Shown: positions 1 through 32,000 of the stretch, one piece after another
Position numbering within the stretch: position 1 is the first letter of the stretch
How the letters are laid out: each line of letters starts with the position of its first letter
From: Clostridia bacterium
Lineage (GTDB): Bacteria; Bacillota; Clostridia; Acetivibrionales; DSM-27016
Assembly (NCBI GenBank): GCA_026414765.1
Contig: JAOAIJ010000016.1
Span: forward strand, 6,786-38,785
DNA: 32,000 nucleotides
Direction of reading: 5' to 3'
Made by a program: the position numbers and the translations under genes
The notes under the pieces: model-generated
Seen by the model: the letters and a program-made list of their open reading frames with translations, nothing else
Databases searched by the model: none
Told to the model about the DNA's origin: nothing

Positions 1-237
1 TATACTAGAAAACTCATTATCTTTAATATGCTCTCTATATTGCTTTATAATTATCTCCCAGGGGAGTCCCATAAATTCTGCATTATTATATACCATTATA
101 CTTACAGGGCTAAATTTTGATAACATAAAGAGTTTTTCTGCTGTGTTATAGAACTTATCACCATTACCAATTGTTACAGCGCTATCTGTAGCTAAGGCAA
201 TTGCCCTTTTATTCATTAAAGCAATTTGTGCTGTCAT
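1..237 (-). CDS. N-terminal 79 codons of a protein that runs off the left edge; N-terminus resembles proteasome/HslV-type Ntn hydrolases (tentative)
   Basis: Absent from the ORF track because there is no stop in the window. Reverse-strand ATG at 235-237 reads MTAQIALMNKRAIALATDSAVTIGNGDKFYNTAEKLFMLSKFSPVSIMVYNNAEFMGLPWEIIIKQYREHIKDNEFSSI. Thr2, then a hydrophobic strand, then A-x-D-S-x-x-T-x-G lines up by eye with HslV (TTIVSV..VVIAGDGQATLG). Same strand as, and downstream of, the 372..1556 gene. Confidence 0.5.
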   Translation of the reverse strand, partial: MTAQIALMNKRAIALATDSAVTIGNGDKFYNTAEKLFMLSKFSPVSIMVYNNAEFMGLPWEIIIKQYREHIKDNEFSSI

Positions 238-371
238 TTTTTACCTCACAATATTTATTATACATATTATTTTGACAAAGATTCCTTATTATGTCAATCA
301 TTTATATTTGTTAGGAATTAGAGAAGTTAATTTTTGCGAAAAATAAATATAATGTGTATTATGAACAACTA

Positions 372-1556
372 CTATGACAGCTGTACATAATTAACCTTTT
401 TTTGGCTTATTTCTCTTGAGTGTTCTTTTGCTTTAGTAATTGCTGTTTTTATTTCATTCTTTATTTCCAGTAACTCTGAACTACTTTTATCTAGTGCATC
501 TACCATTTTTATCTTAAATATAAATTTATCTAACTTTTTTTCTAAGTCTTTACTGAGAGTGTCTAAGAGGCCATGGTTATAATGTATAGAGTCTATCAAA
601 GCTTCGAGAAACATTTTTTTCTCTTCATTGTTACATAAATCTTCATTGGTAATGCTATTGGCGCTATCAATAAGTTTTGAAACTTTAGTACAAACATTAT
701 CTAGGTTATGAATTGAATCAATTATATCGATAAATTCATTTTGAAAATAATACTTATAATTTAATCCGTTAACTATTAGATCTGCCCTTGATTTTGCATC
801 TTCCGGCTTTATAACATTAAAAATTAGATCCTTGTATACTTCCTCAAGTGCGCTAATAAATGGATTTTTAAATGTCTGTTTAATAAGTAAAGGAATTAAA
901 TATAATGTAGTAAATATTAATCCTGCATACTTAATGTTAATCAATAATAACTCACTTTTCATGTTTGTATAAAGGAAGGTTTTATAAGCGATGAGAATTA
1001 GGAATAGTGATATAATAATCTGAAGAACTTTATGAGCCTTATTTGTACCCATAGAACTTGCAGGTACAGGGAATGTATATTTTGAAAAAACGAAGATTAA
1101 AAGTGAAGAAATAATACCCCATGCATAGTAAGATATCATTAAAATTTTAAAACTACCTTGGAATAAACTTAAGTGAAGAATTAAGAATATAATAATTGAA
1201 TACTTTGGTATGTGATAAAAAGATAATTTTTTACTTTCAACCAAAAGGAAGTTGCTGGTATAATAACGATTATTGTTTATCTTGAGTTTATTGATACTAA
1301 AACTAATAGGAAAGTTTCCAATAATTTGCTCAATGATTAGTAATAAAAGTATTATATATATAATTTGGTTAGCTTGACCAAATTTTTTTTCAATTTCCTG
1401 AATTAAGAGCCATATACAACCAGCTATTGCTGTTAATATTATCCATAGGTTCCAGCCTGGTTTAACATGTTCTTGCTTTAATTGATCTATTTGGTATCGT
1501 ATTTGGGTAGCTATTGTTCCGTTAATATTTTGTGGCAACTGATCTTCAAGTATCAT
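372..1556 (-). CDS. Multi-pass membrane protein with a soluble, coiled-coil-like C-terminal domain; function unknown
   Basis: 394-aa ORF. AAGGGG Shine-Dalgarno about 8 nt before the ATG on the reverse strand. About six long hydrophobic segments in residues 40-230, then a charged K/E/D-rich helical tail. No family recognised. Confidence 0.7.
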   Translation of the reverse strand: MILEDQLPQNINGTIATQIRYQIDQLKQEHVKPGWNLWIILTAIAGCIWLLIQEIEKKFGQANQIIYIILLLLIIEQIIGNFPISFSINKLKINNNRYYTSNFLLVESKKLSFYHIPKYSIIIFLILHLSLFQGSFKILMISYYAWGIISSLLIFVFSKYTFPVPASSMGTNKAHKVLQIIISLFLILIAYKTFLYTNMKSELLLINIKYAGLIFTTLYLIPLLIKQTFKNPFISALEEVYKDLIFNVIKPEDAKSRADLIVNGLNYKYYFQNEFIDIIDSIHNLDNVCTKVSKLIDSANSITNEDLCNNEEKKMFLEALIDSIHYNHGLLDTLSKDLEKKLDKFIFKIKMVDALDKSSSELLEIKNEIKTAITKAKEHSREISQKKVNYVQLS

Positions 1557-1708
1557 AGTTTCAGCCCCTTTACATTTTTACGACTTAATTCAAAAAGTTT
1601 TTTATATTACAAATTATATACTTTAGAGTCATTTTAAGTCAATTATTGCTACTGCAATAGCAACACAGCATAATGATAAGATTGCATTATAGAACATATG
1701 TTCGATGT

Positions 1709-1755
1709 GACTACGGATCAGAAGGTTGTGGATTCGATCTCTGCCGGGCGCGCCA
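1709..1755 (+). repeat. Direct repeat copy 1: 3' 47 nt of tRNA-Arg(ACG), an att-type site, not a functional tRNA
   Basis: GA-CTACGGA-TCAGA-AGGTT-GTGGA-TTCGATC-TCTGC-CGGGCGC-G-CCA. This reads as anticodon loop with ACG, 3' anticodon stem, variable loop, T arm, 3' acceptor strand, G73 and CCA. From memory it matches the Firmicutes tRNA-Arg(ACG) 3' half. The upstream sequence is AT-rich, with no GCGCCCG 5' acceptor strand or D arm. Confidence 0.85.
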
Positions 1756-1764
1756 TTAACGAAG

Positions 1765-1806
1765 AAAGCCTTATGTTTCAACGATTTGAGACGTAGGGCT
1801 TTTTTC
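1765..1806 (+). terminator. Imperfect hairpin plus T-run immediately after repeat copy 1
   Basis: AAAGCC...GGCTTTTTT. The arms AAAGCCTTATGT and ACGTAGGGCTTT pair with wobbles and are followed by TTTTT. The position is equivalent to the cleaner terminator after copy 2. Confidence 0.5.
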
Positions 1807-1952
1807 ATACGATGAAATGGTGTCACTCTGATTTTTTGAACTTTTTTGCCTAGTCAGAGGGACACGTGTAGACTTGTTTTCAGCGAATCACAGGGAACGC
1901 ATTTCCGCTTGATTACCCGTTTTGTAAATATTTTTTTAAGGGGACGGGAATC

Positions 1953-2914
1953 ATGAAACAACGAATCAGTATGGCAAAGTTTACGCCAAATAAGACGGTG
2001 AAAGACGGTTATAAGGAATTTATCACGTCATGCAAGGTGAAAAACCTTTCCGAGCAAACAATATTTTACTACGACAAGAATATGAAGATATTCGAGACGT
2101 TTCTTGAAATTCAGGAAATATCGCTTATTAAAGAAATCGACCTGACTGTTGTCAACGAGTTTATTCTCTATTTGAAAGCCCTTGGCACTATGAATGATAT
2201 CAGCATCAATACCGTAATACGTGCAATAAGGGCAATTCTTTACTACTTCCAAAAGCTTGGCTACTGTAAGCCGTTTAAAATAGGTCTCATAAAAGCGGAT
2301 AAAACAATAAAAGAGACGTATACCGACCACGAGCTAAAGCTGCTGCTGGTAAAGCCCACGATGGAACAGTTTGCCGAATACAGGGATTGGGTAACAATTA
2401 ACTTCCTATTAGCCACGGGCGTGAGGGTTGGAGAATTGGTAGGCATCCAGGTAAAGGACGTTGATTTCGAGGATTCGGTGGTTAAGGTGAAACGTGGTAA
2501 GTCAAGGCGTGAAAGACATATACCCCTGTCTAAAACAATCACGAAGGTTCTAATGGAATATATCAGTGTACGCCAATGCAGCAGCGAGGACGATTATTTG
2601 TTCTGTAATACCTTTGGGCAGAAGCTGACGGAGGACTTATGCAAGCACTCCGTATTGAGATACAACCGTGCCCGTGGCGTTAATAAGACCTCACTGCATT
2701 TGTTCCGGCATACCTTCGCAAAAATGTTTATCTCAACGGTGGCGACGTATTTAGGCTGCAAAAGATTTTGGGGCATAAAAGCATTGATATCGTCAAGGAA
2801 TACGTGAATATGTTTACTAACGATTTAAAGGAGAATTTCGATGATTTTAACCCGTTGGAGAGTATAAGTAAGGGGAAAGGCAGCTACATTGATATGAAAA
2901 AGTTTAAACGGTAA
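1953..2914 (+). pseudogene. Tyrosine recombinase (phage-type integrase) disrupted by a 1-nt deletion near 2735
   Basis: The ORF 1953..2807 carries the Arg box (ATGVRVGEL) and HLFRHTF, then turns into nonsense (STVATYLGCKRFWGIKALISSRNT). From 2735 the -1 frame reads NGGDVFRLQKILGHKSIDIVKEYVNMFTNDLKENFDDFNPLE...KR-stop (stop at 2912-2914). That is the canonical C-terminus, including the catalytic-Tyr motif. Frame arithmetic fits a single missing base in TCA(A)ACGG. Confidence 0.8.
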
Positions 2915-2965
2915 TGACGGTTAAGGGGGCGTACTGTAGATAGTCGCCCTTTTGCGTTACCTCTC

Positions 2966-3108
2966 GTATGACAAAGGAATGTCAGTTTGTATGACGTTTA
3001 GTGTCAGGTATGACAGGTGTGCTTATCAAAAATGGTTGATATAGAAAGATTTAACGCTTTTCAATGCAACGATTATGTCAGGCCGTTATACGTAAAACCG
3101 GTATGACA
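2966..3108. promoter_or_regulatory. Cluster of GTATGAC(A/G) motifs with interspersed TGTCAG, between the integrase and the iterons; possible arm-type or accessory-factor binding sites
   Basis: GTATGACA at 2966-2973, 3008-3015 and 3101-3108. GTATGACG at 2989-2996. ATGTCAG or GTGTCAG at about 2980, 3002 and 3076. All lie within 145 bp of non-coding DNA. Confidence 0.35.
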
Positions 3109-3292
3109 CAGCGAGTTCTAAGATAAAGCACCTCTCACCCACGGGGGACTACCCCCTATTCTTTCGTTAAATAAGTGCTTCGACCGTAAATAATATATTT
3201 TGAAATCTGCGACTATAAGCCTTTGATCAAATCCGACCGGAATAACAATACATTAGCGATGCCCCGATGTTCCAAACCCTTTGTTTATCATA

Positions 3293-3467
3293 GGGACAAA
3301 TCCGTCACCACGAAGGGACAGTTCTGTCACCACGAAGGGACAATTCTGTCACTACCGAAGGGACAATTCTGTCACTACCGAAGGGACAATTCTGTCACCA
3401 CCGAAGGGACAATTCTGTCACCACCGAAGGGACAATTCTGTCACCACCGAAGGGACAATTCTGTCCC
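3293..3467 (+). repeat. Iteron array: 7 contiguous 22-23-bp direct repeats plus a terminal half unit
   Basis: Unit starts are 3293, 3315, 3337, 3360, 3383, 3406 and 3429, with a partial unit at 3452. Consensus is GGGACAATTCTGTCACCACCGAA. Each unit holds the small palindrome GACA-ATTC-TGTC. There are no spacers. The array is followed by AT-rich ATTAACTATAACCATATAACTATA. Confidence 0.9.
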
Positions 3468-3868
3468 ATTAACTATAACCATATAACTATATCCAATTAA
3501 ACTATACCTAATAACTAAACGAAAAGAGTTATAAAGACCTACGGACTAATATAGGGTAAGGGCATAGATAAACCGTTTTCTATTTATAATAAAGCGATAT
3601 TAAAGACTTTAAAAAGCATTGTCCTAACTCGGGTCGCCCCTGCCCCTTTCGGAAATGGGATGACTCGTCCGTGACTTTCTAAAGCACGCATAAATGTTAT
3701 GTAAACTCATTCGTTCAAAAACGCCCCTATTTCCGATTTAAGGACAAGTGTAGTGGTTGATATTTATCCGTGGCTAAAGTATCTTAATACGCATTATAGG
3801 GCTTACGTTAAAGCCTAATAAGAACATTAAACCACCTCGCCACAATAATCGGAAACCGGCGAAAGGCA

Positions 3869-4269
3869 ATGAAGAATTTACAATGGTTTATAGGGAACAG
3901 GTCGCCAAGTTCGTTTTGATAGCGAGAAACCACTAACCGATAACGAAAAAGCGTTCTTGTTCACCATGCTGCAGTTTTAGGATATAAAGGCGTAATTAAT
4001 GCACCGGAAAAAGTGGTGTGCATAATGGGCCTGAACGTTACAAGAGCAGGAGAAATGATGGGCTGGAAGCATCCTGACCCATTAACAAGGTGCTGAAGTG
4101 TTTGCAAGAGAAGGGTATAATCAAACTTGTCGACAAACGTTCGAAATATATTGTTCCTAATATGCTGGTATTCTACCGTGGGAGTACAGACAAGCGTAAC
4201 GCTCCGTATAATGAATATGGAAACCTAAATGTAAAGCCATCTGGTGGGGGAGGAAAAAATATTAGATGA
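3869..4269 (+). pseudogene. Decayed replication-initiator-like (winged-helix, RepL/RepA-like) gene
   Basis: No intact ORF. Fragments in different frames read ...PLTDNEKAFLFTMLQF-stop and ...LQEKGIIKLVDKRSKYIVPNMLVFYRGSTDKRNAPYNEYGN... The second fragment is homologous to the 7680..7907 fragment. Relative to that copy there is a 1-nt deletion (GACCCATT versus GACACCATT). The family assignment is a guess from the wHTH-like C-terminus and the neighbouring iterons. Confidence 0.5.
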
Positions 4270-4298
4270 AGGTATTCTGTTCCTTCATTAATAGACAG

Positions 4299-4329
4299 GC
4301 GGTGAGTGCTGATACTCTCGCCTTTTTTA
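4299..4329 (+). terminator. Rho-independent terminator after the rep-like pseudogene
   Basis: GGCGGTGAGTGCTGATACTCTCGCC followed by TTTTTT. A homologous copy lies at 7914-7944. Confidence 0.55.
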
Positions 4330-4588
4330 GTTTATGGTATTAGTTTAGCAAACGGCTGTATGTTTAAAATATATAGATCGTCAACGTCATTGTTAATATA
4401 TGGAGAAACTATTCGGTTTTTCATAAAACATATCAACTACCCTTTATTATAAAAAAATCCAATATTTGCAGGAAAATAAATATTTTCGTCGAATTTAATT
4501 AGTGATTGTGTGTTAATTATACCCAACAATGTAAAATTTATTATGGTGGTTATATGATATAAATGTTTTAAGAAAAGAGGTATTTGCT

Positions 4589-5752
4589 ATGGCTAAGGAA
4601 AAGGTTGTTCAGCAAACTGAATTAGTTGAAAAAGGACAGACAAAAGCTGAAGAGAATTCTAGTTCCCAAAAGAAAAGAGTTAAAATATCTCAAAGCGACA
4701 TTCCACGATTTAGTATTGAAAAGTCTCTTGTTGTCGCTAAAGCCTTATGGGATGAATTTGCGGGTAAAAGTGCTGAGCCACATATGATTGCAATGTCGTT
4801 AAACTTTACTCCCTCAAGTGGTCATTGGAGAAACCTTACTGGCTCTTCTATTGCCTATGGATTAACTGAGGGTGGTTATAACTCTTCCGAGATTGCCCTT
4901 ACACCACTGGGTAAAGCTATAATAGCTCCCACATATGAAGGCGAGACAGAACAAGCCATTATCGAGGCAGTTTTAAAACCTAATATAATAAAAGCATTTT
5001 TTGAAAGGTATAATAAAGCAAAACTTCCATCGCAAAATATAGCACAAAATGTATTAATATCGATGGGAGTGCCGAAGGAAAGAGCAGAAGAAATTTATGA
5101 CCTCATTTTAGAAAACGGCAAGTACTCTGGTATTATTAAGGATATAAAAACTGGGTTTTTTATTGCAATTAGTCCGAGTACTCGTAATAATGTAAGCCAG
5201 GTGGCGGAGGAAGAACCTGAATTGTCGCTAGAACAAGATGAGGAAGTCGAAATAGAGAGTTTTGCTAGAAAAATATCAGCACAACCAGAGCCGAAACCTG
5301 AAGTGATTACTGGTGCTATTGTTAAAGAGAAAAACAATAAAGTTTTTATATCTCACGGAAAAAATAAGCAAGTTGTCGATCAACTAAAAGAGATCATTAA
5401 ATATGGCAAGTATGAGCCTGTAGTTTCTGTAGAAAACGAAACGCTATCTAAACCAGTTCCAGATAAGGTTCTAGATGATATGCGTTCCTGTTTTGCTGGC
5501 GTGATTAACGTACATAGTGAGGGCGAGTTACTTGATCCTGAAGGAAAAAGACATATAAAGATTAATGACAATGTGCTTATTGAAATAGGAGCTGCTATGG
5601 CTTTGTTTGGTGGGAATTATGTTCTATTGGTACAAAAAGGTGTCCAGCTTCCGTCTAATTTGCAAGGATTATACCGGTGTGAATACGAAGGGGATAAATT
5701 AGATTTTGAAGCTACTATGAAGCTACTAAAAACTTTTAATCAATTCAAATAG
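4589..5752 (+). CDS. Two-domain protein: unknown N-terminal domain, acidic linker, then a C-terminal TIR-like domain of the CAP12/PycTIR (predicted nucleotide-binding TIR-like) type
   Basis: AAGAGG Shine-Dalgarno precedes the ATG. The C-terminal roughly 135 aa read KVFISHGKNKQVVDQLKEIIKYGKYEPVV...NVLIEIGAAMALFGGNYVLLVQKGVQLPSNLQGLYRCEYEGD. This matches, from memory, the VFIVHG...NVIFELGYF...V.LPSD..G pattern of that family. Confidence 0.7.
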   Translation: MAKEKVVQQTELVEKGQTKAEENSSSQKKRVKISQSDIPRFSIEKSLVVAKALWDEFAGKSAEPHMIAMSLNFTPSSGHWRNLTGSSIAYGLTEGGYNSSEIALTPLGKAIIAPTYEGETEQAIIEAVLKPNIIKAFFERYNKAKLPSQNIAQNVLISMGVPKERAEEIYDLILENGKYSGIIKDIKTGFFIAISPSTRNNVSQVAEEEPELSLEQDEEVEIESFARKISAQPEPKPEVITGAIVKEKNNKVFISHGKNKQVVDQLKEIIKYGKYEPVVSVENETLSKPVPDKVLDDMRSCFAGVINVHSEGELLDPEGKRHIKINDNVLIEIGAAMALFGGNYVLLVQKGVQLPSNLQGLYRCEYEGDKLDFEATMKLLKTFNQFK

Positions 5753-5920
5753 AGTATTTTTATAGGGTCACTAATAAGCATTTTTTAGAGAAGGATTCGT
5801 TACATAAACGGATCTTTTCTGTTGTTAATGAAATAAACATTCAAGATAAAGCATAAAGATTTGCAATTTTAGGGAATGAGCCTTTGAAATATGCTATAAT
5901 TATTTAAAAGAAGGTGTAAC

Positions 5921-6400
5921 ATGAATATATACCTTGATATGAACGTTTACTATCGCCCTTTTGACGACCAAACGCAGCCTAGAATAGAACTTGAGTCAAA
6001 GGCGATAGAAATAATATTTAAGCTTATTGAACGGTGGCAATATAAAGTGCTTTGGTCTTATATGTTAGACTTTGAAAACGATCGGACGTCATCAAAGGAA
6101 ATGAGTGAAGATATAAAAGTAGTCGCTGAGATTGTTTGTTCGGAAACCGTTGTATGGAATGAAGCTATCGGTATAATGGCTAAAGAAATTGTAGAAAAAT
6201 CTAATGCTCGAAGTAAGGATGCTTTACATCTTGCGTGTGCAATATACGGAAAATGTGAATACTTTATAACATGTGATAATCGATTTATCAGAACAATAAA
6301 ACATAATGAGCAGGCCTTAAAGCACGTATTAGGTTCGATTAAGCTAATGAACCCCGTAGATTTCATTGGGAAGGAGCTGGAGAACGATGTTAACGAATAA
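5921..6400 (+). CDS. PIN-domain protein (putative toxin ribonuclease)
   Basis: GAAGGTG Shine-Dalgarno. The N-terminal IYLDMNV, the central acidic residues and the C-terminal ALHLACAIYGKCEYFITCDNRF fit the four-acidic-residue PIN signature. Confidence 0.75.
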   Translation: MNIYLDMNVYYRPFDDQTQPRIELESKAIEIIFKLIERWQYKVLWSYMLDFENDRTSSKEMSEDIKVVAEIVCSETVVWNEAIGIMAKEIVEKSNARSKDALHLACAIYGKCEYFITCDNRFIRTIKHNEQALKHVLGSIKLMNPVDFIGKELENDVNE

Positions 6401-6614
6401 AAATAACGATATGACCGATGCTGAAATTATAGAAAAGGCTAATAAGGCGATAATAAAAGAGCTTGGTGTTTCCGGGTATATGCGGTATTTACGACTGAGA
6501 CAGCCGAATAACGATGGTAAGGATTATGTAAAAGAGCAGGAAGAATTATATAAGGATTTATCTGTTGATGAGTTGTCTCAGATGGCTCGAAAGCATTGGG
6601 AGAACACGAAATAA
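6387..6614 (+). CDS. Small (75 aa) protein translationally coupled to the PIN gene; candidate antitoxin or partner
   Basis: The ATG at 6387 overlaps the end of the PIN gene (GAACGATGTTAACGAATAA) and is preceded by GGAGCTGGAG. The ORF track's longer start at 6366 lacks a Shine-Dalgarno. No family recognised. Confidence 0.5.
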   Translation: MLTNKNNDMTDAEIIEKANKAIIKELGVSGYMRYLRLRQPNNDGKDYVKEQEELYKDLSVDELSQMARKHWENTK

Positions 6615-6672
6615 TGTTACCATCAACAGTAATAAAATACCGTTGAAAGCCGCCCTTTACCGATGTACAATA

Positions 6673-6770
6673 AAACTATACAAAAACGGTAATCAAATTG
6701 AATGCGTTGACACAGATAACGGTGAAATCCGCTCACTCTGCGGATTTGAAGGACGTTAATGGTGGGTCGG
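6673..6770 (+). repeat. Conserved element-end block, copy A, directly upstream of the tRNA-derived core
   Basis: AAACTATACAAAAACGGTAATCA...GCGTTGACACAGATAACGGTGAAATCCGCTCACTCTGCGGATTTGAAGG... recurs at 11244-11337 with scattered substitutions. Weaker similarity extends back to 6636 / 11185 (AATACCGTT). It contains the hairpin AAATCCGC-TCACTCT-GCGGATTT (6725-6747). Confidence 0.7.
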
Positions 6771-6817
6771 GACTACGGATCAGAAGGTTGTGGATTCGAT
6801 CTCTGCCGGGCGCGCCA
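6771..6817 (+). repeat. Direct repeat copy 2: 3' 47 nt of tRNA-Arg(ACG), an att-type site
   Basis: Identical to 1709-1755 over all 47 nt. The preceding bases (GGTGGGTCGG) cannot form the 5' anticodon stem, D arm or acceptor strand. Confidence 0.85.
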
Positions 6818-6823
6818 AATGCG

Positions 6824-6866
6824 AAAACCCTACAGTTTCAAGACTTGTAGGGTTTTTATTTTTTTT
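6824..6866 (+). terminator. Rho-independent terminator after repeat copy 2
   Basis: AACCCTACA (6826-6834) pairs with TGTAGGGTT (6846-6854) and is followed by TTTATTTTTTTT. Confidence 0.8.
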
Positions 6867-7117
6867 GTAAGATTTCTGACCAAAGGGTAGTCAGATGATT
6901 GTTGTTTTTACTGGAAAGTAGGTTTTATGCGGATTATTGGACTTTGACCATAAATGATCAGAGTGATCAAAACCTACAAAAGGTAACGTCATAGTTTGCC
7001 AATTTTACACTTTTAGATTATAATGTGGCTAAAATTAATATACATTTGTTTGAAACTATGAATTAATGGTTATTATGTAATTTCGCCAATAAATAGGAAT
7101 TTATAGAGGACAACACA

Positions 7118-7621
7118 ATGCAAAATGAAGCAAAATTGATTATACTAAGAGGAAATTCTGGAAGTGGAAAATCTACAACAGCAAAGATGTTACAAAGAAA
7201 ATTTGGTAGAGGTACTTTAGTAATACCTCAAGATACAATAAGGCGTGAAATGCTATGGGTAAAAGATGAGAAGGGTACAAAAGCTATTCCACTGCTAATT
7301 GGACTAGCGAAATATGGAAAACAAAATTGTAACATTGTTATTGTAGAGGGAATTTTATATTCTGATCTGTATATGGAACTATTCGAGATGTTAAAGTTAG
7401 AATTTAACAATATATATGCATATTATTATGACATAACGTTTGAAGAAACTTTAATTAGGCATCAAACAAAGCTGAATCGCAATCAATTTGGAGAAAATGA
7501 AATGAAGCGTTGGTGGAGGGAAAGAGATTATATAGGTATTATACCGGAAAAAAGTATAACCAATGAACTAAGCTTAGAGGAAATTGTACAAATGATTTTT
7601 TCAGATGTTATGAGCAAGTAA
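7118..7621 (+). CDS. Small P-loop NTPase/kinase (AAA_33 / zeta-toxin-like kinase fold)
   Basis: AGAGGA Shine-Dalgarno. Walker A GNSGSGKST near the N-terminus. 167 aa, a typical size for small nucleotide or small-molecule kinases. Confidence 0.7.
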   Translation: MQNEAKLIILRGNSGSGKSTTAKMLQRKFGRGTLVIPQDTIRREMLWVKDEKGTKAIPLLIGLAKYGKQNCNIVIVEGILYSDLYMELFEMLKLEFNNIYAYYYDITFEETLIRHQTKLNRNQFGENEMKRWWRERDYIGIIPEKSITNELSLEEIVQMIFSDVMSK

Positions 7622-7679
7622 TATCCAATTTATGGTTGAGATACTCCGTACTCTTTATAAAATACAAATGATAGGCTAG

Positions 7680-7907
7680 AAGCATCCTGACACCATTAAC
7701 AATGTTTTGAAGGGTTTGCAGGAGAAGGGTATAATTAAGCTTGTCGGCAAACGTCCAAAATATATTGTCCTCAATCCATTGTTATTCTACCGTGGGAGTG
7801 CAGGAAAGCGTATAGCTGAGTATAATGAATATGAAAAACTTACTGCTAGACCAACAGCAGAGGTTGAAGAAAAAGGATTGCATAATGGAACAGAATACCT
7901 CCATTAA
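7680..7907 (+). pseudogene. 3' fragment of the same rep-like gene as 3869..4269
   Basis: Reads KHPDTINNVLKGLQEKGIIKLVGKRPKYIVLNPLLFYRGSAGKRIAEYNEYEKL. The DNA aligns with 4066-4225. An in-frame TAG at 7677-7679 sits where element 1 has TGG (GGCTAGAAG versus GGCTGGAAG). Homology stops at about 7665, just after the kinase gene. Confidence 0.55.
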
Positions 7908-7913
7908 TAATTA

Positions 7914-7944
7914 GGCGTTGAGTGCGTATACTCTCGCCTTTTTT
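7914..7944 (+). terminator. Rho-independent terminator, homolog of 4299-4329
   Basis: GGCGTTGAGTGCGTATACTCTCGCC followed by TTTTTT. Confidence 0.55.
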
Positions 7945-8042
7945 ATTCCGACCGCTCGTGCTTAAGCTGTACGTATACTCATTTTTGAGTAATAGGGGAA
8001 AGAATGCCAAAATAAAGTCTGCAAACCCAGTAATAGTCCATA

Positions 8043-8102
8043 GTGACAAATCCGTCCCTTTGAGGTGACAAAACTGTCCCTACGTGGTGACAATTCTGTC
8101 CC
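8043..8102 (+). repeat. Relic iterons: three degenerate 22-bp units related to 3293-3467
   Basis: GTGACAAATCCGTCCCTTTGAG / GTGACAAAACTGTCCCTACGTG / GTGACAATTCTGTCCC, followed by the same ATTAACTATAACCATATAACTATA tail as at 3468-3491. A further degenerate pair lies at 8292-8329 (GGGACAAATCATCCCTGGCGTG / GTGATAGAATTGTCCC). Confidence 0.7.
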
Positions 8103-8494
8103 ATTAACTATAACCATATAACTATAGCCATTAACAATAACCGTATATATAATATTTTAGAATACTAAATGGATTACATAGAAGCAAAACCGCTAAAATC
8201 CCATGAGGTAAATATCTACCTATCCGTGAGGTGAACACTTATCCATGAGAAACAACAGCAACAAAGTATCATAAACTCTATATAACCACCGGGGACAAAT
8301 CATCCCTGGCGTGGTGATAGAATTGTCCCATCATAAGAACAATGCTATTCTATTGATAAAGATAAAATTATCCTATAGTGAGATAATGTATAATGATTAA
8401 GTCAAAATTTATTGCAAATATTTAATGATTAGCTTAAAATCTAGAGTAATTAATGAGTTATAGTTGTTTATAAAGGTAGGTTAAAATTAAGATT

Positions 8495-9463
8495 ATGAGC
8501 CATTTATTAATATTTTTGCATTTTATTTCATTCACCACAGGCATCGGACTAATAGCCTTGATTTACTATTTCAACAATAGATATAAGAACAAAACTGCAA
8601 GGTGTGTAATTTTAGTTGATATATTTTATACCTTTGTCTTGTTTATGGATACTTTGGATTTATACTTTCGAAAAAATTTTGAGTATTACCCCATAAGTAT
8701 TCATAAAAGCATTACTATTTTATTATATATTTTTAGTATCGTGGGTTTGTATTTTTTTTCATTGACAATACATTATATAACAGACAACCAATTATCAAAG
8801 TCGAAAATGGTGTTTTTTGTATTCTTATTTTTAATATTTGTTGGTGGGGTTGTATGGGAACTTTTTTATACATTCTCACTTATTTCAATCAGTATAACTG
8901 CGAAATTTGTTATTTTTACATTGAATATAATTTTAATCATTAATTTATTGCTAATATTCAGGGGGATAGATAAGATAAAAAAGGAACTAAAACCATTAGT
9001 TCTTTCATGTTCAATTTTTATTTTGTTCTCAATTTTATATTCTTTTCTAATCAATATTTTTAATAATTTACCTCTATTCTTTTACAAGGTTCCGATTTCC
9101 CCAGTCGTGTACTTTTATGTAAATTTAGCCGGAATTATATATGTAAAAAAGTATATCTTTGCAATGAATGAAAATGAAAAACAGGTCAACGATATAGTAG
9201 CTTGTTATGATTATATAAAGCTATATGATTTCAATAAATTAGCAATATCATATGAATTAACTGAAAGAGAATTGGAAATAGTCCGGCACATTGTCGATGG
9301 ACTTAGTAACCAGGATATTGCTAAAAGATTGTTTATATCACCAAATACAGTAAAAAATCACATTTACAACACATATAAAAAAATTGGAATAAAAAACAGA
9401 TTTGAACTTATAAGTTTGCTATCCAAAATGAAATCTGAATCTAAACTTAATAATCAAATATAA
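8495..9463 (+). CDS. Membrane-embedded LuxR/GerE-family transcriptional regulator (polytopic N-terminal domain plus C-terminal HTH)
   Basis: About 6-7 hydrophobic helices in residues 1-215. The C-terminus LTERELEIVRHIVDGLSNQDIAKRLFISPNTVKNHIYNTYKKIGIKNRFELI is a textbook LuxR-type HTH. Confidence 0.8.
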   Translation: MSHLLIFLHFISFTTGIGLIALIYYFNNRYKNKTARCVILVDIFYTFVLFMDTLDLYFRKNFEYYPISIHKSITILLYIFSIVGLYFFSLTIHYITDNQLSKSKMVFFVFLFLIFVGGVVWELFYTFSLISISITAKFVIFTLNIILIINLLLIFRGIDKIKKELKPLVLSCSIFILFSILYSFLINIFNNLPLFFYKVPISPVVYFYVNLAGIIYVKKYIFAMNENEKQVNDIVACYDYIKLYDFNKLAISYELTERELEIVRHIVDGLSNQDIAKRLFISPNTVKNHIYNTYKKIGIKNRFELISLLSKMKSESKLNNQI

Positions 9464-9601
9464 TCAATTTTTTGCAATAGTACTGTATTACTATATGGTT
9501 ATTAACTCAAATAGTAGTGTTTTACTATTGCTTTCTTATGCACGTTTATCTATACTCCAATTAAAAATTTGTTTGAATCATGAATACACGGGGGGATTAT
9601 T

Positions 9602-11065
9602 GTGAGTATAATAAAAAAAACTTTGTTGATTGTGGGAGTCGTACTTATAATATTTTTTACAATTATTATTGTACGGACAATCACTTTTAAATCGAAACAA
9701 ATTAAAGAAGTTAAACCTATTGATATGATTAAATTTAATGATGAGAGAATAATTAATCATATTTCACAAGCTCTGAAGTATAAGACCATATCTTTTACAG
9801 ATGCTACTAAATTCGATTATAATGAATTCGACAAACTAAACGAATATATTGAGCAATCTTTTCCCAATATTCATAAAAACTTAAAAAGAGAAATAGTAAA
9901 TCAGCACAGTCTGCTCTATACTTGGGAGGGTAAAGATCGAACTTTGGAGCCTATTATGTTAACAGCACATACAGATGTTGTTGGTGTAGAGGAAGAAACT
10001 GAAAATGATTGGATTCATTCTCCTTTCTCAGGAGACATTGCAGACGGTAAAATTTGGGGAAGGGGTGCAAGAGATAATAAAAGTCAAGTAACGAGTATTT
10101 TAGAGGCAGTTGAATATTTACTGGGAAATGGTTTCACTCCGAAAAGGACTATTTATATCGCTCTCGGACATGACGAGGAAGTTTTGGGGATAAATGGTGC
10201 AGCAAAGATTGCTGAACTTTTAAAGTCGAGAAAAGTAACCCTCGATTGTGTTATAGACGAGGGTGGTGCTATACAAGACAAAGCTATTCCCGGCATTAAA
10301 GAAAAAGTTGCATTAATAGGTATTGGAGAAAAAGGATATTTAACACTTGAATTATCTGTTAATACAAAAGGCGGTCATTCAAGTTCACCAGTAAAAAGCA
10401 CTTCAGTAGGAATTTTAAGTAATGCCATAGTGTGTTTGGAAAAAAGTAGATTTTCATCATCCTTAATCGGGATAAAACCAATGTTTGAATTTGCTGCACC
10501 AGAGATGAAATTTCCTTACAACATGATAGCGTCTAATTTGTGGGCTACTGGCGGTATTATAAAAAAGATTATGGATACTTCTCCTGAAACAAATGCCAGT
10601 ATTCGGACAACGGGAGTTGTAACAATCTATGGCGGTGGATTTAAAGACAACGTTATACCCTCATATGCCAGTGCAACTATGAATTTTAGAATACTTCCAG
10701 GTGATACTGTGGATAGTGTAATAAAGCATGTAAAAGAAATTATAGATGACTCAAGGGTGAACACAAGCGTTATAGGGTTTAACAATAATCCTCCACCTGT
10801 CTCATCGGTAGAGACAAACAGCTTCAAAAAAATACAAGCATCAATAAAGCAGGTATTTCCTGATACAATAAGTGTGCCATATCTTGTAACTGGTGGTACA
10901 GACTCTAAGCATTATTCCGTCTTAACTCCAAATTTATATAGATTTACTCCATCAATCAAAGAAAAGGACGAAAATTCCCATGGAATTAACGAAAGGATTC
11001 CAATTGATAATTATAAGCAATATATTATGTATTATATTCAAATAATCAAAAACTTTCAAAACTAG
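9602..11065 (+). CDS. Membrane-anchored M20-family metallopeptidase (carboxypeptidase / aminoacylase type)
   Basis: GTG start with a GGGGGGA Shine-Dalgarno. One N-terminal transmembrane helix. M20 motifs LTAHTDVV, GRGARDNKS, GHDEEV and IDEGG. The ending is typical of the family's C-terminal lobe. Confidence 0.85.
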   Translation: MSIIKKTLLIVGVVLIIFFTIIIVRTITFKSKQIKEVKPIDMIKFNDERIINHISQALKYKTISFTDATKFDYNEFDKLNEYIEQSFPNIHKNLKREIVNQHSLLYTWEGKDRTLEPIMLTAHTDVVGVEEETENDWIHSPFSGDIADGKIWGRGARDNKSQVTSILEAVEYLLGNGFTPKRTIYIALGHDEEVLGINGAAKIAELLKSRKVTLDCVIDEGGAIQDKAIPGIKEKVALIGIGEKGYLTLELSVNTKGGHSSSPVKSTSVGILSNAIVCLEKSRFSSSLIGIKPMFEFAAPEMKFPYNMIASNLWATGGIIKKIMDTSPETNASIRTTGVVTIYGGGFKDNVIPSYASATMNFRILPGDTVDSVIKHVKEIIDDSRVNTSVIGFNNNPPPVSSVETNSFKKIQASIKQVFPDTISVPYLVTGGTDSKHYSVLTPNLYRFTPSIKEKDENSHGINERIPIDNYKQYIMYYIQIIKNFQN

Positions 11066-11243
11066 TAGATATACTGAATGGAGCGTCCACACTTTAATTG
11101 GTATATGGCGTATAAGGTTAAGATTTAATAAAAATAATTTGCAAAGTTATATTTTGAGTTATCGGAAGTATACTCGAGGAAAAGAATACCGTTTGGTTGG
11201 CATCACAAAATCGTTAAAAGACGCTTTCTAACGAGGGATAAGA

Positions 11244-11337
11244 AAACTATACAAAAGCGGTAATCATACTGAATGCGTTGACACAGATAACGGTGAAATC
11301 CGCTCATTCTGCGGGTTTGAAAGTTGTTAATGGTCGG
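11244..11337 (+). repeat. Conserved element-end block, copy B (homolog of 6673-6770)
   Basis: AAACTATACAAAAGCGGTAATCA...GCGTTGACACAGATAACGGTGAAATCCGCTCATTCTGCGGGTTTGAAAG... The hairpin is at 11296-11318. Confidence 0.7.
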
Positions 11338-11385
11338 GGCTGCGGATTAGAAGGCTGTACATTCCATCTCTGCTGGGTGCGTCCA
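11338..11385 (+). repeat. Direct repeat copy 3: degenerate tRNA-Arg(ACG) 3' half
   Basis: GGCTGCGGATTAGAAGGCTGTACATTCCATCTCTGCTGGGTGCGTCCA aligns with copies 1 and 2 with about 10 substitutions and one extra base. T-arm pairing is lost. It shares the following AAATGCGAAAACCCT with copy 2, then diverges. Confidence 0.7.
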
Positions 11386-11440
11386 AATGCGAAAACCCTT
11401 GATACTCGACGCCCCTGACAAAACTAAGGAGGATACATTT

Positions 11441-12190
11441 ATGCAGAAGCAAAACAATAAAAACAACGGTGTCAAAATGCTTGCTACTTGTATAGGTGAG
11501 TTTGCAGGCGGTGTTAGAACCGCTTATGACGAGCGTCTTGACAATAAAGCAAAAGCGGAACGACTTGCACAGGAATTTGAGAGAATGCGAAGGGCTGTCA
11601 ACTGTTACAAATTTGTTTGTGTAGAAATGGCAGAGGTGTTTTCGGTGATAGAAAAGGCCGTAGACTGTATCGAAAGGACACAGCCAGAGGAGATTCGGCT
11701 CCCTTTTAATCCTGCTCATTTCGTTGACGGCGAAACCTATTTCTACTACAAACTGAATAAAGCATATGACAGAGAAGAAACACCAATGCAGACGATTCTG
11801 GATACAATTAACAAAGTTTGTTTGGACAGATACAAACAAGGGTTTTCTCCGTTTCTAACTCCACGTGAATGTAAGATTGAAAAATGCATTGGCCATTATA
11901 TTGTAAGTGTCGGTCAAGCAACGCAATTGCCAAATATGCCCCTGAAAAACAAAGGATTAGGGCATCACGTTGGGTTGTTTCACTATGTCGAAGGTAGTGA
12001 CTACGCATATATTAGTTCAAAACAGCCTCAATACTTCACTTATGGCCGAGTGTTCCAATTATTGGATTGTGGCTATTGGGTAAATGTGCGATTGGATTAT
12101 GATGGCTATATTACAACATCGTCTGGGGAACGATATCTTTCGAAAAATTTGCACGGTTGCTACGCAAGAATCTCTGAGGCAGACTTATAA
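11441..12190 (+). CDS. Hypothetical protein upstream of the Rep gene
   Basis: I prefer the internal ATG at 11441, preceded by AAGGAGGA. The ORF-track start at 11387 lies inside the repeat flank. 249 aa, Cys/His/Tyr-rich C-terminal half, no family recognised. Confidence 0.55.
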   Translation: MQKQNNKNNGVKMLATCIGEFAGGVRTAYDERLDNKAKAERLAQEFERMRRAVNCYKFVCVEMAEVFSVIEKAVDCIERTQPEEIRLPFNPAHFVDGETYFYYKLNKAYDREETPMQTILDTINKVCLDRYKQGFSPFLTPRECKIEKCIGHYIVSVGQATQLPNMPLKNKGLGHHVGLFHYVEGSDYAYISSKQPQYFTYGRVFQLLDCGYWVNVRLDYDGYITTSSGERYLSKNLHGCYARISEADL

Positions 12191-12203
12191 GCAGCTTTAC
12201 AGA

Positions 12204-12252
12204 AAGAGGAGCGGAAGTGGAGCGCCTTTGGCGCGTAACTTCCGCCCCTCTT
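12204..12252. repeat. Long GC-rich inverted repeat between the hypothetical gene and rep
   Basis: AAGAGGAGCGGAAGT (12204-12218) pairs with ACTTCCGCCCCTCTT (12238-12252) with one mismatch. An inner GCGCC-TTT-GGCGC stem sits between them. The repeat is followed by TTATTATCTT. Confidence 0.7.
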
Positions 12253-12274
12253 ATTATCTTGATTATACACAAAT

Positions 12275-13240
12275 ATGAATGACCATATAGAGGTTATTCA
12301 TATTGACCGTAAATCGGAAAATCTCCTAAGTTACATAAAACTTAATAAAGAAACCTACGCAGTCATTGACCGTAATACAGGAGAAATCCTTGAAACTAAA
12401 GAGTACAAGCTTAATGAGAACAGGGCACAAAATACATCTGGCTTAAAACGAACTATGAAAAACATCCGCGATTTAATTAATAACAACTTTACAGGTGCAA
12501 ACAATGAGCTTTTCTTAACCCTAACCTATCGCCACACTGATGGTAAGCCAATGACTGACGTAAACAAGGCCTCAAGTGATTTTGAACATTTTATTAAGAG
12601 GTTCCGTCGTAAATGTCGTAAATTCCCTGACATTGAATACATTGCCGTTTTAGAGCCTCAGGAGAGCGGTGCTTGGCATTGGCACTTACTGGTGATGTTT
12701 ACTAATTGGACAAGAGATAGACAAATTAAGATAGATAACAATGCCGTTATTGAGCCACTTTGGAGACACGGTTTTACTAAGACAAAAGCACTAAATAACA
12801 ATGATAATATTGGTGCTTATCTCAGCGCGTATCTTACAAACGTTGAAATCAACGAGCAAAACAAAGACGTTGTTTTTAGTTCTGTGTATAAAAGCGGTGA
12901 GGAAATTGTAATTGCGGAGAAAGAAGTGAAAGGTGAGGCTGGCAAAAAAATAAAAAAGAAATTTATAAAAGGTGGCCGCCTGCATTATTATCCAAGCGGG
13001 ACCAATATATACAGATGCAGTCGAGGTATCAAAAAACCGACACCACAACTTATGATTTACTCCGAAGTTAGAGAAACAATAATTGGAGATAAAGTACCTG
13101 ACTTTGCTCGAACTATCGTAATTGAGGGAGAAATAAACGATGGCGGAATTACGCGAACTCTTAACACCATTACATACGAGCATTACAACCTAAAACGCAA
13201 GACTAAACTACAGACAATATCTTCTCAACCTACAAGCTAA
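12275..13240 (+). CDS. Rolling-circle replication initiator, HUH endonuclease superfamily
   Basis: Motif I FLTLTY (NELFLTLTYRH). The HUH motif WHWHLLV. A two-tyrosine motif Y-LSA-Y (GAYLSAYLTN) with the phiX174-like Y-x3-Y spacing. No obvious Shine-Dalgarno, so the start is uncertain. Confidence 0.7.
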   Translation: MNDHIEVIHIDRKSENLLSYIKLNKETYAVIDRNTGEILETKEYKLNENRAQNTSGLKRTMKNIRDLINNNFTGANNELFLTLTYRHTDGKPMTDVNKASSDFEHFIKRFRRKCRKFPDIEYIAVLEPQESGAWHWHLLVMFTNWTRDRQIKIDNNAVIEPLWRHGFTKTKALNNNDNIGAYLSAYLTNVEINEQNKDVVFSSVYKSGEEIVIAEKEVKGEAGKKIKKKFIKGGRLHYYPSGTNIYRCSRGIKKPTPQLMIYSEVRETIIGDKVPDFARTIVIEGEINDGGITRTLNTITYEHYNLKRKTKLQTISSQPTS

Positions 13241-13370
13241 AATGAGCAGTTACCTTTATAAAAAAGGTAGAAGTTTGCTGGGGTATGGGGGTTGCAGACC
13301 CCCATAATACCTCTGTAAACTCTGTCGTGGAGTAAACATAGCACTAACGAAGATAATGCTTTTACCCTAA

Positions 13371-13973
13371 CTATTCCAGAATATCCGGAGGCTCATTAAC
13401 ATAATCCGGAATATTGTCACGGATATCTCGTAATGACTTTGCTTTCTCAAGCATTTTCATTGTGTCTGAATGAGGTCTCGCATATATGCCGTCCCAAAAA
13501 TATTCATCATATTCCTCTCCTACAGGGAAAGCGAGTACTGGCTCGGTCAAAGAAAACTGAGCGGTTTTCCCATTTGCCTGCCCGCTGGCATCAACTTTAA
13601 TCCAATGGTAGTCAATATATATTGCGTTGTAACAATGAACGGCATAGCCCAACGAGTCATCATTTGCAATCGTCATGCGCTGAAAGCAAAAACCAGTCGG
13701 AATACATTGCGTTCTCAATAACGCCGCAAAAAGATTGGCTTTTGCATGGCATATTCCAGTCTTATTTGCCAATGCTTCGGACGCCCTTGCCGTAATCACT
13801 TTTGCCCCTATTTCGAATGAGTGAGGGATTTCATCTCTTACATACTCGAACGCAATCTTAGCTTTTTCAACATCTGTTTTTATGTTATGAAATAATTCAT
13901 ATGCCTTTTCCGTTATTATCGACGATGAAAAATCAACATATTCATCCTCTGCCAAAAATAATGATAAATCCAT
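13371..13973 (-). CDS. Transglutaminase-like cysteine protease superfamily protein
   Basis: AGAGGT Shine-Dalgarno. Cys motif TGICHAKANLFAALLR, then GYAVHCYNAIYID and WIKVDASG. This fits the Cys-His-Asp triad arrangement of transglutaminase-core proteins. Confidence 0.75.
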   Translation of the reverse strand: MDLSLFLAEDEYVDFSSSIITEKAYELFHNIKTDVEKAKIAFEYVRDEIPHSFEIGAKVITARASEALANKTGICHAKANLFAALLRTQCIPTGFCFQRMTIANDDSLGYAVHCYNAIYIDYHWIKVDASGQANGKTAQFSLTEPVLAFPVGEEYDEYFWDGIYARPHSDTMKMLEKAKSLRDIRDNIPDYVNEPPDILE

Positions 13974-14274
13974 ACCTATACCTCTTTCTCAGATAATATA
14001 AATTTTCTGCACAATACATCTAAATGCATTCAGTTTGCTCATAATCAGATGTTTTGCAACAAATATAACTACCTTAATGAAAGTATAAACTAAACAGTCA
14101 ATATATTCAATCATATTAAACACACAACAAAAAGAGTGGTCAAGGATTAACACCCTAACCACTCTTAACTTTGAAAGAGTGACTCTTTAAACTTGCTAAT
14201 TTCATCTTTGTTATTTTTTGAAGTATAAAAAATCATTATTCTATCGTCTGTTCTACTTACATATGAATGAGACT

Positions 14275-14652
14275 TCAATTGATAGGGAAGTATATATCCA
14301 TATAAGTTACTCCATCAATTTCTATCACTTCTTCAAGCCAATATCGTTCCTTGTGGCAGGATGCTTTATATCCTTTATTATTAACTCATTCGACCAATGT
14401 TTTCCATCCCCTTGGAATAGTGTCAAAAGGGTTTGAGAATGGGTTTGTTATACGCAGCACTGCATACTTGCATCCTTCGACTTTCTTTAAAACCACAGGG
14501 ATATTGAATCCCATCTCAACGAACTCTATGGTATCGATGTATCTCCAACCCTGATATCTAAAATTACTGACCGTATACTCCCTGAAATCAAGGAATGGCA
14601 GAATAGAATGCTCAAAAGTATCTATTCTATCGTCTTTATGGATGCAATCCAC
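14275..14652 (-). pseudogene. GyrI-like / effector-binding-domain gene remnant with an in-frame TGA and a truncated 5' end
   Basis: The reverse strand reads ...RITNPFSNPFDTIPRGWKTLVE-TGA-VNNKGYKASCHKERYWLEEVIEIDGVTYMDIYFPIN-stop. The TGA (14386-14388) is in frame where Trp (TGG) is expected. The N-terminal part runs into the IS256 relic. Confidence 0.45.
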
Positions 14653-14945
14653 TATTCTGTATGTAAAGAAGGAATCGTAGTTAAAAAGGCCGTTTACATA
14701 GCCATAGGCATAGACCTGGAGAGCCAGAAAGATATCTTGGGAATGTGGATTGGAGAGGCTGAAAGCAGCAAGTTTTGGCTCAACATAATGAACGATATGA
14801 AAAATAGGGGTGTCCGTGATATACTAATAGCTTCTGTAGATGGTCTAAGCGGCTTCCCGGAAGCAATTAGAGCTGTAAATCCCCACACTGAAATCCAGAG
14901 GTGTATAGTTCACCAAATCAGAAATTCAACCAGATACATATCCTT
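14620..14945 (+). mobile_element. Internal fragment (about 110 aa) of an IS256-family (Mutator-type) transposase
   Basis: YSIVFMDAIHYSVCKEGIVVKKAVYIAIGIDLESQKDILGMWIGEAESSKFWLNIMNDMKNRGVRDILIASVDGLSGFPEAIRAVNPHTEIQRCIVHQIRNSTRY matches the conserved IS256 transposase core. The N- and C-terminal thirds and the inverted repeats are absent. Confidence 0.8.
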
Positions 14946-15023
14946 CTTCCCGTAACTGTCAAAGACCCGAGTACACACATCGCAATATTGATTGAAATAA
15001 ATCATATCATTCATAAAAGTGAC

Positions 15024-15051
15024 TTGAAAATGAAGCGGTCTTAGCTATAAT
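15024..15051 (+). promoter_or_regulatory. Candidate sigma-A promoter for the 15182 gene
   Basis: TTGAAA (15024-15029), a 16-nt spacer, then TATAAT (15046-15051). The 130-nt leader holds a long-range stem, ATAGCAAGGGCTATTG pairing with CAATAGCCTTTGCTAT. Confidence 0.35.
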
Positions 15052-15181
15052 ATAAAAGATAGGGGGGATGAACTATAAGGAAAAGCAGGAAACATTGTGC
15101 ATAGCAAGGGCTATTGCATATCACTCAAACAGAATATCAATAGCCTTTGCTATCCTAAAGAATAATTTTTAGGAGGGCACA

Positions 15182-15454
15182 ATGGGCTATGTTCACGCTT
15201 TGGAAATTCTGCCCGAAGGATTGATTGAAGAAATCCAACAATATGTTGACGGGCAAGTTATATACATTCCAAAAATAAAATCAAACAGATGTAAGTGGGG
15301 AGAAAAGACAGATACGAAAGCATATTTCAAAGAAAGAAATTTTGAAATATACAATAGTTACAAAAACGGCACGGCTGTTTTTGAACTGTCAGAGAAATAT
15401 TTTTTAACCCCCAAAAGTATTCAACGCATTATACGAAATATGCAATTTTTATGA
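15182..15454 (+). CDS. Small Mor/CD3324-family HTH protein
   Basis: AGGAGG Shine-Dalgarno. The pattern ILPEGLIEEIQQYVDGQVIYIPK...YNSYKNGTAVFELSEKYFLTPKSIQRII is typical of the clostridial CD3324/Mor-like small regulators. Confidence 0.65.
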   Translation: MGYVHALEILPEGLIEEIQQYVDGQVIYIPKIKSNRCKWGEKTDTKAYFKERNFEIYNSYKNGTAVFELSEKYFLTPKSIQRIIRNMQFL

Positions 15455-15455
15455 G

Positions 15456-15493
15456 TAGATGTGCCACTTTGTAAAGTGGCACATCTATTTTTT
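15456..15493 (+). terminator. Strong rho-independent terminator
   Basis: TAGATGTGCCACTTT-GT-AAAGTGGCACATCTA followed by TTTTTT. Confidence 0.9.
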
Positions 15494-15580
15494 ACAACAA
15501 TGTGTGTTCCCCTATTTGAAATTGAAAAGGGTATAATGGATTTGTAAAGATAACAAAGAAAAGGAAAGGGAAAATATCGA

Positions 15581-16027
15581 ATGGAAATTGTGAAAATTAT
15601 TGATAGCGATAAAGCAAAGTACATTGAATTGCTACTTATTGCAGATGAACAGCTAAGTATGATAGAGAAATATTTGTATCGTGGTGATATGTTCGCCTTG
15701 TGTGATGATGATGTTAAAGCGATTTGCATTGTTACACAAGAGCAATCCGGCGTTTATGAAATTAAGAATATTGTTACCGTTCCTGAATATCAACGGAAAG
15801 GATATGGACAACATCTAATCTCATTTATTGCTGCTTACTACAAAAAATCTGGTAACGAGTTATATGTTGGAACAGGCGATAGCCCTATGACACTTAATTT
15901 CTACGAGAAATGCGGATTTGAAAAATCACACATTGTTAAAAACTTTTTTATAGACAATTACGACCACCCTATGTATGAAAATGGACAACAGTTAGTGGAT
16001 ATGATTTATTTGAAAAGACATCTATAA
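15581..16027 (+). CDS. GNAT-family N-acetyltransferase
   Basis: 148 aa. Motif A VPEYQRKGYGQHLISF. Typical GNAT size and layout. Confidence 0.8.
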   Translation: MEIVKIIDSDKAKYIELLLIADEQLSMIEKYLYRGDMFALCDDDVKAICIVTQEQSGVYEIKNIVTVPEYQRKGYGQHLISFIAAYYKKSGNELYVGTGDSPMTLNFYEKCGFEKSHIVKNFFIDNYDHPMYENGQQLVDMIYLKRHL

Positions 16028-16413
16028 AATAGAGCTTATGCCGCCCAACAGGGAAATAAAAAAAGCTATGTGCCTAAACAAAATACAAGTAGCCTAACGG
16101 CGGTTTTTAAATAACAATCAAAGCCGTCGTTTTTCTTTTTCAAAAAGCAAAACTTGGTTCTTCCCCAAACAAAAAGTCTTTATTGACTCATTTTATATCA
16201 AGTGATAAAGTACAAATAGCCAGATGTCCTTAAAAATCCGACATCCGGCTATTCAAAAAATATATTATCCCTGGGTTTACACAAAATTCAGGACACTACC
16301 GACACAAATATAAACAGCATTGTGAAAATAGTTACAAACAAAAATTCCATATAATCCCCTTTAATTTATATCTGATAAGATATATCTACTTATATGTATA
16401 CTATACCAAAATG

Positions 16414-16456
16414 TGATGTAGGGAAATAGTTGATAATATTCTATTTCCCTACATCA
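16414..16456. repeat. Perfect 16-bp inverted repeat in a 680-bp AT-rich non-coding stretch
   Basis: TGATGTAGGGAAATAG - TTGATAATATT - CTATTTCCCTACATCA. There is no clean U-tract on the + strand. ACATTTTGG follows it on the - strand. Confidence 0.6.
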
Positions 16457-16705
16457 GATAAAACTATATTATTTTCAGCTAAATCACTAAAACATTATAC
16501 ATTTCTATACATAGAAGATAATCGACATTTTTGTTTATTTGTATGGGAACTTATATCTTAAAAGTATGTCATCTTCTTTTTTATATGTGTACAAAATGTG
16601 CATAAGCAAACAGATGACATAATATGTGAAAAGCTGTATTCTAAGCTGTCTTACTACACGCACAATATAGAAAAATACTTACCATAGACCCTTGTGCCGA
16701 CTCCG

Positions 16706-17611
16706 TTATTTTATTTCTTTTTTCACAATACTATTAGTATTAGGCACTTTTTGAATTTCATAAAAATTTATGGGATTTGAAATATATTTTTCTGCAAGTG
16801 ATCTATATTTCTCCCTATTTTCAGGAGGACATCTCAATCCAAAAACAATTTCCTTTATTGGAGCTGGAAGATTATAGCTGCCAGACTTTTCTTCTACATA
16901 TCTCCATTCATTTTCATATGACCAACAAGTCGGCTTGGTTGAAACAGCCAATTTAAATGTGGGGTCACTGAAAGAAATCTTATTTTTTGAATAAGGCCTT
17001 CCAAATTCATCAATATATATGGATAATTCGGAAATAAATCCATCACCTGTAAATTCGGGAAGAATATCAGAATAATTCACCTTGACACAATGATTAGCAT
17101 CTGTTAATTTAGTGTTCTTTTCGACAGAAAACCCTATAGCTATCCCTTTGGCGTCCTCAGCATAATGAGACCACATTAATTGATTTTCGCAAGTTTCAGA
17201 GAGGCTAAAAATTCCAACCTCATTAAGCTGCTTGTCAAACTCTGATATTGTTGCTTTCAAATCTGATGGATAATGGCCAGTCTTACTCTTTATAAACTCC
17301 CTGCACATCTTATACTTTTCTTCAAGACTCTTTTTCCTTCCTAATGTCTTAAGCATTGCCTTAACCTGATATGGTTTCATACCCCAAAACCCTTGATTAT
17401 TTGCTAAATGGTTCATTGCGCCCATTACAAGACCGGCAATTTGCGCTTGCATGCCTTCTTCAACCTGCTTATCAGTCCACTCTTTTGAGATTTCTTGCAT
17501 TGAACATTCAAAAGGGTCATTTAAGCCACTTGCATTTGAAAGCCATACTTTCTGGTCTAAGAATATTTTTTCAGTAAATTCTGTATTAGCTCTATACTTA
17601 TATAAAATCAT
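16706..17611 (-). CDS. DUF2971-family protein
   Basis: I prefer the start at 17611 (MILYKYR...), preceded by AGAGGGGA. The N-terminal YKYR...W.S....LNDPFE signature is characteristic of DUF2971. Confidence 0.7.
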   Translation of the reverse strand: MILYKYRANTEFTEKIFLDQKVWLSNASGLNDPFECSMQEISKEWTDKQVEEGMQAQIAGLVMGAMNHLANNQGFWGMKPYQVKAMLKTLGRKKSLEEKYKMCREFIKSKTGHYPSDLKATISEFDKQLNEVGIFSLSETCENQLMWSHYAEDAKGIAIGFSVEKNTKLTDANHCVKVNYSDILPEFTGDGFISELSIYIDEFGRPYSKNKISFSDPTFKLAVSTKPTCWSYENEWRYVEEKSGSYNLPAPIKEIVFGLRCPPENREKYRSLAEKYISNPINFYEIQKVPNTNSIVKKEIK

Positions 17612-17962
17612 TTTTCCCCTCTTATTAATATAGATTCTGGCATTTTTCAATATTTACTTCACATAATGAATGTACTGTAGCTAACATCAGTATACTAGAA
17701 TTTTTGGGAAAATAACAGCAAAATAAGTATTCCTGCATATCCCGCATATTGTGAATGGATCTATTAAGGCATAAAAATAGAACAATTGTTGGTTTTCTCA
17801 TTTATTTACAGTAAGTATACTATGTATATGGTTTAGGCTTTGTTACGGCAGGCTCTAAGCTATAGCGAATAAACTTATTGATAATCTGCGGACAAAAGCT
17901 GTATCGTAATGGCGGAGCCATATTCGGGCAAGGACTTTTATCTTTAGTAAAGAGGGACATAG

Positions 17963-18499
17963 ATGCGCTGGTATGTTATATTCGTGGAAACTGGATATGA
18001 AGAGCAGGTCTGTAAATATATAAATAAGGCTATAACAGATGTATTTGAAGATGTGAACTTCAATCTGCTTGTGCCAAAAAGGAAGATCTATGAGAGAAAA
18101 CAAGGTATCCGGCGGGAAGTAGTCAAGATGATGTTCCCTGGGTATGTCCTTGTAGAAACTGACAATATACTTGATTTTTACTTAAGATTAAAGGGAAGCC
18201 CGAGAGTAATAAAAGTTCTTAGAAATAAAGAAGTTTTTTCTGAAATAACAAATGATGAAATTAAGCAGATATTATTTTTAGTCAATGAGAATGGACTGAT
18301 TGATATTTCGGAAGCTTTTATCGTAAATGATAAGGTGCAAATAATAAACGGGCCCCTTTATGGTAATGAAGGTATCATTAAAAGAATTGACAAAAGAAAA
18401 GGGAGAGCCAAAGTTGAGCTTTCAATCAATTATAACAGTCTTCTGATAGACCTGGGAATTAATTTGTTGCAGAAGTATGAAGGCTTAGGGTCTACCTAG
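17963..18499 (+). CDS. loaP: NusG-family paralog (NGN plus KOW domains), LoaP-type processive antiterminator by context
   Basis: WYVIFVETGYEEQV is the NGN start. The KOW motif is DKVQIINGPLYGNEGIIKRIDKRKGRAKVEL. It stands alone, away from secE/rplK, and directly upstream of a PPTase and carrier-protein locus. Confidence 0.75.
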   Translation: MRWYVIFVETGYEEQVCKYINKAITDVFEDVNFNLLVPKRKIYERKQGIRREVVKMMFPGYVLVETDNILDFYLRLKGSPRVIKVLRNKEVFSEITNDEIKQILFLVNENGLIDISEAFIVNDKVQIINGPLYGNEGIIKRIDKRKGRAKVELSINYNSLLIDLGINLLQKYEGLGST

Positions 18500-18561
18500 T
18501 AAAGATCAGTAGCATTAATACATAATTATCTATTATTTACTTATGATTTAAGTGGTGGAAT

Positions 18562-19239
18562 ATGGTAGAGATCCAGATTGTAAAACTATCAAATGATATA
18601 CCTTTTTCGTTCAGCTTGCTAAGTCATGTGCAATTTGACAAAAGACTCCGGATTATGGGCTGTAGGAGTTCTGAGGAAAAGAAGAGAAGTTTGGTCGGGG
18701 AACTCCTTATTCGGAAAGCTGTAAAAGACAAACTCAACATACCTTTTCACAAAATAAGAATAAGTCATAACCAATATGGTAAGCCATATATAGATAATGT
18801 AAACTATTTTAAGTTTAATATATCGCATTCAGGCTGTTATGTGGTGATCGCTACGAGTACACATAAAGTAGGAGTGGATATTGAAAAAATCCAACCGGTT
18901 GATCTGGGAGTAGCAAGCCGGTTTTACACGGAAAAAGAGTATAAATACATACAAAGTTTACCATGTGATGATAAAAAGGTATCTGAATTTTTCAGACTGT
19001 GGACATTAAAAGAAAGCTATATCAAAGCAATCGGTAAGGGAATGAAAATCCCGCTGAATTCTTTTGAATTCGACCTGGAAAGTGGCAAAAGTTTTATAAA
19101 AGAGAACAGGAATAAAAAATACCTCTTTTATACTAGAAGTTTGGATGATTACTTTTTATCGGTATGCTTTATGGAAAAAGATATTAATTATGATTTCAAA
19201 GCTTTGACAGAAGAAGAACTATATGGGAATTTCAGCTAA
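18562..19239 (+). CDS. Sfp-type 4'-phosphopantetheinyl transferase
   Basis: Motifs GKPY, FNISHSG, GVDIE and FRLWTLKESYIKAIGKG (the W/F-x-x-K-E-S/A-x-x-K motif). Confidence 0.85.
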   Translation: MVEIQIVKLSNDIPFSFSLLSHVQFDKRLRIMGCRSSEEKKRSLVGELLIRKAVKDKLNIPFHKIRISHNQYGKPYIDNVNYFKFNISHSGCYVVIATSTHKVGVDIEKIQPVDLGVASRFYTEKEYKYIQSLPCDDKKVSEFFRLWTLKESYIKAIGKGMKIPLNSFEFDLESGKSFIKENRNKKYLFYTRSLDDYFLSVCFMEKDINYDFKALTEEELYGNFS

Positions 19240-19317
19240 GCTGCAGCAAGTAACGGGAAGCAAAGAATCATATCAATGGTAAAAACTTTGACATACAGTA
19301 TTGCACAGCATAAACAG

Positions 19318-19360
19318 GAACCCGTGATGGTGTATACCCGTCCAGGGTTCATACTTTTTA
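19318..19360 (+). terminator. Weak or imperfect intrinsic terminator candidate between the PPTase and the antiporter
   Basis: GAACCC (19318-19323) pairs with GGGTTC (19345-19350). An inner GGT/ACC stem lies around GTATAC. ATACTTTTTA follows. Confidence 0.35.
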
Positions 19361-19422
19361 TGTTTCATTTCTCCATCCTTCTCCTATAAATTATCGAGCA
19401 AAACGAAAGGAAGGGTCTATCC

Positions 19423-20688
19423 ATGTTGACAAATGATGAATTAACAAAGTTTTTGCTGCAGCTAACAGTTATGTTAATTGCGGCGATCATATTTGGTAAA
19501 ATAATAAAGAGAATGGGGCAGCCTACCATCGTTGGCGAGCTGCTGGCAGGTATAGTGCTGGGGCCTACGGTTTTAAAACATATCTCTCCTGTACTTTTTG
19601 GCAATATGTTTCCAAATAATATTATAGTTTCATCAGAATTAAACTGTTTTATACAATTTGGTATGATTTTGTTTATGTTCGTTTCAGGACTAAAAATTAA
19701 CACAAAATTCATACTAAACAGAAAAAAAACTGTACTCTTTACAAGTGTGTTAGGGATGGTAATACCGTTATTATTGGGTGTATTAACAGTATTGCTTATA
19801 CCGAACGCATTGAATGCTCCCGCTGAAAATAATAATTGGATATATGCATTGTTTGTAGGAATTGCATTATCTATTTCTGCATTACCGGTAATAATAAAGA
19901 CGTTAACCGATTTAAATATCTCACAGTTGGAAATCGGTACTATAATAATTGGATCTGCGACGATTGACGATATTGTCGGGTGGACTATGTTTGCCTGCCT
20001 TATAAATATTTCTGTACTTAATGGGTCTATATTATCCATATGTGTATCTATATTAGAAATATTCCTGTTTATACTGGTATTATTTACAGCAGGAGTACGA
20101 ATCAGCAGAGCTGTTTTTTCATTCATAGGCAGCTATACCGAAAATACTACTGTTAATACTGCTATAACTATTGCCATGCTTACGCTGATATCGGCAATTG
20201 CTGAAAGGATAGGAATACACCCGTTCTTTGCTGCTTTTTTGCTGGGGATTACACTAAAAAAAGATTTTGAAGCTAAAAAATTTTTATTTGACACTAAAAA
20301 TGTAATCAACACAATTGCTACAAGCTTTTTTGCTCCTTTATACTTTGTATCTGTAGGTATGAGAGTAAATCTGATTAATGACTTTAATTTATTATTGGTA
20401 TTAATAGTGCTTTTAATCGCTTTTACGGGGAAAATCGTAGGTTCAACTGCCGGTGCGCTAATTGGAGGTGCCAGATGGAAAGATGCTTTAGTCATAGGTG
20501 TTAGCATGAATTCCAGAGGTGCAATTGAGATAATCGTAGCTTCAACGGCAGTCGAGGTAAACATGATTGGCCAGCAAATGTACGTATCTTTGATTATAAT
20601 GGCTGTTATTACCTCATTGCTTAGTGGTCCTATAATAAAAGCAATATTATTCAGAAGGAAAAGTGCAAGGTATAGCTGCTATATGTAA
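19423..20688 (+). CDS. Cation:proton antiporter (CPA-type Na+/H+ exchanger family)
   Basis: 421 aa, about 12 transmembrane segments. The N-terminal LLQLTVMLIAAIIFGKIIKRMGQPTIVGELLAGIVLGP is typical of this family. Confidence 0.85.
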   Translation: MLTNDELTKFLLQLTVMLIAAIIFGKIIKRMGQPTIVGELLAGIVLGPTVLKHISPVLFGNMFPNNIIVSSELNCFIQFGMILFMFVSGLKINTKFILNRKKTVLFTSVLGMVIPLLLGVLTVLLIPNALNAPAENNNWIYALFVGIALSISALPVIIKTLTDLNISQLEIGTIIIGSATIDDIVGWTMFACLINISVLNGSILSICVSILEIFLFILVLFTAGVRISRAVFSFIGSYTENTTVNTAITIAMLTLISAIAERIGIHPFFAAFLLGITLKKDFEAKKFLFDTKNVINTIATSFFAPLYFVSVGMRVNLINDFNLLLVLIVLLIAFTGKIVGSTAGALIGGARWKDALVIGVSMNSRGAIEIIVASTAVEVNMIGQQMYVSLIIMAVITSLLSGPIIKAILFRRKSARYSCYM

Positions 20689-20787
20689 AACTTGCAGGAT
20701 TTATGAATGGATACCGGAGGAAAGCCGGATAAGTGCCTGTAGATAAGCTGTCAAGAAAATTATTACCACTGGGAAGGGGGGTAAGTT

Positions 20788-21033
20788 ATGATCCAAAAAG
20801 ACATTGATAACCGGTTTAATTCAATAATAAAAGGTCTGATAAAGGTACAAGACGAAAATTCTCTACCATACCAAACCTTTCAAGATCTAAACATTAATTC
20901 AATTGCTTTTGTTCAACTAGTCGTTATGTGTGAACAAGAATTCGATATTGTATTTGAAAACGATATGCTGTTAATGGAAAAATATCCAACGATGGAAGTA
21001 TTTATAAACTATATTAAGGCAAAAAGCAGTTAA
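20788..21033 (+). CDS. Free-standing acyl/peptidyl carrier protein (carrier 1)
   Basis: 81 aa, acidic. A helix-II serine motif DLNINSIAFVQLVVMCEQEF in the expected position. GGGGG Shine-Dalgarno. Confidence 0.7.
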   Translation: MIQKDIDNRFNSIIKGLIKVQDENSLPYQTFQDLNINSIAFVQLVVMCEQEFDIVFENDMLLMEKYPTMEVFINYIKAKSS

Positions 21034-21063
21034 CTGTTAAAGCTTCAATCCAGTATAGAGCTA

Positions 21064-21972
21064 TTACCGATTGCTTAGTTCAAATAACAGATTGAGATTT
21101 CTTGGGATAGCAGCAAACCATTGGTTTATACCTAGTATTTTAGCCTTTTGCTTTATAGTAAGAGGAAGATTTTCATATGAGTCACAGGTAAGTATCATTG
21201 CAGTTTCCTCTTCACTGAACTTGATTGAATCAACGACATTAAGTGAAGCTTCTTTATTCATCGGACAGCTTAACTGACATTTTAAGCAGTCGTATATACA
21301 ATGATGTGCTGATAGAGGTATCCATTCAGGCAAATCTCCAGGACCTTCATTAAAGAGAGATAAACATTTTTGATTATCGATCAGAAAGCGATCCGGTCTG
21401 ATAGCGCCTGTTGGACATTCATTATAGCAGATATTGCAATCACTACACATTTCATTAGGCTTTATATCATTCCAATCATAGGTATGACATTCGATATCGG
21501 AAAAAAATGCAATAAATGAAAAAAAGCTACCCATTTTATCGGTATAACAGATATTGTTTTTACCATAGACTCCCAACCCTGTTTTTGCTGCCAATCTCTT
21601 TAATGGAAGTGTTGGAGCCACCTGTACGTGATATCCCTTAGAGACAATTAAGTCCGATATGTATTCTTTGGTCGCATCAAGATCCGATACAACAGGACAA
21701 ATCAATTGGTACTGTTTCCCGTGTCTGGTGAACTCAACTTTAGCATATGCCGGATGGGGGACTGCAATAATGATAATGGACTTTGCCTCAAAATCCATTT
21801 CCGGCACCGCAAGAGTATATAGTCCCGTGACAATCCATTTTTGAAAATCGTTCAGTTCATTATTTTCCTTAAAAGATGTTATTTCATCCTTGAGATCCTG
21901 CAAGCATCTGATTGGAACTACTTGCAAATTATCACCGTTTTTTTCGGCTGTTTGTTTTAGTAAATTAATCAT
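21064..21972 (-). CDS. QueG / reductive-dehalogenase-like protein with two 4Fe-4S ferredoxin motifs
   Basis: CSDCNICYNECPTGAIRPD and CLKCQLSCPMN cluster motifs. The overall layout resembles epoxyqueuosine-reductase-type Fe-S proteins. It is the only reverse-strand gene in the locus. Confidence 0.65.
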   Translation of the reverse strand: MINLLKQTAEKNGDNLQVVPIRCLQDLKDEITSFKENNELNDFQKWIVTGLYTLAVPEMDFEAKSIIIIAVPHPAYAKVEFTRHGKQYQLICPVVSDLDATKEYISDLIVSKGYHVQVAPTLPLKRLAAKTGLGVYGKNNICYTDKMGSFFSFIAFFSDIECHTYDWNDIKPNEMCSDCNICYNECPTGAIRPDRFLIDNQKCLSLFNEGPGDLPEWIPLSAHHCIYDCLKCQLSCPMNKEASLNVVDSIKFSEEETAMILTCDSYENLPLTIKQKAKILGINQWFAAIPRNLNLLFELSNR

Positions 21973-22389
21973 AGTCAGTCACATTCCTTTTATAGTCAAG
22001 AAGTTTTTGTTTAAGAGAAAAAGCTAATGAAGACTCCGGGGTTTTATATGGTTAGTAATAATTATTATGCTTAGGTTATTTTATCATAACCAGAAAAATA
22101 TGTAAATAAATATGTACAAAAATGGTAATTTGTTATCGCAATAGCGGATTTCCATAAAACAATTCTACTCATATAATGAACGTATATTCCAATTCTGTTT
22201 CGGCGAATGGAAATTGTGCTTAAACTAATAGTTTATTGATCGGCAATCAAGAAGATTGTAATGGCGAAGCTTGCCCTTTTAGCGGATCGGATGTGGAGGC
22301 AGATAAGCTTGATGATTTTATTTGGGGAGTATTTGAATTACATAAAAGCAGCAGCAAGCAAAAATAAAGTCTTAGAATGGAGAATCAAA

Positions 22390-23130
22390 ATGAACTATAT
22401 TGTGTGTGAAAAATCGAAAAGACCGGATTTGCTGGATCAGGTAAATGAATTGAATAAATCGGCCTGGCCGAAATTTGTTGAAGGTGAAAATGTAATGAGA
22501 ACCTATTGGGGCTTTATAGAGGATAAGTTTCCAGATCACCAATTACTTTTGATAATAGATGACAAGATAGCAGCTGTTGTTAATACAGCTGCTTTTCTCT
22601 GGGATAAAAAAGATGAACAGATTAGTGACGGAGGCATATATTGGGGACTGAAAATGATAGCGCATGACTATTATTCGGATATCAAGCCCAATACTTTGAT
22701 GGCTTTACAGGTAATAATCAATCCAATATTCCGAGGAATGGGGCTAAGTTATTATTGTGTAAAGGAACTGATAAAGTTCGGAAAGACGAAAAATTATCAG
22801 AGGCTGGTGATTCCGCTTCGTCCATCCATGAAACACAGGTACCCTCTTATTAAGACAGCGGACTACATGGAGTGGACGGATGAGGATAATCTTCCGTATG
22901 ACCCATGGCTGCGTGTACATGTAAAGTTTGGTGCCAGGCTGGTAAAAAAGTGCAGGGGTATTTCCGTGGCCGGAACAAAACAGCAGTGGGAAGATTGGAC
23001 CGGACTGAAATTTCTTAGTCCAGGAGATTATGTTGTTCCCGGCGGCCTTAATACAGTCCGGTATGAGCCGGATGAGGAACTGATAATCTATGAACAGGAA
23101 AATGTTTGGGCAGTCCACAATCTGACATAA
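22390..23130 (+). CDS. GNAT-fold acyltransferase-like protein
   Basis: I prefer the ATG at 22390 (MNYIVCEKS...), preceded by GGAGAA. A motif-A-like QVIINPIFRGMGLSYYCVKELIKFG is followed by a roughly 90-aa conserved-looking C-terminal extension (PYDPWLRVHVKFGARL...). Confidence 0.55.
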   Translation: MNYIVCEKSKRPDLLDQVNELNKSAWPKFVEGENVMRTYWGFIEDKFPDHQLLLIIDDKIAAVVNTAAFLWDKKDEQISDGGIYWGLKMIAHDYYSDIKPNTLMALQVIINPIFRGMGLSYYCVKELIKFGKTKNYQRLVIPLRPSMKHRYPLIKTADYMEWTDEDNLPYDPWLRVHVKFGARLVKKCRGISVAGTKQQWEDWTGLKFLSPGDYVVPGGLNTVRYEPDEELIIYEQENVWAVHNLT

Positions 23131-23184
23131 GGCAAAAGATTTTTGTCTATAGACTTATTTTTTTCAAAAAAAGGGTGATGTTCG

Positions 23185-24138
23185 TTGATTAATATTATTC
23201 CGTTAAGCAATGAAGGCAGAGACTGTTATGAAGATATTCTGGCATCAGTTGCACAGGTATACAGCGCAAATTATCCGTTTATGTATTGTCATTCCTGGGC
23301 ATTTGATTACATAAAAGGAGATGGCGGTACCCTCCTTGGCTCTCAAATAAAATGCGAATGGGGAAACCTGGAGGAGTATCTGGAGAAATACTCCGGTGTA
23401 AAGGTTGTTGAAATGCTGCTCTCTCATCCGACAGAAGCTTTAGCGGTCTTGAAGGACTATATTCTGAATGGAAAAGCTGTGGCATTTACTATAGGGTTAC
23501 AATACTGTGAATGGCACAATTTTTCTGGATCTCATCTGACACATACTATAGTAGGCTGTGATATCAACGAAAAGGAAATATTATGCATTGATTGCAAACC
23601 GGTTAAGAGTGGCATTAATTTATCAATCGACAGTTTTCTGAAAGGTTATGCCGGTAAACTATTAATTTTTGAACAGAGAGATACGGATGTTCAAGGGATA
23701 GAAATATTTGAACTGATTGCCGGACATATGAAAGAATTGAAAAAAAGCGAAGCATACCAGGATGCATTTACTGCATTGAGAGCTTTTGCAGATAGTATGG
23801 AGAAGGTTGATATTAATGAAGAATGTATCAATTGTAGTGATTTTGATTTCTGGAGTTCACCTATATTCAATAATATAAATAATTTATGTGTCGGCAGGCG
23901 CCAGTATGCCAGATATCTGCAGCATGTAGACTCAATAAAAGGAACGGATCGATTCAATGATGCTTCATCCGCACTTCTAAAATGCAGCGATAATTTCAAT
24001 ATGGCTCGTAGTTTACTGATGAAAGCAAAAATCACTGGAAGTTCACAACCATGGATTAATAAGGCATCTAACCTGTTTAGGGTGACAGCAGGGCTTGAGG
24101 AGGAAATTTTAAAGAATATCGAATCAATAATCCGATAG
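23185..24138 (+). CDS. Papain-fold Cys/His protein, BtrH-N-like (putative carrier-protein-dependent acyl/peptidyl transferase)
   Basis: TTG start with a GGGTGA Shine-Dalgarno. N-terminal GRDCYEDILASV with a candidate nucleophile Cys, then SHLTHTIVGCD with a candidate His. The same pattern occurs in the N-terminus of 25314..26852. The family assignment is from memory and is not certain. Confidence 0.4.
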   Translation: MINIIPLSNEGRDCYEDILASVAQVYSANYPFMYCHSWAFDYIKGDGGTLLGSQIKCEWGNLEEYLEKYSGVKVVEMLLSHPTEALAVLKDYILNGKAVAFTIGLQYCEWHNFSGSHLTHTIVGCDINEKEILCIDCKPVKSGINLSIDSFLKGYAGKLLIFEQRDTDVQGIEIFELIAGHMKELKKSEAYQDAFTALRAFADSMEKVDINEECINCSDFDFWSSPIFNNINNLCVGRRQYARYLQHVDSIKGTDRFNDASSALLKCSDNFNMARSLLMKAKITGSSQPWINKASNLFRVTAGLEEEILKNIESIIR

Positions 24139-24216
24139 ACGGCGGACGGTATAGGTTATGGGTTTGTTACTTGTATCCGGTACACAACCGTATCCGGAAT
24201 TAAGTCTTAGGGGCAT

Positions 24217-25272
24217 ATGAAGGAGCTGCGAAGTATGAAAGATACTGTGAAGGCATTGAATAACTTAACATATGATAGTTTAGGCAAAGTACAGAATATT
24301 ATTTCAAAATATATCGGAGTAAATTGCAAAATCAGGGAAAACGATAAGGTGGCAGTAAAGCTTAATCTGGTAGGACCCTATGAACCTGATAAAGCAGCTA
24401 CAACACATCCCGAGGTGGTTTGCAGCCTTATTGAAGCGCTTTTACCATATAAATGCAGTATTATGCTTTGCGAAGATATTGAAAATGAGGAGACTTTGGT
24501 TAAGACAGGGATGAAAGCCGTGTTAGATAAGTATTGTCTGAACTTTTATAACTTGAGAGATTTCGGTTATGAAAGCATATCCCAAGATGGTACTATATAC
24601 AGCTATTCTTCTCTTATTAAGCATTGCGACATACTTATTGACATCCCCAAATATAAGACTCATATGTTTGCGTATTTCACCGGAGCAATCAAAAACATGT
24701 ATGGGTGTATATCAAAAAAACAGAGAAAAGAGTTACATAAGGATGTAAAGAATGATCAATTTGCAAAGCATATCTATTCAATATATTCTATCCGGACACC
24801 GGATTTGATTATCACAGATGCTATTGTTGCGATGGAAGGACTGGGGCCGTCAATAGGAAATCCCAAGTATCTCGGTTATTTGGTATTGTGCCAGGATGGA
24901 GTTGAAGCCGACTGTTATTTATCAAACCTTGTTGGCTATACCGTCGGGGATTTGCCAATCCTTCAGTTTGCGACAGAGGGAAGGAAGGGTGTCAGCAGCT
25001 CAGACTGGGGCCCGGATACAGCTAAAAGGGTTACAGACTTTAAAAGAATGCCGGTATATAAAGGAAAACTTAGAGAAAAATATCTGGATATTTTAAGAAG
25101 AAGCTACCAGGTTGATAGGGATTTGTGCATACAATGCGGTGAATGTGCGAGAAATTGCCCTTTTGAAGCAATTGAGTTTGACGGATACCCGAGGTTTTTA
25201 CGGGAACGGTGTGCACTTTGCATTTGCTGTATGGAATTATGCCCTGTAAACGCTATAAATTATAAGAAATAG
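24217..25272 (+). CDS. DUF362-domain protein fused to a 2x[4Fe-4S] ferredoxin domain
   Basis: VAVKLNLVGPYEPDKAATTHPEVVCSLIEAL is a DUF362-type N-terminus. The C-terminal CIQCGECARNCPFEAI and CALCICCMELCPVNAI are ferredoxin motifs. Confidence 0.75.
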   Translation: MKELRSMKDTVKALNNLTYDSLGKVQNIISKYIGVNCKIRENDKVAVKLNLVGPYEPDKAATTHPEVVCSLIEALLPYKCSIMLCEDIENEETLVKTGMKAVLDKYCLNFYNLRDFGYESISQDGTIYSYSSLIKHCDILIDIPKYKTHMFAYFTGAIKNMYGCISKKQRKELHKDVKNDQFAKHIYSIYSIRTPDLIITDAIVAMEGLGPSIGNPKYLGYLVLCQDGVEADCYLSNLVGYTVGDLPILQFATEGRKGVSSSDWGPDTAKRVTDFKRMPVYKGKLREKYLDILRRSYQVDRDLCIQCGECARNCPFEAIEFDGYPRFLRERCALCICCMELCPVNAINYKK

Positions 25273-25313
25273 TACAAATATGTGATTTTTGTTTGATGTG
25301 GGAGGTATGATAT

Positions 25314-26852
25314 ATGTCTAAGAAAATCCTCAGTAATATTAAGCATTATAAGGATATCTATTCTATAGATAAAGTCAACTGTTATGAAAAACCCTTGGGT
25401 ATTGTGCTGGACAGCTTTGATTCAAGGTTTTCAGGTATATTTTTTATGTATACAAAATTATCTTCTTTCTGCCATAAAAACAGCTTTTTAAATAATGATA
25501 TTTTAAAGGACATAATTGAAAACAAGCTTGAATTAAAGTTTGGTATCCATCAACCGACTGACTTTCACAGCTTTATCAAAGAAAATATTGACTCCCAGAC
25601 ATGTGTCCTGGTGCCGGGAAATCTGAAGGAGCTATACTATACCAATCACTACAGGCAAGCTGACTGGGACCATCTTTTCTTAATAATCGGCTATGATGAC
25701 AACAAAGAAATATACTATATGATGGATGGAGCGCACAAAGATAGCTATTTCTATAGTGAATTTGTAGTTCAATTTGATGTACTTGAAAAGATGTATATTT
25801 CTTATTGTGAAGCATTTAAAACAAATAACTTGTATACTATCAAAAGTGCAAATAATGACAAGCAGGTGCGGATACTTGACTTGATCATAGATTGCATGGA
25901 TACTTTCTTAAGCTTGGAAAAAGGTTTTTCTTATAAGGAAATAAAATATGTCGATGATATACTGAAAAGACTGGAAAAACAGGAATATAGCGAAGCTGCC
26001 GATATTTGCAATCATTTATATAGAATCATAAATTATAAGGAAGTTTTTTACAGTGAGCTGGCATATAACACATCGTTTTATCTTAAGAATAATGATCTCG
26101 TTGAAAAGCTAACAGCTTTAAGTAAATTACTAGCTACCAGATGGAGCAACATTTCCAATATCTGTTCAACAAATTGTTTCCGGAAGAAGTGCTGTACGGT
26201 CAGTGATGAGCTTGAGGAAGTAACCGGCCTTGAAAAGGAGCTGGAAGATACACTTCTGCAAATCAAAAAGCAATTGGTACGCCTTTCACCGGAGGAGGAC
26301 AACTATAATAAGTCTGGCTTTATCTGGGTATTTGAAAATAATGAAGATAACGTTATTTCGGTAAGCGACTCATCCTGCAACTTCTATCTTAATAAGGAGA
26401 AGGAATATACCTGCTGGCTGGGTGATCATGCCCCTAAAGTTTTTTTGAGAAATTTTGATAGTTCAAGTAATAGCTTTGAATTTACAACCAGGCATACCTT
26501 TAGCAAAAGTGATCCCGATATAAAATTTCACGGCGGAATAGTATTTCGCGATGATAGCGGTAGTTTATATTTTTGGGGCAATTATTGCGGAGAATGCTTG
26601 CTGCTTGAAAAAATCGGTGAGAATTCTAAGCTTGACAGAGTAGATATTGGGGGCTGTGATATTATACTCGGGCTGCGTAAAAAAGGTAATACGTTTTATT
26701 TTGAATATTCCTTTTCTGATGAAAGCAACATGATACTGGCGTATGAAATAGATGATATTTGTAAGATACAACAGATAGGGCTGGGGTGTAAAACCTGGAG
26801 CGCGCACGGCGAACTTAAGATGGAATTCAACTCTATACGGTGGGTGAAGTAA
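25314..26852 (+). CDS. 512-aa protein: N-terminal BtrH-N-like Cys/His domain, helical middle, beta-rich C-terminal domain
   Basis: GGAGG Shine-Dalgarno. KVNCYEKPLGIVL and WDHLFLIIGYDD parallel the Cys and His motifs of 23185..24138. The C-terminal roughly 180 aa are rich in short beta-strand patterns (FEFTTRHTF, GGIVFRDDSGSLYFWG). Confidence 0.4.
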   Translation: MSKKILSNIKHYKDIYSIDKVNCYEKPLGIVLDSFDSRFSGIFFMYTKLSSFCHKNSFLNNDILKDIIENKLELKFGIHQPTDFHSFIKENIDSQTCVLVPGNLKELYYTNHYRQADWDHLFLIIGYDDNKEIYYMMDGAHKDSYFYSEFVVQFDVLEKMYISYCEAFKTNNLYTIKSANNDKQVRILDLIIDCMDTFLSLEKGFSYKEIKYVDDILKRLEKQEYSEAADICNHLYRIINYKEVFYSELAYNTSFYLKNNDLVEKLTALSKLLATRWSNISNICSTNCFRKKCCTVSDELEEVTGLEKELEDTLLQIKKQLVRLSPEEDNYNKSGFIWVFENNEDNVISVSDSSCNFYLNKEKEYTCWLGDHAPKVFLRNFDSSSNSFEFTTRHTFSKSDPDIKFHGGIVFRDDSGSLYFWGNYCGECLLLEKIGENSKLDRVDIGGCDIILGLRKKGNTFYFEYSFSDESNMILAYEIDDICKIQQIGLGCKTWSAHGELKMEFNSIRWVK

Positions 26853-26924
26853 GATAGAGGTTTATGGTAACCATGTAAAAAGCAAACTATGTATTGATAT
26901 TGCAAAAGGTACCAGCAAGTCTGG

Positions 26925-26956
26925 AAATGCAGTAATGCTAAACATTACTGCATTTT
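26925..26956 (+). terminator. Intrinsic terminator-like hairpin inside the locus
   Basis: AAATGCAGTAATG - CTAAA - CATTACTGCATTT is a 13-bp perfect stem whose 3' arm runs into TTTT. It lies 70 nt after the 25314..26852 stop and 38 nt before the next start. Confidence 0.6.
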
Positions 26957-26993
26957 GCATATAAAAAACACATAAAAGAAGGAGTGAAAAGGT

Positions 26994-27920
26994 ATGGAAT
27001 TGGAAAAGAGCTTCATTAATGTTGTAAATAACAGGATGCCGGAAAATCAGGAGTATACCTGTGTTGTAATGTTCAGCGGCGGTAAAGACAGTACCTACCT
27101 GGCAGATGTTATGAAAAAGTATGCAGGAGGAAAGGTATGCCTGTTAAATGTAGACAACGGTTATGAGAATAGTACATATACCAAACATGTAGCAGAAAAG
27201 TTGAAGCTGCCGTTGTTTACATATCAGCCGCCAAAAGAGGAAATGACTTTGTTTTACAACTACCTCTTATCGACACCGGAATTGAAACAGATTGATAATA
27301 ACCCTTTATGCTTTATATGCAACCGGTATTTTACAAGTGTGGGAATTGAATTCGCAGGAAAATACAAGATACCGTTTGTCGTAAGTGCACTCACCTCAGC
27401 ACAGATATTTGGTTCAAAAGTAGAAATGACAGACAAACTGATCAACGTCTCAAACTGGGTTATGAAAGATAAGCTGAACCGGAGCCATGAGCTTATAAGG
27501 CAAACAAAAATCTATAATGAAAATGAAAAACTGAAAGGCTTCATAGACAAAGTATTTTATGAGAATAAGAACGTGGATATCCTGTACCCGTTCTTATATT
27601 TTGATTATGACATCACGAAGATTATTGATGTGTTGGAAAAGAAATATGGGTGGGTAAATCCGGTAGAAGGCATAAGCAATAAACGCTATGTTACCTCCGG
27701 CTGTACTCTTACCAAACTATTCGGCTTGTGTGAAAAGAAATTAGGGTTTCACATTCATGAATTAACAGAATTAAGCATCCAGTTAGATAATGGATCGCTA
27801 AGCAAGGAAAAATTTGACTCTGGAGTAAAATGGGTGGAAGAAAACCTAAGCGAAGAAATTACTGACGAAAAACGGGATATCATTAACGAGTTGGGATTAC
27901 AGGAGATATTCTTAAGTTAG
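26994..27920 (+). CDS. PP-loop ATP pyrophosphatase (adenine nucleotide alpha-hydrolase superfamily)
   Basis: AAGGAG Shine-Dalgarno. A canonical PP-loop, CVVMFSGGKDSTYLA (SGGxDS), near the N-terminus. 308 aa. Confidence 0.75.
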   Translation: MELEKSFINVVNNRMPENQEYTCVVMFSGGKDSTYLADVMKKYAGGKVCLLNVDNGYENSTYTKHVAEKLKLPLFTYQPPKEEMTLFYNYLLSTPELKQIDNNPLCFICNRYFTSVGIEFAGKYKIPFVVSALTSAQIFGSKVEMTDKLINVSNWVMKDKLNRSHELIRQTKIYNENEKLKGFIDKVFYENKNVDILYPFLYFDYDITKIIDVLEKKYGWVNPVEGISNKRYVTSGCTLTKLFGLCEKKLGFHIHELTELSIQLDNGSLSKEKFDSGVKWVEENLSEEITDEKRDIINELGLQEIFLS

Positions 27921-27980
27921 CATTCTTGTAAACTTATTATTTGTAATCTGAAAAATTAGTATGATGAGGACAGTGCAATT

Positions 27981-30383
27981 ATGAATAATTACAATGCATT
28001 TTTGTATGAAGGAGATACGCTGTTAATCAACGAGTTTCTTATATTATGTGAATTAGATGCTGAAAGCTTTGATTTATTTGATACAAAAATCAAGGATATT
28101 GTAAATGAACGGATTGACAATATACATAATGATTATGGTTCGTATGATGTTTTTGATAAAACTTCAAAATTCCTATTTAATGACCTGTCAAAGTTTGAAA
28201 GCAATAAAATAGAGTACTTTTATTCTGAAGTAAATAGCAGCAGCCGTCAGAAAGTTGTACTGGACATAGAATTTTCCGGTATTTTCAAGATATGGTTCAA
28301 TAAAAGTATTCTATACATAGGAACAGAGAACCGTGAACGAAAGAAGTTTGTTCTGGAGATATCGGAGGGTAAAAATCATATCCTGATAGAATATGTAAGG
28401 CAAAACGGATACAATCTGGCACGTGGGTTTGTTCAACTATATAACTATGAAGATGTCCAAAAAGGTATTGTAATGCCTAAACTAATGGATTATTTGCTGA
28501 AGCAGGGAACGCTGGTCGTATCAAAATACAGTGAAGAGAAACATATTCTTGAGTTTATGATTTTGGACAACAGGGGTGAGACTTACGATGTGCACTATTA
28601 TCTGTACACTTCTCAGTGCACGATCCCTGCCAGATTAGAAGGAATGGTAAAATACACGCTGGATTTAAAAGGATTGACAGCAATTGACAATATAGCATTA
28701 TTCTTTGATAAAAGTGGAGAAAGGGTTAATCTGGTGCATATCATATCGCAGGAACAGATTGATGCTTTGATACTAAGAGCAATTGAGCATACAAGCAAAA
28801 AGGATGATGCTGTAAGAATACAGCTCCTGGGTATTGTTGAAAAGCTGAAGAAAGGATATCTGACTAATGAACGCAGATTTTTACTGGCAGCTGAGCTGCA
28901 AAGTATCCTGGAGAATGAAGAGTATACCTCCAACAGGGAATATTATCTTTCCGAGATAGACAACAGCGTACTTGAGGTCAATGTAAGAAAGCCGGATGAC
29001 TATAATGAAGCTGAGCAATACCCTTTGATTTTATTTCTTATAGATAAGGAAGAAGTATTCTTCAGTGATTCTGTGGAGGGATATAGGGAATACTTTATTG
29101 CAGATTTCTTCAGCGGAGGACTGCTTGGAGGTGGCTATGTAAGTGAAGCCCGCATTCTGGAGGTCTTGAATTACATACGGGGAAAATACAAAATTGATGA
29201 GAATAGAATATATCTTTTAGGTCAAAGTCATTCGGGTTATGATGTATGGACATTGATTGAAAACTATCCTGATATAGCTGCAGCAGCGTATATGATTTCC
29301 GGGTATCCGTATTATCCTAACATCAGAAACGTATCAAATATACCTATAGCCAATATCGTATCCGATAGGGATTACAGTTATTTTGACAAAACCGATTCCA
29401 TAAGCAAAGTATTATCCGCCAGCCTGTATAGTCAAACAAATTTACATAATATCATTCACGATGCCCTTGCTGACTTTAACATGTACCCTATTATGGAATT
29501 CTTCCATGGAAAAGTAGGAGATCCTTATCCCAGGACAATTAACTTCAGAACTGAAAGGAACCGCTATTTGTCATCCTTTTGGATAAGCACTTACGGTATT
29601 CTGAAAAGCAAGAATTATTTGCAAGTGAAAGCAGAAGCAGTATCCGACCGGCTGATTGTAGTAAACGTCGAGAATGCAGACGGGTTTAAGATTACCTTGC
29701 CGCCGCATATAGATAAAAAATCCTTTGTGATAGCTGTGAATGAACAGGAATTTAGGTTTTCGGATTATTCAAAAGCAGAGGTGTCCTTTAAGTACTGCGG
29801 AGGAAAGTATTTTGAAATAAAGCAATGGGAAGAGCCCATTGATTACCGTAAGGGTACGGGTTTGCTGGACGTATATCTGGCTCCGCTAAGTATTTTTGTT
29901 CCCAGAACGGAGATAATGACAGAGTTGAGCATTGCATTCAATTTTGCATCGCCATTGTCTTATAGTGTAATTAATTCCTTGTATGTAAGATATCCGATTT
30001 ACTATCTGGACGAGCTGAGCACCTCCGTATTGAAAGGTAATCTTATATTCATTAATGTACCGGATTTGGGTTTCTATTTTGATGGTACTGTGGAAGTACC
30101 TATTACAGCCTATAATGATCATTTTACATACAAGGGTGAGAATTATTACGGCGAGTATTGCATAATGCAGGTGGTTCCTAATCCGGCAGATAACAAATAC
30201 AGCATACTGTTGATAAATACAAATAATAATGCATTACTGCAAAGATGTATTTTTACCAGAAAAGTAATGCTGCCATTTATGTTCAATGGTTTTCACGACT
30301 ACTATAATAACGAAGGATTAATCATGTATAACAAAAAATATTACGGGATTTATGAATGGGACGACAACTTAAAGGAGATCTAG
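27981..30383 (+). CDS. 800-aa protein with a central alpha/beta-hydrolase-like segment; otherwise unknown
   Basis: YPLILFLID...ENRIYLLGQSHSGYDVWTLIENYPDIAAAAYMISGYP resembles an esterase/peptidase nucleophile elbow. The motif is G-Q-S-H-S-G, a deviant form of GxSxG. The N-terminal 330 aa and C-terminal 280 aa are unassigned. Confidence 0.45.
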   Translation: MNNYNAFLYEGDTLLINEFLILCELDAESFDLFDTKIKDIVNERIDNIHNDYGSYDVFDKTSKFLFNDLSKFESNKIEYFYSEVNSSSRQKVVLDIEFSGIFKIWFNKSILYIGTENRERKKFVLEISEGKNHILIEYVRQNGYNLARGFVQLYNYEDVQKGIVMPKLMDYLLKQGTLVVSKYSEEKHILEFMILDNRGETYDVHYYLYTSQCTIPARLEGMVKYTLDLKGLTAIDNIALFFDKSGERVNLVHIISQEQIDALILRAIEHTSKKDDAVRIQLLGIVEKLKKGYLTNERRFLLAAELQSILENEEYTSNREYYLSEIDNSVLEVNVRKPDDYNEAEQYPLILFLIDKEEVFFSDSVEGYREYFIADFFSGGLLGGGYVSEARILEVLNYIRGKYKIDENRIYLLGQSHSGYDVWTLIENYPDIAAAAYMISGYPYYPNIRNVSNIPIANIVSDRDYSYFDKTDSISKVLSASLYSQTNLHNIIHDALADFNMYPIMEFFHGKVGDPYPRTINFRTERNRYLSSFWISTYGILKSKNYLQVKAEAVSDRLIVVNVENADGFKITLPPHIDKKSFVIAVNEQEFRFSDYSKAEVSFKYCGGKYFEIKQWEEPIDYRKGTGLLDVYLAPLSIFVPRTEIMTELSIAFNFASPLSYSVINSLYVRYPIYYLDELSTSVLKGNLIFINVPDLGFYFDGTVEVPITAYNDHFTYKGENYYGEYCIMQVVPNPADNKYSILLINTNNNALLQRCIFTRKVMLPFMFNGFHDYYNNEGLIMYNKKYYGIYEWDDNLKEI

Positions 30384-30461
30384 CCTCTCAGCAACATCTG
30401 GAAGTAAGTAGTATTAATGTCTTGGAGTTTTCAAATCATCTAAAAAAAGTGGGGTGAAATT

Positions 30462-30713
30462 ATGAAATTGGAAGAAATTAAAGAGAATTTGATATCAATA
30501 ATGGAGGAAGAATTAGAGACCTCTTATAACCGGGAAACTATATTCGATCAGGAACTGATCGGCTTAAACATCAATTCGGTTGCGTTTATTAAGCTGTTGG
30601 TCAGGCTGGAGGTTTTCTTCGATGTGGAATTTGGTGAAGAGATAGTATTAATTAACAAACATACAACGGTAAATGATATGGTGACATTTATCAAGAATAA
30701 ACAAAACAGTTAA
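30462..30713 (+). CDS. Free-standing acyl/peptidyl carrier protein (carrier 2)
   Basis: 83 aa. GLNINSVAFIKLLVRLEVFFDVEF has the same serine motif and spacing as carrier 1 (DLNINSIAFVQLVVMCEQEFDIVF). Confidence 0.7.
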   Translation: MKLEEIKENLISIMEEELETSYNRETIFDQELIGLNINSVAFIKLLVRLEVFFDVEFGEEIVLINKHTTVNDMVTFIKNKQNS

Positions 30714-30733
30714 ACAGGTAAAAAGGAGAAGAA

Positions 30734-32000
30734 CGTGAAAAAAAATAGCTTGGGACATTTCAGATTATATTTGTGGTGTCTTTCATTCTTAAAGAAATAC
30801 TGGATATATGTAATTGCATATTTCATTTTAGTAGTATTACAGCAGGCATGCTTTATTATTTTTCCCAAACTGATCCAACGGTTTATTGATGATGTAGTAA
30901 TAGGTAAACAGATTTCTTTGGTTAAGGATCTGGCTATCTACGCCATGCTAACGATCTGTGTGATTATTGCAACACGTTTGATTTATGCTATGTGTGGACT
31001 TGTTTTTTCGGAAAAAGGCACTAAGGTAATACAGTATAAAGTAATCGATAAAGCGAGAGAACTAGGGTATGATTATTTTGAAAAGACGCCCAGGGGGAAT
31101 TTTCTGGCTGAAACCTTTCAGAATATTCTGTCAATCTATTTTATTTATGTAGACTTTCTGCCGAATACAATGCAATTGTTTTGCGGATTCGTCTTTTCAA
31201 CGGTTATGATATTGCTGAGCCACAATATATTCTTCATCTGTATTACTTTTTTCTGCTTCCTGTGTGTTATTGTAACCACGGTTTTGTCAAGCAAAATGGT
31301 TCACAACACAAATGAGAAAATCCGGGACAGTACCAATCTGTATTATAAAGGTATATATGACAGTACAGAATCAATTGCGGAAATCCGGAGCTATAATTCA
31401 GTCAGCTGGATTGAAAAGAAAGTATTCGATAAGCTTAGCCTTATTTTTTCCGATCAACGGAAAGGATTACTTTTGCAAAAGCTTGTTTCGGGCAGTATAA
31501 ACCTGTTTCACGTTATAGCAATAGCTGCTTACTTTATATTAGGCATAGCCTTGAGTAAAAATTCCATGTCAATTGGTAATGTTGTTGCCTATTACACCTA
31601 TGTTTTTATGGCTATCAGTACATTATCAAACTTTATGAACCTATTGATCAGACAAAACAAAAATCTTACCGATGCAGAAAAGCCCTATGCATTTATGCAC
31701 TTGAAGCCTACTGTAAAAGAGCACAACCTTCCCACTTTGAACAAAATCGAAGGGAATATCTGTGCGAAGAATCTTTCTTTCCATTATGAAGGCAAGGAGG
31801 ATATTTTGCAGGACTTTTCCTTAAGTACGACAAAAGGGGAGAAGATAGTTATAGTAGGGGCAAGCGGATGTGGTAAATCTACATTCTTTAAATTATTGCT
31901 GCGGTGCTATGATTGTTGTAAAGGGGATTTGCTGCTTGACGGGGTATCCATTAAGCATTATTCCTTCCACGATCTCAGAGAAGCAGTCGGTATTGCCTTT
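30734..32000 (+). CDS. ABC exporter, fused permease and ATPase (type I exporter), 3' end outside the window
   Basis: Absent from the ORF track because there is no stop in the window. GTG at 30734 follows AAAGGAGAAG. The translation is VKKNSLGHFRLYLWCLSFLKKYWIYVIAYFILVVLQQACFIIFPKLIQRFIDD... The frame stays open to the end and reaches Walker A GASGCGKST at about 31860-31890. Confidence 0.85.

Follow-up and report, generated by a model that had tools for sequence, protein, structure and literature searches.

The TIR effectors compared here with this protein, Cap12/TIR-SAVED, TIR-STING and PycTIR, each become active in response to a nucleotide second messenger that a partner enzyme supplies. Cap12/TIR-SAVED and TIR-STING, effectors of CBASS and of type III CRISPR, sense cyclic oligonucleotides, produced by a CD-NTase or by Cas10, via a SAVED or STING domain; PycTIR senses cUMP via a cyclic-nucleotide-binding domain and depends on the PycC cyclase (PMC11224242). 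In SfSTING, catalysis depends on residue E84, N80 forms part of the pocket lining, and a neighbouring TIR domain completes the active site (PMC9402430). Second messengers can also be dispensed with, as in SPARTA, where binding of nucleic acid by the sensor is itself what permits the TIR domains to oligomerise and deplete NAD+. Lastly, PDC-S35, one of PADLOC’s phage defence candidates, is a single-gene TIR-like candidate that emerged from ‘guilt-by-embedding’ (bioRxiv 10.1101/2024.01.29.577857).

The gene described here joins a TIR domain of the CAP12/PycTIR type to a tandem winged-helix (wH) module, and lies in a 32,000-nucleotide stretch of clostridial DNA, the whole of which we refer to as the window. 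It is solitary, horizontally mobile and has no conserved partner. A wH-TIR fusion that travels alone as foreign cargo makes a good candidate for single-gene immunity; we give about an even chance to the gene encoding a self-contained sensor-plus-NADase abortive-infection protein. The features on which this reading is built are collected in Table 1.

Table 1. Features of the wH-TIR gene and of the element that carries it (positions within the window)
Feature	Position	Strand	Details
Direct repeat, left copy	1709..1755	+	perfect, 47 nt, att-like; 0 matches expected by chance
Tyrosine integrase pseudogene	1953..2807	+	Pfam Phage_integrase, profile positions 17-140 of 172 only
Iterons, replication origin remnant	3289..3488	+	~eight, 23 bp, families D1 and D3
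Shine-Dalgarno AAGAGG	4575..4580	+	8 nt before ATG; read directly from sequence
Whole gene	4589..5752	+	387 aa, ATG start; ORF list
Lys/Arg-rich N-terminal tail	4589..4708	+	aa 1-40; conserved KR..SQ.D.P motif
Tandem wH module	4709..5176	+	aa 41-196; wH1 ~aa 41-112, wH2 ~aa 119-192; domain model
Disordered acidic linker	5177..5335	+	aa 197-249; short semi-conserved helix aa 222-229, FARKIS
TIR domain, CAP12/PycTIR type	5336..5749	+	aa 250-387; predicted NAD+ glycohydrolase; Pfam, Foldseek
E332 codon	5582..5584	+	predicted catalytic Glu of NxNVLIEIG motif; homolog alignment
Terminator-like hairpin	5790..5818	+	after stop codon; consensus scan
PIN-domain gene	5921..6400	+	Pfam PIN, 29 bits; local neighbour
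Direct repeat, right copy	6771..6817	+	perfect, 47 nt; closes 5.1-kb element

The open reading frame is found exactly as the initial annotation had it, intact and preceded by a good Shine-Dalgarno sequence, and an identical protein, from a Clostridia MAG, is returned by a protein search of NCBI. Ahead of the AAGAGG lies an AT-rich spacer of ~260 nt. A promoter of the gene’s own had been claimed for this region; the spacer is indeed there, but a consensus scan reveals no strong sigma-70 promoter on its + strand, leaving such a promoter plausible. Downstream, the hairpin is the sole such site between 4000 and 7200, a count not above chance for the consensus scan; in appearance, the gene is monocistronic.

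Reading the polypeptide from its N-terminus, we see a basic tail, the tandem wH module, a disordered acidic linker and, finally, the TIR domain; the full-length AF2 model having a mean pLDDT of 82. The tail is basic across the family (median pI 9.8, net charge +3) and two of its residues, Q35 and P39, are nearly invariant among homologs; pLDDT is low before approximately residue 30. Modelled alone, the wH module is predicted with a pLDDT of 93.7 and a pTM of 0.87, as two H-H-H-strand-strand units with the topology of winged helices. Its affinities beyond that topology are faint. No Pfam entry scores above cut-off for the N-terminal domain in the 22 members scanned (sub-threshold: DUF7226, in 5 of the 22; PFOR_II; AAA_assoc_C), a profile search finds no sequence relative of it in the PDB, and no PADLOC model matches the tandem-wH module alone. 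Foldseek returns nothing significant for the module, the best E-values being 0.03 in the PDB and 0.01 among viral models (BFVD), with TM scores of 0.43 or lower; these weak matches are all to wH proteins (DtxR/SSo2273, FokI, SelB, STK19 and JetB among them) and the resemblance is generic. Assignment to one specific wH family was therefore rejected, every match being at E 0.01 or worse and TM ≤0.43.

The tandem wH family is undescribed so far. The ‘unknown’ N-terminal domain of the initial annotation is thus rightly called uncharacterised, but it is not peculiar to this gene: a profile search recovers the module in at least 2,535 protein cluster representatives. Its core is near-neutral (median pI 6.9), which argues against simple, non-specific binding to DNA and counts against the sensor-plus-NADase reading. 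The long acidic linker that follows is borne out by a net charge of -7, a pI of 4.4 and pLDDT values below 50 everywhere except the short helix (AF2), consistent with disorder. Pairwise identity between the linkers of homologs is just 15%, and a [FIV]A[RK][RK][IV][SA]-like motif is found in around half of them. By comparison, the TIR domain has a mean pairwise identity of 71% and the wH module one of ~59% across phyla, the TIR domain being the more conserved of the two in 95% of pairs.

Pfam assigns the C-terminal domain to PF10137 (CAP12-PCTIR_TIR), with aa 251-367 aligned to profile positions 1-118 of 119 at 70.7 bits (cut-off 24.7; E 1.4e-19). Among TIR-family models PF10137 alone matches, and it is present in all of the best 120 homologs. 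The motif pattern noted earlier, VFISHG / NVLIEIGAAMALFG / VQLPSNLQGLY, is present in the translation and falls inside this match. AF2 predicts the domain at a pLDDT of ~90 and, together with Foldseek, yields a TIR / flavodoxin-like fold, for which the best structural matches are TIR-STING (9lmq/7un8, E 3e-6 to 1e-5); family and fold both uphold the TIR-like C-terminus that had been proposed. Lesser matches are to the CMP N-glycosidase BcmB (E 7e-4), DNPH1 (E 1e-3), the TIR domain of SARM1 (E 5e-3) and MapSPARTA (8spo, E 0.013).

The search for a catalytic glutamate gave a clear outcome. Eleven residues checked (H256, G257, R299, N326, N328, E332, G334, P355, S356, Q359 and Y362) do not vary among the 46 homologs, and when the family profile detects PycTIR (8jsj), E332 is aligned to the Glu of DNVHLEFG. 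E332 and the Asn four residues before it also reproduce the spacing of N80 and E84 in SfSTING. From these sequence and motif alignments we predict E332, at the start of helix αC, to be the catalytic residue, and infer an NAD+ glycohydrolase activity for the domain from its family membership.

The matches to BcmB and DNPH1 bring into play a different kind of enzyme. A protein without any role in immunity, in which the TIR/nucleoside-deoxyribosyltransferase-like domain cleaves the N-glycosidic bond of a nucleotide, as DNPH1, BcmB and MilB do, or turns NAD over for signalling, is in our view unlikely, as is its companion supposition that the wH module tethers such an enzyme to DNA, RNA or a conserved cellular partner. 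In both sequence and fold, the best matches are to immune NADase TIRs and not to nucleotide hydrolases. A Nuc_deoxyri_tr3 gene does lie immediately upstream of the homolog in Halomonas, a point in favour of this regulated nucleotide/NAD enzyme; no metabolic operon partner recurs in 80 homologous loci, which speaks against it.

A TIR domain might also make a signal in place of acting as an effector, and bacterial TIR domains can indeed be signal generators (bioRxiv 10.64898/2025.12.03.692087). A Thoeris-like protein of this sort would release a messenger of the cADPR type, to be read by an effector whose gene lies elsewhere in the genome, with no need, in principle, for an effector in cis. We consider this very improbable. 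A recent atlas of TIR domains puts PF10137 in a clade of its own, apart from those dominated by ThsB-type TIRs. The members of PF10137 known to be characterised, Cap12 and PycTIR, are effector NADases. Thoeris systems are, moreover, operonic, and neither a ThsA-like gene nor any other neighbour recurs beside the homologs at 80 loci.

Turning to the surroundings, a 5.1-kb integrative element, now decayed and bracketed by the two copies of the 47-nt repeat, carries the gene as cargo; there is no third copy in the window. We read the repeat as similar to a tRNA’s 3′ half, with CCA at its end. ARAGORN and Rfam are both negative for an intact tRNA or tmRNA, an identity that was considered and dropped, each copy holding a 3′-half-like fragment alone. 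The integrase is frameshifted near 2745, such that its catalytic-Tyr C-terminus (...LQKILGHKSIDIVKEYVN...) lies in another reading frame, and of the replication gene only remnants persist, beside the 23-bp iterons. The description of the gene as island cargo amid dead mobility genes is therefore accurate, and the survival of an intact TIR gene in their midst suggests selection acting on the host.

Carriage by a small integrative element would equally suit a selfish toxin or addiction gene, in which stress or loss of the element leads the TIR NADase to halt growth, the wH module and linker serve as a built-in antitoxin, and there is no anti-phage role. Elsewhere, homologs adjoin Tn7-like and IS elements, toxin-antitoxin genes are repeatedly nearby and known defence neighbours are scarce, all of which are in keeping with such a gene. 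The unequal stability of toxin and antitoxin on which classical addiction modules depend, however, cannot arise within a single fused polypeptide; a search of plasmid records, in which addiction genes are frequent, gave no match; and here the gene is intact while the local mobility genes are dead. Weighing these, we think an addiction gene a distinctly poor prospect.

A scan of the ORFs from 372 to 20,688 turned up no gene of the cyclase, SAVED or cNMP-binding type. Clustering of all ORFs across 80 homologous loci revealed no conserved partner gene: the largest neighbour family occurs in 9 of the 80, at scattered distances. The earlier statement that no signalling partner is nearby thus holds both at this locus, within the span scanned, and across the 80 loci. 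It had also been stated that the TIR gene is followed by a pair of PIN genes. One PIN-domain gene is there, but the small ORF after it (6411-6614) has no domain recognisable by Pfam.

These two genes could in principle form a local multi-gene system with the TIR gene, for example one in which the TIR domain signals to the PIN nuclease or cooperates with it. TIR and PIN genes share a strand, are 168 nt apart and sit inside the same direct-repeat-bounded element, and the homolog has a PIN-domain gene a few genes away in Methanoregula and at one metagenomic locus. Against this, the PIN genes elsewhere differ in architecture (PIN-T2SSE ATPase, PIN-DUF4411), one of them (locus L095) being on the opposite strand, and here the terminator-like hairpin separates the two genes. 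Since no neighbour family recurs in more than 9 of the 80 loci, we reject both a multi-gene system with a conserved partner and the PIN gene as a conserved companion; a system confined to this locus seems to us highly improbable.

The architecture as a whole is not unique to this gene and is shared by a large and strongly conserved family: NCBI contains more than 4,800 homologs, and thousands with the full architecture are spread, at 45-68% identity, across bacterial phyla and archaea. Automatic annotation names them ‘nucleotide-binding / TIR domain-containing protein’, and the literature searched yielded no paper on this architecture. The nearest relatives include those of Brevibacillus, the archaeon Methanoregula and Halomonas (57-62% identity), and two homologs from Clostridia MAGs are just 46% identical to the clostridial protein. 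Compared by sequence, the family’s distribution is patchy and phylogenetically incongruent, which argues against a non-immune nucleotide or NAD enzyme. Very high conservation through bacteria and archaea is, for its part, what such an enzyme would lead one to expect, and for an immune sensor to be as alike between phyla as the 45-68% identity seen here is unusual, which counts against the immune reading.

The genomic contexts of homologs are similarly two-sided. In 67 of 71 loci the gene is lower in GC than its distant flanks (median difference -8.7 points, p 9e-12), as are its near flanks. All seven annotated contexts are small islands in which genes of mobile elements (Tn7-like and IS elements included), of toxin-antitoxin or restriction systems, or for helicases lie a few genes away, the recurring toxin-antitoxin types being PIN, HepT/MNT, HigB, MazE, HipA-like and BrnT-like. 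PADLOC models (E <1e-5), on the other hand, match ~6-9 of 135 nearest neighbours, or ~5%, these being raw counts, and many of the nearest neighbours are housekeeping genes. That scan relied on crude ORF calls and took, to either side, only the closest ORF that reached 150 aa; the richer annotated contexts show that it undercounts genes of the toxin-antitoxin and mobile-element kinds.

Many defence genes are frequent passengers of phages and plasmids. A tblastn search with a limit of E 1e-5 detects a homolog in none of 50,697 phage records and none of 72,556 plasmid records, and IMG/VR contributes three loci only from 2.9 million viral contigs, one being a Nitrobacter contig already among the homologs. 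Enrichment in defence islands is accordingly a mixed affair: the annotated islands and the low GC point towards it, whereas the ~5% of neighbours and the phage and plasmid records point away. For the non-immune enzyme, the housekeeping neighbours and the empty phage and plasmid records are points in its favour; the low GC of the gene relative to its flanks and its surroundings of transposon, toxin-antitoxin and restriction genes, with a decayed integrative element in the present case, are points against.

The wH module is coupled to more than one output. Besides TIR domains, we see protein kinase domains (Pkinase; 4 of the best 150) and short tails, the latter with a separate small gene downstream; for two short-tail variants, no homology is detectable between the downstream genes (BLASTP E 1.2). 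In the kinase fusions the module matches the family profile at E 1e-46 to 1e-75, and the linker is similar. We tentatively suggest that the module may be a sensor or adaptor of prokaryotic conflict systems that is new, portable and widely distributed, with one conserved trigger and interchangeable outputs; those outputs possibly being a TIR NADase, a Hanks-type kinase, or a short tail with a small partner such as a DUF4145 protein.

Returning to the self-contained sensor-plus-NADase, the following course of events can be envisaged. At rest, the TIR domains would be held apart or occluded, the acidic linker with its short helix possibly assisting. The wH module would then bind a trigger that arises during infection or invasion by a mobile element; the ~59% identity of the module across phyla makes it probable that this trigger is itself conserved, be it a form of nucleic acid or a protein, as opposed to a fast-evolving phage protein. 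Binding would lead to oligomerisation, for which we borrow the ligand-driven filament formation of TIR-STING and TIR-SAVED as a model of activation, and packing of TIR against TIR would complete a composite active site, as in TIR-STING, TIR-SAVED/Cap12 and SPARTA. Hydrolysis of NAD+ would stop growth before the invader finishes its cycle.

Should the portable-sensor proposal prove true, the gene would belong to a family of TIR immune sensors, so far unrecognised, that act as single proteins without a messenger and are shared by bacteria and archaea. A trigger conserved enough to serve Clostridia through methanogens would have wider value, since its identification could reveal a general cue of infection. 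The re-use of the wH module by kinases provides a natural comparison for the TIR version and, the whole system being one 1.2-kb gene, it is cheap to test.

How, then, does this protein stand in relation to known systems? All five PDC-S35 profiles in PADLOC match its linker and TIR domain (E 8e-11 to 3e-9); these profiles comprise 231-278 positions and mostly align to aa 220-384 only, the best of them through positions 59-220 of 231 to aa 225-384 of 387. The protein falls outside Thoeris, with no PADLOC model for ThsB among its matches and no conserved neighbour in the 80 loci. The likeness to Cap12/TIR-SAVED and TIR-STING resides in the TIR domain, TIR-STING being the best fold match and an Asn preceding the catalytic Glu of αC by four residues. 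There is, however, no CD-NTase among the ORFs scanned around the gene and no SAVED or STING sensor in the protein, and the NCBIfam models for Cap12 reach just 17.8 and 12.3 bits where the cut-offs are 450, all of which places it outside CBASS.

The Hanks-kinase sister architecture shares the tandem-wH module and differs from the TIR gene in its output domain. Its kinase is best matched in PADLOC by PD-T4-6 (158-183 bits), but PD-T4-6 models also match a kinase gene in every S. thermophilus genome analysed, the model of which shows kinase-binding repeats after the kinase domain (PMC11514479). Matching a kinase as ubiquitous as this, PD-T4-6 indicates a Hanks-type kinase and not a function in defence, and we have set the match aside as evidence for the latter.

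PycTIR (8jsj) belongs to the same PF10137 family and likewise carries sensor and TIR effector in one chain; it is the sole PDB sequence detected by the family profile (E 0.0024), the DNV..E.G and L-PS...GL motifs being aligned. Unlike PycTIR, the present protein has no cNMP-binding domain and its locus no cyclase by Pfam, PycC included, so that it falls outside Pycsar, and the PycTIR model in PADLOC matches at just E 0.017. SPARTA is the analogue in respect of activation, though as a two-protein, RNA-guided Argonaute complex it differs from a protein devoid of Argonaute, APAZ and MID/PIWI domains. Set beside these systems, the direct wiring of a TIR domain to a wH module, with no partner gene, would represent messenger-free licensing of TIR NADase activity.

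The TIR gene encodes a protein in which a tandem winged-helix module (N-module; amino acids 41–196) is joined by a linker to a C-terminal TIR domain, an architecture we refer to as wH-TIR. As the initial annotation had it, the reading frame is intact, and NCBI holds an identical protein from a Clostridia MAG (302-kb contig). Of the two expression signals proposed alongside, the Shine-Dalgarno site is present; the AT-rich spacer of ~260 nt preceding it gives no strong + strand promoter match in a consensus scan, so that a promoter of the gene's own is only plausible.

The C-terminal motifs first picked out by eye lie within a full-length match to Pfam PF10137 (CAP12/Pycsar effector TIR; amino acids 251–367, 70.7 bits, cut-off 24.7). 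An AlphaFold2 model, built with 46 homologs, has two confident domains (pLDDT 94–98 for amino acids 30–195, about 90 for 250–387) and a disordered linker; in structural comparison with the PDB, the C-terminal domain comes closest to bacterial TIR-STING TIR domains (9lmq and 7un8; E 3e-6 to 1e-5), followed more weakly by the CMP N-glycosidase BcmB, DNPH1, SARM1 TIR and SPARTA. By family profile, PycTIR (8jsj) is the sole significant PDB sequence relative, E332 aligning to the glutamate of its DNVHLEFG motif; all 46 homologs keep E332, as well as N326, N328, H256, G257, R299, G334, P355, S356, Q359 and Y362. In SfSTING the αC glutamate E84 is catalytic, N80, four residues earlier, lines the NAD+ pocket, and the active site is completed by the adjacent TIR (PMC9402430). 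Given the invariance and alignment of E332, the E84/N80 precedent and the TIR matches, the TIR fold and catalytic glutamate anticipated for this domain are both borne out; at the level of sequence, the catalytic motif is intact.

Modelled alone, amino acids 28–200 form two winged-helix units (pLDDT 93.7, pTM 0.87). The domain remains uncharacterised, as first described: no Pfam family scores above threshold in 22 members (DUF7226 appears weakly in 5), there is neither a PDB sequence relative nor a PADLOC match, and no structural neighbour is significant (best E 0.03 in PDB, 0.01 in BFVD; TM ≤0.43), the weak matches all being generic winged-helix proteins, e.g. DtxR/SSo2273, the FokI recognition domain, SelB, STK19 and JetB. 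The core has a near-neutral pI (family median 6.9), which speaks against simple non-specific DNA binding; it lies between a basic tail on its N-terminal side (pI 9.8) and a linker that is acidic on its C-terminal side (median net charge −6). Across the linker (amino acids 199–245) pLDDT falls below 50, apart from a short helix at 222–229. This helix (FARKIS) is set within an otherwise disordered, hypervariable segment; roughly half of the 46 homologs have it in the semi-conserved form [FIV]A[RK][RK][IV][SA], and it may serve in docking or autoinhibition.

We searched 1.84 billion cluster representatives exhaustively by profile and recovered the N-module in 2,535, 922 of these at E 1e-10 or better. 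Amongst the best 150, a TIR domain is present in 69, many of which are truncated by the end of a contig; in four (P0124, P0191, P0229 and P0240) a similar linker leads into a complete Hanks-type kinase domain (Pfam Pkinase, E 1e-19 to 1e-35); and several groups have 60–120-amino acid tails only. The kinase fusions, 518–555 amino acids long, are all on short metagenomic contigs (loci L084, L087–L090); the genes for P0124, P0191 and P0240 are complete, that for P0229 stopping inside the kinase domain. Their best PADLOC match is PD-T4-6 (158–183 bits), which we discount as proof of defence and read only as ‘Hanks-type kinase’, because all S. thermophilus genomes analysed have a kinase gene that the PD-T4-6 models also match (PMC11514479). 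The N-module is thus portable, and its shuffling between varied outputs is as would be expected for a sensor or adaptor domain.

Two of the short-tail genes are complete (268–269 amino acids, no TIR). One variant is followed, with an 8-nt overlap, by the gene for a 170-amino acid DUF4145 protein, the other, 33 nt downstream, by that for a 167-amino acid AF_1680-family protein; the two downstream proteins have no detectable relatedness to each other. These pairings (locus L085 6001–7312, also L086, and locus L099 1718–3063) may represent the same system split into sensor and partner. The tail of the N-module protein P0134 gives a weak PADLOC PDC-M34A match (E 6e-6).

The full wH-TIR architecture is common, with matches at E 1e-3 or better in more than 4,800 proteins. 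The best 120 of these, the identical NCBI protein aside, are 50–68% identical to ours, nearly all over >90% of the length, their sources being Brevibacillus, Halomonas, Stenotrophomonas, Deferrisomatales and the archaeon Methanoregula. Mean pairwise identity is 71% for the TIR domain versus 59% for the N-module (TIR higher in 95% of pairs), and only 15% for the linker. Because two Clostridia MAG homologs are just 46% identical to our protein, with archaeal and gammaproteobacterial homologs closer, the comparison indicates horizontal transfer of a mobile gene. With one genome scanned per species, at least 486 relatives are recovered; the 80 loci kept for context analysis are spread over Planctomycetota, Bacteroidota, Acidobacteriota, Chloroflexota, Actinomycetota, Pseudomonadota, Methanomassiliicoccales and Pacearchaeota.

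Clustering all ORFs of these 80 loci yields no conserved neighbour (largest family 9/80, at scattered distances); the wH-TIR gene is a stand-alone unit. We therefore reject a two-gene system made up of the TIR gene and the PIN gene beside it: the PIN neighbour is not conserved across the 80 loci, and its presence here is a local coincidence. In seven annotated contexts the gene sits within, or at the margin of, small variable islands: Brevibacillus (HNH, PLD-helicase-DUF3427 and NUDIX upstream; Imm68 and DUF4303 downstream), Methanoregula (PIN-ATPase upstream; HepT/MNT pair downstream), Stenotrophomonas (Tn7-like TniQ/TniB/TnsB upstream; HipA-like gene downstream), Halomonas (DDE transposase fragment, BrnT-like gene, DEAD helicase) and, from metagenomes, L095/L096 (HNH-AP2; PIN-DUF4411 and Peptidase_M78), L097 (type ISP restriction-modification genes, 5 kb off) and L098 (IS elements, resolvase, HigB, MazE). 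Directly upstream of the homolog in Halomonas sp. SpR1 is a 146-amino acid Nuc_deoxyri_tr3 (nucleoside 2-deoxyribosyltransferase-like) gene (locus L094 9037–9477), a single instance of a second member of TIR's broad fold superfamily adjoining a homolog.

GC content of the gene is below that of flanks >3 kb away in 67/71 loci (median difference −8.7 points, Wilcoxon p 9e-12), and in 55/71 GC is likewise depressed over the nearest 3 kb. From context and GC together, we therefore conclude that the family behaves as solitary foreign cargo. A rival reading, that it is a selfish toxin of mobile elements, strikes us as improbable. No tblastn match at E 1e-5 or better occurs in 50,697 phage or 72,556 plasmid records, and only 3 homologous loci are found among 2.9 million viral contigs. 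Evidence for defence association is mixed, and the link to known defence genes weak to moderate: about 6–9 of 135 nearest neighbours (≥150 amino acids) match PADLOC at E below 1e-5 (dGTPase, PDC-S15, AbiLii, HerA, mad8, DndB), and many are housekeeping genes, e.g. aconitase, gyrB, ThiC and PDH E1. These housekeeping neighbours, the BcmB and DNPH1 fold matches and the family's high conservation would all suit a regulated nucleotide or NAD-processing enzyme, a reading we consider unlikely.

Features of the window around the TIR gene
Feature	Position	Strand	Remark
AT-rich gene	372-1556	-	25-29% GC, both AT-rich genes
47-nt direct repeat, left	1709-1755		perfect; brackets 5.1-kb element; chance expectation 0 matches
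Tyrosine integrase pseudogene	1953-2807		frameshift near 2745; region extends 1953-2925
Iterons, about eight, 23-bp (CGAAGGGACAATTCTGTCACCAC)	3289-3488		
RepL-like remnant and hairpin	4053-4329		
Shine-Dalgarno AAGAGG	4575-4580	+	8 nt 5' of ATG
TIR gene	4589-5752	+	387 aa, ATG start; ORF list
FARKIS helix	5252-5275		aa 222-229
Terminator-like hairpin	5790-5818		3' of TIR gene; consensus scan
PIN-domain gene	5921-6400		
47-nt direct repeat, right	6771-6817		perfect
P-loop kinase	7118-7621		167 aa, PRK06762 family
Second RepL-like remnant and hairpin	7666-7945		77% identical to first
Collapsed iteron remnant	8039-8139		4.7 kb downstream of first iterons
AT-rich gene	8495-9463	+	
REP_ORF2-G2P replication protein gene, Mutator-family transposase fragment, DUF2971 gene	12275-13237, 14608-14952, 16709-17650		downstream debris

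In our reading, the repeats bracketing the element (3' terminus ...GGGCGCGCCA) look like the 3' half of a tRNA-Arg(ACG), with its T-arm (GTGGA/TTCGATC/TCTGC), acceptor strand and CCA; neither ARAGORN nor Rfam reports an intact RNA gene there, and the tRNA 5' half is absent from both copies. The intact target tRNA may be located beyond the ends of the window; islands would then be arrayed in tandem at one att site. The catalytic-Tyr C-terminus of the integrase (...LQKILGHKSIDIVKEYVN...) sits in a different reading frame; barring sequencing or assembly error in the MAG, this is a pseudogene. With the integrase frameshifted and the replication gene reduced to a RepL-like C-terminal remnant, the original description of dead mobility genes and intact cargo is therefore correct. 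Both iterons and RepL-like remnant recur side by side beyond the right repeat, a duplication suggesting that two related replicative-integrative elements, both decayed, lie in tandem. The cargo comprises the TIR gene, the PIN-domain gene and a small ORF with no recognisable domain; the reported ‘PIN gene pair’ thus holds for its first member only.

Among ORFs scanned out to 20.7 kb of the window there is, as first noted, no cyclase, SAVED or cNMP-binding gene. The same stretch holds further mobile-element debris (replication gene, transposase fragment), the window's first 17 kb being a mosaic of such remnants. The kinase just beyond the right repeat (NCBIfam 179 bits, above one model's cut-off) is Zeta-toxin/AAA_33 kinase-like, with a weak PADLOC mad8 match; Zeta_toxin and AAA_33 matches also occur among the 135 neighbours scanned (2 members each). 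The two AT-rich genes flank the island region (element GC 34–42%); one encodes a 394-amino acid protein with hydrophobic stretches and no family match, the other a product that is hydrophobic in its N-terminal half and has a LuxR/GerE HTH at its C-terminus.

How might such a protein work? We envisage that the tandem winged-helix module would bind a trigger, that binding would cause oligomerisation, and that TIR–TIR packing would complete the active site, by analogy with TIR-STING, TIR-SAVED and SPARTA, leading to NAD+ depletion and abortive infection. Because the N-module is highly conserved, the trigger is suggested to be conserved too: a nucleic-acid form or a conserved protein. More speculatively, autoinhibition could be a role of the acidic linker together with its semi-conserved helix.

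Set against known systems, the protein differs from Cap12 (NCBIfam 17.8 bits versus 450; no CD-NTase or SAVED); from PycTIR, whose PF10137 domain it shares, it differs in having no cNMP-binding domain and no cyclase. A Thoeris-like role, as producer of a signal, is unlikely given its PF10137-type TIR. Identity with Cap12, PycTIR or Thoeris is in each case ruled out; the C-terminal domain does belong to PF10137. PADLOC PDC-S35, itself a single-gene candidate, matches just the linker and TIR part; we found no published description of the wH-TIR architecture or its winged-helix module in the literature. Mixed as its defence association is, the gene makes a well-defined experimental candidate, one among many such, and the description that suits wH-TIR best is that of a putative TIR effector, single-chain and messenger-independent, whose sensor module is undescribed.
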